From the IMG/VR virus record IMGVR_UViG_2541047946_000011: a DNA stretch of 14,368 nucleotides, one strand, 5' to 3'. The translations under genes were made by a program, and so were the position numbers. Below the pieces are notes generated by a model that had not been told where the DNA came from, searched no databases, and worked only from the letters and a program-made list of their open reading frames with translations. Each line of letters begins with the position of its first letter. Within the stretch, counting starts at the first letter, position 1. Of this stretch, positions 1 through 14,368 are shown in pieces. Source of the stretch: a virus. Its lineage: Duplodnaviria > Heunggongvirae > Uroviricota > Caudoviricetes.

Positions 1-1074
1 CCGGGCCATGATTATTATTTTTACGTTCGCAGTGTGAACACCGTTGGCAAATCGGCATTCGTGGAGGCCGTCGGTCGGGCGAGCGATGATGCGGAAGGTT
101 ACCTGGATTTTTTCAAAGGCCAGATAACCGAATCCCATCTCGGCAAGGAGCTGCTGGAAAAAGTCGAGCTGACGGAGGATAACGCCAGCAAACTGGAGGA
201 GTTTTCGAAAGAGTGGAAGGACGCCAACGATAAATGGAATGCCATGTGGGGCGTCAAAATTGAGCAGACCAAAGACGGCAAACATTATGTCGCGGGGCTT
301 GGCCTCAGCATGGAGGATACGGAGGAAGGCAAACTGAGCCAGTTCCTGGTTGCCGCTAACCGTATCGCGTTTATTGACCCGGCAAACGGGAATGAAACGC
401 CGATGTTTGTGGCGCAGGGCAACCAGATATTCATGAACGAAGTGTTCCTGAAGTATCTGACGGCTCCCACCATTACCAGTGGCGGTAATCCTCCGGCATT
501 TTCCCTGACACCGGACGGGCGGCTGACGGCGAGAAATGCTGATATCAGCGGTAACGTGAATGCGAACTCCGGGACGCTCAATAATGTCACGGTAAATGAA
601 AACTGTACGATTAAGGGCATGCTGGAGGCGAACCAGGTCAGAGGTGACTTCGTTAAAACTGTATCCAAATCATTCCCGAAAAAGGCTGGTACGTGGGGTA
701 ACACGGAAACACCAAACGGGACGGTTACAGTCACCATTTACGATGATCATAACTTTGACCGCCAAATCATTATTCCGCCCATTATTTTTAACGGTGTGGC
801 GTATGACGATCCGGGGAGCGGTAATAACCCGGGAGGTACGCGATACACGGGTTATGGTTTTGAAGTTCGCAAAAATGGCGTATTAATCGCATCCAGAGAA
901 ACTAAAGGAGCCATTCCCGGTAGTTACAGTGCGGTTATTGATATGCCGAGTGGTGGTGGTAACGTCACTCTGGAGTTTAAGATTTTCCAGAAAGGCAATC
1001 AGGGCGCAGGTAACATCACAGACTGTACGGTGATTGTGACCAAAAAAGCTGCTTCCGGTATCAGTATCCGTTGA
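1..1074 (+). CDS. J: Tail tip host-specificity protein J, C-terminal portion (5' end lies outside the window)
   Basis: Frame 1 is open from base 1 ([25 protein letters not shown]...) to TGA at 1072-1074; the ATG at 34 is internal. The translation matches lambda J C-terminal region as I remember it ([48 protein letters not shown]...), with the last ~130 aa (receptor-binding part) diverging from lambda. Confidence 0.85.
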
Positions 1075-1095
1075 AATATTTATAACCCCAATACG

Positions 1096-1119
1096 GGCGC
1101 CAGCAATGGCGCCTTTTTT
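1096..1119 (+). terminator. Hairpin plus T-run between J and stf (putative intrinsic terminator)
   Basis: GGCGCC (1096-1101), loop AGCAAT, GGCGCC (1108-1113), followed by TTTTTT (1114-1119). Sits where lom is found in lambda. Confidence 0.5.
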
Positions 1120-1134
1120 ATTTGTGGAGTGAGT

Positions 1135-3489
1135 ATGGCAGTACAGATTTCAGGTGTGCTGAAAGATGGTGCGGGAAAACCAATACAGAACTGCACTATT
1201 CAACTGAAGGCAAAGCGTAACAGCACCACGGTACTGGTGAACACGGTGGCCTCTGAAAATCCGGATGAAGCCGGGCGTTACAGCATGGATGTTGAGTATG
1301 GCCAGTACAACGTCACCCTGCTGGTTGAAGGTTTTCCGCCTTCACATGCCGGGACCATCACCGTGTATGAAGATTCTAAGCCGGGGACGCTGAATGATTT
1401 TCTCGGTGCCATGACGGAAGAGGATGTCATGCCGGAGGCATTACGCCGTTTTGAGGCTATGGTGGAAGAAGCAGCACGTAACGCTGAAGCTGCCTCTCAG
1501 AGCGCAGCGGCGGCAAAGAAATCCGAAACTGCAGCGGCATCATCGAAGAACGCGGCGAAAACCTCAGAAACGAATGCAGCTAACAGCGCACAGGCGGCAG
1601 CGGCCTCGCAGACTGCATCGGCAAATTCCGCGACAGCAGCTAAAAAATCAGAAACCAACGCGAAAAACAGCGAGACAGCAGCAAAGACGAGCGAAACCAA
1701 CGCAAAGTCCAGCCAGACGGCAGCGAAAACCAGCGAAACGAATGCTAAAGCCAGTGAAACTGCGGCAAAAAACAGCCAGGCTGCAGCAGCTGAAAGCGAG
1801 AGCGCAGCAGCCGGTTCTGCGACTTCAGCAGCTGGATCAGCAACTGCTGCGGCTAACAGCCAGAAAGCTGCGAAGACGAGTGAAACTAACGCAAAGTCCA
1901 GCCAGACGGCAGCGAAGACCAGCGAAACGAATGCCAAAGCCAGCGAAACTGCGGCAAAAAACAGTCAGGATGCAGCGGCCCAAAGCGAGAGTGCCGCAGC
2001 TGGTTCTGCAAGTGCGGCAGCTAATAGCCAAAAAGCTGCAAAAACCAGTGAAACTAACGCAAAGACGAGTGAAACAAAAGCAGCAGCCAGCGAGATAGAA
2101 GCAACGTCAGCCGCAACAAGAGCAGAGAATGCAGCCCGGATTGCAGAAGATGCCGCTGATCCTGCTTCAGTCCCTCCGCTTCCTGATATCTGGCTACCCT
2201 TGAATGATTCTCTGGAAGCGATAACAGGGTATGCCCCGGGCTATAAAACAATAACCATCGGCAGTGATGAAATAACAATGCCTGTTAATGGCATATGCCA
2301 ATTTAGCCGCGCTTCATCAGCAACGTATATTGATAAGTCCGGGCATATTACCGTGGCAGGGAATAACGTTCCTCGTTTTGAAAAATATGGTTTGCTGATA
2401 GAGAATCAGCGAACAAACATGTTCGTAAATAGTTTTAATCCTGATGCGTGGAATAAAAGCGGTGGTATATCTGTAACATCATCAACAGATGAATTTGAGT
2501 TTAAATATGGACGTTTCACAGTAGGAAGTGAGATAGCAGGAACGACAACAGGGAGAAATATATGCACAGTTGCTGGTAATAAAGGCATAGATGTGACTGG
2601 CGATGATCAGTACAGTAAAGGTCCGTATGTTACCGCGTCGTTCAGGGTAAGAAGTGATCTCAATGTTCGCGCACGTATCCGTTTTGAACGGTATAACTCG
2701 GAAGGATACACTTTCCTTTGTGACGCCTATTTGTCATTACAGACTCATGAACTACAAATTACGGGTGGTAATGCCCAGCTATTAACAGCAAACTTTGAAA
2801 TCGACCCTGGTAGTGGATGGATATATTTTCAGGCAACACTGAAATGTCTGCCAGAATGGGGAATGGTTGGTACGCAGCTGCAAATTGCAGCCGACAGAGC
2901 AGTGGGGGCTTTTGCAACAGGTGACTGGATAGAAGTAACCACCCCGCAATTCGAGTATGGTGCTTGTGCAACTTCCTTTATCATAACGACAACAGAGCCA
3001 GCGACTCGTGCATCAGATTTATGTAAATTTCCGCTGATGAAAAATATGTATACCATGCCTTTTACGTTCATGGTGGAAGTCCATAAAAACTGGTTTATTT
3101 CTCATAATGCTGCACCGCGTGTCATTGATTCAGAAAATCACCAGTCCGGAGGCCCATTTATTATGGGGTTTGGTTCTTCTGGAACTATCAGTCAGGATGG
3201 TTATTCGTATTGCGATATAGGCGGGGCTAACCGGCGTGTATATGAGTCATGCGGAGTAAGAGATCTCGTTATGGGATTCAGGGTTAAGGCTGACGGCATG
3301 ACATGCTCATTTGCAAATAAGAATATAAGCACTGAAACCAAAACAGTATGGAAATATATTCGTGAAGCAGCCGTGATTCGTATCGGGGGGCAAACGACGA
3401 CAGGATTACGACACCTTAATGGTCATATAAAAAACCTCCGTTTCTGGAACAGAGCATTGTCAGATACGCAGCTTAAGGAATACGTATAA
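1135..3489 (+). CDS. stf: Side tail fiber protein (lambda Stf-like N-terminus, Ala/Ser/Thr-rich repeat shaft, divergent C-terminal receptor-binding region with LamG-like C-terminal motif)
   Basis: ATG at 1135 preceded by GGAG (1126-1129); the track ORF starts at an upstream GTG at 1129. N-terminus MAVQISGVLKDGAGKPIQNCTIQLKAKRNSTTVLVNTV...GRYSMDVEYGQY...FPPSHAGTITVYEDS closely resembles lambda Stf. C-terminal end ...HLNGHIKNLRFWNRALSDTQLKEYV resembles the C-terminal motif of concanavalin/LamG-like jelly-roll domains. Stop TAA at 3487-3489. Confidence 0.85.
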   Translation: MAVQISGVLKDGAGKPIQNCTIQLKAKRNSTTVLVNTVASENPDEAGRYSMDVEYGQYNVTLLVEGFPPSHAGTITVYEDSKPGTLNDFLGAMTEEDVMPEALRRFEAMVEEAARNAEAASQSAAAAKKSETAAASSKNAAKTSETNAANSAQAAAASQTASANSATAAKKSETNAKNSETAAKTSETNAKSSQTAAKTSETNAKASETAAKNSQAAAAESESAAAGSATSAAGSATAAANSQKAAKTSETNAKSSQTAAKTSETNAKASETAAKNSQDAAAQSESAAAGSASAAANSQKAAKTSETNAKTSETKAAASEIEATSAATRAENAARIAEDAADPASVPPLPDIWLPLNDSLEAITGYAPGYKTITIGSDEITMPVNGICQFSRASSATYIDKSGHITVAGNNVPRFEKYGLLIENQRTNMFVNSFNPDAWNKSGGISVTSSTDEFEFKYGRFTVGSEIAGTTTGRNICTVAGNKGIDVTGDDQYSKGPYVTASFRVRSDLNVRARIRFERYNSEGYTFLCDAYLSLQTHELQITGGNAQLLTANFEIDPGSGWIYFQATLKCLPEWGMVGTQLQIAADRAVGAFATGDWIEVTTPQFEYGACATSFIITTTEPATRASDLCKFPLMKNMYTMPFTFMVEVHKNWFISHNAAPRVIDSENHQSGGPFIMGFGSSGTISQDGYSYCDIGGANRRVYESCGVRDLVMGFRVKADGMTCSFANKNISTETKTVWKYIREAAVIRIGGQTTTGLRHLNGHIKNLRFWNRALSDTQLKEYV
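1500..2100 (+). repeat. In-frame tandem repeats inside stf (about 189-bp / 63-aa period; AAKTSETNAKSSQTAAKTSETNAKASETAAKNSQ units)
   Basis: A near-identical DNA unit starts at 1681 and again at 1870 (gcaaagacgagcgaaaccaacgcaaagtccagccagacggcagcgaa vs gcgaagacgagtgaaactaacgcaaagtccagccagacggcagcgaa). Shorter degenerate AAKxSETNA repeats flank them. This low-complexity DNA also produces long spurious ORFs in other frames. Confidence 0.75.
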
Positions 3490-3758
3490 TGCGGGATATA
3501 ACATTACGATTCGATAACAGAGAACAGTTTAACGCAATTGTATATGACAGTGGCCTGTTCAGTCTTGAAGAAGAAAATGGGGTTCTTGTTGATGTTATTG
3601 GCTGCATTATTGATTACGAGGAGCCAGAAAACGAAAGATGTACAGGCATTGATCGCGGTGGTTTTTTCGTAAACATGAGGATTGTTGATGGCAGTAAAAA
3701 CATATCTTCTTTAATGCCTTTCATTACGACAGATCAGCATGTAAGGACATGGGCTTAA
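3489..3758 (+). CDS. Hypothetical 89-aa protein, translationally coupled to stf (possible tail fiber accessory or chaperone; not lambda Tfa-like)
   Basis: Its ATG (3489-3491) overlaps the stf stop in a TAATG arrangement. AT-rich like the stf 3' half. No recognisable motif. Occupies the position where lambda has tfa. Confidence 0.5.
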   Translation: MRDITLRFDNREQFNAIVYDSGLFSLEEENGVLVDVIGCIIDYEEPENERCTGIDRGGFFVNMRIVDGSKNISSLMPFITTDQHVRTWA

Positions 3759-4441
3759 TGGAGTAAGACAATGGTTACAAAAACAGTAATTCCTGATGAC
3801 ATCAAAACGCTAAAATCCGATGTTAGTAAACTAAAAACTGATCAAGGAAGCTATGCAACAAAATCATATGTAGACAATAAAACAACATGGAATAGTTATT
3901 GCAATGTAATCTATGATCAAAAGGCATTGCCGACCACTGGAACTATATTTAGCGGTAAGATTCACTTGTCAAATAAGACTGGTGAAACGGAAAACGCTTA
4001 TAGTGATATATATACCAGAAAAAATATTGATGGTACTAAAGATACAATGACGAGGATCGTCACACATAACGGGACAAAAGGTATCTTTTGGGACTTTAGT
4101 GATCTTTACGGAGGAACTTTAATTTTCCCTGGCACTGCTGGTTATTTGAAAATGGGTAAATGCCTCATGTCCTATGGGGATCGTGTAGATAATGCCCTGA
4201 TTAAATTTGATTATACAGACACACTACAGATCAAATATGCTAATCATGGTTCGACCATGACACTAAACACACAGGGAACCGCTCACGCTGGCGTTACTGC
4301 TAAATTGTGGGGCAATTCTAGCCGTCCGGTTGTTTATGAAGTTGGTGTAGATGGTGGGGCTTTTATATTCTTCGGTCAAAAACAAACAGATGACACATAT
4401 GCATTTGCTGTTAATGGTGCATGTCAAGCGACCGCATTTAA

Positions 4442-4446
4442 CCAGA
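4442..4446. repeat. IS2 target-site duplication, left copy (CCAGA)
   Basis: CCAGA lies immediately left of the IS2 left end and is repeated at 5778-5782 immediately right of the IS2 right end. Confidence 0.8.
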
Positions 4447-4537
4447 TAGACTGGCCCCCTGAATCACCAGACAACCAATATCACTTATTTAAGTGATAGT
4501 CTTAATACTAGTTTTTAGGCTAGTCATTGGAGAGCAG

Positions 4538-4903
4538 ATGATTGATGTCTTAGGACCGGAGAAACGCAGACGGCGTACCACACAGGAAAAGATCGCAATT
4601 GTTCAGCAGAGCTTTGAACCAGGGATGACGGTCTCCCTCGTTGCCCGGCAACATGGTGTAGCAGCCAGCCAGTTATTTCTCTGGCGTAAGCAATACCAGG
4701 AAGGAAGTCTTACTGCTGTCGCCGCCGGAGAACAGGTTGTTCCTGCCTCTGAACTTGCTGCCGCCATGAAGCAGATTAAAGAACTCCAGCGCCTGCTCGG
4801 CAAGAAAACGATGGAAAATGAACTCCTCAAAGAAGCCGTTGAATATGGACGGGCAAAAAAGTGGATAGCGCACGCGCCCTTATTGCCCGGGGATGGGGAG
4901 TAA
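4538..4903 (+). CDS. insC: IS2 transposase OrfA (InsC)
   Basis: [56 protein letters not shown]... is recognisably IS2 InsC. ATG at 4538 with GGAG at 4529-4532. The track ORF from 4493 includes IS-end sequence upstream of the real start. Confidence 0.9.
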
Positions 4904-5766
4904 GCTTAGTCAGCCGTTGTCTCCGGGTGTCGCGTGCGCAGTTGCACGTCATTCTCAGACGAACCGATGACTGGATGGATGGCCGCCGCAGTCGTCACAC
5001 TGATGATACGGATGTGCTTCTCCGTATACACCATGTTATCGGAGAGCTGCCCACGTATGGTTATCGTCGGGTATGGGCGCTGCTTCGCAGACAGGCAGAA
5101 CTTGATGGTATGCCTGCGATCAATGCCAAACGTGTTTACCGGATCATGCGCCAGAATGCGCTGTTGCTTGAGCGAAAACCTGCTGTACCGCCATCGAAAC
5201 GGGCACATACAGGCAGAGTGGCTGTGAAAGAAAGTAATCAGCGATGGTGCTCTGACGGGTTCGAGTTCCGCTGTGATAACGGAGAAAAACTGCGAGTCAC
5301 GTTCGCGCTGGACTGCTGTGACCGTGAGGCACTGCACTGGGCGGTCACTACGGGCGGCTTCAACAGTGAAACAGTACAGGACGTCATGCTGGGAGCGGTG
5401 GAACGCCGCTTCGGCAACGAGCTTCCGGCGTCTCCAGTAGAGTGGCTGACGGATAATGGTTCATGCTACCGGGCTAATGAAACACGGCAGTTTGCCCGGA
5501 TGTTGGGGCTTGAACCGAAGAGCACGGCGGTGCGGAGTCCGGAGAGTAACGGCATAGCAGAGAGCTTCGTGAAAACGATAAAGCGTGACTACATCAGTGT
5601 CATGCCCAAACCAGACGGGTTAACGGCAGCAAAGAACCTTGCAGAGGCGTTCGAGCATTATAACGAATGGCATCCGCATAGTGCACTGGGTTATCGCTCG
5701 CCACGGGAATATCTACGGCAGCAAGCCAGTAATGGGTTAAGTGATAACAGGTGTCTGGAAATATAG
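4861..5766 (+). CDS. insD: IS2 transposase OrfB (InsD; DDE integrase domain, normally made as an InsCD fusion by -1 frameshift)
   Basis: [77 protein letters not shown]... is recognisably IS2 InsD. It overlaps insC in the -1 frame; slippery AAAAAAG lies at about 4854-4860. Confidence 0.9.
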
Positions 5767-5777
5767 GGGCAAATCCA

Positions 5778-5782
5778 CCAGA
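5778..5782. repeat. IS2 target-site duplication, right copy (CCAGA)
   Basis: Identical to 4442-4446. Confidence 0.8.
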
Positions 5783-6119
5783 CCTCTGACCGAGACCTGA
5801 AAGATAATATTCAGGTGATTGATAATGCAACCAATCGCATCCGTAAGATGAATGGTTATACATACACGCTTAAAGAAAACGGGATGCCTTACGCTGGTGT
5901 TATCGCACAGGAAGCCTTAGAAGCAATTCCAGAGTCCGTAGGCTCTACGATAAAATATAGGGACGGTGGTAGCGGATCTGAAGGCGAAGAAGGTGAACGG
6001 TATTACACTGTAGATTATTCTGGTGTTACTGGCTTGCTTGTTCAGGTAGCCAGAGAGTCAGACGACAGGATAACAGCACTGGAAGAAGAAAACGCAGAAT
6101 TAAGACAAAGATTATCTGC

Positions 6120-6127
6120 AATTGAGG
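6120..6127. repeat. IS66-family target-site duplication, left copy (AATTGAGG)
   Basis: The 8-bp AATTGAGG immediately precedes the GTAAGCGT terminus at 6128 and recurs at 8660-8667 after the opposite terminus. An 8-bp duplication is typical of the IS66 family. Confidence 0.75.
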
Positions 6128-6212
6128 GTAAGCGTAAACTGACCGCCGTATGTAGCCATCAGACGAGAATTGGTAACTTAGACGCCCATCTGATATAGAC
6201 GGACATCTAAGT

Positions 6213-6638
6213 ATGGAATTACAGGACTGGCGAAAAGAACCTCGTAAAAACTATTCGAATGAATTCAAACTTCGTATGGTGGAACTGGCATCACAACCTG
6301 GAGCTTGTGTTGCACAGATTGCACGTGAAAATGGCGTCAATGATAATGTTATTTTCAAATGGCTCAGGCTCTGGCAGAACGAAGGGCGTGTTTCGCGGCG
6401 TCTTCCGGTAACGACCTCTTCTGACACTGGCGTTGAATTATTACCTGTAGAAATAACGCCGGATGAGCAGAAAGAACCTGTGGCGGCCATTGCGCCGTCT
6501 TTATCCACTTCCACTCAGACCAGAGTCAGTGCCAGTTCCTGCAAGGTGGAATTCCGTCACGGTAACATGACGCTGGAAAATCCATCGCCAGAGCTGCTCA
6601 CAGTGTTGATCCGTGAACTGACCGGGAGGGGAAGATGA
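6213..6638 (+). CDS. tnpA: IS66-family accessory protein TnpA (orf1)
   Basis: MELQDWRKEPRKNYSNEFKLRMVELASQPGACVAQIARENGVNDNVIFKWLRLW... is typical IS66 orf1; its stop overlaps the tnpB start. Confidence 0.85.
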   Translation: MELQDWRKEPRKNYSNEFKLRMVELASQPGACVAQIARENGVNDNVIFKWLRLWQNEGRVSRRLPVTTSSDTGVELLPVEITPDEQKEPVAAIAPSLSTSTQTRVSASSCKVEFRHGNMTLENPSPELLTVLIRELTGRGR

Positions 6639-6985
6639 TCTCACTCCCATCAGGTACCCGTATCTGGCTCGTTGCCGGCGTTACCGATATGCGTAAATCC
6701 TTCAACGGACTGGGAGAACAGGTACAACATGTGCTGAATGATAATCCCTTCTCCGGTCACCTGTTTATCTTCCGTGGCCGACGGGGTGACACCGTCAAAA
6801 TTCTTTGGGCTGATGCTGATGGTCTGTGCCTGTTCACCAAACGCCTGGAGGAAGGCCAGTTTATCTGGCCTGCGGTACGTGACGGCAAGGTATCCATTAC
6901 CCGCTCGCAACTGGCAATGCTCCTCGATAAGCTGGACTGGCGTCAGCCAAAAACATCCAGCCGTAACTCACTGACAATGTTGTAA
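6635..6985 (+). CDS. tnpB: IS66-family accessory protein TnpB (orf2)
   Basis: MISLPSGTRIWLVAGVTDMRKSFNGLGEQVQHVLNDNPFSGHLFIFRGRRGDTVKILWADADGLCLFTKRLE... is the highly conserved IS66 orf2. Confidence 0.9.
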   Translation: MISLPSGTRIWLVAGVTDMRKSFNGLGEQVQHVLNDNPFSGHLFIFRGRRGDTVKILWADADGLCLFTKRLEEGQFIWPAVRDGKVSITRSQLAMLLDKLDWRQPKTSSRNSLTML

Positions 6986-7015
6986 AAAACTCCTGACCGC
7001 ATTATAAAAACGGTC

Positions 7016-8629
7016 ATGAGTCAGAAATACCTCATTCGCATCGCAGAGCTGGAAAGGTTGCTCTCTGAGCAGGCTGAAGCCCTCCGTCAGAAAGACCAGC
7101 AACTGAGTCTGGTTGAAGAGACGGAAGCCTTCCTGCGCTCTGCACTGACACGTGCCGAAGAAAAGATCGAAGAAGATGAACGGGAAATAGAACATCTGCG
7201 GGCTCAGATAGAAAAACTGCGCCGGATGCTGTTCGGTACCCGTTCTGAAAAACTGCGTCGTGAAGTTGAACTGGCTGAGGCTCTGCTGAAACAACGTGAA
7301 CAGGACAGCGATCGTTACAGTGGGCGGGAAGACGATCCTCAGGTTCCCCGCCAGTTGCGACAGTCGCGCCATCGTCGTCCGTTACCGGCACACCTTCCCC
7401 GTGAAATACACCGCCTGGAGCCAGAAGAAAGCTGTTGCCCGGAGTGTGGCGGTGAGCTGGATTATCTGGGGGAAGTCAGCGCTGAACAGCTGGAACTGGT
7501 GAGCAGTGCCCTGAAAGTGATCCGCACAGAACGGGTAAAAAAAGCCTGTACAAAATGTGACTGTATTGTTGAAGCACCGGCGCCGTCCCGCCCGATAGAG
7601 CGTGGTATCGCGGGCCCCGGATTACTTGCCCGCGTGTTAACGGGAAAATACTGCGAACATCTGCCACTGTATCGTCAGAGTGAAATCTTTGCCCGCCAGG
7701 GTGTCGAACTGAGCCGGGCCTTACTCTCCAACTGGGTTGACGCGTGCTGCCAGTTAATGACACCGGTGAATGATGCCCTGTACCGTTATGTAATGAACAC
7801 CCGCAAGGTTCACACTGATGACACACCGGTAAAGGTACTGGCACCGGGTCAGAAAAAGGCGAAAACAGGGCGTATCTGGACGTATGTCCGGGATGATCGC
7901 AATGTGGGTTCGTCATCTCCTCCAGCGGTCTGGTTCGCGTACTCGCCGAACCGGCAGGGGAAACACCCGGAGCAACACCTCCGCCCCTTCCGGGGTATCC
8001 TGCAGGCGGATGCGTTCACAGGTTACGACAGGTTGTTCAGTGCAGAACGTGAAGGTGGTGCACTGACAGAAGTTGCGTGCTGGGCCCATGCCCGGCGAAA
8101 AATCCACGATGTATACATCAGCAGCAAAAGTGCGACGGCAGAAGAAGCCCTGAAGCGAATCAGTGAACTGTACGCCATCGAGGATGAAATACGGGGATTA
8201 CCGGAGTCAGAGCGTCTTGCCGTCAGGCAGCAGCGAAGCAAAGTGTTACTGACGTCGCTGCATGAATGGATGGTGGAGAAGAATGGTACGCTGTCGAAAA
8301 AATCCAGACTGGGCGAAGCGTTCAGCTATGTACTGAATCAGTGGGATGCCCTCTGTTATTACAGTGATGACGGTCTGGCGGAGGCGGATAATAATGCTGC
8401 GGAAAGAGCGCTTCGTGCAGTCTGTCTCGGAAAGAAAAACTTTATGTTCTTTGGCAGCGATCACGGCGGCGAGCGTGGAGCACTGTTGTACGGGCTGATC
8501 GGCACCTGCCGTCTGAACGGTATCGATCCGGAAGCGTATCTGCGCCATATCCTGAGCGTACTGCCGGAATGGCCTTCCAACCGAGTTGACGAACTCCTGC
8601 CATGGAACGTAGTACTCACCAATAAATAA
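7016..8629 (+). CDS. tnpC: IS66-family transposase TnpC (orf3)
   Basis: 537 aa with an N-terminal coiled-coil/leucine-zipper region, a CxxC...CxxC zinc-finger-like motif (CPECGGE...CTKCDC) and a DDE-type core, as expected for IS66 transposases. Confidence 0.9.
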   Translation: MSQKYLIRIAELERLLSEQAEALRQKDQQLSLVEETEAFLRSALTRAEEKIEEDEREIEHLRAQIEKLRRMLFGTRSEKLRREVELAEALLKQREQDSDRYSGREDDPQVPRQLRQSRHRRPLPAHLPREIHRLEPEESCCPECGGELDYLGEVSAEQLELVSSALKVIRTERVKKACTKCDCIVEAPAPSRPIERGIAGPGLLARVLTGKYCEHLPLYRQSEIFARQGVELSRALLSNWVDACCQLMTPVNDALYRYVMNTRKVHTDDTPVKVLAPGQKKAKTGRIWTYVRDDRNVGSSSPPAVWFAYSPNRQGKHPEQHLRPFRGILQADAFTGYDRLFSAEREGGALTEVACWAHARRKIHDVYISSKSATAEEALKRISELYAIEDEIRGLPESERLAVRQQRSKVLLTSLHEWMVEKNGTLSKKSRLGEAFSYVLNQWDALCYYSDDGLAEADNNAAERALRAVCLGKKNFMFFGSDHGGERGALLYGLIGTCRLNGIDPEAYLRHILSVLPEWPSNRVDELLPWNVVLTNK

Positions 8630-8659
8630 GCGTCAATACGGTGCTCCGTTGACGCTTAC

Positions 8660-8667
8660 AATTGAGG
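8660..8667. repeat. IS66-family target-site duplication, right copy (AATTGAGG)
   Basis: Identical to 6120-6127. Confidence 0.75.
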
Positions 8668-8693
8668 CGGCGCTTGCGTCTAAATAATATTAA

Positions 8694-8716
8694 GGGGCCG
8701 AGCGCCCCGTTTTATT
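8694..8716 (+). terminator. Putative intrinsic terminator after the reconstructed tail-fiber gene
   Basis: GGGGC (8694-8698), loop CGAGC, GCCCC (8704-8708), then GTTTTATT. Lies directly after the TAA at 8685-8687. Confidence 0.5.
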
Positions 8717-8723
8717 GGGTAGG

Positions 8724-9017
8724 ATGAAAATGGATATAACACCTTTCCTTCATGCGCTTTGTGCTGTGGCTGCGCAGCTACTGATTGGTCTTTTTACCGG
8801 AAACTGGGCTTACGGGGCGATAGCCGGTTGTACGTTCTTCATTGCGCGTGAACACACCCAGGCAGAATATCGCTGGATTGAAATGTTCGGGCATGGCAAG
8901 CGTATGAATATGCCGTGGTGGGGCGGTTTTGATCCTCGTGCATGGGATGTGGCTAGCCTGATGGATTTTGCTGTGCCGGTGGTGGCGTGTCTGCTGGTCT
9001 GGCTGTTGATCCGTTAA
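8724..9017 (+). CDS. Small hypothetical membrane protein (two predicted hydrophobic helices), b-region cargo gene
   Basis: Track ORF 8715-9017; likely start ATG at 8724 or 8730, with AGGA at 8721-8724. Hydrophobic stretches FLHALCAVAAQLLIGLFTG and FAVPVVACLLVWLLI. Function not recognised. Confidence 0.5.
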   Translation: MKMDITPFLHALCAVAAQLLIGLFTGNWAYGAIAGCTFFIAREHTQAEYRWIEMFGHGKRMNMPWWGGFDPRAWDVASLMDFAVPVVACLLVWLLIR

Positions 9018-9057
9018 ACATAAAAAGCTGCAGTATCTTGCCATGACAAGTTACTGC
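9018..9057 (-). terminator. Hairpin with T-run on the minus strand (putative terminator closing the minus-strand cargo genes; convergent with the 8724-9017 gene)
   Basis: GCAGTATCTTG (9030-9040), loop CCATGA, CAAGTTACTGC (9047-9057): an 11-bp stem with one mismatch. On the minus strand the hairpin is followed by AGCTTTTTATGTTT. Confidence 0.45.
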
Positions 9058-9199
9058 GGATGGCTGGTGAACTTCCGATAGTGCGGGTGTTGAATGATTT
9101 CCAGTTGCTACCGATTTTACATATTTTTTGCATGAGAGGATTTGCACCTCCTCCCACCGATCCTCCATGACTTTACGCCACTGTCTCTATGGCTGCTAT

Positions 9200-9214
9200 G
9201 TGCCAGAAGCGGAC
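9200..9214. repeat. 15-bp direct repeat GTGCCAGAAGCGGAC, copy 1 (flanks the 271-aa gene)
   Basis: Exact 15-mer also at 10253-10267; the flanking bases are partially similar (TTCATTAGAT vs ATTACTAAGAT). Confidence 0.7.
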
Positions 9215-9262
9215 TTCATTAGATTCTTTGTTTTTTGTGTTAATATACTTACAATCCCATCA

Positions 9263-10078
9263 TCAACTAACAACCCAATCATCAGATAATATATCACTGA
9301 TATTGAAAATATAGGTATGGTTATTTTTACCATCTGAAATGACGATTTTTTTTAAGTTGAATCTTTCTGATATGATATGCGTTGCAAATTGTGGGATTAT
9401 TAAAAACAAAGCCTCTACCTTACTGATTAATTCAATGTTGACTTTAGGTCTGAAGTTTGCATCATGAACCACTTTGTGCCTAATGTAAAATGCTTCCTCT
9501 ATGAGGGCTCTCCAGTCTGGAAATATATTTTCTATCGATAAACCTTGGGAAATTTGGCCACTCAGACCGCAAGGAGATATATTAGTTGTACATATGTAGT
9601 TTAAAAAACTCTCACCCCACATGCCATTATATGCTTCTTCAAGGTCGTTTAAGTTTTGAAAGTTAAAGCTTTTACTCAATAACTCTGATAGATTTATCTC
9701 AGTGTTTATATTGATAGATGTTTCTGTTCTCATTTTAGATAGTAGTGTTGTAATTCTAGATTCATCAACTGAATGCACGAAAACAAAAACGTCTCTAAAA
9801 TATGTTTCCCAGCAACTGATTAGAAATACAAAATATTGTCGATATGCTGTTTTATAAATATCTATTTTCTTATCTTTCGTTGAAATAAGTGAATGCATAA
9901 GTCGACAATTTTCTGCAAAATTTAGTAGGAAAGACATTGAGAAGTCTTCTATAGCTCCTCTTGATTCGCGAAGAGATAGCAATTCATCAATAATTTTTTT
10001 ATTGATTTTCCTAATCTTTTTCAATTGCATGCCTCGTTTTTGCTTAAGTAAAGTTGATTTTGGAGTTTCGTCAATCAT
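9263..10078 (-). CDS. Hypothetical 271-aa protein, strongly AT-rich; HEPN-like Rx4H motif (possible Abi-like RNase)
   Basis: Long minus-strand ORF, visibly lower GC than its neighbours, Lys/Ile/Asn-rich. Contains ...EEAFYIRHKVVHDANF... (R-x4-H) in the C-terminal half. No other family recognised by eye. Confidence 0.6.
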   Translation of the reverse strand: MIDETPKSTLLKQKRGMQLKKIRKINKKIIDELLSLRESRGAIEDFSMSFLLNFAENCRLMHSLISTKDKKIDIYKTAYRQYFVFLISCWETYFRDVFVFVHSVDESRITTLLSKMRTETSININTEINLSELLSKSFNFQNLNDLEEAYNGMWGESFLNYICTTNISPCGLSGQISQGLSIENIFPDWRALIEEAFYIRHKVVHDANFRPKVNIELISKVEALFLIIPQFATHIISERFNLKKIVISDGKNNHTYIFNISDILSDDWVVS

Positions 10079-10252
10079 GTTATCTTATTAGATTTAAAGA
10101 TAAAGTCACTTTTTGCATAAGCTTTGCGACAAAGATAGCTTTAATGAAAGGCCTTATAGAGCTACTTGGCCATAAAAATTTTTACGATGAATTCGAATTC
10201 AGCGTCCGCTCCTCGCTTAAAGCTGTCCTTGGGCCTAACCTACGATAGCTTC

Positions 10253-10267
10253 GTGCCAGAAGCGGAC
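10253..10267. repeat. 15-bp direct repeat GTGCCAGAAGCGGAC, copy 2
   Basis: Exact copy of 9200-9214, lying inside the 476-bp gap between the 374-aa and 271-aa genes. Confidence 0.7.
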
Positions 10268-10554
10268 ATTACTAAGATAGTAACGTATCAAACGGTGGGA
10301 CAAGTCATGCCAAGTGCGGAAGTGGCTAACAACCATCTGTGTTGTTTAACGGGGAACAGGTCATTCCATTGACCCGATCATTTATGTTGCGCTGACGCTT
10401 AGGTGATAAAAAGCCGCCTATGCCCGTCTATCTTTGGGGATCCGCAATGAAGTTGATTGTGAGGTTATTAGGCTAGGTCTTCTCATTTATAAGTTGTTGA
10501 AGTAGCAACGAATTATCGAGCGATTTATCCCGATTAAATGTCTCACTATTACTC

Positions 10555-11679
10555 TTAATCGGTAAATTCATAGTTTGGCCGCATTGAGAAACGCCACAGA
10601 GGCAGGCCTCCCCCTTTGTAATCATCAGGGATGGTTACCGTGAAAAGTCTGACATTCTGCCGGGTGTCAACTGACCTGATCTGGCTGTCGTGTACAGTCT
10701 GCTCGTTAAAGGCCGACGTGACCAGCGAACTCAGCGTACCTATAAAGTCGAAACCCTGTCTTTTGTAATTTTCGTCGTCTTCCGGGGAAAATGTGTATCG
10801 GATGCTCTCAAGCTGACCATCAGTGAATATTGCCTCCGATCCGGGGCAGAGCCACTCTCCGTAGCGCATCAGATGAAACGCCGTGTTCATTTCAAATTTA
10901 TCCGTTACTTGTCTGTCATTGCAGTAAATTTTAATCTCGCCAATTGTAAAATGGGCGATGCCTTCGGGACTAACTGAAACTTCTTTGGTCCGGTCGGGGA
11001 TAAGCTCAAAAACCAGATCGGGTTCTGTTGCTATCGATAGGTCGCCCAGCAGGTACATCTCACTTTTTGCGAGCGCCGAGGCCGGCGTCAAGGTATGTTC
11101 ACGCTCTAGCTCCTTCATTGAGGAGCGTGCAACCAGCGCCCACCGGCGCAGCATCCTGATGTAGATGGCATAATAAACTGGAATACCATGGAGCTCACCG
11201 TACTTTTCAACCTTATCACTGTACGATTTCTTCAGGCGATAATCGTCAGCCACGTCATCCGCGTTAAAGTTTTTTACTTCCACAAAGATCTGACGGCGAT
11301 CCTTCAGTATAATGCGATAGTCAGGTGCCACCAGATCGGGATCGGCTGACATCAAGTCTCCGGCGTCTTCCTGTTTAAGAAACTGGCAGTGGTTCAGTGC
11401 GGCGCAAACGTGTTTAAATAGGTTTTCTATTCTTTTCCCGTTCAGCAGAATTGGATTCTGATGGGAAGCGATTAATGACGTGGTGACCTTTTGTATAAAG
11501 TCATCCTGGTGCTCGGGGTTTTTAATATCGTAATTATAGATCTGGCCCAACGAGGAAAAAAGCTCAAAGGCTTCAAATCGTTCGGGATTCCTCTTGATTC
11601 TTTCCATTAATGACTCCGCAGCTAATAAATACAACGAAATGAGATCACTTGTTTCTCTGAAGTTACCTGAAAACTGCAT
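10555..11679 (-). CDS. Hypothetical 374-aa protein with a PD-(D/E)xK nuclease-like motif (candidate defense effector)
   Basis: Minus-strand ORF starting 69 bp downstream of the FRG gene stop. Contains ...LVAPDYRIILKDRRQIFVEVKNFNADD..., i.e. a D in a hydrophobic strand followed 15 residues later by E-V-K, the spacing and context of restriction-endonuclease-fold active sites. No strong Shine-Dalgarno before the first ATG, so the start is uncertain. Confidence 0.7.
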   Translation of the reverse strand: MQFSGNFRETSDLISLYLLAAESLMERIKRNPERFEAFELFSSLGQIYNYDIKNPEHQDDFIQKVTTSLIASHQNPILLNGKRIENLFKHVCAALNHCQFLKQEDAGDLMSADPDLVAPDYRIILKDRRQIFVEVKNFNADDVADDYRLKKSYSDKVEKYGELHGIPVYYAIYIRMLRRWALVARSSMKELEREHTLTPASALAKSEMYLLGDLSIATEPDLVFELIPDRTKEVSVSPEGIAHFTIGEIKIYCNDRQVTDKFEMNTAFHLMRYGEWLCPGSEAIFTDGQLESIRYTFSPEDDENYKRQGFDFIGTLSSLVTSAFNEQTVHDSQIRSVDTRQNVRLFTVTIPDDYKGGGLPLWRFSMRPNYEFTD

Positions 11680-11748
11680 TCTGCACGGCGATTAAAGCGG
11701 CTATGGGCCCACGCTGGCACACAGGCGTGCCGTGCGACTAAAGCGCTA

Positions 11749-13119
11749 TCAGATTCGTCCATCGTATAGTTTTGCAATTTCCGTAGCAGCCTTCTCAATG
11801 CCGGGGTACACCGTGCTTTCGTTAATGCCAAGGCGGCTCAGTTGCTGCATCAGATGCTCTTTGTTTCTAATAACAAGCTTTTTGATGTTCAGCGTACTGA
11901 GTCCCGTTTCCGGTAGGTCTACGTTTTCACCAAAGAGCAGGAAAGCGCCTGATTGGGACGAAATACGTGCGTTACTGAGCCTACCTTTGACCACAACAAT
12001 TTTACTTAGGTGGACCGGATCGATGATGCTTTTGAAATAGGACTTTTCATCGCGGATCAGGTGTAGTAGTTGTCCGCACTCTTCAGATTCGTTAAACGCC
12101 GGAATGGTGAGATTAGTTTTCAGGCTGCTTTTGAAACGAGAGGGAAGACGGGAAAGATTGGCTATGCAACTTACGGTATCCGAGTCGAAAAACTTAATTT
12201 CACTTTTGGGCGTCGTCAGAATAATGACGTTCCCGTCAATTTCATGATTATTTTCATCGTGCTTGATTTTAGAGCAGGCAAAATATAGTGCGATCAAGGG
12301 GTTTGTTGATACATCAAGCAGGCGTGTGGGTAGGCCATAGTGTTGCATGCGCACGAGTTTATCTAGCATATACCGATCGTCTTTGAACTCGGCGGGCTGC
12401 ACGGTCAGCAGCTCTGTTATCATGTCCGATTCGTGATGGCGGTAGCGATAGTTACCCTGAGTATCCTTGCGGAACAGTGAGGGTTCCAGTTGGTAGCTGA
12501 TGTCCGAGTGACCGCGGTAAAATACCTCTTCATCGTTTCCCTGTGTATGATCGAGTATCACCTGCAAGTACTGATTGATATTCGCAATGATCTCTAGTTC
12601 TTCATTATTCTCCGGTGCTTCCGCACTCGCTGTTGCGGGCTCAACATTAGAATAGCCTTCAAGGCCTAAAACACGCAGAATCTCATTTACGGAAATCTCT
12701 TTGACCGCCCAGAACGTTCTGTTTAGTCCGAAACTGCCCAGCTCCAGCTCACTTACGTACTCTTTATCGCTGGTTAAGGGCTTGTAGCCGATATCACTGG
12801 TAATCTCATAATCAAACGCTAAAACTTTTTCTCTGTTATACACGGACGTACTTATCTTGCTGATTTTTCCTAAGCGGATGTGGCTGAAATAACCTATTTT
12901 TTCATTATCTTCATCGAATTCAATTTCCGGCTCGGACATAAATACAACGGGCAGTTCCTGAAGAAAATGATAGGTTTTTTCAGTCAGGGGAAGCAATCTG
13001 CTTCTAAGAGACTCTGGCGTGGATTCGAAGAGTCGCGACACAGGGAAAGAGTCATTGCCACTGGGTTCAGAAAAAAAAGTGTAGTATTTGGGGGTTCCGA
13101 CAACGATAAGATTCAGCAT
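11749..13119 (-). CDS. Hypothetical 456-aa protein with an FRG domain (candidate defense sensor/partner), first gene of the minus-strand pair
   Basis: Contains FYRGHSDISYQLEPSLFRK, ...MQHYGLPTRLLDVSTNPLIALYFAC and ...NARISSQSGAFLLFG, which match the FRG-domain hallmark motifs as I remember them. The N-terminal ~190 aa are unrecognised. GAGGA lies 8 nt upstream of the ATG at 13119. Confidence 0.75.
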   Translation of the reverse strand: MLNLIVVGTPKYYTFFSEPSGNDSFPVSRLFESTPESLRSRLLPLTEKTYHFLQELPVVFMSEPEIEFDEDNEKIGYFSHIRLGKISKISTSVYNREKVLAFDYEITSDIGYKPLTSDKEYVSELELGSFGLNRTFWAVKEISVNEILRVLGLEGYSNVEPATASAEAPENNEELEIIANINQYLQVILDHTQGNDEEVFYRGHSDISYQLEPSLFRKDTQGNYRYRHHESDMITELLTVQPAEFKDDRYMLDKLVRMQHYGLPTRLLDVSTNPLIALYFACSKIKHDENNHEIDGNVIILTTPKSEIKFFDSDTVSCIANLSRLPSRFKSSLKTNLTIPAFNESEECGQLLHLIRDEKSYFKSIIDPVHLSKIVVVKGRLSNARISSQSGAFLLFGENVDLPETGLSTLNIKKLVIRNKEHLMQQLSRLGINESTVYPGIEKAATEIAKLYDGRI

Positions 13120-13596
13120 ACTTGCGATCCTCGCATAAGTTAAGTTTCTCTCTCATCATGCCAGACTTGATAATTATTTAAACATCAGCGCTGCTATTTA
13201 TATTTCACACCTTTTTGATCCGAAACGACACTGCCATCGGTAAGCCCGGATGATACATTCTGAAAATTCATCAGAAAAATTTACATCACGCTTTACTCCT
13301 GACGTATATCAGCACTAACGTGCCATTGCGCACGCGCTAGCTATTTAGTAGCGCGTTTCGGCGAAAAGAGATTCGGTAGTCAATGACTATATTTCGCTCA
13401 TAACAGACATTCACTACAGTTGTGGCAGAAAGGTATGCATGCTGGGTGTGGGGAAGTCGTGAAAGAAAAGAAGACTGCTTCGCCGTTTGTCGTCACTGCT
13501 ATCTTCTTATTGCTTATGAAGGTCGTAGTGGGGCACACAAAGCTTTGCACTGGATTGCAAGGCGTTGTGCTTCTCTTGAGTGCGACATGTTTTTAT

Positions 13597-13640
13597 GTCA
13601 AAAAATTAGCGCAAGAAGACAAAAAATCACCTTGCGCTAA
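13597..13640 (-). terminator. Lambda tI/sib-like hairpin terminator in the attR P-arm-proximal region
   Basis: Perfect 10-bp inverted repeat TTAGCGCAAG (13606-13615) / CTTGCGCTAA (13631-13640) with a 15-nt loop. On the minus strand it is followed by TTTTTTGAC. The surrounding sequence (GCGCTAATGCTCTGTTACAGGTCACTAAT...) matches my memory of the lambda sib/tI region. Confidence 0.6.
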
Positions 13641-13809
13641 TGCTCTGTTACAGGTCACTAATATCATCTAAGTAGTTGATTCATAGTGACTGCATATGTT
13701 GTGTTTTGGAGTATTATGCAGTCTATCATTTAGACTAAAACTCTCATAACACACTGATATTAATGATTTTTACTGTTTATCGTTCAGCTTTTTTATACTA
13801 ACTTGAGCG
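13641..13809 (+). other. attR (P arm, core, B'): lambda-type attachment site; core GCTTTTTTATACTAA at 13787-13801
   Basis: The P arm (CTGTTACAGGTCACTAATATCATCTAAGTAGTTGATTCATAGTGACTGCATATGTTGTGTT) closely matches the lambda attP P arm, including arm-type Int-site-like GGTCACTAAT and AGTGACTGCAT. The 15-bp core is identical to lambda. The right flank CTTGAGCGAAACG is the bacterial attB B' side. Confidence 0.85.
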
Positions 13810-13860
13810 AAACGGGAAGGTAAAAAGACAAAAAGTTGTTTTTAATACCTTTAAGTGATA

Positions 13861-13883
13861 CCAGATGGCATTGCGCCATCTGG
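13861..13883 (-). terminator. Perfect 9-bp stem hairpin downstream of ybhB (possible weak terminator or structural element)
   Basis: CCAGATGGC (13861-13869), loop ATTGC, GCCATCTGG (13875-13883). No clean T-run directly after it on either strand, so terminator function is uncertain. Confidence 0.3.
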
Positions 13884-13891
13884 CAGAGTGA

Positions 13892-14368
13892 TTAACTAAA
13901 CATCGCAGTAATCGAGGCGCTTGCCAGAGAGTGGAAATGAACGTTAAACCCGACCATCGCGCCGCTGGCACCTTCATCGACATCAATACGTTCTATATCC
14001 AGCGCGTGAACGGTAAAAATGTAGCGATGAGTTTCGCCTTTCGGCGGTGCTGCGCCATCGTACCCGGTTTTACCAAAGTCGGTACGCGTCTGCAAAACGC
14101 CGTCTGGCATTGCTACCAGACCAGAGCCAAACCCTTGCGGTAATACGCGGGTATCAGCGGGTAAGTTAACAACTACCCAGTGCCACCAGCCGGAGCCGGT
14201 TGGCGCATCCGGGTCGTAGCAGGTGACAACAAAACTTTTCGTTCCCGCAGGAACATCATCCCACGCCAGATGCGGTGAAATATTATCGCCATCGTAACCC
14301 ATGCCGTTAAAGACATGACGATGCGGCAATTTATCGCCATCGCGCAGATCGTTACTGATGAGTTTCAT
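13892..14368 (-). CDS. ybhB: PEBP-family protein YbhB (UPF0098 / kinase-inhibitor-like), host chromosomal gene next to attB-lambda
   Basis: Complete 158-aa minus-strand ORF (MKLISNDLRDGDKLPHRHVFNGMGYDGDNISPHLAWDDVPAGTKSFVVTCYDPDAPTGSGWWHWVVVNLPADTR...). Its start codon is the last three bases of the window. Recognised as E. coli YbhB, whose chromosomal position beside the lambda attachment site agrees with the attR call. Confidence 0.85.
   Translation of the reverse strand: MKLISNDLRDGDKLPHRHVFNGMGYDGDNISPHLAWDDVPAGTKSFVVTCYDPDAPTGSGWWHWVVVNLPADTRVLPQGFGSGLVAMPDGVLQTRTDFGKTGYDGAAPPKGETHRYIFTVHALDIERIDVDEGASGAMVGFNVHFHSLASASITAMFS

Follow-up and report, generated by a model that had tools for sequence, protein, structure and literature searches.

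Among the closest known relatives of the fibre analysed here is Gp22 (bas32_0022) of the Tequintavirus IrisVonRoten, which shows 46% identity over Stf aa 130-784, a region that takes in the SETNAK-type stalk as well as the tandem jelly-roll tip in full. According to the available text of Humolli et al. (2025, PMC11990801), Gp22 is a proximal fibre from whose C terminus a "galectin-like domain" protrudes, possibly serving as an additional receptor-binding domain, and an AlphaFold-Multimer model shows the T-shaped distal fibre Gp24 bound to Gp22; that text states no role in the fibre model for the ~90-aa protein encoded downstream. As at our locus, Gp22 is followed by an ORF89 homologue of 92 aa and then by a distal fibre that shares the N-terminal peptide and has an S74 chaperone domain. 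The two systems differ in that the Gp22 anchor is T5-type and not lambda-type PF08400, the IrisVonRoten distal fibre is intact and larger (574 aa, T-shaped, two receptor-binding domains), and IrisVonRoten is a virulent phage with 40% GC, whereas our locus belongs to a prophage.

Other homologues of the tip are known from different virion parts. Rcc01080 of RcGTA (GhsB; NF048003; PDB 6TB9 and related entries) is a single-copy fibre of one chain on a pentameric base and binds host capsular polysaccharide (PMC7296036, PMC10218006). It is homologous over the conserved N-terminal strands and domain 1 of our tip; however, it is located on the capsid and is not a tail fibre, and it lacks the LamG-like second domain, the alignment stopping at residue ~284 of 325. 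The experimentally resolved residues of Rcc01080 are 2-10 only. Pbunavirus E217 gp45 (8ENV), Pa193 gp46 (9B45) and Sf11 gp17 (9OCC) are homologues of domain 1 that serve as baseplate or distal-tail parts and not as fibre tips; in E217, the trimeric tail fibre is anchored to the baseplate through the subunit gp45 (PMC10329688). The homologous appendage of Sf11 gp17 is not resolved in its structure. The T5-like phages DT57C and DT571/2 follow the same logic, with a tail-fixed proximal fibre (LtfA) bearing a second fibre (LtfB) and both jointly targeting O-antigens. LtfA and LtfB were considered as homologues, but we treat them as an organisational analogue only, because LtfA ends in an S74 chaperone domain and not in jelly rolls; a ~90-aa partner is not described.

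The DNA analysed here is a 14,368-nt stretch of a Caudoviricetes virus (IMGVR_UViG_2541047946_000011), hereafter the window. The features at its fibre locus that precede the tip are as follows.

34-1074, + strand: 3' end of gene J (tail tip), with PF09327 (Phage_Tail_Tip) and PF12421 (GpJ C-terminal receptor-binding domain)
1135-3489, + strand: stf, intact side tail fibre gene, an uninterrupted ORF of 784 aa
1135-1527, + strand: lambda-type N-terminal virion-anchor domain of Stf (aa 1-131; PF08400, E 6e-68)
1528-2187, + strand: Ala/Ser/Thr-rich heptad-repeat stalk of Stf (aa 132-351), with 21/42/189-nt tandem repeats and the probable recombination joint

The J product is called gpJ in a 100% identical RefSeq record, and its location at 34-1074 places stf at the lambda position. 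The stf ORF is single and without interruption (1129/1135-3489); the ATG at 1135 gives the 784-aa product, which ends in ...GHIKNLRFWNRALSDTQLKEYV, exactly as quoted in an earlier note on this DNA. Stf matched phrog_1419 ("tail protein") over its full length (1268 bits; protein 1-784 on profile 1-793 of 793) and was 99.9% identical to its counterpart in PhiR11_1 (PV340547), a phage deposited as a complete genome with K-12 MG1655 given as the host. A literature search for PhiR11_1 and related PhiR phages found nothing.

The lambda-like character that the earlier note had assigned to the N-terminal part was borne out by the PF08400 match and by the lambda-type Stf of HK629, which is 60% identical over 286 aa and ~85% identical over aa 1-106. 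As in lambda Stf, the position after J and the PF08400 anchor are accompanied by an Ala/Ser/Thr stalk that runs up to the common motif RAENxAxxAEDxA. Tandem Repeats Finder (TRF) found stalk repeats with periods of 21, 42 and 189 nt; SET motifs recur every 7 or 14 aa, and Ala makes up 36% of the residues. The likeness to lambda Stf ends at this motif, at ~aa 351, and we found no similarity to lambda Stf past that residue. The lambda tip requires Tfa, whereas the window tip consists of two jelly rolls and has no Caudo_TAP gene. The gene is lambda-type in anchor and stalk only, and a lambda/T4 gp37-type tip with a cognate Tfa downstream was not found.

The C-terminal part of stf had been described as AT-rich from about position 2160, and GC content was indeed not uniform (0.538 at 1135-2169 vs 0.433 at 2170-3489, z = 5.1). 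Such a step could arise with no horizontal exchange, by the shift from an Ala-rich stalk written in GCN codons to an ordinary globular domain. Since the stalk contains 36% Ala and has a GC2 of 0.68, its total GC is inflated, and the raw step near 2160, which coincides with the end of the repeats, partly reflects amino-acid composition. However, GC3 falls too. Its best single change point lies at codon 287 (nt 1996; 2-lnL interval, nt 1720-2032), where it drops from 0.51 to 0.35 with an lnL gain of 9.7, and the low value is common to ORF89 (0.34) and the distal fibre (0.31) downstream, whereas J has 0.57. The megablast match to common E. coli stf alleles ends at window nt 2022 in most genomes. 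The tip and ORF89 were found in 141 of 5426 E. coli genomes, compared with 4908 in which some or all of 1129-4496 is matched. At 34-55% identity, this tip is carried by Tequintavirus (T5-like), Seuratvirus, Dhillonvirus, Vequintavirus (rV5-like), lambdoid and P2-like fibres. Together, the GC3 drop, the end of homology and the distribution of the tip refute a reading by composition alone, and we consider it extremely improbable that no exchange took place. As the tip is found on at least five unrelated fibre backbones, it has been horizontally exchanged, in agreement with the module swapping proposed in the earlier note.

From the GC3 change point and the end of the megablast match, we placed the DNA joint in the stalk repeats. 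On these sequence grounds, recombination most likely occurred at nt ~1996-2022, ~150 nt upstream of the boundary of the tip as a protein domain (aa 346-352, nt 2170-2188). The change that the earlier note saw at ~2160 therefore fits the protein-domain boundary but not the joint in the DNA. The tip itself comprises the following parts.

2170-2439, + strand: best-conserved section of the tip (aa 346-435), which includes the junction motif PLPDIWLPLNDSL and the strands FSRASSATYIDKSG...PRFE..GLLIE..TN
2395-3012, + strand: tip domain 1, a beta-sandwich of the GTA head-spike-fibre family (NF048003; aa 421-626 by HMM)
3025-3486, + strand: tip domain 2, a LamG / concanavalin-A-like jelly roll (~aa 631-784, approximate boundaries), ending in the NLRFWNRALSDTQLKEYV strand and a helix

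The tip, modelled as a monomer, was predicted with confidence (pLDDT 86) to form tandem concanavalin-A-like jelly rolls, and the two-sheet curved fold of the LamG / concanavalin-A-like superfamily is present in the model. Domain 1, for which pLDDT exceeded 90 over most of the region, matched NF048003 (GTA_spike_fiber) with E 1.7e-12 and 48.2 bits against a curated cut-off of 36 bits, aa 421-626 aligning to positions 1-181 of the 182 in the profile. In a single-sequence phmmer search of PDB sequences, Rcc01080 was a marginal match (E 0.0014); a profile of the tip family raised it to 5e-34 and also matched Pa193 gp46 (1e-13), E217 gp45 (1e-13) and Sf11 gp17 (5e-12). Domain 1 thus belongs to the GTA head-spike-fibre family.

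Domain 2 is LamG-like. Its match to PF13385 (Laminin_G_3) covers the last ~48 aa alone (aa 733-780 on profile positions 104-150 of 151) and, with E 4.7e-4 and 20.8 bits, remains under the Pfam gathering score of 27.6; the same family matched 35 of 52 homologues, with a best E of 4.9e-11. Weak profile matches of domain 2 to CBM40 and pentraxin were also obtained, and Foldseek found the tip to resemble tandem LG and galectin pairs. The LamG-like domain that the earlier note had suggested from a C-terminal motif is therefore supported in that the motif aligns to the last strands of PF13385 and the jelly-roll fold is modelled, but the tip holds two jelly rolls and not one. The proposal of the note thus withstood both conditions that it had set for its own refutation, uniform GC and the lack of a lectin/jelly-roll fold.

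Conservation is unevenly distributed over the tip. It peaks in the first 90 aa, in the segment between the two domains and in the C-terminal strand, whereas both domain cores are hypervariable within this framework. Column entropy was 0.6-1.6 bits over aa 346-435 vs 2-2.7 bits in the cores, and aa 346-435 contain columns that are invariant in two family alignments as well as conserved strands common to Rcc01080. From the fold and the RcGTA homologue, we infer a putative carbohydrate receptor, as the earlier note had suggested. A glycan-degrading tip, i.e., a glycoside hydrolase or polysaccharide lyase of concanavalin-A fold that depolymerises O-antigen or capsule, appears highly unlikely: the best matches are non-catalytic binding modules, an ExDxxE-type (GH16-type) catalytic motif was not found in the sequence, Pfam and NCBIfam searches gave no match to a hydrolase or lyase family, and the cores, which lie outside the framework of junction, inter-domain segment and C-terminal strand, are hypervariable, so that no conserved block of catalytic type is evident. 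Two candidate sources of receptor data for the tip were discarded as unrelated; GSP004 ORF208 is a P22-like tailspike, and gp28 of Cronobacter phages CRES7/9 is an S74-type beta-helix fibre.

Downstream of the tip, the locus continues as follows.

3489-3758, + strand: ORF89 (89 aa; phrog_1361), a conserved small protein that accompanies the tip, with its start overlapping the stf stop
3771-4446, + strand: 5' part of the distal (second) fibre gene (phrog_4563, tail fibre), with the N-terminal peptide MVTKTVIPDDIKTLK
4447-5776, + strand: IS3-family insertion (IS2-like, ~1.33 kb) in the distal fibre gene, not found in PhiR11_1; the joints overlap by 6 nt
5777-6127, + strand: 3' remnant of the distal fibre gene, with the S74 intramolecular chaperone domain (PF13884, Peptidase_S74)
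6128-8658, + strand: IS66-family element (ISEc23) 20 nt ahead of the distal fibre stop codon, not found in PhiR11_1; the joints overlap by 9 nt

The window's distal fibre gene has been destroyed by these two insertions. The first encodes HTH_Tnp_1 and rve domains and is annotated as an IS3-family transposase, and the second is annotated with tnpA, tnpB and an ISEc23 transposase. The gene is intact in PhiR11_1, where it encodes 346 aa, and the 3' remnant is 100% identical to PhiR11_1 8307-8657. Consequently, only Stf and ORF89 are intact in the prophage.

The order of a jelly-roll-tipped fibre (1135-3489), a ~90-aa ORF (3489-3758) and a distal fibre with the conserved peptide (3771 onward) is nevertheless recognisable in the window, and it is conserved elsewhere. 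In 17/17 testable loci, the end of the LamG-type tip directly abuts the ~90-aa ORF. The N-terminal peptide of the distal fibre, M[VAT]T.T.IP.DI..LK, was present in 14 of 18 loci, which include both siphoviruses and myoviruses. These synteny counts rest on 18 loci, which are partly related and not all independent, because an IMG/VR scan with the ORF89 alignment gave 10 loci only. In ev243, L016, L018 and the rV5-like FFH2, the tip and small ORF occur with no distal fibre downstream. In a P2-like prophage with the cassette, the distal fibre carries its own Caudo_TAP. The exchange that the earlier note attributed to the tip did involve the tip, but the swapped unit, which also includes the ~90-aa partner and usually the distal fibre, had been missed.

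The earlier note was right that a lambda-type tfa gene is absent and an unrelated 89-aa ORF stands in its place: no Caudo_TAP/Tfa domain (PF02413) was detected among the window ORFs scanned. ORF89 begins within the sequence TAATG, in which its ATG overlaps the stf stop codon, and encodes a small, acidic protein with a simple alpha/beta fold (model moderately confident); comparison of this model with known structures gave no informative match. It is possible, although doubtful, that ORF89 is no adaptor but a non-structural chaperone that helps the jelly-roll tip to fold or assemble. It would then be a functional counterpart of Tfa and not be part of the virion. Its tfa position with the overlapping start, its size, acidity and fold, and its presence beside the tip in 17/17 loci whether or not a distal fibre follows are consistent with such a role, whereas concanavalin-A-like domains normally need no folding help and no chaperone family resembled ORF89 in family searches.

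We consider it probable that Stf, encoded in a lambda-like prophage of E. coli, is its proximal side tail fibre and a three-part mosaic with an imported lectin-fold tip cassette. The mosaic architecture, the tip fold, the family memberships, the mobility of the tip, the conserved gene order of the cassette and its IS disruption are established by the results above, and the following mechanism is proposed on this basis. The lambda-type N-terminal domain would plug Stf into the tail tip. It is continued by the heptad-repeat stalk, which is probably trimeric and alpha-helical and whose repeats are the likely substrate for recombination. From aa ~346, the mobile tip follows, with two beta-sandwiches that would fold autonomously, the first of GTA-head-spike-fibre type and the second LamG-like. 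The tip was probably imported from an AT-rich pool of coliphage tail-fibre genes via recombination within the stalk repeats, and the cassette would also have brought the translationally coupled ORF89 and a distal fibre with its own intramolecular chaperone. Tfa would not be needed, because such jelly-roll heads fold without a trimerisation chaperone. The lectin-like head on each Stf chain may bind surface polysaccharide (O-antigen, capsule or LPS) via the hypervariable cores, which would result in reversible primary adsorption. Meanwhile, the conserved tip framework and ORF89 may hold the N-terminal peptide of the distal fibre, forming a branched fibre. Glycan binding, the way in which the chains assemble, the docking of the distal fibre and the function assigned to ORF89 are putative parts of this scheme.

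The tip could instead be mainly a branching hub that, with ORF89 as adaptor, docks the distal fibre peptide, so that the distal fibre is the real determinant of host specificity. Since the ~90-aa partner and usually also a distal fibre are exchanged along with the tip, the latter may be a docking hub besides, or instead of, the main receptor-binding domain. The structural neighbour over most of the model (Pa193 gp46 / E217 gp45) is a fibre-docking baseplate protein and not a lectin, which also favours docking. The conserved gene order with the distal peptide in 14/18 loci, the concentration of conservation in the framework and the homology of domain 1 to E217 gp45 and Pa193 gp46 point the same way, and tailspikes are docked by another relative, the distal tail protein Sf11 gp17, though via a different segment. 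In the available text of Humolli et al., the distal fibre is modelled on the Gp22 homologue (PMC11990801). However, several phages keep the tip and small ORF without a distal fibre, the hypervariable cores fit receptor contact better than a fixed socket, and the RcGTA homologue binds capsule and docks nothing. The hub and receptor-binding roles are compatible with each other, and a tip acting mainly as a hub seems to us rather unlikely. The reading that we prefer remains a glycan-binding head in a branched fibre.

More tentatively, we speculate that the tip framework, the phrog_1361 protein and the distal M(V/A)T.T.IP.DI..LK peptide constitute a portable plug-and-socket, in which ORF89 would be a structural adaptor of the virion, and that domain 1 is a general monomeric glycan-binding add-on of GTA head spikes, Dit appendages, myovirus baseplates and fibre tips. 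If this is true, it allows phages with unrelated tails, siphoviruses and myoviruses alike, to assemble branched fibres and to exchange distal receptor binders freely.

Mosaic tail fibres are textbook biology, and the findings on stf do not challenge current understanding. This type of tip is not new but a well-populated, already annotated kind of phage fibre (PHROG 1419; IrisVonRoten Gp22 was described in 2025), and the stf allele itself is already public in 141 complete E. coli genomes and in phage PhiR11_1. The analysis fixes the exchange boundaries, which is useful for host-range engineering by tip swapping: the joint in the DNA most likely falls within the stalk repeats, and PLPDIW marks the start of the protein module. 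It also draws attention to an uncharacterised ~90-aa protein beside the tip in every phage lineage examined. Finally, it exposes a mis-split annotation: in RefSeq, the intact stf is divided into a pseudogene fragment and a partial "head spike fibre" CDS.

The window comes from an E. coli lambda-like prophage and covers its tail end. The stretch from the side tail fibre gene (stf) to the second, distal fibre gene (1129-4496) was 100% identical to NZ_CP091756, in which tape measure, L, K-like, I and J genes are annotated upstream. The Stf protein matched PHROG 1419 ('tail protein') over its full length and shared 99.9% identity with the side tail fibre annotated in Escherichia phage PhiR11_1, for which the genome is complete and the recorded host is K-12 MG1655.

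Features of the window (coordinates, strand where assigned, description)
34-1074, +, C-terminus of J, upstream of stf
1135-3489 (ORF open from 1129), +, stf, one unbroken ORF, 784 aa from ATG
3489-3758, +, ORF89, the 89-aa ORF after stf; phrog_1361, function not assigned there
4447-5776, IS3-family (IS2-like) element inside the distal fibre gene
6128-8658, IS66-family ISEc23, 20 nt before the distal fibre stop codon
8715-9017, +, predicted 100-aa membrane protein (MDITPFLHALCAVAAQLL...), after the fibre cassette
9263-10078, -, 271-aa protein, sub-threshold HEPN (RiboL-PSP) match
10555-11679, -, 374-aa protein, no family match
11749-13119, -, 456-aa FRG-domain protein, PADLOC candidate defence family PDC-S15 (E 7e-99)
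13892-14368, -, PEBP-family (YbcL/YbhB-like) gene, PF01161 (E 6e-42), running off the window end

In NZ_CP091756.1 (3319045-3321399, equivalent to window 1135-3489), RefSeq/PGAP splits the intact stf ORF in two, a pseudogene fragment named 'prophage tail fiber N-terminal domain' that lacks the C-terminus and a 403-aa product named 'phage head spike fiber domain-containing protein', leaving the repeat region without annotation. This split naming recurred in many genomes.

The earlier note described stf as a mosaic in which a lambda-like N-terminus meets an unrelated AT-rich domain at about nt 2160, and suggested exchange of a receptor-binding module; the feature is real, and both observation and interpretation were essentially correct. 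The N-terminal anchor (aa 1-131) matched PF08400 (E 6e-68), with approximately 85% identity to lambda-type Stf. It is followed by an Ala/Ser/Thr-rich stalk (aa 132-351, 36% Ala) with SET motifs spaced 7 or 14 residues apart and DNA repeat periods of 21, 42 and 189 nt. The 189-nt unit occurs in approximately two copies at 1666-2022 (89% matches; 1666-1833 against 1855-2022, 87.5%). Lambdoid ev243 combines a tip of this kind with a stalk that is 95 aa shorter, and repeat recombination is the probable source of variation in stalk length. Likeness to lambda Stf was traceable up to the motif RAENxAxxAEDxA (approximately aa 351), beyond which lambda Stf goes on with AVALEDADTTRKG, whereas the window Stf goes on with PASVPPLPDIWLPLNDSL. 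As tblastn matches to other phage families start at aa 345/346 (nt 2170), the proposed boundary, taken as that of the protein, is off by no more than 10-30 nt.

The change in composition was likewise confirmed: GC falls from 0.538 upstream of nt 2170 to 0.433 downstream (z 5.1). Part of this step is due to GCN alanine codons in the stalk, where GC2 is 0.68; therefore, third positions were also examined. The best single GC3 change point was codon 287 (nt 1996; 0.51 to 0.35; lnL gain 9.7; support interval nt 1720-2032). When window 1950-2450 was compared with 5426 complete E. coli genomes by megablast, 763 matched, most matches ended at nt 2022, and only 132 genomes carried the remainder. Because of this change point and the independently located homology end, the stalk repeats are the most likely site of the DNA joint, approximately 150 nt before the domain boundary is reached, a position that fits recombination between repeat units. 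Low GC3 is common to the tip, ORF89 (0.34) and the next fibre gene (0.31), unlike J (0.57).

We modelled the tip (aa 346-784) with AlphaFold2 from an alignment of 52 diverse homologues (pLDDT 86, pTM 0.85). The model was confident and nearly all beta-strand in two blocks, and Foldseek aligned it as a whole to two-domain proteins (laminin LG4-5 pair, tandem galectins, E217 and Pa193 baseplate proteins). For domain 1, aa 421-626 matched NCBIfam NF048003 ('phage head spike fiber domain') above cut-off. The C-terminal motif had been called LamG-like; PF13385 (Laminin_G_3) does align to this motif in domain 2 (aa 733-780) and is found in 35 of the 52 homologues, but it falls below cut-off in Stf itself. 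A profile of distant homologues matched, via domain 1, the RcGTA head spike fibre Rcc01080 (5e-34), Pa193 gp46 and E217 gp45 (1e-13) and Sf11 gp17 (5e-12), and, weakly via domain 2, CBM40 and pentraxin. On this combined evidence of model, Foldseek, family and profile matches, the tip consists of two sandwiches, the first of the GTA-head-spike-fibre type and the second LamG-like. Rcc01080, which stands as one chain on a pentameric base, binds host capsular polysaccharide (PMC7296036, PMC10218006). In the Shigella phage Sf11, the homologue of domain 1 is the 'large extra appendage' of the distal tail protein, a part not resolved in the structure (PDB 9OCC chain C, residues ~186-426); the excerpted text of the Sf11 paper does not mention this kinship.

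The tip is mobile. Its family comprised 2072 clusters at 50% identity (E <= 0.001), and it was found at 34-55% identity on fibres of lambdoid ev243, Tequintavirus IrisVonRoten, EC100 and ESCO40, Seuratvirus VogelGryff, Dhillonvirus KarlBarth, Vequintavirus FFH2 and a P2-like prophage (fibre with PF12571 and PF03406). Phage fibres of this class are abundant, carry existing annotation and were described recently; the window Stf is of modest interest, chiefly for its uncharacterised ~90-aa partner. The present tip allele with ORF89 occurred in 141/5426 complete E. coli genomes; at least part of 1129-4496 matched in 4908, mostly anchor and stalk. Tip composition follows the resident phage (0.40 in T5-like phages to 0.56 in Dhillonvirus); therefore, no donor can be named.

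The start codon of ORF89 shares a nucleotide with the stf stop codon (TAATG), and homologues (28-38% identity) abut the jelly-roll-tipped fibre in every lineage listed, including the P2-like prophage. ORF89 was modelled with moderate confidence as a small alpha/beta fold, for which no informative structural neighbours were found. Among 18 loci, the fibre ended in ...GH[IV][RK][ND].R.W... at the small-ORF start in all 17 with upstream sequence, and in 14/18 a further fibre gene starting M[VAT]T.T.IP.DI..LK followed within ~13 nt. These distal fibres differ in length and come with a folding aid of their own, which is an S74 intramolecular chaperone in the window and T5-like phages and a separate Caudo_TAP in the P2-like case. 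In that prophage (L009, 6613-8026; GCA_012920285.1), the gene caller missed the 330-aa distal fibre ORF, which carries the conserved N-terminal docking peptide and precedes a 139-aa Caudo_TAP gene; classical Tfa appears to serve the distal fibre in this myovirus, not the jelly-roll-tipped H-like fibre.

The cores of the tip domains were hypervariable (column entropy 2-2.7 bits vs 0.6-1.6 bits in the framework). We propose that the heads bind surface polysaccharide through these cores, that the conserved framework and ORF89 would dock the distal fibre, and that the jelly-roll domains may fold on their own, requiring no Tfa. Humolli et al. (PMC11990801) describe IrisVonRoten Gp22, 46% identical to Stf over aa 130-784, as a proximal fibre that carries the T-shaped distal fibre Gp24, and note that its C-terminal 'galectin-like domain' could be an extra receptor-binding domain. 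The main alternative, in which the tip acts chiefly as a docking hub, is supported by its homology to the fibre attachment subunit E217 gp45 (PMC10329688) and weakened by loci that retain tip and ORF89 without any distal fibre. Downstream of the small ORF, 3/18 loci have only a small membrane protein, and FFH2 has nothing. No support was found for an enzymatic role of the tip.

In the window, stf and ORF89 are intact beside a distal fibre gene carrying two insertions relative to PhiR11_1, which lacks both (intact form 346 aa, 1041 nt). At the joints, 6 nt and 9 nt overlap, which resembles target duplication. An IS3-family transposase also lies within the match in strain MMC-J-0105 (H1). The 8715-9017 membrane protein had no family match; in ev243 and two further loci (L016, L018), which lack the distal fibre, its homologue comes directly after that of ORF89. 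The minus-strand cargo genes at the prophage end (9263-13119), also present in PhiR11_1, may be a phage-borne defence island.

Follow-up and report, generated by a model that had tools for sequence, protein, structure and literature searches.

Organization of the fibre locus and its two insertion sequences

The window (the whole stretch of DNA that was analysed, 14,368 bp) includes the right end of a lambda-like prophage that occupies att-lambda, and its features are listed in Table 1. The prophage is flanked by ybhB and bioA, and the record of phage PhiR11_1 ends at window position 13785, beside the att core. The fibre gene follows J and a Stf-like gene, in the order found in PhiR11_1 (a lambda-type side tail fibre module). 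In the Stf-like protein, Pfam phage_tail_N was matched at residues 1-131 (E 6e-68) and the NCBIfam GTA_spike_fiber domain at residues 421-626, and the length of its gene equals that of the gene annotated Stf in PhiR11_1. Pfam and NCBIfam searches with the 89-aa protein encoded between the two fibre genes returned no match.

Table 1 Features in and around the interrupted fibre gene (window coordinates)
Feature	Position	Strand	Remarks
J, C-terminus	34..1074		Phage_Tail_Tip, Ig_GpJ_C
Stf-like side-tail-fibre gene	1135..3489	+	Intact, 784 aa; immediately upstream, same accessory fibre module
89-aa ORF between stf and fibre gene	3489..3758	+	WP_001544317.1; kept in all sister prophages
Fibre 5' fragment	3771..4446	+	Native codons 1-225 (translation); PGAP pseudogene "missing C-terminus"; 100% identical to intact alleles
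IS2 target duplication, left copy	4442..4446	.	CCAGA; single copy in empty sites
IS2 (IS3 family)	4447..5777	+	1331 bp; tnpA/insC 4538-4903, insD 4861-5766
IS2 target duplication, right copy	5778..5782	.	CCAGA
Fibre middle fragment	5783..6127	+	About codons 226-340; Peptidase_S74 domain with putative Ser227/Lys232 dyad; 100% identical to intact alleles
ISEc23 target duplication, left copy	6120..6127	.	AATTGAGG, 8 bp
ISEc23-type IS66 element	6128..8659	+	2532 bp; tnpA 6213-6638, tnpB 6635-6985, tnpC 7016-8629
ISEc23 target duplication, right copy	8660..8667	.	AATTGAGG, 8 bp
Fibre 3' remnant	8668..8687	+	Last six codons (AALASK) and stop, by in-silico excision and intact allele
Terminator-like GC hairpin, then T run	8694..8708	+	Just 3' of the fibre stop codon
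Exact lambda att core	13787..13801	+	GCTTTTTTATACTAA; right prophage end (attR), adjoins ybhB

Two insertion sequences, IS2 and ISEc23, interrupt this one gene, which encodes an accessory tail fibre of the E. coli prophage. The gene is 1041 bp long, and the two elements landed within 1.7 kb of native sequence. They belong to different IS families and each is bounded by its own target duplication, so that the gene became a pseudogene through two separate simple transpositions; the positions given by the first-pass annotation for both elements, their duplications and the single host gene all hold, as does its claim that the insertions were independent. The reading frame of the 5' fragment runs into IS2 and stops at 4496; of the 241 aa in its product, 16 are encoded by IS2. 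No point mutation separates the fibre fragments from intact alleles (100% identity), which points to recent insertion. The event is of a known and ordinary kind, and the locus already stands in RefSeq as pseudogene fragments flanking transposases.

The IS2 copy starts with TAGACTGG and ends with CAAATCCA, the same terminal sequences as K-12 IS2A, to which it is 97.6% identical over its full length without gaps (at least 95% being taken for membership). Its two overlapping ORFs (121 and 301 aa) scored above the NCBIfam cut-offs for TnpA (276 bits vs 229) and TnpB (713 vs 597). An A6G -1 frameshift motif is present at 4855, and a programmed frameshift is annotated by PGAP. K-12 IS2A is likewise bounded by a 5-bp duplication (ATTAC), and a 100% identical IS2 copy occurs elsewhere in the chromosome of E. 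coli LC-1302-2020.

The second element was named from its PGAP label ("IS66-like element ISEc23 family transposase"). Its terminal inverted repeats (GTAAGCGT...) agree with each other in 20 of their first 25 nucleotides and begin with GTAAGCG, the start by which the family is recognized. Three intact ORFs of 141, 116 and 537 aa correspond to IS66 TnpA (83 bits vs cut-off 74), IS66_TnpB (121 vs 50) and the DDE transposase encoded by tnpC (transpos_IS66, 452 vs 180), and across all 2532 bp the element shows 100% identity to copies of the same PGAP label found on numerous chromosomes and plasmids of E. coli.

Wherever an assembly offers sufficient context, both junction pairs are the same. The 40-nt IS junctions were recovered in six independent assemblies from different countries (all junctions in L001/L004, L002/L007, L009 and L010, 4/4 in L012 and 3/4 in L011), and the 40-nt empty-site strings, with single copies of the duplicated sequences, in the intact loci of NZ_CP069459.1, NZ_CP166722.1, PV340547 and PV340548. 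Finding these strings in independent loci therefore excludes a chance origin of the duplications, and with it an assembly or annotation artefact (a misplaced IS or a repeat collapse), for which the junctions, perfect duplications and exact empty sites leave practically no room.

The restored protein and its chaperone domain

Excision of each IS together with one copy of its duplication gives a 346-aa ORF ending in LSAIEAALASK, with the stop codon at 8685-8687, as had been reconstructed in the first-pass annotation. A 945-nt empty-site query, which spans both sites and includes the 3' 665 nt of the restored ORF, was 100% identical in two E. coli chromosomes (NZ_CP069459.1 and NZ_CP166722.1) and in phages PV340547 (PhiR11_1) and PV340548. 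The restored protein is a real intact allele, and phrog_4563 is covered by it end to end (positions 1-346 of 346).

A chaperone domain had been proposed for the restored protein, and the Peptidase_S74 profile (PF13884) was indeed matched at residues 227-278 (E 2.7e-13; 50.4 bits against a cut-off of 22). The proposed SDxxLKxNI-type signature at the IS2 junction reads TSDRDLKDNI and bears S227 and K232; in the alignment with 6f45_A it pairs with SSDRRIKKDI. The catalytic dyad of endoNF is S911/K916 (PMC8326128), and S227/K232 is the predicted equivalent, sharing its five-residue (Ser-x4-Lys) spacing. Residues 1 to about 226 would accordingly form the N-terminal fibre part, for which no PDB relative was found by sequence, and residues 227-346 the predicted S74 chaperone and auto-cleavage domain. 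A helical tail and an S74 domain that passes the Pfam threshold, both C-terminal, are shared with endoNF, the T5 L-shaped fibre pb1 and the S16 long tail fibre tip (6f45). Unlike these three, the fibre described here is short (346 aa) and its auto-cleavage is a prediction.

IS2 sits one codon upstream of Ser227 and, in agreement with the earlier claim, cuts the first 225 residues off from the chaperone and auto-cleavage domain, where the S74 match starts at 227. ISEc23 was inserted six codons before the stop and replaces these codons, which had also been recognized. Cut short by IS2 and left without its folding domain, the fibre would for that reason be unable to trimerise, judging from the chaperone domains of endoNF, T5 and MyRF.

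Relatives of the prophage and its defects

The window differs from E. coli LC-1302-2020 by a single mismatch. The same att-lambda prophage is present in LC-1302-2020 and MMC-J-0105, where cI, cro, N and cII are deleted and O is truncated (deletion of 944-11261 and 1966-11258, respectively, in PhiR11_1 coordinates); xis and the N-terminus of int are additionally missing from LC-1302-2020. An IS3-family element lies at this immunity/early-left deletion in both genomes. The prophage is thus defective (cryptic) in the two nearest complete genomes. The window ends at J on that side, short of the immunity region, and its own prophage probably carries the deletion as well, given how nearly identical these relatives are. 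The first-pass annotation had suggested that, with its fibre lost, the prophage might be defective for making fully decorated virions. Its closest relatives are defective, but for another reason: with cI, cro, N and cII gone from both, the defect is far more basic than a missing fibre.

Approximately 15 IS2-like and 9 ISEc23-like matches, including 100% identical copies, were counted in the LC-1302-2020 chromosome. Decay has gone further in some genomes: an extra IS3-family element lies in stf of MMC-J-0105, ISEc23 is itself split by another IS in L011 and L012, and IS2 is interrupted in L010. The 241-aa truncated product was found in 55 blocks of a public assembly collection, and this IS2-truncated product is encoded by numerous public genomes as well as by ENA metagenome assemblies with record names pointing to human samples. 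Given the identical junctions and this wide spread, the double insertion is not a one-off but marks an E. coli lineage in which it is fixed.

Outside the IS elements, the backbone of PhiR11_1 (PV340547.1; host in record MG1655) is 99.9-100% identical to the window. Its 346-aa fibre gene (41542-42582) is intact and, unlike that of the window, free of IS elements; this phage carries its IS2 in the right arm, which is non-essential. It keeps int, xis, cI, cro, N, O and P. The record name, and the host ECOR13 of its sister records, suggest that PhiR11_1 comes from an ECOR-derived temperate phage panel.

Origin of the insertions and comparison with known systems

Both fibre insertions are probably best explained by routine IS-driven neutral decay of a non-functional prophage. 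An IS-rich host with many active-looking IS2 and ISEc23 copies would have supplied the elements, and loss of the immunity/early region next to an IS3-family element would have left the prophage dead and its late genes without selection. Insertion of IS2 with a 5-bp duplication and of ISEc23 with an 8-bp duplication made the fibre gene a pseudogene. The neutral reading is favoured because the immunity/early deletion is present in both complete genomes of the lineage and the host carries many IS2 and ISEc23 copies. Insertions in the side fibre would have been tolerated even before the prophage died, because lambda-type side fibres are accessory. Against the neutral reading, the fibre insertions may predate prophage death.

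Two IS elements placed at random over the approximately 37-kb prophage would fall in one 1-kb gene with a chance of about 0.03. Among five sister prophages (identity of 99.9-100% once IS elements are left aside), 12 independent IS events were counted, with 5/12 in the stf-fibre module, which makes up 7.7% of the length (enrichment p = 0.0014; p = 0.036 without the two ascertained insertions). The low chance and the module excess weigh against the neutral reading and hint at something beyond uniform neutral decay.

This excess is a weak hint that the stf-fibre module tolerates insertions. It appears unlikely, though worth weighing, that such tolerance is specific to the module or that selection acted on the phage, with side-fibre insertions persisting or being favoured while the phage was viable, which would then account for the double insertion in place of decay after prophage death. 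In the 60 best-matching genomes, a 2.6-kb stretch of the fibre module is split by an IS in 4/60, while a tape-measure control of equal length is split in 0/60. An independent IS2-like insertion lies in a 93%-identical allele of strain DFL.5, and IS elements are found in stf of CEA106S and of FDAARGOS_1249. Viable lambda stf mutants are on record and were selected in structured habitats (PMC2762979; PMC3945230). However, each of the four chromosomal sister prophages that have an insertion in stf or in the fibre gene carries lethal lesions elsewhere (insertions in O, cII or Q, or a deletion reaching from the nin region to the lysis genes), so that tolerance in a live phage is not demonstrated by them, and PhiR11_1, the only demonstrably viable relative, has both fibre and stf intact. 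The enrichment is marginal once the ascertained pair is set aside and is confounded by base composition, as 11/12 events avoid the head and tail block of 55-60% GC, and alleles of 93-94% identity are free of interruption in approximately 55 other genomes.

Base composition could itself have directed the insertions, with an AT-rich fibre region drawing IS2 and ISEc23 whatever the selection, which was considered improbable. The 5' part of the fibre gene has a GC content of 38% (vs 50% for the whole phage and 55-60% for head and tail genes), and members of this gene family in unrelated prophages were entered by IS2 at two different positions. However, no obvious motif is common to the four duplications made by IS2 (CCAGA, CAACC, CCATT and the DFL.5 site), IS5 and IS110 sites lie in DNA of 54% GC, and equally AT-rich cargo genes, such as a HEPN gene (31.5% GC), are free of insertions in all copies.

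The first-pass annotation had called the fibre dispensable or counter-selected in the lysogen. Dispensability is plausible by analogy with the side fibres of lambda, which are dispensable (PMC2762979, PMC3945230), and given three further independent IS insertions in the adjacent stf gene of the sister prophages. Counter-selection, under which fibre expression is costly or exposes the host and knock-outs are selected, found no support and is very improbable; nothing speaks for it directly, and the coincidence of two insertions in one gene is all that favours it. The late genes of a lambda-type prophage are silent in the lysogen, and the fibre gene is such a late gene in the J-stf operon. Additionally, pR and N-dependent Q expression should be gone, because cI, cro and N are deleted in the nearest genomes. 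ISEc23 alters just the last six residues of a domain predicted to be cleaved off, which makes it a poor knock-out, and the allele family is intact in most genomes.

The interrupted fibre gene can be set beside two known cases. In lambda PaPa, a 1-bp frameshift in stf is described (Hendrix and Duda 1992, as cited in PMC2762979 and PMC3945230). As far as these citing papers describe that case, it resembles the present one in that an accessory side-fibre function was lost by simple mutation with the central J tip intact. The lesion here, in contrast, is an IS insertion and the gene affected is a second fibre, bearing an S74 chaperone and lying downstream of an intact Stf-like gene; nor is the prophage that carries the split fibre known to be viable.

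The cryptic lambdoid prophages of K-12 are a further case of IS-mediated prophage pseudogenization. Prophages of E. coli IAI39 were classed as defective on the basis of IS elements in genes that the phage life cycle requires (PMC3945230). The prophage described here resembles such decay in its normal target duplications, in the late or regulatory genes affected, in its stepwise course in an IS-rich host, and in an IS-associated deletion that took the immunity region. There is no difference in kind, and its sole particularity is that two different IS elements lie in one gene.

Reconstruction of the interrupted fibre gene

The first-pass annotation had placed two insertion sequences, IS2 and an IS66-family element, in a single tail-fibre gene (3771-8687), and checking of the sequence bore out both elements and their target duplications in full (see table). 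The IS2 copy is 97.6% identical to the K-12 IS2A across all 1331 bp (32 mismatches, no gaps), carries the A6G frameshift motif at 4855, and encodes products of 121 aa and 301 aa that exceed the NCBIfam cut-offs for IS2 TnpA and IS2 TnpB. The second element matched many copies at 100% identity over its full length (PGAP label "IS66-like element ISEc23 family"). Its inverted repeats agree at 20 of the first 25 positions, and all three of its ORFs are intact (TnpA, 141 aa; TnpB, 116 aa; transposase, 537 aa), a layout typical of the IS66 family. Duplications of 5 bp for IS2 and 8 bp for the IS66 family are the expected sizes, and the K-12 IS2A is likewise flanked by a 5-bp duplication. A composite transposon or other single event was rejected given that the elements belong to different families and each has a separate duplication; the 350 bp between them, which are native gene sequence in native order, also contradict a single-event origin.

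Joining 3771-4446, 5783-6127 and 8668-8687 yielded an uninterrupted 346-aa ORF ending in ...LSAIEAALASK, with its stop codon at 8685-8687. Without excision, the first fragment runs through 225 native codons and 16 IS2-encoded residues to a stop at 4496 (a 241-aa product), and the last six fibre residues, AALASK, are replaced by ISEc23. A 945-nt query across both emptied sites matched, at 100% identity, the uninterrupted loci of E. coli FDAARGOS_1249 and CEA106S and of the Escherichia phages PhiR11_1 and PhiR11_1_star, and 40-nt strings across the empty sites were found exactly in these loci. The four 40-nt strings across the IS/fibre-gene junctions were found in six independent insertion-carrying assemblies, the sole exception being one junction in one of them, L011, where local identity to the window is 98.2%. 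The exact empty sites and shared junctions thus exclude both a chance duplication and an artefact of assembly, and the 346-aa reconstruction proposed from the sequence stands, with intact orthologues containing its junctions at 100% identity. The intact allele is already annotated as WP_001703036.1, and in RefSeq the interrupted locus is entered as two pseudogene fragments, named "tail fiber domain-containing protein", on either side of an IS3-family transposase and ISEc23. Both fragments are parts of a single 346-aa gene, and exact restoration of the locus is possible.

The window is the right arm of a lambda-like prophage integrated at the classical att-lambda site, between ybhC and ybhB-bioA. 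Its Stf-like gene is a single uninterrupted ORF equal in length to the PhiR11_1 counterpart and contains Ala-rich internal repeats (1666-1833 vs 1855-2022, 87.5% identity). In LC-1302-2020 (L001 9736-12090), PGAP splits this gene into a pseudogene "missing C-terminus" and a distinct CDS, "phage head spike fiber domain". The minus-strand genes of the right arm may be anti-phage cargo of the prophage. They encode a 456-aa FRG-domain protein assigned to the PADLOC candidate defence family PDC-S15 (E 7e-99), a 271-aa protein with a sub-threshold RiboL-PSP-HEPN match in very AT-rich DNA (31.5% GC), and a 374-aa protein without any match; PADLOC searches of the latter two returned no match.

Features of the window and insertions in related prophages (window coordinates unless noted)
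Feature	Coordinates	Strand	Remarks
J C-terminus	34-1074		First feature of the window
Stf-like gene	1135-3489		Intact, 784 aa; phage_tail_N, E 6e-68
89-aa ORF			Between Stf-like gene and broken fibre gene
IS2	4447-5777		1331 bp; starts TAGACTGGCCCCC, ends ...GGGGCAAATCCA
IS2 target duplication	4442-4446 and 5778-5782		CCAGA
ISEc23	6128-8659		2532 bp; terminal inverted repeats GTAAGCGT...
ISEc23 target duplication	6120-6127 and 8660-8667		AATTGAGG
Terminator-like hairpin	8694-8708		After broken fibre gene
95/100-aa ORF			After the hairpin, before the cargo genes
Three cargo genes	11749-13119, 10555-11679, 9263-10078	minus
lambda att core	13787-13801		GCTTTTTTATACTAA, exact; marks attR
ybhB			Last feature, beyond the att core
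Intact fibre CDS, PhiR11_1	41542-42582 (PhiR11_1)		1041 nt
stf insertion, MMC-J-0105	~3095-3098		IS3-family
stf insertion, CEA106S	~3153-3158		IS2
stf insertion, FDAARGOS_1249	~1284-1292		IS5
Other insertions, FDAARGOS_1249			IS2 near ea22; IS3-family element with deletion from nin region to lysis genes
Other insertions, CEA106S			IS3-family elements in cII and in Q; IS110 between L and K
Insertion, PhiR11_1			IS2 in non-essential right arm

Fibre domains and the position of the insertions

The restored protein matched phrog_4563 ("tail fiber protein") over positions 1-346 of 346 (E 1e-200). The profile search proposed in the first-pass annotation gave a match above threshold, with residues 227-278 scoring 50.4 bits against Pfam Peptidase_S74 (chaperone of endosialidase; gathering score 22). 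The motif T226-S227-D-R-D-L-K232 contains a Ser and a Lys spaced five residues apart, and S227/K232, a putative catalytic pair, shares the spacing of the dyads in endoNF (S911/K916) and MyRF (S587/K592) (PMC8326128). The sole sequence relative in the PDB was 6f45_A, a long-tail-fibre distal subunit whose SSDRRIKKDI aligns to the fibre motif; this match is weak (E 0.004) and was obtained with the C-terminal 133 aa only, the full-length restored protein returning nothing at E <= 0.01. The NCBIfam search gave no match for the fibre, the 89-aa ORF or the 100-aa ORF.

IS2 interrupts the gene one codon before the serine at which auto-cleavage is predicted, so that residues 1-225 are split from the domain required for trimer folding in characterised relatives; by analogy with these, the 1-225 fragment would be non-functional. 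ISEc23 alone may have been almost silent, as only the very C-terminal end is altered, in a domain normally removed by cleavage. The structural reading is supported: excision restores a chaperone-bearing fibre, IS2 lies at its domain boundary, and ISEc23 clips six codons.

Decay of the prophage and its sisters

The window matches E. coli LC-1302-2020 (Italy) at all but 1 of 14,368 bases and is collinear with MMC-J-0105 (Israel), where stf holds one extra IS3-family element. The prophages of these two genomes were mapped onto PhiR11_1 as reference. Reference positions 944-11261 are missing from LC-1302-2020 and 1966-11258 from MMC-J-0105, with an IS3-family element at the gap in both. Lost from both are cII, cro, cI, N, sieB, ral, gam, bet and exo, and O is truncated; LC-1302-2020 additionally lacks xis and the int N-terminus. 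pR should have been lost along with the cro-to-cI segment. Given that repressor, N and complete O are absent, the remnant cannot be induced or replicate, and the LC-1302-2020 prophage cannot excise either. Head and tail genes are otherwise annotated as intact. The prophage is defective for a reason far more basic than the fibre, and its late genes are there under no purifying selection; the window stops short of the immunity region, and for its actual source the deletion is read from these near-identical relatives. The first-pass annotation had suspected a prophage defective for making fully decorated virions; in the closest genomes the defect lies mainly in the lost immunity and early region.

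The IS3-family element at the deletion (L004 41100-42313 in LC-1302-2020; L007 42579-43792 in MMC-J-0105) is annotated with an AL1L pseudoknot and lies in opposite orientation in the two strains. The O-side junctions are <=3 bp apart and the int-side endpoints differ (reference 943 vs 1965), which suggests a shared insertion in O followed by stepwise IS-mediated rearrangement.

The LC-1302-2020 chromosome has 15 places matching IS2 and 9 matching ISEc23, including 100%-identical copies of both fibre-gene elements, and the fibre fragments contain no point mutations relative to intact alleles. The sister prophages share one backbone (99.9-100% identity outside IS elements) with a different IS set in each strain, and the three stf insertions are independent events. 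These near-identical prophages are a small example of rapid dismantling by IS, not by point mutations. The PhiR11_1 record, which names E. coli K-12 MG1655 as host, was submitted as a complete phage genome; the full IS2 in its right arm (L003 47044-48374, between the FRG gene and the att end) makes the phage a potential vehicle for IS2.

Decay is also nested, with IS inserted into IS: the assemblies L011 and L012 carry a further IS3-type element within the ISEc23 transposase gene (window ~7108-7110; L011/L012 ~9340-10650). On the scaffold L010, IS2 is interrupted or holds a gap (6943-8374). In a draft assembly (L013 2636-3151), the first 514 bp of IS2 join window position 921 inside J, beside the minE-ymgD region; this junction is either a scaffolding artefact or an IS2-mediated rearrangement in which most of the prophage was lost.

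The public assembly collection lists the exact 241-aa truncated product in 55 blocks, ENA metagenome assemblies among them, and so the double insertion is a fixed feature of a widely sampled E. coli lineage, for which the four IS junctions are a handy marker. All six contexts of sufficient length carry both elements. Single-IS intermediates were found neither among RefSeq complete genomes nor among long contigs with the exact 241-aa product; short-read contigs stop within IS2 and are uninformative in this respect.

Frequency of insertion and comparison with known cases

Assuming 15 IS2 and 9 ISEc23 copies placed uniformly in 5.0 Mb, ~0.03 IS2/ISEc23 pairs are expected in any one given 1-kb gene, and for two IS in a dead prophage of ~37 kb the chance of the second falling in the same gene is also ~0.03. 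The double hit is mildly unusual, but it was singled out post hoc among a vast number of genomes and genes.

Across five sister prophages, 5 of 12 independent IS events fall in the stf-fibre module, which makes up 7.7% of the length (binomial p = 0.0014; p = 0.036 without the two ascertained hits), and 11 of the 12 lie outside the head and tail genes, a block of 55-60% GC. IS elements split a 2636-nt module stretch in 4/60 best-matching genomes (3 lineages), vs 0/60 for an equal-length tape-measure control, an excess confounded by clonality, GC content and ascertainment. One of the four, DFL.5, has an independent IS2-like insertion in a 93%-identical fibre allele of another prophage. That prophage adjoins appY-ompT, and its IS2-size IS3-family element (L008 4593-6969) lies in opposite orientation and at a different site from the window IS2, after ~234 nt of the fibre allele.

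The module of this lineage could be a preferential IS sink since side-fibre loss is tolerated or favoured in still-active phage, IS insertion acting as a recurrent and in principle reversible switch-off of accessory receptor-binding proteins. Such an account agrees with what is known of lambda Stf, which is dispensable and whose loss is advantageous in structured habitats (PMC2762979; PMC3945230), but ~55 genomes with 93-94% fibre alleles are uninterrupted, and all chromosomal sister prophages with a fibre or stf hit also bear lethal lesions elsewhere. We regard it as improbable, and the counts as a weak, unproven hint of a preferred sink; if the side-fibre excess proved general, it would bear on which phage functions go first. 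The first-pass annotation had described the fibre as dispensable or counter-selected in the lysogen. This evolutionary reading is supported in part: dispensability is plausible from lambda Stf, but nothing supports counter-selection.

That prophages become domesticated and decay through IS insertion into their genes, and through IS-associated deletion of prophage regions, is textbook knowledge. For E. coli, IS in life-cycle genes have served as a working criterion for defective prophages (PMC3945230). The present finding is ordinary and already known in kind, with little significance beyond annotation, and nothing in it departs from the known behaviour of IS2, the IS66 family or S74-type fibres.

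Follow-up and report, generated by a model that had tools for sequence, protein, structure and literature searches.

The right end of a lambda-like prophage

The window, a stretch of 14,368 nucleotides, covers the right-hand end of a lambda-like prophage inserted at attB-lambda and comprises J, the side tail fiber, a cargo interval, tI/sib, attR, and ybhB (Table 1). The interval from 8700 to 13640, which is 100% identical to phage PhiR11_1, is the accessory, nonessential b region of this prophage. As originally predicted, it holds nonstructural cargo, with a small membrane protein gene on the plus strand and three minus-strand genes of differing G+C content (0.315 for the HEPN gene, 0.477 for the nuclease gene, and 0.452 for the FRG gene). 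Homology to lambda within the region is confined to 9054-9214 and 13394-13805.

Table 1. Coordinates of features at the right end of the prophage
Feature	Position	Strand	Details
Terminator-like hairpin, GGGGC-CGAGC-GCCCC then GTTTTATT	8694-8716	+	5-bp GC stem at 8694-8708; fold z -0.85
Small membrane protein gene, 95 aa	8730-9017	+	ORF from 8715; phrog_1443, E 4e-58
Hairpin with U-rich tail, left boundary of leftward unit	9026-9053	-	-13.6 kcal/mol, z -1.4
Anchor A, conserved noncoding block	9054-9214		Equals lambda 24190-24349, 92% identity
HEPN gene (RiboL-PSP type), 271-aa ORF	9263-10078	-	Pfam PF18735, E 7.6e-6; ORF list 9263-10078
Composite junction X'-spacer-Y2, about 75 nt	10203-10278	+	Full-length profile match, E 4.7e-11 (nhmmer)
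Nuclease gene, 350 aa (cassette 2, gene 2)	10555-11607	-	N-terminal Hjc-like PD-(D/E)xK domain; ORF list 10555-11679
FRG-domain protein gene, 456 aa (cassette 2, gene 1)	11749-13119	-	Beta-rich N-terminal domain and C-terminal FRG domain; ORF list 11749-13119
Anchor B, conserved block	13394-13527		Equals lambda 27331-27464
tI terminator/sib hairpin	13597-13640	-	-22.9 kcal/mol, z -5.5, then UUUUUU
attR, lambda-type P arm and core GCTTTTTTATACTAA	13641-13801		Core at 13787-13801; homology to lambda
Host gene ybhB (PEBP family)	13892-14368	-	Own hairpin at 13855-13881

Boundaries of the cargo slot

On the left, a terminator-like hairpin lies directly 3' of the stop codon of the tail-fiber-domain gene (8685-8687, placed from the PhiR11_1 annotation). 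The tail-fiber terminator proposed near 8716 has a GC stem followed by GTTTTATT, but its fold by itself is not significant. The membrane protein gene that follows is kept 3' of the tail fiber genes in many lambdoid phages (93 phage records match), and its homologue in phage 21 is annotated as a membrane protein with two transmembrane domains. A second hairpin, claimed at 9018-9057, is present at 9026-9053 and is weaker than the tI/sib hairpin; its right arm, CTGCGG, forms the opening bases of anchor A. The hairpin is nevertheless supported by comparison, since hairpins occur at the same junction in lambda (z -5.5) and in loci L002 and L004, and since one phage retains it through a compensatory double change from CCGCAG/CTGCGG to CCGTAG/CTACGG. 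Anchor A contains a small ORF whose reading frame is not conserved between lambda and phage 21. The anchor ends with a short junction unit, Y1 (9191-9214; Y half matched at 9181-9222, E 1.4e-5, nhmmer), and homology among phages breaks off immediately past the GCGGAC at its end.

On the right, anchor B begins with a second kind of junction unit, X (TCGCTCATAACAGAC), which has lost its left arm in the window; the remaining half matches weakly (13383-13421, E 0.06), whereas the lambda counterpart reaches an E value of 9e-5 (nhmmer). The lambda b-region slot is now defined to the base, from lambda 24349 to 27331. The tI/sib hairpin, as predicted, is a true homologue of that of lambda: it differs by one extra loop A only, sits inside a block 89% identical to lambda 27331-27742, and has the arrangement of the retroregulator, with a U-run hairpin in the int sense (leftward) on the P-arm side, about 150 to 190 bp from the att core. 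In lambda, RNase III processing of read-through transcripts at sib lowers int expression. The attR core is flanked by a phage P arm and a bacterial B' arm, with ybhB adjoining.

The content of the slot varies among phages. It holds ea47, ea31, and ea59 in lambda, sitABCD in phage 21, the type III secretion effectors NleG, EspM2, and Ibe in phage 2B8, and an AraC-type regulator in PhiR70_1, and it is almost empty in HK106. This comparison supports a reading of the interval as variable cargo, and the locus by itself is an ordinary case of a well-known variable region. The window resembles the lambda b region in backbone position, leftward orientation, homologous anchors, tI/sib, and att core, and the lambda cargo, too, is defense-like. 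Lambda Ea59 matches PtuA (E 5e-184) and Ea31 matches PDC-M01B (E 6e-113), so that lambda's own occupants are Septu-like (a PtuA ATPase with an HNH partner). The window cargo is, however, unrelated to ea31 and ea59, and no Septu match was returned by PADLOC among the window genes. The window also differs from lambda in lacking ea47, in place of which the small membrane protein gene lies on the plus strand to the left of the anchor. A further difference is that a junction element inside the slot divides its cargo into two cassettes. Effector loci and morons that are exchanged 3' of lambdoid tail fiber genes share this hotspot (as in phage 2B8), but the window cargo is defense-like rather than virulence-related.

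Two cassettes of defense-like genes

Our favored reading, to which we assign a probability of roughly 0.65, is that two cassettes of anti-phage type lie between lambda-shared anchors, where they replace ea31-ea59, are joined by an X/Y element, and are swapped by recombination. Cassette 1 (about 9215-10204) carries the HEPN gene and cassette 2 (about 10268-13393) the FRG gene followed by the nuclease gene.

The HEPN protein scores slightly under the gathering cutoff of PF18735 (26.4 versus 28.4 bits), and most of 71 homologous clusters carry this domain; homologues are about 254 aa long. Its translation contains RHKVVH, which conforms to the catalytic motif Rx4-6H. Homologues occur in the P2 S/V hotspot and beside ThsB-TIR genes, and the gene is found alone at 82% nucleotide identity in an unrelated AT-rich contig. 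The protein is a putative stand-alone RNase. It resembles HEPN abortive-infection and toxin proteins (RiboL-PSP-HEPN) in the Rx4H motif, in family-level homology, and in its location in a phage hotspot, but unlike them it is encoded by a single gene without MNT or another partner; the Proteus and Parashewanella homologues adjoin ThsB-TIR, which the window HEPN gene does not.

In the FRG protein, the FRG domain (PF08867) scores 79.2 bits against a cutoff of 25, and the C-terminal 280 residues match the PADLOC candidate PDC-S15 (E 7e-99), which is a single-gene candidate and not a validated system; in the clade of the window, by contrast, the FRG gene often precedes the gene for the 350-aa nuclease. 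FRG has been assigned to the ART superfamily and considered a possible effector with NADase activity (PMC9503650). The N-terminal domain is probably a modified-base reader. The nuclease belongs to a small, unannotated protein family and has a C-terminal domain whose fold family is unknown. Its nuclease domain has a restriction-endonuclease-like fold, and the E...PD...(D/E)xK residues are conserved: across 31 sequences, E61 is nearly invariant and P95, D96, E110, V111, and K112 are invariant. Its homologues sit at prophage ends, 3' of Gabija-like genes, and beside BREX genes.

The cargo proteins would most likely act as independent anti-phage effectors of one or two proteins each. In the FRG protein, a PUA-like N-terminal domain would sense nucleic acid and the FRG domain would be the effector part, perhaps one that consumes NAD+; the nuclease would cut DNA and the HEPN protein RNA. 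An anti-phage role of these genes is plausible from their homologies, and to that extent the proposed defense island stands; in PADLOC, none of the three minus-strand genes matched an experimentally validated defense system, and neither the HEPN protein nor the nuclease had a match. Two candidates for defense are nevertheless added on sequence grounds, the Hjc-like nuclease family and the FRG protein with its probable reader domain.

The cargo had been described as several independently acquired modules stacked in one hotspot. There are indeed two cassettes with a junction element between them, and each gene family also occurs alone elsewhere, but these are not three separate recent arrivals, because the block 9054-13527 travels as a single piece at 99.4% identity in another prophage (24 genomes). 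The three genes co-travel in 28 E. coli genomes, and the FRG and nuclease genes keep the same order and orientation, 100 to 140 bp apart and with no X/Y junction between them, in two E. coli prophage types, Kluyvera, Serratia, and two metagenome contigs (identities of 74 to 98% for FRG and 79 to 97% for the nuclease). These observations would also suit an obligate two-gene sensor/effector system of FRG and nuclease with HEPN as a separate cassette or, at the extreme, one system of all three. We consider this doubtful: FRG homologues occur alone at 76 to 79% nucleotide identity, the Raoultella and Pectobacterium nucleases (82 to 83% identity) lack FRG, and FRG, the sole recurrent neighbor in a clustered set of 31 nuclease loci, is present at 4 of these and at 1 of 24 loci in the genome scan (Kluyvera). 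Between the HEPN gene and the pair, moreover, stands a complete junction element, and the HEPN gene differs in G+C content and occurs on its own elsewhere.

Transcription of the cargo

No sigma-70-like consensus site was found by a consensus scan of the minus strand upstream of the three minus-strand genes; by eye, a weak TTTAAA-16-CATGAT lies upstream of FRG. A moron, in the sense reportedly used by Juhala et al. in 2000, is an inserted gene flanked by its own promoter and its own terminator; here, the terminator-like hairpin at 9026-9053 is accompanied by this weak promoter-like sequence only. The tI terminator faces leftward, and in the prophage it can only halt read-through from ybhB and attR. 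Because it would block that read-through, the three cargo genes would need weak promoters of their own to be expressed in a lysogen. Once the prophage has excised, pL and int lie upstream of the cargo genes, the arrangement known for the ea genes of lambda, and N-modified pL transcripts are expected to pass tI as they do there. The cargo can therefore be called insulated by terminators, as had been proposed, in the integrated state only.

This arrangement raises the alternative that the cargo serves the phage cycle, as delayed-early pL genes read through att following excision or infection, with possible roles in anti-defense, lytic exclusion, or host takeover. Their position downstream of tI/sib and their leftward orientation match those of ea31 and ea59, and the lack of a clear promoter in the scan is in keeping with such a role. 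It nonetheless seems unlikely to us, given that the same families occur in nonphage chromosomal islands beside BREX-like and Gabija-like genes and that slot content varies among related phages. In addition, an IS2 element sits 24 to 30 bp upstream of the FRG start codon in the deposited PhiR11_1 genome (host given as E. coli MG1655), on which account the cargo is apparently dispensable for the phage and may be silent in PhiR11_1.

Junction units and cassette exchange

Cassettes 1 and 2 are parted by the composite junction, whose Y2 core is GTGCCAGAAGCGGAC at 10253-10267. An exact 15-mer is present at both 9200 and 10253, which occurred in 0 of 200 shuffles. Units X and Y share the stem GTCCGCT/AGCGGAC, with half-copies on both anchors. 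Y1 (9181-9222), X'Y2 (10203-10278), and X (13383-13421, the weak match) follow one another in the same orientation, as in the P2 Z region. A Kluyvera locus shares exactly 10248-13413 with the window, its homology opening at 10248, and cargo is bracketed in the same Y...X manner in Serratia and E. coli L004.

The units extend well beyond this locus. In phage contigs, X occurs 67 times against about 2 expected, and 55 Y...X cassettes have a median length of 1.3 kb; X/Y units flank cassette arrays in many enterobacterial phage contigs, and they also flank a Serratia defense island. A Pfam scan of ten cassette proteins, picked as defense-looking, recovered TIR, HEPN, patatin, reverse-transcriptase, and RelA_SpoT domains. 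P2 Z/fun is also bracketed by Y and X, and the junction profile that matched the window also matched P2 and P2-EC30. The lambdoid slot shares its short bounding repeat with the hotspot at P2 Z/fun and with arrays of cassettes in other places.

We infer that cargo is exchanged through recombination, either homologous or site-specific, at the short, conserved X and Y units. The units could instead be transcript-level signals borne by the cassettes, for example hairpins at 3' ends or sites where proteins bind. Of 79 units, 76 are intergenic, and they mostly lie 27 to 110 nt past a co-oriented stop codon; intact X-Y composites, too, fold better than shuffles (z -3.8). We regard such a signal role as distinctly improbable, since sequence conservation, loops included, far exceeds that of pairing, the units lack a U tract and match no Rfam family, genes within the cassettes are oriented either way, and homology breakpoints coincide with the units. 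Changes in the X/Y stems are one-sided, with no compensatory pairs seen, which also speaks against a signal role; this is the pattern of DNA repeats in decay and offers no evidence that the units are active in recombination.

The cassettes resemble those of integrons in layout only, with 1 to 3 genes per unit, short imperfect-palindrome junctions, and arrays. No intI-type integrase is present in the window ORF list or in annotated related loci, there is no evidence of excision of X/Y cassettes, and to our knowledge the junction sequence bears no resemblance to attC.

A bolder and decidedly tentative proposal is that the X-spacer-Y twin hairpin is a working cassette-exchange site, used either site-specifically or by phage single-strand annealing proteins acting on the linkers of about 24 nt, that shuttles defense genes among P2-like phages, lambdoid phages, and chromosomal defense islands of Enterobacterales. 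On this proposal, FRG and the Hjc-like nuclease would together make up a new two-gene system for reading modified nucleic acid. The mechanism by which phage defense hotspots turn over was left as speculation needing experiments by Rousset et al. in 2022 (PMC9122126), and a 2026 NAR paper (PMC13586616) gave several possible mechanisms and chose none. If the X/Y repeat mediates exchange, the rapid turnover of defense genes carried by phages would have a mechanism that can be tested, and if it is an exchange site, this open question would be answered.

The P2-like Z/fun locus (AJ512676.1), with its flanking inverted repeats (Nilsson, Karlsson and Haggard-Ljungquist 2004, Mol Biol Evol 21:1, as cited in PMC9122126), has Y on the left, 3' of a tail fiber assembly gene, and X on the right, like the window, but belongs to another phage family and another genomic slot. 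In that P2-like phage, the X/Y units were already annotated as repeats in the GenBank record AJ512676 (2004).

A cargo slot between conserved anchors

Homology to lambda is confined to anchor A and the anchor B side (see the table), and the intervening 4.2 kb therefore replaces lambda ea31-ea59 (3.0 kb). In phage 21, the two anchors enclose one unrelated gene, and in an e14-like element they enclose two genes; in HK106, the first 76 bp of anchor A are joined almost directly to the sib region. The original prediction treated everything between the tail fiber genes and tI/sib as nonstructural cargo, and that reading is right in outline, since the occupants of the slot differ across lambda, phage 21, the e14-like element, and HK106. 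The interval from the tail fiber to att also varies, containing sitABCD in phage 21, NleG, EspM2, and Ibe in phage 2B8, and an AraC-type regulator in PhiR70_1.

Lambda Ea59 matches PADLOC PtuA (E = 5e-184; ea31 and ea59 occupy 5610-8074 of the lambda comparison locus, L007) and Ea31 matches PDC-M01B (E = 6e-113), so that lambda's own slot occupants are Septu-like: by sequence, the classical b-region genes ea31 and ea59 look like a Septu-type defense pair.

Across lambda, phage 21, and other lambdoid phages, anchor A is 84 to 92% conserved along its full length. Stx and other prophages also match its first 76 bp. The anchor contains a Chi-like GCTGGTG (7/8). A small minus-strand open reading frame (ORF) within it (47 amino acids [aa] here and 63 aa in lambda) was rejected as a gene because the frames differ between lambda and phage 21.

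Features of the window, with positions and supporting values
Feature	Position	Strand	Details
Tail fiber-domain gene, 346 aa, in pieces	from 3771; 5815-6198; to 8687
IS2	4447-5777		interrupts tail fiber-domain gene
IS66-family element	6128-8658		three ORFs (6213-8629); interrupts tail fiber-domain gene
Small membrane protein gene	8730-9017	plus	phrog_1443
Left hairpin	9026-9053	minus	-13.6 kcal/mol, z = -1.4, U-rich tail
Anchor A	9054-9214		lambda 24190-24349, between ea47 and ea31; 92% identity
Chi-like motif	9059-9065
Composite profile, Y half	9181-9222		E = 1.4e-5
15-mer GTGCCAGAAGCGGAC	9200 and 10253		0 of 200 shuffles
HEPN gene	9263-10078	minus	271 aa
Composite profile, full copy	10203-10278		E = 4.7e-11
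Nuclease gene	10555-11607	minus	350 aa
Intergenic hairpin	~11700-11722	minus	CACGC-CTGTGTGCCA-GCGTG
FRG gene	11749-13119	minus	456 aa
Promoter-like TTTAAA-16-CATGAT	13182-13155	minus	weak, by eye
Composite profile, X half	13383-13421		weak, E = 0.06
Anchor B side	13394-13805		lambda 27331-27742; 89% identity
tI/sib hairpin	13597-13640	minus	-22.9 kcal/mol, z = -5.5, then six U
GCTTTTTTATACTAA	13787-13801		att core, just upstream of ybhB
ybhB hairpin	13855-13881		-19.4 kcal/mol, z = -5.0

A twin-hairpin element brackets the cargo

The two copies of the 15-mer coincide with the boundaries of homology: the sequence marks the exact end of interphage homology on anchor A and the start of homology to a Kluyvera locus encoding FRG and the nuclease, and it follows the nuclease gene at a distance of 50 to 110 bp in Pectobacterium, Serratia, Kluyvera, and an Enterobacterales metagenome-assembled genome. 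It belongs to a composite junction element of two hairpin units, X and Y, which share the stem GTCCGCT/AGCGGAC. A profile of the composite matches the window in one full copy and two halves (see the table), as well as the corresponding halves in lambda. The 476-bp gap at 10079-10554 had no match in other phages and is explained by the junction element. Besides the window, the element is present in lambda (L007), P2 (L174), the e14-like element (L004), and comparison loci L026, L028, and L052 to L171, and it brackets cargo in lambdoid phages, P2-like phages, and Enterobacterales chromosomal islands. Serratia has the order Y, helicase gene, Y, nuclease-FRG, X-Y', with BREX genes adjoining.

An exact-pattern scan of viral contigs for Y recovered at least 120 stretches. 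Among the matches listed, most Y copies form a 7-bp hairpin with a GTCCGCT arm that lies just before them, and intergenic positions account for 76 of 79 copies. The Y loop, GTGCCAG, appears similar to the R64 shufflon core, GTGCCAA. Unit X (GTCCGCT-TTTCGCTCAYA-GCGGAC), which was not part of the search pattern that gathered the loci, occurs 67 times in the loci listed (~2 expected). The usual order is Y-cargo-X, and adjacent cassettes are linked as X-(~18 nucleotides [nt])-Y. At least 55 such cassettes span 343 to 3,066 bp (median, 1,318 bp), most with one to three ORFs, and arrays among the matches listed reach three cassettes. Among ten cargo proteins picked as defense-looking, a Pfam scan identified domains of the TIR, Pycsar-type TIR, HEPN, patatin, reverse-transcriptase, and RelA_SpoT types; other cassette cargo is metabolic-looking.

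A 58-nt version of the element occurs in 3,199 of 5,426 Escherichia coli genomes. The 40 rows sampled had no annotated feature beneath them, apart from one weak version over a gene annotated as a transposase. A related long-form copy lies 30 nt after nanQ on the E. coli O104:H4 chromosome (L172, 3001-3058), at a variable spot with an adjoining truncated yhcG-like gene; the element is therefore not confined to prophages.

Three cargo genes in two cassettes

The predicted stacking of several independently acquired modules is right in outline, except that the three minus-strand genes form two cassettes that now travel together. The block at 9054-13527 is 99.4% identical in 24 E. coli genomes, where it is carried by a different lambdoid prophage integrated at an att site other than att-lambda. 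It is also present at att-lambda in 4 genomes, so that it has recently moved as one piece, anchors included. Among more distant relatives, the parts separate. The HEPN gene stands alone in an AT-rich contig (82% nucleotide identity), FRG occurs alone in other E. coli islands, and the nuclease is found without FRG in Pectobacterium, Morganella, Pantoea, and Raoultella. FRG is the only recurrent neighbor of the nuclease (4 of 31 clustered loci, with the nuclease alone in the remainder), and FRG followed by the nuclease, in the same layout, recurs in Kluyvera, Serratia, and two metagenome contigs. We read the cargo as one cassette with HEPN and a second with FRG and the nuclease, which are possibly, though not necessarily, a functional pair. 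The hairpin between FRG and the nuclease has a loop resembling that of the Y unit and a different stem.

The G+C contents of the three ORFs (0.315, 0.477, and 0.452) are heterogeneous, as had been claimed, and the proteins probably serve in antiphage defense, judging from their sequences. The HEPN protein has the motif RHKVVH and a RiboL-PSP-HEPN match slightly below the Pfam cutoff; its homologues (~254 aa) mostly have this domain. They occupy the S/V hotspot in a P2-like prophage and adjoin ThsB-TIR genes in Proteus and Parashewanella. In the latter two (L014, 5001-6433, and L015, 5001-6409, for Parashewanella/Proteus), the HEPN homologue is followed directly by a ThsB-type TIR gene, which may represent a two-gene arrangement not shared by the window. 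The nuclease family comprises 49 clusters without annotation, with K78, E80, D81, P95, D96, E110, V111, and K112 invariant and E61 almost so; the structure model of the nuclease is confident (pLDDT, 91.7). In the FRG protein, the FRG domain scores 79 bits, and PADLOC candidate PDC-S15 is also matched (E = 7e-99). FRG has been placed in the ADP-ribosyltransferase superfamily, with a proposed role as an NADase effector (PMC9503650). Structurally, the model of the FRG protein is best matched by modified-base readers (YTH, EVE, ASCH, VcaM4I, and McrB-N), and these matches presumably fall on its beta-rich N-terminal domain (residues ~1 to 150). No sequence profile backs this assignment, and Pfam returned nothing at E values up to 10 for that domain or for the C-terminal domain of the nuclease.

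The plus-strand membrane protein gene is also present as predicted. Genes of its family follow the tail fiber genes in many lambdoid phages, and the phage 21 homologue is annotated as a membrane protein with two transmembrane domains. PADLOC had no match for the HEPN, nuclease, or membrane protein, NCBIfam had none for any of the four proteins, and a sequence search of solved structures had none for the three cargo proteins.

Nature of the junction element

An RNA pseudoknot or attenuator was considered on account of a 10-bp long-range stem, TGGCACAGAG/CTCTGTGCCA, and was dropped because the stem occurs in only ~10 of 107 copies. Rfam had no match in window positions 8500-14368 at E values up to 1 and gave only unrelated small RNAs in ten element-bearing loci. 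A selected RNA helix in X and Y was likewise rejected, with no compensatory changes seen. The one-sided stem variants, together with the lack of any recombinase consistently near X/Y, favor repeats kept by descent and exchange over an RNA helix. Such exchange may be either homologous, through the ~24-nt linkers, or site specific; two recent papers on the P2/P4 hotspots offer mechanisms of exchange only as untested possibilities (PMC9122126, PMC13586616).

The element itself is not new. In P2, Z/fun is enclosed by a Y unit after gene G and an X unit before FI, and the "left inverted repeat" and second repeat of the P2-EC30 Z region (GenBank AJ512676.1, presumably from Nilsson et al. 2004) are the X/Y units. 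The element is annotated as repeats in this 2004 record alone, and the junction sequences were not found in the literature searched.

Transcription of the cargo

Both hairpins proposed to bound the minus-strand genes are present, the left one (claimed at 9018-9057) being shorter and weaker. The tI/sib hairpin is that of lambda plus one loop base. A hairpin occupies exactly the same junction as the left one in lambda, another E. coli prophage (L002), and the e14-like element, where it is kept via a double change (CCGCAG/CTGCGG to CCGTAG/CTACGG); in the window, the left arm differs and still pairs with the right arm common to the relatives.

The tI terminator is oriented leftward, and in the integrated prophage it would be met only by transcripts arriving from ybhB/attR. 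Just past the ybhB stop codon is a strong hairpin, probably the host ybhB terminator, so that read-through into attR would already be limited ahead of tI and the cargo would need promoters of its own. A minus-strand scan upstream of each of the three cargo genes found no consensus-like promoter; by eye, there is one weak candidate (see the table), and a good Shine-Dalgarno sequence precedes the FRG start codon. After excision, the cargo lies downstream of pL-int-att, where N-modified polymerase would transcribe it by analogy with the lambda ea genes, which are read by this polymerase. The predicted insulation by terminators holds for the integrated state and not beyond it, as tI insulates only there.

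Prophage end and insertion sequences

The final gene of the window is ybhB (PEBP family). The att core has a lambda-type P arm on its left and the bacterial arm on its right, which, together with ybhB, identifies attR of a prophage at attB-lambda. To the left of the region are the J C terminus, a side tail fiber gene, and the split tail fiber-domain gene. Among the PhiR phages, whose source we guess to be Brenes and Laub 2025, PhiR11_1 (PV340547.1) is 100% identical to the window over 8700-13640. Its tail fiber-domain gene is intact, and its IS2 lies instead 24 to 30 bp upstream of the FRG gene, corresponding to window positions 13143-13149.

Follow-up and report, generated by a model that had tools for sequence, protein, structure and literature searches.

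The window (the whole 14,368-nucleotide stretch of viral DNA analysed here) contains an array of two cassettes, with lambda-type flanks on either side, at the attR end of a prophage inserted at att-lambda (Table 1). What had been described as a direct repeat around a gene can be re-read as two arrayed cassettes that carry candidate defence genes and close a lambda-like prophage. The cassettes are bordered by two related 24-nt elements, A and B, which together, as far as comparison of sequences can demonstrate it, set the limits of gene cassettes at the cargo hotspots of temperate phages, ICEs and genomic islands. The best explanation, and one that we consider reasonably probable, is that of an A/B-bounded cassette array in which A and B are the sites of a dedicated small tyrosine recombinase. 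Our broader proposal, plausible but still tentative, is that this is an uncharacterised cassette system, integron-like in outcome, in which a recombinase of about 200 amino acids consisting of a catalytic domain only and bipartite A-spacer-B sites shuttle defence and other cargo among lambdoid and P2-like phages, SXT/R391-type ICEs and islands across Gamma- and Alphaproteobacteria. If true, such a system would explain why the same cassettes are found in unrelated mobile elements. How accessory and anti-phage genes move among hotspots is an open question, since transposons are nearly absent, homologous recombination needs flanking homology and illegitimate recombination is a guess (2026 P2/P4 hotspot survey, PMC13586616). 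The A/B elements offer a concrete and testable answer to how cargo moves between hotspots, and their confirmation would define a new cassette-exchange system, provide a sequence signature for locating cargo and defence cassettes in genomes and possibly yield a compact recombinase tool with heterospecific sites.

A two-cassette array at the end of a lambda-like prophage

The 15-mer GTGCCAGAAGCGGAC occurs exactly twice in the whole window, both times on the plus strand and at the positions that the first-pass annotation of this DNA had reported (9200-9214 and 10253-10267), and no further copy was found in the window with up to two mismatches allowed. It is the longest direct repeat within positions 8000-12000, and the claim that its recurrence is unlikely by chance also held up. 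About 0.1 exact direct 15-mer repeats would be expected anywhere in 14.4 kb by our own arithmetic (N^2/2 over 4^15), which leaves chance some room, but two or more matches to the 15-mer were found in none of 200 dinucleotide shuffles, both copies are kept in every carrier examined and both are members of a defined element family; chance recurrence is already refuted, and what probability remains to it is negligible. Without gaps the repeat extends to 27 nt at 81% identity (9195-9221 versus 10248-10274), in agreement with the partly similar bases that had been noticed beside the copies. The meaningful unit is a 24-nt element (9191-9214 and 10244-10267), of which the 15-mer is the loop and the 3' arm. 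The repeat interval forms a GC trough of about 30%, with about 50% on each side, and had been described as enclosing exactly a low-GC gene of 271 amino acids; this minus-strand open reading frame does lie inside it, but the interval also holds the sister element A1, which had been missed.

Table 1. Features of the cassette array and its flanks (positions in the window).
Feature	Position	Strand	Description
Left flank	9054-9190		Lambda-type, conserved, non-coding; homologous to lambda ~24190-24326, between ea47 and ea31
B1	9191-9214	+	GGCTGCT-AT-GTGCCAG-A-AGCGGAC; 3 mismatches to B consensus; left copy of the 15-mer at 9200-9214
HEPN gene (cassette 1 cargo)	9263-10078	-	RiboL-PSP-type HEPN, 271 aa, GC ~30%
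A1	10204-10227	+	Closes cassette 1; GTCCGCT-CC-TCGCTTA-A-AGCTGTC; 4 mismatches to A consensus
Spacer of A-B doublet	10228-10243		16 nt; matches the 14-19 nt gap rule
B2	10244-10267	+	Opens cassette 2; GATAGCT-TC-GTGCCAG-A-AGCGGAC; 4 mismatches to B consensus; right copy of the 15-mer at 10253-10267
374-aa gene (cassette 2, gene 1)	10555-11679	-	No family match
FRG/PDC-S15 gene (cassette 2, gene 2)	11749-13119	-	456 aa, FRG domain
A2 (partial)	13385-13408	+	Closes cassette 2; gactatat-TTCGCTCA-TAACAGAC; 5' arm lost; loop and 3' arm of lambda-backbone type
Right flank	13409-13801		Lambda-type, conserved; begins ATTCACTACAG; runs to attR core GCTTTTTTATACTAA (13787-13801), then ybhB

The left flank is 92% identical to lambda, with homology ending at window position 9214, and parts of it, whose breakpoints are nested, are present in 5292 of 5426 E. 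coli genomes. The 5' arm of B1 is a lambda-backbone variant that is found likewise in lambda and in three further stretches (L008, L009 and L010), and across these four and the window the loop end and the 3' arm of the left-flank B vary with the cargo. The 5' arm of B2 is complementary to the 3' arm of A1. At the other end of the array an exact lambda-type A loop and arm is found at 13393-13408; lambda homology resumes at 13394 and runs at 91% identity over 13394-13900, in a ybhB/bioA context.

Three other features of this region were considered and rejected. Extended homology between the sequence upstream of the right 15-mer copy and the left segment of lambda is marginal (p ~0.03-0.05) and is explained by A1, not by a duplicated flank. 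A conserved small open reading frame in the left segment is not supported, its frame and start codon not being kept across lambda, the window and L008, and no similarity past the B motif identifies this segment as the remnant of a recombinase gene.

The A and B element family

The B element is a 24-nt imperfect palindrome with the consensus GTCCGCT-nnGTGCCAnn-AGCGGAC, and its sister A (GTCCGCT-nnTCGCTCAn-AGCGGAC) has identical arms and differs from it in the central 7-mer. At least 120 IMG/VR stretches contain the exact 15-mer, about 60% of them together with the complementary 5' arm GTCCGCTT; the chance expectation for a match to the element with at most six mismatches is 0.02 per window. Contigs carry multiple A and B copies that lie 0.45-4 kb apart (52 B-to-A intervals), and in 19 of 21 distinct doublets A and B are separated by 14-19 nt, as they are in the window (16 nt). 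The settings include the lambda b region, the P2 Z/fun locus, the early region of lambdoid phages, SXT/R391-like ICEs and genomic islands, and the same bipartite elements are abundant in Alphaproteobacteria. Membership of the 15-mer in a widespread repeat family had been named beforehand as an observation that would refute the cassette idea. This is literally what was found, but the family is the cassette-junction system itself, and the idea is strengthened by it.

Canonical copies of the elements fold at -9.5 and -8.9 kcal/mol (z -5.2 and -4.0). Taken singly, B1, B2 and A1 of the window reach -5.0, -3.6 and -2.6 kcal/mol, values that are not significant, and none of them forms a stable hairpin. 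The A1-B2 doublet (10200-10271) folds as one long hairpin in which the A1 5' arm pairs with the B2 3' arm and the A1 3' arm with the B2 5' arm. The copies in the window are eroded, and only this doublet pairs well, as a single unit. Across the family the arms are conserved in sequence and not just in pairing, and the few compensatory changes are seen both within and between hairpins, which singles out neither action as duplex nor action as folded single strand. Stem covariation was accordingly discarded as a proof of hairpin formation, both pairing modes being only partly supported. No match to the Rfam 15 covariance models was obtained at the motif in the window, the phage loci or the alphaproteobacterial loci, and no promoter-like or terminator-like site was found at either 15-mer copy. 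A sigma-54 promoter was also considered, as TGGCAC is present on the minus strand of the loop, and was rejected by inspection because there is no TTGC at the correct spacing.

The same boundaries around different cargo

Lambda, L008, L009, L010 and the window all have one left flank followed by B and one A followed by the right flank, around different cargo: ea31-ea59 in lambda, retron Ec67 in L008 and other genes elsewhere. This supports directly the suggestion of the first-pass annotation that the repeat is the conserved junction of a hotspot with variable cargo, as does the metagenome contig L277; in the comparison with relatives that it had recommended, lambda and L008-L010 carry the same flanks, one copy of the 15-mer and different cargo. 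With its other suggestion, the scar of a site-specific or homology-mediated insertion, the comparative data are compatible, and the repeat is not a target-site duplication.

In L277, cassette 2 is present without the HEPN cassette and follows a different upstream cassette, and both breakpoints lie inside A loops. Relative to A1, the 5' arm and the first bases of the loop differ and everything from the 3' arm onward is identical; relative to A2, divergence begins after the loop. B2 is assigned to cassette 2, along with the A 3' arm and the spacer, because this contig shows them together. The HEPN cassette itself ends at B1 and A1, and the second 15-mer copy (B2) travels with cassette 2, as do the 3' arm of A1 and the spacer.

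Boundaries of the same kind are seen in other phages. The fun(Z) gene of P2 is bounded by B (NC_001895, 15335-15358) and A (17432-17455), and a 1491-bp B-to-A unit is 99.3% identical between Peduovirus P24C9, where it lies between G and FI, and a lambdoid contig, where it lies between O/LygF and mok; identity starts at the first base of B and stops at the last base of A. Two contigs (L024 and L128) share their cargo and differ in the left flank, and one of them (L128) shares its left flank with a third (L029) that has different cargo. At the ends of the arrays stand half-doublets, a lone B or A, attached to arms that are specific to the backbone. From these alignments, homology breakpoints between different arrays are shown to fall inside or at the edges of A/B elements.

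Intermediates of such exchange were not recovered. BLAST with synthetic junctions found no empty site joined to cassette 2 in E. coli, gapped patterns gave no match to lambda-type or P2-type empty sites in viral contigs, and exact pre-insertion and reciprocal junctions had no match in metagenome and viral contigs. None of these searches turned up an excised circle, an empty site, a pre-insertion allele or a reciprocal junction.

A small tyrosine recombinase between A and B

A conserved, little-characterised tyrosine recombinase of about 200 amino acids is encoded exactly between A and B in some of the arrays. It matches PF00589 only and consists of the catalytic domain only, and its best NCBIfam scores (47-68 bits) are far below the cut-offs of 220-335 for integron and Xer recombinases. 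In 13 of 19 loci a B-like 15-mer lies 27-31 nt past the recombinase stop codon, and in 14 the distance is at most 90 nt (0.9% of random windows), and an A-like element is present upstream in 6 of 19 (0.4% of random windows). In ICE contexts the B element nearest the recombinase is degenerate. Hairpins with the A/B arms flank the homologs in Alphaproteobacteria (52-55% identity), and recombinase homologs co-occur with these arms and the same B loop in both Alpha- and Gammaproteobacteria. With at least 7989 members, the family is present in 874 of 5426 E. coli genomes, beside defence cargo. No recombinase gene of this family was found in the window, lambda, P2 or the catalogued coliphages. On this evidence the small recombinase may move the cassettes.

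Proposed site-specific exchange and its alternatives

Site-specific cassette exchange is the likeliest mechanism, inferred and not shown. A and B would be the recombination sites of the dedicated recombinase. As its gene lies between A and B only in a subset, the enzyme would have to act in trans in most arrays, including that of the window, and such action is assumed. Recombination of A with A and of B with B across two molecules would swap the cassettes between them; alternatively, circular cassettes with an A-spacer-B doublet could integrate and excise, which would lead to cassette insertion. The outcome would be integron-like, with a site logic akin to that of recombinase-mediated cassette exchange with heterospecific spacers, and the perfect 15-nt identity of the two copies would reflect a conserved site core instead of a duplication made at insertion. 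The array of the window is probably not recently active, because its arms are eroded, it has no recombinase and its three-gene module shows no variation among 28 E. coli genomes.

The cassettes could also be swapped without a dedicated enzyme if A and B were short conserved linkers kept for another reason (transcript insulation, RNA stability or a site for a host factor) and RecA, Red or RecT acted on the 24-mers by short-homology recombination. Short or diverged homology is reportedly enough for recombinases that lambdoid phages encode. The small recombinase is absent from most arrays, including those of the window, lambda and P2, and the breakpoints lie within the sole sequence common to otherwise unrelated backbones; breakpoints inside conserved 24-nt sequences are equally expected from short-homology recombination, which counts against the site-specific mechanism. 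The promoter/stem-loop (PeSL) motifs of T4-type phages provide a precedent, as far as the available parts of the reports go (PMC2839356, PMC4122927). Linkers of this kind nevertheless leave unexplained that 13 of 19 loci have the recombinase gene at a constant offset between A and B, that recombinase homologs in two bacterial classes are accompanied by the same arms and B loop and that the A-to-B spacing is fixed at 14-19 nt. Moreover, two site types with the same arms and distinct conserved central 7-mers are hard to account for by homology alone, and a promoter-like or terminator-like signal is absent at the motif. We regard conserved linkers as unlikely, without being able to set them aside.

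Two further explanations concern the origin of the repeats themselves. A-spacer-B doublets could be selfish REP/REPIN- or MITE-like repeats that spread by themselves, with cassette boundaries as a by-product, and in Alphaproteobacteria many doublets per contig do lie at ordinary intergenic sites beside housekeeping paralogs, with no obvious cargo pattern. However, where cargo has been swapped in phages and enterobacteria, the homology breakpoints fall at the elements, and the array ends are single half-doublets on backbone-specific arms; moreover, a limited test of 120 loci of 8 kb found no recurrent RAYT- or IS200-type gene nearby, the recurrent enzyme being the tyrosine recombinase; self-spreading repeats therefore keep only a slim chance. 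Slimmer still is that of a target-site duplication or one-off scar, produced by one transposition or illegitimate insertion of the 1053-bp segment into a lambda-like single site. It is true that the copies are perfect and their flanks different, and that lambda and L008-L010 have a single copy with a left flank like that of the left copy and a right side like that of the right copy. Yet an A element precedes the right copy by 16 nt, the canonical distance, the 15-mer lies within an element present at hundreds of unrelated loci, and L277 ties B2 to cassette 2 along with the A 3' arm and the spacer. The ends of 9215-10252 have no terminal inverted repeats, the only gene inside encodes the HEPN protein and not a transposase, and a 15-bp duplication is atypical of DDE transposons. 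Finally, a pre-insertion allele, with a single 15-mer joined straight to cassette 2 and no A, was not found in the E. coli, metagenome and viral searches, and the duplication reading is largely refuted.

Comparison with known systems

According to an earlier description, the variable Z/fun locus of P2 lies between inverted repeats (Nilsson, Karlsson & Haggard-Ljungquist 2004, Mol Biol Evol 21:1, via review PMC8987985). As the B and A that border the cassettes of the window also border P2 fun(Z), these may be the same repeats, but their identity is unconfirmed from the part of that work available through the review; a P2-like Z/fun cassette is also common to a lambdoid phage. The literature searched contained no mention of an extension to the lambda b region (ea31-ea59), multi-cassette arrays with fixed A-B spacing, ICE or island contexts, Alphaproteobacteria or a candidate recombinase, and nothing relevant on the element sequence or on hairpin-bounded phage cassettes.

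Integrons resemble the A/B arrays in several respects. Both are arrays of swappable cassettes, often of defence genes, between imperfect palindromic sites of about 60-70 nt, a tyrosine recombinase is found in both, and breakpoints lie at a fixed point within the site; in addition, A1-spacer-B2 of the window can fold in an attC-like manner, with outer and inner stems and unpaired central bulges. In contrast, the A/B-associated recombinase is only about 200 amino acids long, has a catalytic domain only and scores far under the NCBIfam integron and Xer cut-offs, and by inspection alone the arms GTCCGCT/AGCGGAC are unrelated to the attC cores RYYYAAC and GTTRRRY. Unlike the cassettes of integrons, which mostly lack promoters and point in one direction, A/B cargo genes lie in either orientation with their own upstream regions, and most A/B arrays lack a recombinase and are located inside phages, ICEs and islands instead of on a fixed platform. 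An IntI-type integrase next to attI is likewise missing from the window, which has no recombinase.

In cassette exchange with heterospecific sites (loxP/lox2272, FRT/F3), the same binding arms are combined with different spacers, so that like exchanges with like and deletion is disfavoured. The Xer-dependent pdif modules of Acinetobacter plasmids are discrete cargo units bounded by recombinase sites. A and B are likewise two site types with the same arms and different central spacers that flank a module, but their central region measures 8-10 nt instead of 6-8, the enzyme is not XerC/XerD or Cre and no recombination has been demonstrated. The PeSL of T4-type phages are conserved short intergenic motifs; they lie beside the variable genes of hyperplastic regions, and a role in modular shuffling has been proposed for them (PMC2839356, PMC4122927). 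A and B are also short conserved intergenic motifs beside variable genes; PeSL differ in being composite early-promoter/terminator signals that act by homologous recombination in virulent phages, whereas A/B elements have no promoter or terminator signal, are spread over mobile elements and bacterial classes that are quite unlike one another and have a recombinase associated with them.

Cargo genes

The HEPN protein matches Pfam PF18735 (E 7.6e-6), as do the majority of its 71 homologs, most of which are 249-262 amino acids long. Its true start may therefore be an internal methionine; phage PhiR11_1 annotates a 253-aa version of the gene. Elsewhere, homologs adjoin TIR/ThsB genes, and in other, low-GC contexts they have no A/B elements. 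The HEPN cassette was considered as an independently mobile unit and rejected as such, because relatives of 80-85% identity share the gene only (window ~9240-10064), without A/B.

The 456-aa protein matches PF08867 (E 4.6e-22) and PADLOC PDC-S15, a candidate defence system (E 7e-99). The 374-aa protein has a RefSeq version of 350 amino acids and no match in Pfam, PHROG, NCBIfam or PADLOC, and in 28 E. coli genomes its gene invariably adjoins cassette 1. Cassette 1 is accompanied by cassette 2, in an unchanged arrangement, in each of the 28 E. coli genomes that carry it. The cargo of the window and P2 fun(Z) run antisense to the B-to-A direction, and NUDIX and HAD genes run in sense.

The repeat and its setting in the prophage

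The perfect 15-bp direct repeat reported in the first-pass annotation (GTGCCAGAAGCGGAC) is indeed present in two plus-strand copies, L and R, and no further copy with up to two mismatches occurs in the window. None of 200 dinucleotide shuffles contained two copies of this 15-mer, which is the longest direct repeat of the region and can be extended without gaps to 27 nt at 81% identity. The observation that the repeats enclose the low-GC gene also holds, as a 271-aa ORF lies between them in a GC trough of ~30%. The prophage is lambda-like and located at att-lambda, and the window is its right end, the equivalent of the lambda 'b region' (see table). Two insertion sequences interrupt the tail-fibre genes, one of the IS3 family (orfA/orfB and a programmed frameshift) and ISEc23 of the IS66 family, which is complete (tnpA, tnpB and transposase); they leave tail-fibre pseudogene fragments behind, so that the prophage probably has a defect in its side tail fibres.

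Features of the window in 5' to 3' order
Feature	Position	Strand	Remark
J and side tail-fibre genes			first in the window's order
Tail-fibre gene			disrupted by IS3-family element and ISEc23
IS3-family element	4493-5766		
ISEc23	6213-8629		
Small phrog_1443 ORF			after tail-fibre gene, before low-GC gene
Left segment	9054-9190		lambda about 24190-24326
B1	9191-9214		
15-mer, copy L	9200-9214	+	
Low-GC HEPN gene	9263-10078	-	cassette 1
A1	10204-10227		
B2	10244-10267		
15-mer, copy R	10253-10267	+	
374-aa gene	10555-11679	-	cassette 2; between low-GC gene and attR
456-aa FRG-domain gene			cassette 2; between low-GC gene and attR
Restart of lambda homology	13394		inside A2 loop; continues through attR
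A2, partial	ends 13408		
attR core GCTTTTTTATACTAA	13787-13801		followed by ybhB

A family of paired boundary elements

At least 120 IMG/VR stretches contain the exact 15-mer, and in most of these GTCCGCTT, which is complementary to the 3' end of the 15-mer, stands before it. The complete 24-nt element, B, reads GTCCGCT-nnGTGCCAnn-AGCGGAC, and its sister element A (GTCCGCT-nnTCGCTCAn-AGCGGAC) has identical arms and a different central 7-mer. Both recur several times per contig, with B-to-A intervals of 0.45-4 kb (n = 52); of the 21 distinct doublets, 19 have an A-to-B gap of 14-19 nt. Folding is strong for canonical copies (z -5.2 and -4.0); the arms are conserved at the sequence level, with few compensatory changes, and no Rfam family, promoter-like or terminator-like signal coincides with the elements.

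Placed with a 24-mer matcher (chance expectation 0.02 matches per window), the elements of the window delimit two tandem cassettes, each opened by a B element that holds one copy of the 15-mer. It is very likely that both 15-mers are B-type boundary elements and belong to a two-cassette array. In the A1-B2 doublet, the 'degenerate' inner arms, i.e., the A1 3' arm AAGCTGTC and the B2 5' arm GATAGCTT, form complements of one another, and pairing of the outer arms is perfect; all doublets taken together give some support to each of the two pairing schemes.

Evidence for cassette exchange between backbones

The first-pass annotation had proposed a cassette insertion or a variable cargo hotspot, and comparison with related lambdoid prophages agrees with variable cargo. 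In lambda the motif occurs once, between ea47 and ea31, with a left flank that matches that of copy L over 160 bp and a right flank resembling that of copy R; homology between window and lambda ends exactly at ...GCGGAC. In other prophages the shared 160-bp segment and the motif are followed by retron Ec67, ydfV/flxA or an unknown 389-aa gene. Lambda, the retron Ec67 carrier (L008) and two further loci (L009, L010) have a common layout of left flank, B, cargo, A, ATTCACTACAG and right flank, in which the B 5' arm with GTGCC and the A loop with the 3' arm are constant with the backbone, and the remainder of B and the A 5' arm vary with the cargo. This layout implies that lambda ea31-ea59 is itself a cassette (B at ~24.33 kb, A at ~27.32 kb).

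Among IMG/VR loci, the same left flank recurs with different cargo, and the same cargo behind different left flanks. Peduovirus P24C9 and a lambdoid contig share, at 99.3% identity, a B...A unit of 1491 bp that encodes NUDIX and HAD hydrolases. In P24C9 the unit occupies the classical Z/fun position between G and FI; in the lambdoid contig its neighbours are replication genes on one side and mok/hok on the other. Identity spans the first base of B to the last base of A, and the outside sequence is unrelated. B and A also bound fun(Z) of P2 itself; according to a review (PMC8987985), flanking inverted repeats, which may be the same elements, were described at this variable locus by Nilsson et al. 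The metagenome contig L277 contains cassette 2 without the HEPN cassette and behind a different upstream gene. In its A element the 5' arm and the initial loop bases depart from those of A1; the A 3' arm, 16-nt spacer, B2 and cargo are 97-98% identical to the window, and similarity at the right stops inside the A2 loop. This pattern of sharing indicates that B2, and with it the second 15-mer, moves as part of cassette 2 rather than together with the HEPN gene. The elements form a family with a B, cargo, A architecture, fixed A-B spacing and breakpoints at or inside the elements.

The flanks of P2-like cassettes are inverted backbone sequences (...aatctgaca, B ... A, tgtcagatt...; L139 2993-3000/4491-4498 and phage P2, L141, 2324-2335/4457-4468), which together with the B 5' arm and A 3' arm would give a 16-bp stem without cargo; an exact-pattern search found no empty site of this type. 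The 160-bp left segment is widespread in lambdoid phages, among which it is highly conserved, and at least partially present in 5292 of 5426 E. coli genomes. It is non-coding, without a conserved ORF or Rfam match at 9054-9190; nested ends of homology fall near positions 67-76, 121-124 and 160, and its annotation differs among records ('capsid protein' pseudogene, ydfV, DinI-adjacent sequence).

Cargo genes

The 271-aa protein is a member of the RiboL-PSP HEPN family, and the PADLOC match of the FRG protein is PDC-S15, a candidate defence system. In 28 E. coli genomes with differing prophage types the HEPN segment always adjoins the 374-aa/FRG segment and both 15-mers are perfect, and an identical module is carried by the induced phage PhiR11_1. 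The 374-aa protein, which may work together with the FRG/PDC-S15 protein, has no match in Pfam, PHROG, NCBIfam or PADLOC; one homolog (30% identity) occurs in an IMG/VR contig (L015). About 92 nt (10879-10971), in or near the 3' part of its gene, are absent from the L277 copy (around L277 1810). In lambda (L002 2497-6784, spanning ea47, ea31 and ea59), RefSeq labels ea31 as HNH endonuclease and ea59 as AAA ATPase; that these two make up a single B...A cassette suggests a defence-like two-gene module in lambda itself.

A candidate recombinase and the inferred mechanism of exchange

A ~200-aa tyrosine recombinase recurs among the ORFs near the elements. Its sole match is PF00589, and it scores far under the Xer and integron recombinase cut-offs. 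The gene lies exactly between A and B: A is found ~39 nt upstream of the start codon, followed by a conserved leader and the ORF, and caGGGCTGCaacaGCAGCCcTGTGCCAGnAGCGGAC follows the stop codon. The distance from the stop codon to a B-like 15-mer is 27-31 nt in 13 of 19 loci and at most 90 nt in 14 of them (0.9% of random windows). Elements and recombinase are physically associated. The family comprises at least 7989 proteins with 80-99% identity across Gammaproteobacteria, and 874 of 5426 E. coli genomes carry a member; none was found in catalogued coliphages. Its contexts are rich in cargo, e.g., a lambdoid early-region hotspot, islands adjoining an anti-phage dGTPase and a type I R-M system, and Providencia islands, and include SXT/R391-like ICE cargo, which an A element closes just before traF.

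By inference, A and B would be the sites of the small recombinase, and cassettes may be exchanged or inserted via site-specific recombination. A and B are alike to heterospecific cassette-exchange sites in having identical arms and distinct central 7-mers, and the A-spacer-B doublet resembles an attC-like composite of integrons. The main rival is that cassettes are swapped by short-homology recombination at conserved linkers, which we consider less likely. The full statement, in which boundary elements of a two-cassette array are coupled to recombinase-mediated exchange, seems on balance probable. The window array may be a fossil, since its own elements are eroded, the recombinase is absent nearby and the module is invariant in the 28 genomes.

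Neither hairpins nor palindromes come up in the 2022 and 2026 hotspot papers, the later of which (PMC13586616) describes the mechanism of cassette exchange as unresolved. Within the accessible literature, searches by sequence string and keyword gave no account of the element or of its link with the recombinase. We regard the system as a new example of site-bounded cassette systems, which are known as a class, and there is a realistic chance that parts of it are already published.

The recombinase leader aaccatactcaaatctcccacattgcaggagatttgagt is conserved upstream of the gene (L274 5881-6600; equivalent positions in L275, L276, L181 and L264) and contains an inverted repeat (aaatctcc/ggagattt) that overlaps the likely ribosome-binding site; 3' of the gene, a GGGCTGC-aaca-GCAGCCC stem passes into the B element. 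A regulatory role is possible for both. In the ICE contexts (L269-L273; e.g., L271 7831-11036, L272 7181-9625) the small recombinase is located in the cargo region upstream of traF, and in two of these contigs it adjoins a classical integron integrase with qac-type, metallo-beta-lactamase-fold or DHFR cassettes, which places two different cassette systems side by side.

Distribution beyond phages

A wider search with the 20 fixed bases of the B pattern retrieved many Enterobacterales and, unexpectedly, great numbers of copies in Alphaproteobacteria (Pseudolabrys, Xanthobacteraceae, Hyphomicrobiales, Methyloceanibacter). The layout is bipartite as in phages, i.e., a same-arm hairpin, ~20 nt and B, and recombinase homologs with 52-55% identity are flanked by hairpins with the same arms. 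These doublets adjoin ordinary genes and look REP/REPIN-like. GTDB genome contigs (L142-L261; e.g., L204 278-301/5720-5743/7780-7803, and L243) of these Alphaproteobacteria hold many copies of the bipartite element per genome, with the arms and GTGCCA loop of the E. coli phage element and a first hairpin loop of ACCCCC or GGGTCA; the spacer often includes a gtgcaGtgcac mini-palindrome.

Follow-up and report, generated by a model that had tools for sequence, protein, structure and literature searches.

A minus-strand cargo gene at the end of a lambda-like prophage of E. coli, in the b region between the tail-fibre genes and attR, probably encodes a stand-alone ribonuclease of the RiboL-PSP-HEPN family, a self-contained and mobile single-gene unit that would act in abortive-infection defence. 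The gene lies in a 14,368-nt stretch of viral DNA (IMG/VR record IMGVR_UViG_2541047946_000011), referred to here as the window. Structure modelling and conservation show a predicted HEPN fold with R-H-x3-H and E-x3-R at the canonical positions, and the distribution of homologues shows that the gene is mobile between integron cassette arrays, prophage cargo sites, and defence islands. From solo HEPN defence proteins described elsewhere, we infer by analogy that the protein is an RNase with a role in abortive infection.

An AT-rich gene in the prophage b region

The ORF list and its translation contain the 271-aa minus-strand reading frame at 9263-10078, with an ATG at 10078, that an initial annotation of this DNA had reported, and RefSeq holds this ORF as hypothetical protein WP_021572745.1. 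Residues are numbered throughout from that ATG. A TTG at 10024-10022 is the probable start of the gene, giving a protein of 253 aa, because a GAGG lies 7 nt upstream, homologues begin there, TTG is likewise the start codon of the homologue at locus L008, and GenBank gives a 253-aa CDS for the PhiR11_1 phage copy (Table 1). The L008 homologue, which is 79% identical, shares the GAGG-N7-TTG arrangement, and its upstream ATG runs straight into a TAA. The gap to the next minus-strand ORF, initially given as 476 bp, has that length for the ATG start (10079-10554) but widens to 530 bp with the likely TTG start.

Table 1. Positions of the HEPN gene, its predicted elements, and surrounding features in the window
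Feature	Position	Strand	Details
HEPN protein CDS	9263..10024	-	253 aa from the probable TTG start; maximal ORF to the ATG at 10078, 271 aa
Shine-Dalgarno-like GAGG	10032..10035	-	7 nt upstream of the TTG start; read from sequence
E91-T-Y-F-R95 codons	9794..9808	-	Ex3[KR] of HEPN helix 2; predicted to play an auxiliary part in the active site
N139-F140-Q141 codons	9656..9664	-	Family-specific conserved motif in the ~85-residue insert between helices 2 and 3
R200-H201-K-V-V-H205 codons	9464..9481	-	Predicted catalytic Rx4H motif, end of HEPN helix 3; from sequence, conservation, and model
C-terminal tail, residues 245-271	9266..9346	-	Beta strand and short helix; model elements E253-257 and H260-264
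Left copy of 27-nt direct repeat	9195..9221	.	Exact core of 15 nt, GTGCCAGAAGCGGAC, at 9200-9214; bounds the AT-rich block on the left
Right copy of 27-nt direct repeat	10248..10274	.	Core at 10253-10267; right edge of the AT-rich block
350-aa neighbour cargo gene	10555..11607	-	PD-(D/E)xK, Hjc-like nuclease; context, outside the HEPN unit
456-aa neighbour cargo gene	11749..13119	-	FRG domain, matches PADLOC candidate PDC-S15; context, outside the HEPN unit
Lambda att core GCTTTTTTATACTAA (attR)	13787..13801	+	Prophage end; ybhB beyond

The AT-richness noted earlier is pronounced, with a GC content of 0.315 (GC3 0.276) for the HEPN ORF compared to 0.469 and 0.452 for the neighbouring genes (GC3 0.50-0.54), and the flanks containing IS66 and ybhB reach 0.52-0.55. 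The AT-rich block spans approximately 9222 to 10200 and is bracketed by the two copies of a 27-nt direct repeat, which enclose a ~1.05-kb module with the HEPN gene as its sole gene; similarity to other lambdoid prophages ends at ~9213. The protein contains 11.8% Ile, 10.0% Leu, 9.6% Ser, 7.4% Lys, and 7.0% Asn, and its description as Lys/Ile/Asn-rich stands for isoleucine, with leucine also high, but not for lysine and asparagine, which are merely moderate.

The position and orientation of the gene are those of the lambda leftward b-region genes, and the same site in another E. coli prophage holds genes of the lambda ea47/ea31/ea59 type. In the window, the slots usually taken by ea47, ea31, and ea59 contain three unrelated single-gene candidates, namely the putative HEPN RNase, a PD-(D/E)xK nuclease, and an FRG/PDC-S15 protein. 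The 350-aa gene and the FRG gene are each found alone elsewhere, the latter in 18 E. coli genomes. In this strain, IS3 and IS66 have inserted into the tail-fibre region of the prophage, and the cargo may therefore have left the selection that shaped it. A scan of the upstream gap revealed no sigma-70-like promoter on the minus strand, and no intrinsic terminator was found. In a lysogen the b region is cut off from pL, so that expression of the gene there is not assured. The 476-nt gap folds modestly better than its shuffles (z -2.5).

Sequenced phages PhiR11_1 and PhiR11_1_star carry the gene at 100% identity. Among 28 E. coli genomes, the listed copies are at least 99.6% identical with an intact ORF, and one E. 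coli strain shows a 1-nt length difference and a 293-aa variant ORF. Comparison with the 79%-identical L008 homologue yields a dN/dS of 0.18; the coding sequence is under purifying selection.

Conserved motifs and a predicted HEPN fold

The HEPN superfamily is defined by Rx4-6H, which lies where helix 3 ends or where the loop to helix 4 begins and whose arginine is followed by a polar N, D, or H, and by a conserved acidic residue in helix 2, typically within Ex3[KR]; its members are metal-independent endoribonucleases whose composite site forms through dimerisation (PMC3710099). The proposal of an HEPN-like protein had started from RHKVVH, which lies at residues 200-205 and thus in the C-terminal half, as described, and it came with the caution that one short motif is weak evidence. 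That caution was well placed: Rx4-6H matches occur in 58% of composition-preserving shuffles of the protein, a second match in the same protein (R95-H102) is due to chance, and the stricter pattern R[NDH]x3H still arises in 3.75% of shuffles. The motif is meaningful only through its conservation and the fold in which it sits.

Both are consistent with an HEPN active site. Among 218 family members, R200 is retained in 200 of 202 aligned sequences, H201 in 197/202, and H205 in 202/203, placing the arginine, the polar histidine that follows it, and the final histidine in at least 97% of members. The helix-2 glutamate is equally constant (E91 in 198/199), and position 95 is arginine or lysine in 193/199. 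The insert contains a further motif, NFQ, invariant in alignment A1, with Q141 in 201/205 and F140 in 191/205 family members. In a single-chain AlphaFold2 model (pLDDT 81.6, pTM 0.79), RHxxxH closes helix 189-205, with both R and H at its C-terminal end, while ExxxR falls within helix 69-102, and the ~85-residue insert separates the two. Model and alignment agree in assigning E91-T-Y-F-R95 to the Ex3[KR] position of helix 2. The modelled layout of both motifs and the insert is the published HEPN layout (PMC3710099), which argues for HEPN identity.

Profile searches point the same way and bear out the HEPN-like reading of the motif. Pfam domain PF18735 (HEPN_RiboL-PSP) matches residues 58-221 of the window protein at E 7.6e-6 and 26.4 bits, 2 bits short of the gathering threshold of 28.4 bits. 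The same domain is matched by 26 of 30 homologues at E below 0.01 (best E 6.8e-12), and several homologues, at 50-55% identity, exceed that threshold with 34-36 bits. By these profile scores the family as a whole belongs to PF18735, with the window sequence alone just below the threshold. Searches of other collections matched no described defence protein: PADLOC-DB v2 gave zero families at E up to 1, and PHROGs and NCBIfam gave no match. A sequence-profile search of the PDB returned chance-level matches alone, for example T4 beta-glucosyltransferase at E 0.03.

A mobile family of solo genes

Far from being the orphan it was first called, the gene has homologues in 71 clusters, with 448 representatives at 50% identity. 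The family proteins are solo and 220-290 aa in length, and their genes have a GC content of 0.29-0.37 in every host, irrespective of host GC, in agreement with the horizontal acquisition initially suggested.

Several homologues are integron cassettes. Such cassettes are bounded by attC sites, with an R'' box (..AAC) after the stop codon, an imperfect hairpin, and an R' box (GTT..). The flanks at loci L010, L012, L015, and L036 fold as attC sites do (z -1.9 to -4.3), and attC sites were also recognised by sequence for homologues in L016, L018, and L035-L037. In the L010 cassette, the distance to the upstream attC is ~15 nt from the start codon, and the downstream attC lies 3 nt beyond the stop codon; the gene nearly fills the cassette, so that neither a second gene nor a sizeable RNA can fit. 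The window flanks (9165-9262 and 10225-10345) are not attC-like in fold (z 0.40 and -0.68), and a scan found no attC-like site beside the window gene. Thus the 27-nt direct repeats were ruled out as attC remnants, as neither flank folds as the attC sites of the homologues do.

Other homologues occupy a range of sites. In Proteus the gene is found beside DUF4238, HNH, and Thoeris genes, and in Tolumonas beside NACHT, AbiGi, and Shedu-type genes. Others are encoded beside TIR genes, another beside CBASS genes, one is a moron in a P2-like prophage, and some sit between housekeeping genes. A tblastn search of a plasmid collection returned no match to the HEPN gene, and no Vibrio homologue was present among the matches listed. 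Both integron cassettes (bioRxiv 10.1101/2024.07.02.601686) and prophage accessory loci (PMC13043305) are documented reservoirs of small defence genes. The locus illustrates how defence cargo moves, with the same 0.8-kb gene occurring as an environmental integron cassette, as a moron of P2-like and lambda-like prophages, and as a defence-island gene.

No conserved partner gene or flanking RNA

Potential partners were sought among ORFs within three genes on either side of homologues at 24 loci, which were compared by all-against-all BLASTP, and 83 neighbour proteins were searched against Pfam. Scattered TIR genes aside, no neighbour family is conserved across these 24 other loci; when duplicate contigs are disregarded, a single TIR protein pair is the sole shared neighbour. 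A shared ancestry of the HEPN-ThsB pairs of Proteus and Parashewanella was rejected, as no similarity could be detected between the ThsB proteins of the two (E 1.0). The HEPN gene was likewise rejected as a third subunit of the FRG/nuclease genes, given that no neighbour recurs in the 24 loci. The alternative favoured at the outset, an independent single-gene element, agrees with this absence of a conserved neighbour, with the single-gene cassettes of the homologues, and with the separate occurrence of the FRG and 350-aa genes elsewhere.

Nor did RNA elements emerge. The single tandem repeat at the gene comprises two copies of a 19-nt unit at the stop codon and does not resemble an antitoxin array, the gene has no Rfam match, and the 150-nt stretches on either side of 12 homologues yielded no consensus RNA structure. 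Together these searches show that the HEPN gene has no conserved partner gene or flanking RNA.

Comparison with described HEPN systems

RiboL-PSP-HEPN (PF18735; Anantharaman et al. 2013, PMC3710099) is the sole Pfam family matched by the window protein, which shares its Rx4H with a polar residue after the arginine and its Ex3[KR]. The family was described from endoRNase L-PSP fusions or from operons with ParB (PMC3710099), whereas the present subfamily is solo, begins with an N-terminal helix, carries NFQ within its insert, and ends in a beta-alpha tail. Fusions were not seen among family members, and neither ParB nor L-PSP is among the families listed for the 83 neighbour proteins. Our literature search found no experimental study of the RiboL-PSP-HEPN family, including as a tested defence system, and no paper on phage PhiR11_1.

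The best functional analogue appears to be HepS, a solo HEPN abortive-infection protein of Salmonella prophage Gifsy-1 (PMC13043305). Like the present gene, it encodes a single prophage HEPN protein from a lambdoid accessory-gene locus with a canonical Rx4H and no partner or inhibitor gene (PMC13043305). Sequence homology between the two proteins was not found. Resting HepS, with R100 and H105 about 17 A apart, exemplifies the distant histidines of an autoinhibited HEPN. DARNA (PD-T7-3) and ApeA are stand-alone HEPN anticodon nucleases that are inactive until infection and then cleave tRNA (bioRxiv 10.64898/2026.02.22.705581). DARNA is a 456-aa protein that forms a dodecamer and has a large ssDNA-sensing C-terminal domain; the 253-aa window protein contains no comparable sensor domain, and it finds no match to either system in PADLOC at E up to 1, although the 2023 release postdates their papers.

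Type VII HepT-MNT systems differ in that their MNT nucleotidyltransferase gene adjoins neither the window gene nor any homologue at the 24 loci, and a minimal HepT is about half the size of the present protein. The single-gene Abi proteins AbiD and AbiF (Abi_2) are distant relatives of the RiboL-PSP-HEPN family (PMC3710099). The window protein matches PF18735 alone, with no match to Pfam Abi_2 at E up to 10, and no AbiF-type RNA antitoxin element was found upstream of its gene. By description, the present gene may also be likened to HEPN-type cassettes of the Vibrio cholerae superintegron such as Esos and Taranis, which are small, comprise one HEPN-like gene, and act against phages; relatives of those cassette systems are also known from prophages and other mobile elements outside integrons (bioRxiv 10.1101/2024.07.02.601686). 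Homologues of the present gene are integron cassettes as well, and the window copy has no attC sites.

Proposed function and alternative explanations

The gene most likely encodes an abortive-infection defence toxin, by analogy with the solo HEPN defence proteins HepS, DARNA (PD-T7-3), and ApeA, from which each step of the following mechanism is drawn. The protein would assemble into dimers or larger oligomers, with two Rx4H motifs building a composite, metal-independent RNase site, and this site would be autoinhibited in uninfected cells, the oligomeric state and the autoinhibition being proposed purely by analogy. A product or structure of an infecting phage would switch the site on, and the activated RNase would cut cellular RNA, most probably tRNA anticodon loops or mRNA. 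Translation arrest would follow and the infection would be aborted, guarding both the lysogen population and the prophage.

It is unlikely that the RNase instead serves the phage lytic cycle. In that case, once the phage is induced or infects, N-antiterminated transcription from pL would cross int and attP and reach the b region, as happens for lambda ea59, ea31, and ea47, and the RNase would act against a host defence or break down RNA of the host or of competitors. Its leftward b-region position and orientation, the lack of a promoter of its own in the upstream scan, and a weak likeness of its C-terminal tail to the phage anti-Thoeris protein Tad2 speak for this role. However, most homologues are found outside phages, in integron arrays, in defence islands, and between housekeeping genes, where a lytic role makes no sense, and the lambda b region is dispensable cargo. 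The prophage solo HEPN genes assayed so far also act in host defence (PMC13043305). A toxin-antitoxin or addiction toxin, neutralised by an unrecognised small protein or RNA antitoxin and serving mainly to stabilise a prophage or integron array, is quite improbable. HEPN toxins are often paired with an antitoxin, as in HepT-MNT, and the antitoxin of AbiF is an RNA (bioRxiv 10.64898/2026.02.22.705581); AbiD and AbiF are the distant relatives noted above (PMC3710099), and toxin-antitoxin cassettes are the commonest defence-type cassettes of chromosomal integrons (bioRxiv 10.1101/2024.07.02.601686). Against such a pair stand the absence of an MNT gene or other conserved neighbour at the 24 loci, the absence of an antitoxin-like repeat array, Rfam match, or conserved flanking structure, and the nearly filled L010 cassette.

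The Tad2-like tail also raises the possibility, which we regard as very doubtful, of an effector gated by a second messenger, in which a nucleotide signal such as gcADPR or a cyclic oligonucleotide, produced by TIR or CD-NTase enzymes encoded elsewhere, would bind to the tail, perhaps with the insert's beta hairpin taking part, and so turn on the HEPN RNase. Tad2 (DUF2829) is an anti-Thoeris sponge with a ligand pocket, and the part of it that is matched (beta4 and alpha3) lines that pocket (bioRxiv 10.1101/2023.05.01.538930). Matches to the C-terminal half of PF11195 (Tad2-like) recur among homologues, with E below 0.01 for 6 of the 30 members (best 1.2e-4) and scores of 15-21 bits, short of the gathering threshold of 25; in 4 of ~24 loci a TIR, ThsB, or NDT-like gene is at most two genes away from the homologue, a CD-NTase adjoins it in one further locus, and Csm6 offers a precedent for a signal-gated HEPN (bioRxiv 10.64898/2026.02.22.705581). 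More speculative still is the idea that the tail is a minimal nucleotide-signal sensor and the 253-aa protein a free-standing orphan effector, tapping the TIR or CD-NTase signals of other systems and travelling alone as an integron cassette or prophage moron; this would account for the repeated position of the gene beside Thoeris, TIR, and CBASS genes. However, the matched stretch spans only 27-39 residues and always falls under the Pfam threshold, the window protein itself has no Tad2-like match, and neither the window nor most other loci contain a TIR or CD-NTase gene. The neighbouring Thoeris and CBASS systems each encode an effector already (ThsA_Macro and Cap15, respectively), and the two ThsB neighbours are mutually unrelated, which is what chance placement in defence islands and integron arrays would produce. 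Hardest of all to credit is that the gene is a HEPN remnant, non-catalytic or in decay, that now lacks a function: the IS elements interrupting the prophage in this strain and the 293-aa variant ORF, with its 1-nt length difference, would fit decay, but the catalytic residues are near-universal in the family, dN/dS is 0.18, and the ORF is intact in the listed copies among the 28 genomes and in the two phage genomes.

The abortive-infection RNase proposed here is of a well-known HEPN kind, encoded by a real and conserved gene, and is nothing new in kind; present concepts are unchanged by it, and it is a good candidate rather than a surprise. If phage protection were shown, it would add one more minimal solo HEPN abortive-infection protein to HepS, DARNA, ApeA, AbiV, and similar proteins, and the solo RiboL-PSP-HEPN branch would gain its first functional assignment. 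The family is also small and tractable, and the carrier PhiR11_1 is a sequenced lambda-like phage whose record names E. coli K-12 as host.

An AT-rich cargo gene encodes a conserved HEPN protein

The 271-aa ORF (numbering used here; referred to as the HEPN gene) was confirmed on the minus strand, as were its 476-bp separation from the next gene and its AT-richness, with a GC content of 0.315 (GC3 0.276) relative to 0.45–0.47 in the two neighbouring genes and 0.52–0.55 in the flanks. Translation probably starts at a TTG at 10024, giving 253 aa, rather than at the annotated ATG at 10078. GAGG lies 7 nt 5′ of this TTG, homologues start at the same position, and the GenBank annotation in phage PhiR11_1 is also 253 aa long. 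The homologue at L008 (L numbers denote genomic loci compared with the window) is 79% identical and uses the same TTG, its upstream ATG being followed directly by TAA; dN/dS between the two genes is 0.18.

The initial annotation had proposed a HEPN RNase from an R-HKVV-H motif, which is present at residues 200–205. On its own this motif is weak evidence, because Rx4-6H arises in 58% of shuffles of the protein and R95–H102 provides a second match by chance. The HEPN assignment was supported by profile, conservation and structure analyses. The sole Pfam match is HEPN_RiboL-PSP (E 7.6e-6; 26.4 bits vs a gathering threshold of 28.4), a model matched by 26 of 30 homologues, several at 34–36 bits. 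Residues R200, H201, H205, D206, E91, T92, R95, D96, and N139-F140-Q141 are invariant in a 30-sequence alignment, and conservation extends across 218 members (R200 in 200/202, H201 in 197/202, H205 in 202/203, E91 in 198/199, and R/K at 95 in 193/199), including Bacteroidota and Firmicutes sequences that keep the same motifs at only 27–30% identity. The AlphaFold2 model (pLDDT 81.6, pTM 0.79) is mostly helical, with RHxxxH at the C-terminal end of helix 189–205, E91xxxR95 in helix 69–102, and an insert of ~85 residues between them. This layout matches the published HEPN domain, in which Rx4-6H ends helix 3, its R followed by a polar N, D, or H, helix 2 carries an acidic Ex3[KR] motif, and an insert separates the two helices (PMC3710099). 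Searches of the PDB by sequence and, with the model, by Foldseek returned no match. The HEPN identity of the product is near certain and its predicted catalytic competence likely; the active-site constellation is conserved in a solo protein under purifying selection.

Within the HEPN superfamily, the protein is placed in HEPN_RiboL-PSP at the level of the family as a whole, its own score being 2 bits under the threshold. HEPN_RiboL-PSP was first described with an L-PSP fusion and a ParB operon, both absent here. The protein falls outside HepS, HepT-MNT, Abi_2, and all PADLOC-modelled systems.

The gene occupies a swappable prophage cargo slot

The window covers the right end of a lambda-like prophage inserted at the lambda attachment site of E. 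coli. Side tail-fibre genes follow gene J, and since IS3 and IS66-family (ISEc23) elements break this region, the prophage is probably defective in this strain. In PhiR11_1, the tail-fibre arrangement is intact and an IS2 lies near att instead.

Features of the window and of compared loci
Feature	Coordinates	Strand	Remarks
Tail-tip gene J	34-1074		
IS3-family/IS66-family (ISEc23) insertions	about 4500-8629		L001 6672-11530
Small conserved phage gene	8715-9017		phrog_1443; precedes the three cargo genes
27-nt direct repeat	9195-9221; 10248-10274		15-nt exact core GTGCCAGAAGCGGAC at 9200-9214 and 10253-10267
Counterpart of lambda b-region site	about 9214-13400		Cargo slot
19-nt tandem duplication	9247-9284		Two copies, 84% match
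HEPN gene	9263-10078	-	
C-terminal tail	9266-9346	-	Residues 245-271
Start-codon region	10022-10078	-	
PD-(D/E)xK nuclease gene	10555-11607	-	
FRG gene	11749-13119	-	
Lambda att core	13787-13801		GCTTTTTTATACTAA, exact match
Host ybhB	13892-14368		
FDAARGOS_1249 homologue	L002 6097-6978		
FRG gene copy	L034 4003-5373		Beside tRNA-Thr
Tolumonas homologue	L010 8001-8753		
attC-like hairpins (58-60 nt)	L010 7929-7986; 8757-8816		Flank the Tolumonas homologue

All three cargo genes recur in the sequenced phages PhiR11_1 and PhiR11_1_star, located between the tail-fibre genes and the end with the integrase, and the HEPN genes there are 100% identical to that of the window; this cargo region corresponds to the b region of lambda. 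At the equivalent ybhB-adjacent site, E. coli WG1 (L032) instead encodes a hypothetical protein, an HNH endonuclease, and an AAA ATPase, in the arrangement of lambda ea47/ea31/ea59. Cargo at this site can therefore be exchanged. Of 5426 complete E. coli genomes, exactly 28 contain all three cargo genes, and the cargo is near-identical in sequence in every one. These genomes evidently carry one and the same prophage, so the co-occurrence is uninformative on function.

Copies of a 27-nt direct repeat sit at the edges of a ~1-kb AT-rich block in which the HEPN gene is the sole gene, and the left copy coincides with the end of homology to other lambdoid prophages. The repeat looks like a module junction; its interpretation as an attC remnant was rejected, as the window copy has no attC sites at its flanks.

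A single-gene module moves among phages, integrons, and defence islands

Although initially described as an orphan, the gene has 71 homologue clusters in a word-indexed search, most already labelled Pfam PF18735. When 1.84 billion representatives were searched exhaustively with a profile, 448 were recovered at E≤1e-3, 169 at ≤1e-10, and 69 at ≤1e-30, nearly all of 220–290 aa or fragments. The family is small and patchily distributed across Enterobacterales, marine Gammaproteobacteria, Desulfobacterota, Planctomycetota, Campylobacterota, Bacteroidota, and Firmicutes. Gene GC is 0.29–0.37 in every host, in loci of 0.36–0.54, a uniformity that fits repeated horizontal transfer and agrees with the acquisition suggested in the initial annotation.

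Outside the prophage, the genomic contexts of homologues all differ from one another. They include a Proteus defence island with DUF4238, HNH_2, ThsB, and ThsA_Macro genes; an Enterobacter kobei P2-like prophage, where the gene is flanked by baseplate gene V and tail gene S; a Tolumonas array that also carries NACHT, AbiGi, and SduA_C genes; a Parashewanella element with TIR genes; a site adjoining a CBASS pair (CD-NTase and Cap15); and an Anaerohalosphaeraceae copy alone among housekeeping genes. When ORFs up to three genes away on each side were clustered over 24 loci, the sole neighbours to recur were one pair of TIR proteins, and only TIR and ThsB_TIR appeared more than once in a Pfam scan of 83 neighbours. 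Searches for a tandem-repeat antitoxin, an Rfam match, and a conserved flanking structure, the last over 150 nt on either side of 12 homologues, were all negative. The neighbours in the window are likewise independent; PADLOC assigns the FRG gene to candidate system PDC-S15 (E 7e-99), and a 76% identical copy stands alone in 18 E. coli genomes. The HEPN gene is thus a self-contained single-gene module, as had been suspected, and it moves among cargo sites of phages, integrons, and defence islands.

Several environmental genomes carry the homologue as a genuine integron cassette. The hairpins flanking the Tolumonas gene belong to a regular array of ~60-nt attC sites at gene boundaries. Compared with shuffles, candidate attC sites show far better folding at L010 and L015 (z −3.9 to −4.3) and moderately better folding at L012 and L036 (z −2.0 and −1.9), with TAAC:GTTA pairing at the hairpin base in L010 and L012, while L016, L018, and L035–L037 have a GTTATAT (R′) box 5′ of the gene or an ATATAAC (R″) box 3′. 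Cassette homologues (attC ATATAAC ... GTTATAT) were found in Tolumonas, Thalassomonas, Woeseiaceae, Saprospiraceae, and metagenomic contigs. As an integron cassette is a unit of one gene without a promoter, these occurrences argue strongly that the protein acts on its own. Cassettes have also been documented as a store of small genes directed against phages, some of them HEPN-like (bioRxiv 10.1101/2024.07.02.601686).

Predicted function and alternatives

By analogy with HepS, DARNA (PD-T7-3), and ApeA (the latter two described in bioRxiv 10.64898/2026.02.22.705581), a defence role is plausible. HepS, a solo HEPN encoded by prophage Gifsy-1, is expressed constitutively without toxicity as an autoinhibited tetramer, which the siphovirus tail-tip protein J activates to cut tRNA anticodon loops (PMC13043305). 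In the HEPN protein, two Rx4H motifs would form a composite metal-independent RNase site, inactive until triggered by an infecting phage; the activated enzyme would then cleave tRNA or mRNA, and the arrest of translation would abort the infection. We moderately favour this full reading as a solo abortive-infection RNase. Literature searches found no experimental work on the HEPN_RiboL-PSP family, and the gene, which adds one predicted solo HEPN defence-type RNase to a kind already known, is a good experimental candidate.

The gene might instead serve the phage's own lytic cycle. This stays a rival reading because a promoter scan of the window found none upstream of the gene, and in lambda, transcription from pL reaches the b-region genes only once the prophage has excised. 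A further alternative concerns the C-terminal 27–39 residues of many members (consensus PYIFsxxDILaxDWxvv; P0028, P0050, P0046, P0009, and other homologues), which give recurrent sub-threshold matches to the C-terminal half of Tad2-like/DUF2829 proteins (15–21 bits vs a threshold of 25; best E 1.2e-4). In Tad2, an anti-Thoeris sponge, that half contributes β4 and α3 to the gcADPR pocket (bioRxiv 10.1101/2023.05.01.538930), and 5 of about 25 loci have TIR-type (TIR, ThsB) or CD-NTase genes close to the homologue. The tail could accordingly sense a nucleotide signal, but the adjoining systems come with effectors of their own, and the ThsB proteins encoded beside two of the homologues are not related to each other. 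We assign this a low probability; gene proximity and tail matches alike could be due to chance in defence-rich arrays.

The stop codon of the HEPN gene falls within the tandem duplication, and the last codons (DDWVVS-stop) are partly duplicated just 3′ of it. E. coli FDAARGOS_1249 has a 1-nt length difference in this region and an annotated ORF of 293 aa vs 271; its copy is the only one that RefSeq names 'HEPN domain-containing protein'.

Follow-up and report, generated by a model that had tools for sequence, protein, structure and literature searches.

An FRG-domain gene and a Hjc-like nuclease-fold gene in the b region of a lambda-type prophage: one system or two independent modules?

Do the two genes that separate the tail-fiber genes from attR in a lambda-type prophage constitute one defense system, or are they independent modules that happen to be neighbors? 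The window (the whole stretch of DNA analyzed, 14,368 nucleotides) contains the lambda att core GCTTTTTTATACTAA at the attR junction (13787-13801, plus strand; an exact match, with 0.01 expected by chance), followed by host ybhB (13892-14368, minus strand; by annotation). The prophage is of the lambda type and is inserted beside ybhB/bio, with ybhB/bioA located downstream of the att core in the RefSeq annotation. Two co-oriented minus-strand open reading frames, 11749-13119 (456 aa) and 10555-11679 (374 aa), are present as described in the earlier note, and their position between the tail-fiber genes and attR is that of a prophage accessory hotspot; related phages carry different cargo in this b-region slot. 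Rfam and tRNA scans of the whole window found nothing.

The region is probably best understood as a small set of accessory cassettes of one gene each, independently mobile and stacked in the b-region hotspot, with each gene autonomous. Such a stack would fill the variable b-region slot, replacing lambda ea47/ea31/ea59.

The FRG-domain protein and its N-terminal domain

Profile matches identify the product of the upstream gene (11749-13119, minus strand; 456 aa) as an FRG-domain protein belonging to PADLOC PDC-S15 and to phrog_4962, the latter covering it over its full length. The FRG hallmarks recognized previously are all there (FYRGHSD at residue 200, PSLFR at 213, QHYGLPTRLLD at 259, and NARISSQSGAF at 383), and Pfam FRG (PF08867) matches residues 198-289 with an E-value of 4.6e-22 (79.2 bits against a cut-off of 25). 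Fourteen PDC-S15 models match the protein, the best one with an E-value of 7.3e-99 over residues 171-452, a span that delimits the FRG/ART-like effector region (11764-12609, minus strand). Consequently the gene is not undescribed, as had been claimed, since the PADLOC single-gene candidate family PDC-S15 already includes it. Invariant residues of the region comprise R202, G203, and H204; Q259, H260, G262, P264, T265, R266, L267, L268, and D269; and N383, R385, S388, Q389, G391, and F393. The AF2 model of the protein has a pLDDT of 84.7, and the family contains at least 2797 homolog clusters, compared with 43 for the nuclease.

Burroughs and Aravind, in 2020, were reportedly the first to propose FRG as an effector. 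KptA/Tpt1 and secreted ART toxins are found among the matches of the FRG domain, while sequence similarity between the FRG protein and characterized ARTs was undetectable. The domain was earlier proposed to be an antiviral effector of the ART superfamily (PMC9503650), and we infer the same role for the FRG region here; ART-superfamily immune effectors (RES toxins, DarT) and TIR/SIR2-type NADases would be functional analogs of the protein. The resemblance to PDC-S15 lies in the match of residues 171-452 and in the gene standing singly in defense hotspots, whereas adjacency to a nuclease is not part of PDC-S15. PDC-S15 itself is a computational candidate, and the literature searched contains neither an experimental validation of it, nor a published phenotype for the FRG/PDC-S15 class, nor a functional study of FRG defense, PDC-S15, or phage PhiR11_1.

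The N-terminal domain (approximately residues 1-155; 12655-13119, minus strand) lies outside PDC-S15, because the best-matching models span the FRG part only. The earlier note had left it unrecognized; it is indeed absent from Pfam, but its fold is modeled as probably PUA-like (EVE/YTH/ASCH-type). The best structural matches are EVE, YTH, ASCH, and McrB-NTD readers of modified bases, the fold match being modest, and a profile of the domain searched against PDB sequences and Pfam gave no match and no sequence-level PUA membership. The domain is mobile and of a sensor type: in other proteins it is fused to TIR, kinase, HEPN/Abi_C, and phosphorylase/PNP effectors. In the PN-superfamily effector model it replaces the N-terminal region of the model, the sole such case shown by profile coordinates. 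These fusions to swapped effectors suggest that the FRG protein is a self-contained sensor-effector, and they point to a common, unnamed sensor module across many immune effectors.

Gene 1 would be a one-protein sensor-effector of the PDC-S15 class, in which the PUA-like domain binds a nucleic-acid or nucleotide ligand made during infection and controls the FRG domain at the C-terminus, a member of the ADP-ribosyltransferase superfamily; this FRG domain would consume NAD+ or ADP-ribosylate a target, so that infection is aborted. More generally, the N-terminal domain may sense a modified nucleic acid or a nucleotide signal on behalf of interchangeable effectors (FRG, TIR, kinase, HEPN, phosphorylase), and its logic may be that of a modification- or signal-triggered abortive infection parallel to type IV restriction. 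Modification-dependent restriction enzymes, such as the EVE-HNH enzyme VcaM4I, MspJI, and those with McrB N-domains, likewise use readers of the PUA superfamily. The FRG protein resembles them as a predicted reader and toxic effector in a single polypeptide; it differs from them in that its effector is FRG/ART-like and not a nuclease. If confirmed, it would give experimenters a first way into the FRG/PDC-S15 class, whose members are widespread and predicted to be NAD+-linked effectors.

The nuclease-fold protein and the spacer

The downstream open reading frame of 374 aa exists as noted before, but translation almost certainly starts at ATG 11607 (M25), so that the gene occupies 10555-11607 (minus strand; maximal open reading frame to 11679) and encodes 350 aa. 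Thirty-five of the 39 homologs in alignment A1 start at this methionine, which RefSeq also takes as the start; a GGAG located 6 nt before ATG 11607 is kept in paired and nuclease-only loci, and none precedes ATG 11679. With this start, 141 bp of spacer (11608-11748, minus strand) separate the FRG stop codon from the nuclease, instead of the 69 bp given earlier. The "insulated transcription unit" was not borne out either: promoter-like sites (9 versus 10.6 in shuffled sequence) and terminator-like sites (5 versus 4.1) are no commoner than in shuffled sequence, and the intergenic RNA fold is not significant (z-score 0.2). A scan of the spacer revealed no terminator-like sites; with no terminator evident between the two genes, their co-transcription is possible.

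The protein is assigned to the PD-(D/E)xK superfamily, as suggested earlier, by its core fold and a conserved D...(D/E)xK. The catalytic-type motif, P95-D96-Y...E110-V-K112 in the 350-aa numbering (11272-11325, minus strand), is found and is invariant over 40 homologs, although its spacing is PDY-x12-EVK and not the x15 reported. Across these 40 sequences P95, D96, V109, E110, V111, and K112 are invariant, as are G57, R59, K78, E80, and D81, with E61 nearly so. The top structural matches are the true resolvases Hjc and RecU, at 8-14% identity. Searches with the single sequence and with a profile against Pfam, NCBIfam, PHROGs, PADLOC, and PDB gave nothing usable, and a scan of all 40 family members returned just sub-threshold NOV_C, Hjc, and PDDEXK_10. 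The family, which ranges from Proteobacteria to Firmicutes, Gemmatimonadota, and Chloroflexi, is small, uncharacterized, and uncatalogued in Pfam, NCBIfam, PHROGs, and PADLOC.

Membership in the Hjc family (PF01870) was considered and rejected: the window protein has no match, and only 3 of the 40 members reach an E-value of 0.04. Hjc and RecU resolvases have about 120-170 aa, whereas the 350-aa nuclease is extended by a helical bundle at its N-terminus and by a C-terminal domain of 175 residues (approximately residues 175-350; 10558-11085, minus strand), which is modeled with confidence and whose fold could not be placed. Furthermore, the nuclease stays below every Pfam threshold, and its context of defense islands and mobile elements is unlike the recombination-gene context of Hjc and RecU. 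Shedu SduA is a single-protein PD-(D/E)xK defense nuclease. The likeness to it is one of analogy only (a stand-alone gene, a restriction-endonuclease fold with an extra domain, and a location in defense islands), and the order of domains differs. Since PADLOC has no match for the nuclease, Shedu and other named nuclease systems were rejected as identities for it.

Gene 2 would probably be an autonomous Hjc/RecU-like PD-(D/E)xK nuclease whose additional C-terminal domain would provide target recognition or regulation, leading to the cutting of invading or replicating phage DNA. A more ambitious reading, held tentatively, is that the nuclease represents a new stand-alone anti-phage family, that the FRG protein begins with an undescribed PUA-like sensor, and that the pair might also cooperate. 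If confirmed, the first of these would add a resolvase-like nuclease family that is uncatalogued and that current defense finders miss.

Adjacency and probable independence of the two genes

The earlier note had combined the two genes into one system, a sensor plus a nuclease effector, and had proposed co-occurrence in other genomes as a check. The claim fails there. In a census of nuclease neighborhoods, with one locus for each of 41 other species plus three further contexts, 40 of the 41 species have no FRG neighbor and no conserved neighbor of any sort; the three extra contexts, in Pectobacterium, Morganella, and Aeromonas elements, also lack FRG beside the nuclease. FRG adjoins the nuclease in 4 of 47 nuclease loci, including one convergent arrangement, an independent juxtaposition in Aliidiomarina. 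Conversely, FRG orthologs at 76-89% identity are found without the nuclease. Solo FRG genes often neighbor Hachiman (Klebsiella, E. coli); others lie on a further E. coli island, in a phage of the P2 type, and in the phage Tritos. In the gene trees, paired members are scattered among unpaired ones, and the FRG and nuclease trees are incongruent.

A transferable cassette of about 2.6 kb (10543-13185, minus strand) shows continuous blastn homology (76-78% nucleotide identity) to an integrase island (L013) and a P2-like prophage (L015), unbroken from 13165/13185 to 10551/10543, so that three kinds of mobile element carry the pair, always in one order and orientation and with the spacer lying within the homology. 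FRG-only cassettes stop at 11747-11748, precisely where the FRG reading frame ends; the nuclease-only cassette (11645-10548) begins 38 bp ahead of the nuclease ATG. As each gene also travels alone elsewhere, most likely they are two independent one-gene modules, which certain Enterobacterales elements carry joined as a cassette of 2.6 kb; neither would need the other. An obligate two-gene system was rejected on account of the infrequent adjacency, the solo orthologs, the incongruent trees, and the clean cassette boundaries. The lesson is that adjacency in a prophage hotspot does not amount to a multi-gene system unless co-occurrence is tested.

The strongest competitor, though we consider it rather unlikely, is that in an Enterobacterales sub-lineage the two genes cooperate as one system and are transcribed together from upstream of FRG; FRG would then be the sensor or the effector acting first, with the nuclease as second effector or amplifier. 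Recurrence of the cassette in three kinds of mobile element, with order, orientation, and spacer preserved, suggests that cooperation within that sub-lineage may hold; the lack of a terminator between the genes and the independent adjacency in Aliidiomarina are in line with it, as are consecutive accessions in Morganella that indicate FRG-nuclease adjacency. Among E. coli complete genomes, FRG occurs in 47 and the nuclease in 28, all 28 of which also have FRG; the nuclease is thus never without it in this set. However, the closest relatives of both genes are solo (86-89% identity for FRG, 83% for the nuclease), the gene trees are incongruent, and the nuclease has no conserved partner in nearly all of the species surveyed. 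Besides, a sensor-type domain is already built into the FRG protein, and the nuclease, where it stands alone, retains a Shine-Dalgarno sequence and a 38-bp leader of its own.

Genomic context and function

The two presumably autonomous cassettes would probably serve defense, and the defense-type context proposed for both genes is supported by their neighbors and hotspot positions. Septu, Gabija GajB, pAgo with SIR2, AbiEii, DRT, and TIR proteins are among those encoded next to members of the nuclease family. FRG genes lie next to Hachiman, in the lambda b region, and, in a phage of the P2 type, behind gene A; the last of these sites corresponds to the P2 old/tin position.

Restriction-modification was rejected as a reading, since no methylase is adjacent: the RefSeq annotation contains no methyltransferase within approximately 10 kb on each side, only 2 of 147 neighbors of the nuclease family are methylases, and none is conserved over 41 loci. 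A CBASS/Pycsar operon was rejected likewise, because no cyclase is present in the window, its flanks, or the other FRG loci examined.

Another explanation, judged improbable, is that both genes serve the prophage or the host outside of defense, the nuclease, for example, as a Holliday-junction resolvase in phage recombination and the FRG protein in NAD-dependent nucleic-acid end-processing or as a toxin (addiction, interbacterial competition). Hjc and RecU rank first among the structures that resemble the nuclease, and KptA/Tpt1 and secreted ART toxins turn up among the matches of the FRG domain; both observations fit such roles, and the literature searched contains no experiment on phage defense by the FRG protein or the nuclease. 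Nevertheless, the helical bundle and the 175-residue extra domain of the nuclease are both lacking in Hjc, and the nuclease is encoded in non-phage chromosomal islands near Septu, Gabija, pAgo, and AbiE. The classical defense hotspots occupied by FRG also argue for immunity, as does the joining of the N-terminal domain to TIR, Abi_C, and CBASS-type effectors; an unsystematic look noticed no secretion signal or immunity gene.

Least probable of all is an orphan-effector role for the FRG protein, which would answer the cyclic-nucleotide signal of a remote cyclase (CBASS/Pycsar type) and not phage material directly: a CD-NTase/N-domain/FRG fusion exists and the N-terminal domain sits ahead of CBASS-type TIR and phosphorylase effector domains, but the fusion is rare (two clusters, P0265 and P0356), its close unfused relatives have no cyclase beside them, any more than do the window, the flanks, or any FRG locus examined, and the FRG protein matches none of the PADLOC CBASS effector models.

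The same b-region block contains a separate third cargo gene (9263-10078, minus strand; 271 aa), co-oriented with the FRG and nuclease genes and outside the finding of the earlier note. It is missing from both the integrase island and the P2-like prophage that share the 2.6-kb cassette. RefSeq and UniRef label its product a HEPN domain protein; the Pfam match is to HEPN_RiboL-PSP (E-value 7.6e-6; 26.4 bits, under the cut-off of 28.4), and the HEPN-like, RiboL-PSP-type protein has RHKVVH (Rx4H) at residue 200. The GC content of the gene is 31.5%, compared with 45-48% in the FRG and nuclease genes.

Cargo block, gene starts and transcription

E. coli chromosomes match the window at 100% identity; it spans the right-hand end of a lambda-type prophage inserted at lambda attB adjoining ybhB-bioA. 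The lambda att core (GCTTTTTTATACTAA, 13787-13801) is followed by host ybhB (13892-14368, minus strand), while gpJ and the tail-fibre genes lie upstream of the cargo. Between the tail-fibre module and attR, lambda ea47/ea31/ea59 are replaced by three minus-strand genes, encoding a HEPN-like protein (9263-10078), a nuclease-like protein (10555-11607/11679) and an FRG protein (11749-13119), with homology to lambda present only in the flanks of this block (about 9054-9300 and 13400-13805). The three-gene block is also present in phage PhiR11_1 (from ECOR13). Lambda's equivalent b-region slot (24190-27742) holds ea59 (annotated AAA ATPase) and ea31 (HNH endonuclease), which makes it a cargo hotspot across lambdoid phages; this pairing may recall ATPase-HNH defence pairs such as Septu. 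At locus L057, FRG, Hachiman and a GIY-YIG protein occupy the equivalent slot. IS3- and IS66-family elements (tnpA, tnpB, ISEc23-like transposase) interrupt the tail-fibre genes and break the side tail-fibre gene (window about 4500-8700; locus L012, 5539-9630), so the tail fibres of this prophage are probably defective.

All motifs quoted in the earlier note were found in the open reading frames and the FRG domain was borne out (E 4.6e-22), the nuclease motif being PDY-x12-EVK rather than x15. The nuclease gene had been started at 11679 (374 aa), but ATG 11607 is most likely the true start: its methionine is the first residue in 35 of 39 homologues (alignment A1), a conserved GGAG precedes it with nothing comparable ahead of ATG 11679, RefSeq annotates 350 aa, and database matches of the 374-aa frame are mostly ~350 aa and span 93-94% of it. 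The spacer is therefore 141 bp, not 69 bp. It has no significant structure and promoter-like and terminator-like sites occur at background frequency only, which leaves the proposed insulated transcription unit without support.

A search for a promoter of the FRG gene gave nothing convincing. Directly upstream of the cassette, across attR (interval 13120-13786), host ybhB runs in the same direction, and read-through from it into the cargo is geometrically possible. In phages PhiR11_1 and PhiR11_1_star (L002, PV340548), an IS2 (InsC/InsD; 7161-8389, window about 13160) sits some 40 bp ahead of the FRG start codon and points the same way, within the presumed cassette promoter region, and so could silence or drive the gene.

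Association of the FRG and nuclease genes

The two genes had been proposed to form an undescribed two-gene defence module, but co-occurrence in other genomes came out against this. When an FRG-family HMM was run at 47 nuclease loci, FRG adjoined the nuclease in only four (the window type, integrase island L013, P2-like prophage L015 and Aliidiomarina); judged by co-occurrence, the two genes do not make up a new system. Loci with the nuclease but no FRG include an integrative element of Pectobacterium (nuclease 83% identical), the end of a lambdoid prophage in Morganella and an island in Aeromonas. FRG occurs without the nuclease next to Hachiman (Klebsiella and E. coli), in a further E. coli island, in phage Tritos and after gene A of a P2-like phage, which we take to be the P2 old/tin position. 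Among complete E. coli genomes, 47 carry FRG and 28 the nuclease, the latter all with FRG too.

In blastn comparisons, FRG-only cassettes have clean edges at about 13185 and 11747 (the stop codon), and a nuclease-only cassette is bounded at 11645 and 10548. Paired and unpaired FRGs interleave in neighbour-joining trees: the paired FRG of L015 is 89% identical to the lone FRG of L058, and that of L013 86% identical to those of L014/L057. The gene trees also differ, the window FRG being nearest L015 and the window nuclease nearest L013. Both genes together form a single contiguous homologous block (13165/13185 to 10551/10543, 76-78% nucleotide identity by blastn) in three settings (lambda b region, P2-like prophage and integrase island), with constant order and orientation. 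From these comparisons we conclude that the cassette would have arisen by juxtaposition, travels as a unit and has been repeatedly uncoupled; such uncoupling makes it likely that each gene functions alone. Within this sub-lineage the two genes may cooperate.

In Aliidiomarina shirensis (L022, 8236-10446, minus strand), the N-domain (the N-terminal domain of the FRG protein) and the FRG domain occupy two consecutive frames (310 and 403 aa), convergent with the adjoining nuclease homologue; either the gene is split or it carries a frameshift.

Predicted functions of the cargo proteins

The FRG gene belongs to an already known candidate class, for which a literature search found no experimental characterisation. 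Its product matches the PADLOC single-gene candidate family PDC-S15 (E 7e-99) and, along its full length, phrog_4962, with no relative by sequence in NCBIfam or PDB; the family comprises at least 2797 clusters at E ≤ 1e-10. Structural comparison matched ADP-ribosyltransferase-fold proteins (TreX, 6.5; KptA/Tpt1, 6.0; diphtheria toxin, 5.8; AcrF11, ART2.2 and RES toxins).

None of the libraries searched catalogues the nuclease family or the N-domain, although both are of familiar kinds. N-domain sequence profiles had no match in PDB or Pfam, and the PUA-like proteins that lead its structural matches also ranked first in Foldseek, with scores that are not significant. The profile found 925 clusters (protein lengths 80-870 aa) among 1.84 billion representatives. 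In 60 multi-domain matches, the partners were CAP12/Pycsar-type TIR (21), FRG (9), and protein kinase, Abi_C (HEPN) and TIR_2 (6 each); further partners include TIR, SEFIR, PNP_UDP phosphorylase, AbiJ_NTD3, Schlafen AlbA_2, EAD2 and a DncV-like cyclase. The C-terminal parts of the fusions match CBASS-type TIR and phosphorylase effectors, PD-T4-6-type kinases and PDC-S35 (PADLOC). Such partner swaps are the pattern of a putative sensor or regulatory module on interchangeable immune effectors, and its attachment to an effector would make the 456-aa FRG protein self-sufficient in architecture. A rare 760-aa fusion flanked by transposases (two clusters, P0265/P0356; L062, 5001-7283) joins a CBASS-type CD-NTase (1-307), the N-domain (315-444) and FRG (478-750), a hint that the N-domain may read a cyclase product; close unfused relatives have no cyclase neighbour.

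The nuclease is recognised by no library searched (Pfam, NCBIfam, PHROGs, PADLOC; also PDB) and its family has only 43 clusters among 5.8 billion; a genome scan adds 41 species, from Gammaproteobacteria to Gemmatimonadota, Firmicutes and Chloroflexi. Invariant residues are G57, R59, K78, E80, D81, G83, P95, D96, V109, E110, V111 and K112. The AlphaFold model has high confidence (pLDDT 91.4), and its alignment to resolvase-type folds covers only ~120 residues; outside this core are an N-terminal helical bundle and the C-terminal 175 residues, for which no fold match was placed. No conserved family is common to the two genes on either side in the 41 species. The context is defence island or mobile element, with neighbours including Septu PtuA/B, Gabija GajB, pAgo with SIR2, AbiEii, DRT, CAP12-TIR, DUF4238, PIN proteins, methylases and transposases.

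The probable PUA-like domain of the FRG protein might sense a nucleic acid or nucleotide ligand specific to infection, whereupon the FRG/ART-like domain would consume NAD+ or ADP-ribosylate a target, leading to abortive infection. The Hjc-like nuclease core would cut DNA in a metal-dependent manner, with the C-terminal domain supplying specificity or control; since the core is resolvase-like, it could plausibly act on branched or replicating phage DNA.

The third co-oriented gene (9263-10078, minus strand) codes for a RiboL-PSP-type HEPN-like protein of 271 aa that carries RHKVVH (Rx4H) and probably forms a separate defence or toxin module of ribonuclease type. At 31.5% GC the gene differs from its neighbours (45-48%); it is missing from the other FRG-nuclease cassettes and occurs on 637 contigs, more than either neighbour.

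Follow-up and report, generated by a model that had tools for sequence, protein, structure and literature searches.

At the right end of the window (the whole 14,368-nt stretch of DNA analysed here), the host gene ybhB is transcribed on the minus strand toward a 15-bp sequence, GCTTTTTTATACTAA. To the left of this sequence follow sites for recombination proteins, a hairpin, a non-coding linker of about 170 bp and three minus-strand open reading frames (ORFs). The ORF nearest to the hairpin, at 11749-13119, encodes a 456-aa protein with an FRG domain (E = 4.6e-22) that matches the PADLOC candidate defence system PDC-S15 (E = 7e-99), and it holds the slot and orientation that ea59 has in lambda, in the b-region downstream of tI. 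The 350-aa protein encoded at 10555-11607 has no match in Pfam (even at E <= 10), NCBIfam or PADLOC, and the earlier note's description of the partner of the FRG gene as a nuclease finds no support in these three collections. The 271-aa protein encoded at 9263-10078 gives a sub-threshold match to HEPN RiboL-PSP. The same cargo is present in other E. coli prophages that have a thrW-type att site. Further to the left, IS2 (4447-5777) and ISEc23 of the IS66 family (6128-8658) interrupt side tail-fibre genes that are intact in PhiR11_1, a phage of E. coli ECOR13. A side tail-fibre (stf-like) gene of the window also contains two 168-bp direct repeats (1666-1833 and 1855-2022) that are 87.5% identical to each other.

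The prophage-chromosome junction and its arm sites

The features between the linker and the right end of the window are as follows, from left to right.

13599-13647, minus strand: extended sib duplex, predicted only in read-through RNA; centroid fold with 5 additional pairs past a one-base mismatch, using the U-run
13600-13641, minus strand: tI intrinsic terminator and core of sib; 10-bp stem, inner 3-bp stem and loop, U6 at 13605-13600
13652-13661, plus strand: arm-type Int site P1, AGGTCACTAA; within the "int 1" site of lambda (27583-27602), which maps to 13646-13665 with 19/20 identical
13669-13681, minus strand: IHF site H1, AATCAACTACTTA; 13/13 identical to lambda and a perfect match to the IHF consensus WATCAANNNNTTR
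13683-13692, minus strand: arm-type Int site P2, CAGTCACTAT; within the "int 2" site of lambda, which maps to 13678-13697 with 20/20 identical; no mismatch to the arm consensus
13695-13707, plus strand: presumed Xis site X1, TATGTTGTGTTTT; 13/13 identical to lambda
13708-13786, plus strand: proximal P arm with X1.5, X2/Fis, H2 and the left part of core-type site C; 53/79 identical to lambda
13715-13727, plus strand: X2/Fis; X2 10/13 identical to lambda (three changes), Fis region diverged
13747-13759, minus strand: IHF site H2, TATCAGTGTGTTA; one mismatch to the IHF consensus
13787-13801, plus strand: common core O, the prophage-chromosome crossover; exact and unique in the window
13802-13891, strand not applicable: host B' arm and intergenic DNA between attB and ybhB; identical to MG1655
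13892-14368, minus strand: ybhB, 158 aa, transcribed toward attR; from the ORF list, and annotated "ybhB kinase inhibitor" in all matching genomes

The core occurs as an exact match at 13787-13801, precisely where the earlier note had placed it, and no second match exists in the 14.4-kb window even when up to two mismatches are allowed (0.05 expected by chance). The same 15-mer is common to the attP of lambda, the attB of E. coli K-12, the attP of PhiR11_1_star (the excised form of PhiR11_1) and the attL of E. coli LC-1302-2020. From the core to the end of the window (13787-14368), all 582 nucleotides are identical to the B' arm and ybhB of MG1655, so the attB flank that had been proposed on this side is indeed there; it includes the B' core-type site CAAGTTAGT at 13797-13805 on the minus strand. 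Relative to K-12 attB (ybhC/ybhB), the core and the whole right flank are unchanged, whereas the B arm on the ybhC side is replaced by a phage P arm. That P arm, likewise recognised in the earlier note, belongs to a segment (13394-13805) that aligns in megablast to lambda 27331-27742 with 89% identity (E = 6e-143), and many relatives of lambda match it too. Relative to lambda attP, by contrast, the window is a recombined site, with B' and ybhB at the right in place of the P' arm and int.

In a five-way alignment of the window with lambda attP, K-12 attB, the LC-1302-2020 attL and the PhiR11_1_star attP, the phage P arm lies to the left of the core and the bacterial B' arm to its right. Thus, the joint is an attR (P-O-B') at the ybhC/ybhB site that lambda classically uses. 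Since the strands are exchanged inside the 7-bp overlap TTTATAC, at 13792-13798 of the core, the junction can be placed no more finely than the shared 15-bp core. At that resolution the right end of the prophage was correctly assigned before, and the alignments to lambda attP and E. coli attB that had been suggested as a check return a matching core and matching arm sites P1, P2 and H1. We are therefore highly confident that 13597-13809 represents the attR of a lambda-type prophage, closest to PhiR11_1 and integrated at the classical lambda attB, with a P arm that carries tI/sib.

The names of the arm sites come from knowledge of lambda attP, as does the presumed position of X1, while identities and coordinates were computed by alignment to lambda. 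In comparison with the lambda P arm and its tI/sib (27538-27738; NC_001416), the core, the P1 core, H1, P2, X1, both hairpin arms and the U-run are identical. There is not a single indel between the 3' arm of the hairpin and the core, such that a window coordinate equals the lambda coordinate minus 13937, and P1, P2 and H1 lie at lambda spacing to the left of the core, as in the left flank of an attR. Conservation is nevertheless uneven along the arm. The distal part with P1, H1, P2 and X1 (13631-13707) is 76/77 identical to lambda, whereas the proximal part (X1.5 to H2) falls to 67%, again without indels and with the spacing kept. In the alignment this proximal arm is closer to the arms of PDP110P1, 434 and HK97 than to that of lambda. 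As judged from these alignments, its divergence is not unusual, since PDP110P1, 434 and HK97 integrate via the same core with similar variants; by analogy with these variants, binding of Xis, Fis and IHF at X2/Fis and H2 is assumed.

The host flank has a structure of its own. An 11-bp GC-rich hairpin lacking a U-run is located at 13859-13885 on the minus strand, about 7 nt past the stop codon of ybhB, in DNA identical to K-12, and folding of the surrounding 99-nt region gives z = -4.6. Whether this hairpin terminates or merely stabilises the bioA-ybhB transcript decides if RNA gets to attR.

The tI/sib hairpin

The arms TTAGCGCAAG (13606-13615) and CTTGCGCTAA (13631-13640) form 10 perfect pairs, and an A6 run at 13600-13605 on the plus strand places U6 directly 3' of the stem on the minus strand. 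Folding of the minus-strand RNA gives -19.2 kcal/mol (z = -4.95), a value reached by 0 of 200 shuffled sequences. The 10-bp stem and the minus-strand T-run described in the earlier note are thus present and match lambda tI/sib arm for arm; its orientation also holds, with the terminator facing transcripts that run from ybhB into the prophage. The hairpin sits just outside P1 on the int-sense strand, as it does in lambda, with 11 nt between the end of the stem and the P1 core, and both its spacing to the core and its strand relative to int are those of lambda. Its loop has one A more than that of lambda, and the fold predicted for read-through RNA lengthens the stem by 5 pairs in the window, against 6 for lambda, in the same overall arrangement.

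The same two arm sequences occur in lambda, 434, HK97, HK022, PDP110P1 and a Salmonella P22-like phage. The homologous bases are annotated as "transcription terminator tI" in O276, as "terminator" in 434 and as "sib retroregulation site" in HK97, and in these three phages the hairpin has the same sequence, and the same position relative to a lambda-identical core, as in the window. By the measure of its sequence, the hairpin is lambda tI/sib. A search of Rfam over 13100-13950, at gathering thresholds and at E <= 1, returned no family covering sib, and the weak matches to CncR1 and mir-242_2 lie far below threshold. A generic scan for terminators passed over tI, since it limits the loop to 3-8 nt and the stem of tI encloses an interior loop and an inner stem. 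The scan did list two weak plus-strand hairpins at 13542-13586, neither of which is kept as a terminator in lambda.

A sib-like hairpin also occurs in PPompW prophages (PPompW_132418, about 210-245), where a change in the stem produces a C-A mismatch in the int-sense RNA and a G-U pair on the opposite strand; there, a lambda-like variant of the core precedes a B'-like flank.

The other prophage end and the decay of the lineage

The matching attL beside int, which the earlier note had proposed to look for, lies outside the window and is found in near-identical genomes. E. coli LC-1302-2020 is 99.993% identical to the window (one mismatch), including the IS2 and ISEc23 copies. Its attL (L005 26303-26317) reads gttgaagcct-GCTTTTTTATACTAA-gttggcattataaaaaagc, with a P' side that starts gttggcatta, and hence joins the B arm through the core to the P' arm of lambda; it adjoins int and ybhC, about 43 kb from attR. 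In MMC-J-0105 and FDAARGOS_1249, attL is implied by the adjacency of int and ybhC. Among 5426 complete E. coli genomes, about 147 have a P-arm/ybhB joint of this kind.

An intact version of the prophage is known from ECOR13. PhiR11_1 and PhiR11_1_star (PV340547 and PV340548) match the window at 100% over 13143-13785 and at 99.8-100% elsewhere in the shared region. PhiR11_1 forms plaques, carries the same FRG cargo as the window and encodes lambda-type Int, Xis and N, with Int (353/356) and Xis (71/72) both 99% identical to those of lambda. PhiR11_1_star has the expected recombinant attP, composed of the P arm of the window and the P' arm of lambda. The two prophages differ in their insertions: the IS2 of PhiR11_1 is at the equivalent of window positions 13143-13149, whereas the window has its IS2 and ISEc23 in the tail-fibre genes. 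The IS2 of PhiR11_1 (L008 47044-48374) sits only some 25-30 bp ahead of the start codon of the FRG gene, which it cuts off from anything upstream. A literature search on PhiR11_1 returned nothing usable.

Among complete genomes, the IS pattern of the window is shared only by MMC-J-0105 and LC-1302-2020. FDAARGOS_1249 (L023) keeps int, xis, exo, bet, gam and cIII. In MMC-J-0105 (L022 6579-9741), int and xis are intact and the region from there to gene O is gone, and in LC-1302-2020 (L005 24100-26229) xis and the N-terminus of int are additionally lost. The sister genomes thus show stepwise, IS3-family-mediated deletion of the same prophage. Since both genomes that share the IS pattern lack the immunity and early region with pL, N, cI and cII, the attR/sib module in the lineage of the window is probably an inherited relic.

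What the hairpin does in lambda and may do in a lysogen

In the circular lambda genome, the hairpin is located downstream of int on the int-sense strand. CII-activated transcripts from pI stop at tI and yield a stable int mRNA, while N-antiterminated transcripts from pL pass tI and form a longer duplex, which is cut by RNase III and exposes the int message to 3'-5' decay. Integration splits attP and leaves sib at attR, some 45 kb from int at attL. Because sib is parted from int in this way, induction gives Int together with Xis. Excision then requires a complex on the P arm, with Int at P1, P2 and C/B', IHF at H1 and H2, Xis at X1 and X2, and Fis. Accordingly, sib is established as a terminator and, through RNase III, as a retroregulator of int while the phage genome is excised or infecting (PMC5300877, PMC2951348), a role that the earlier note does not mention. 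By analogy, termination at the tI of the window, processing by RNase III and excision would work as they do in lambda. In the lineage of the window itself, the only activity left to the hairpin could possibly be an incidental termination of leftward transcripts that arrive from ybhB.

The earlier note had gone further in proposing that tI shields the cargo genes from host transcripts entering on the ybhB side; read as a selected role, tI in the prophage would be an insulator that stops read-through from bioA-ybhB before it drives the FRG cargo. The geometry would permit this: ybhB points at attR, the stem is followed by its U-run when read on the minus strand, and the ORFs for the FRG, 350-aa and 271-aa proteins all lie on that strand downstream of tI, with the hairpin 480 nt upstream of the FRG start (13119). 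Moreover, the hairpin 3' of ybhB, without a U-run, stands alone between ybhB and the core, so that some read-through is conceivable, and in genomes that lack pL, N and cI, termination of host transcripts is the sole activity that the tI hairpin could retain. However, HK97, HK022 and 434 keep the hairpin nearly unchanged, yet their genes beside it (tfa, stf and a NleC-like gene) are encoded on the opposite strand and run toward it, so that there is nothing to insulate. Homology among these phages begins exactly at the A/T-run of the hairpin, and their left flanks are unrelated. Conversely, in CREC-629 and GN04530 the same FRG cargo and linker are joined to a thrW-type att without a tI-like hairpin; the att site there holds the 3' 40 nt of thrW as an exact match to MG1655 thrW, and ARAGORN found no complete tRNA at the two loci. 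Across HK97, HK022, 434, CREC-629 and GN04530, the presence and conservation of the hairpin therefore do not track same-strand cargo downstream. In lambda, N-antiterminated transcripts reach ea59, at the homologous position, through tI, which makes tI a regulated gate for phage transcription rather than a barrier to the host. No evidence of ybhB read-through was found, and a literature search on ybhB/ybhC transcription in lysogens returned nothing usable and no expression data.

Conservation of the hairpin next to convergent neighbours, together with its absence from thrW-type att sites with FRG cargo, indicates that it belongs to the int/att module of lambda and not to the cargo. The comparison of these loci argues that insulation does not explain why the hairpin is conserved, and we consider a selected role as insulator improbable. 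Incidental termination of host read-through may occur at tI all the same. A related proposal is that in lysogens, and especially in decayed prophages without pL and N, the sib/tI at attR has found a second use as a barrier against biotin-regulated bioA-ybhB read-through into a candidate defence gene (FRG, PDC-S15). We regard this as about equally improbable; if true, the geometry of integration would turn a regulator of int into an insulator of cargo.

The hairpin is almost certainly not part (e.g. the 3' end or terminator) of a small plus-strand gene, the ORF at 13435-13671. This ORF does span the hairpin, lambda and phage 21 have similar residues over its first ~25 positions, and curators of phages 21 and 434 annotated small plus-strand ORFs at the homologous place. 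However, the plus strand has TGCTCTGTT and no T-run after the stem, 434, HK97 and HK022 have unrelated DNA to the left of the hairpin, and the ORF has no hits in Pfam. Indels of 1, 2 and 16-18 bp, moreover, break its frame between the window, lambda, phage 21 and CREC-629, even though the DNA itself is conserved. The frame-breaking indels between relatives also led us to reject the ORF as a conserved gene in its own right; it is annotated as "hypothetical protein" in PhiR11_1 and as "antisense RNA" in DN1/BL21(DE3).

The non-coding linker of about 170 bp between the cargo and tI (13394-13566) is kept in lambda (91%) and in phage 21 (81%), which has an icd-type att, and its homologue in CREC-629 and GN04530 joins the FRG cargo to the thrW-type att. 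It is thus conserved across phages with differing cargo and att modules. The small plus-strand ORF that starts within it measures 53 aa in lambda and is annotated as a "putative membrane protein" in phage 21. The linker may be a recombination linker, or it may be an uncharacterised RNA or regulatory element.

Returning to the attR with its tI/sib, this feature is already known: it is an ordinary, textbook lambda junction, from which nothing is added to lambda site-specific recombination or to the biology of sib, and the idea of an insulator amounts to a modest side hypothesis. To the left of tI, the window has the FRG-domain gene in place of lambda ea59, and the junction thereby shows an FRG cargo in the b-region slot of ea59. 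The sister genomes document the IS-driven decay of a prophage lineage. The principal use of the finding is for annotation, as it locates the right end of a lambda-type prophage at the attB between ybhC and ybhB.
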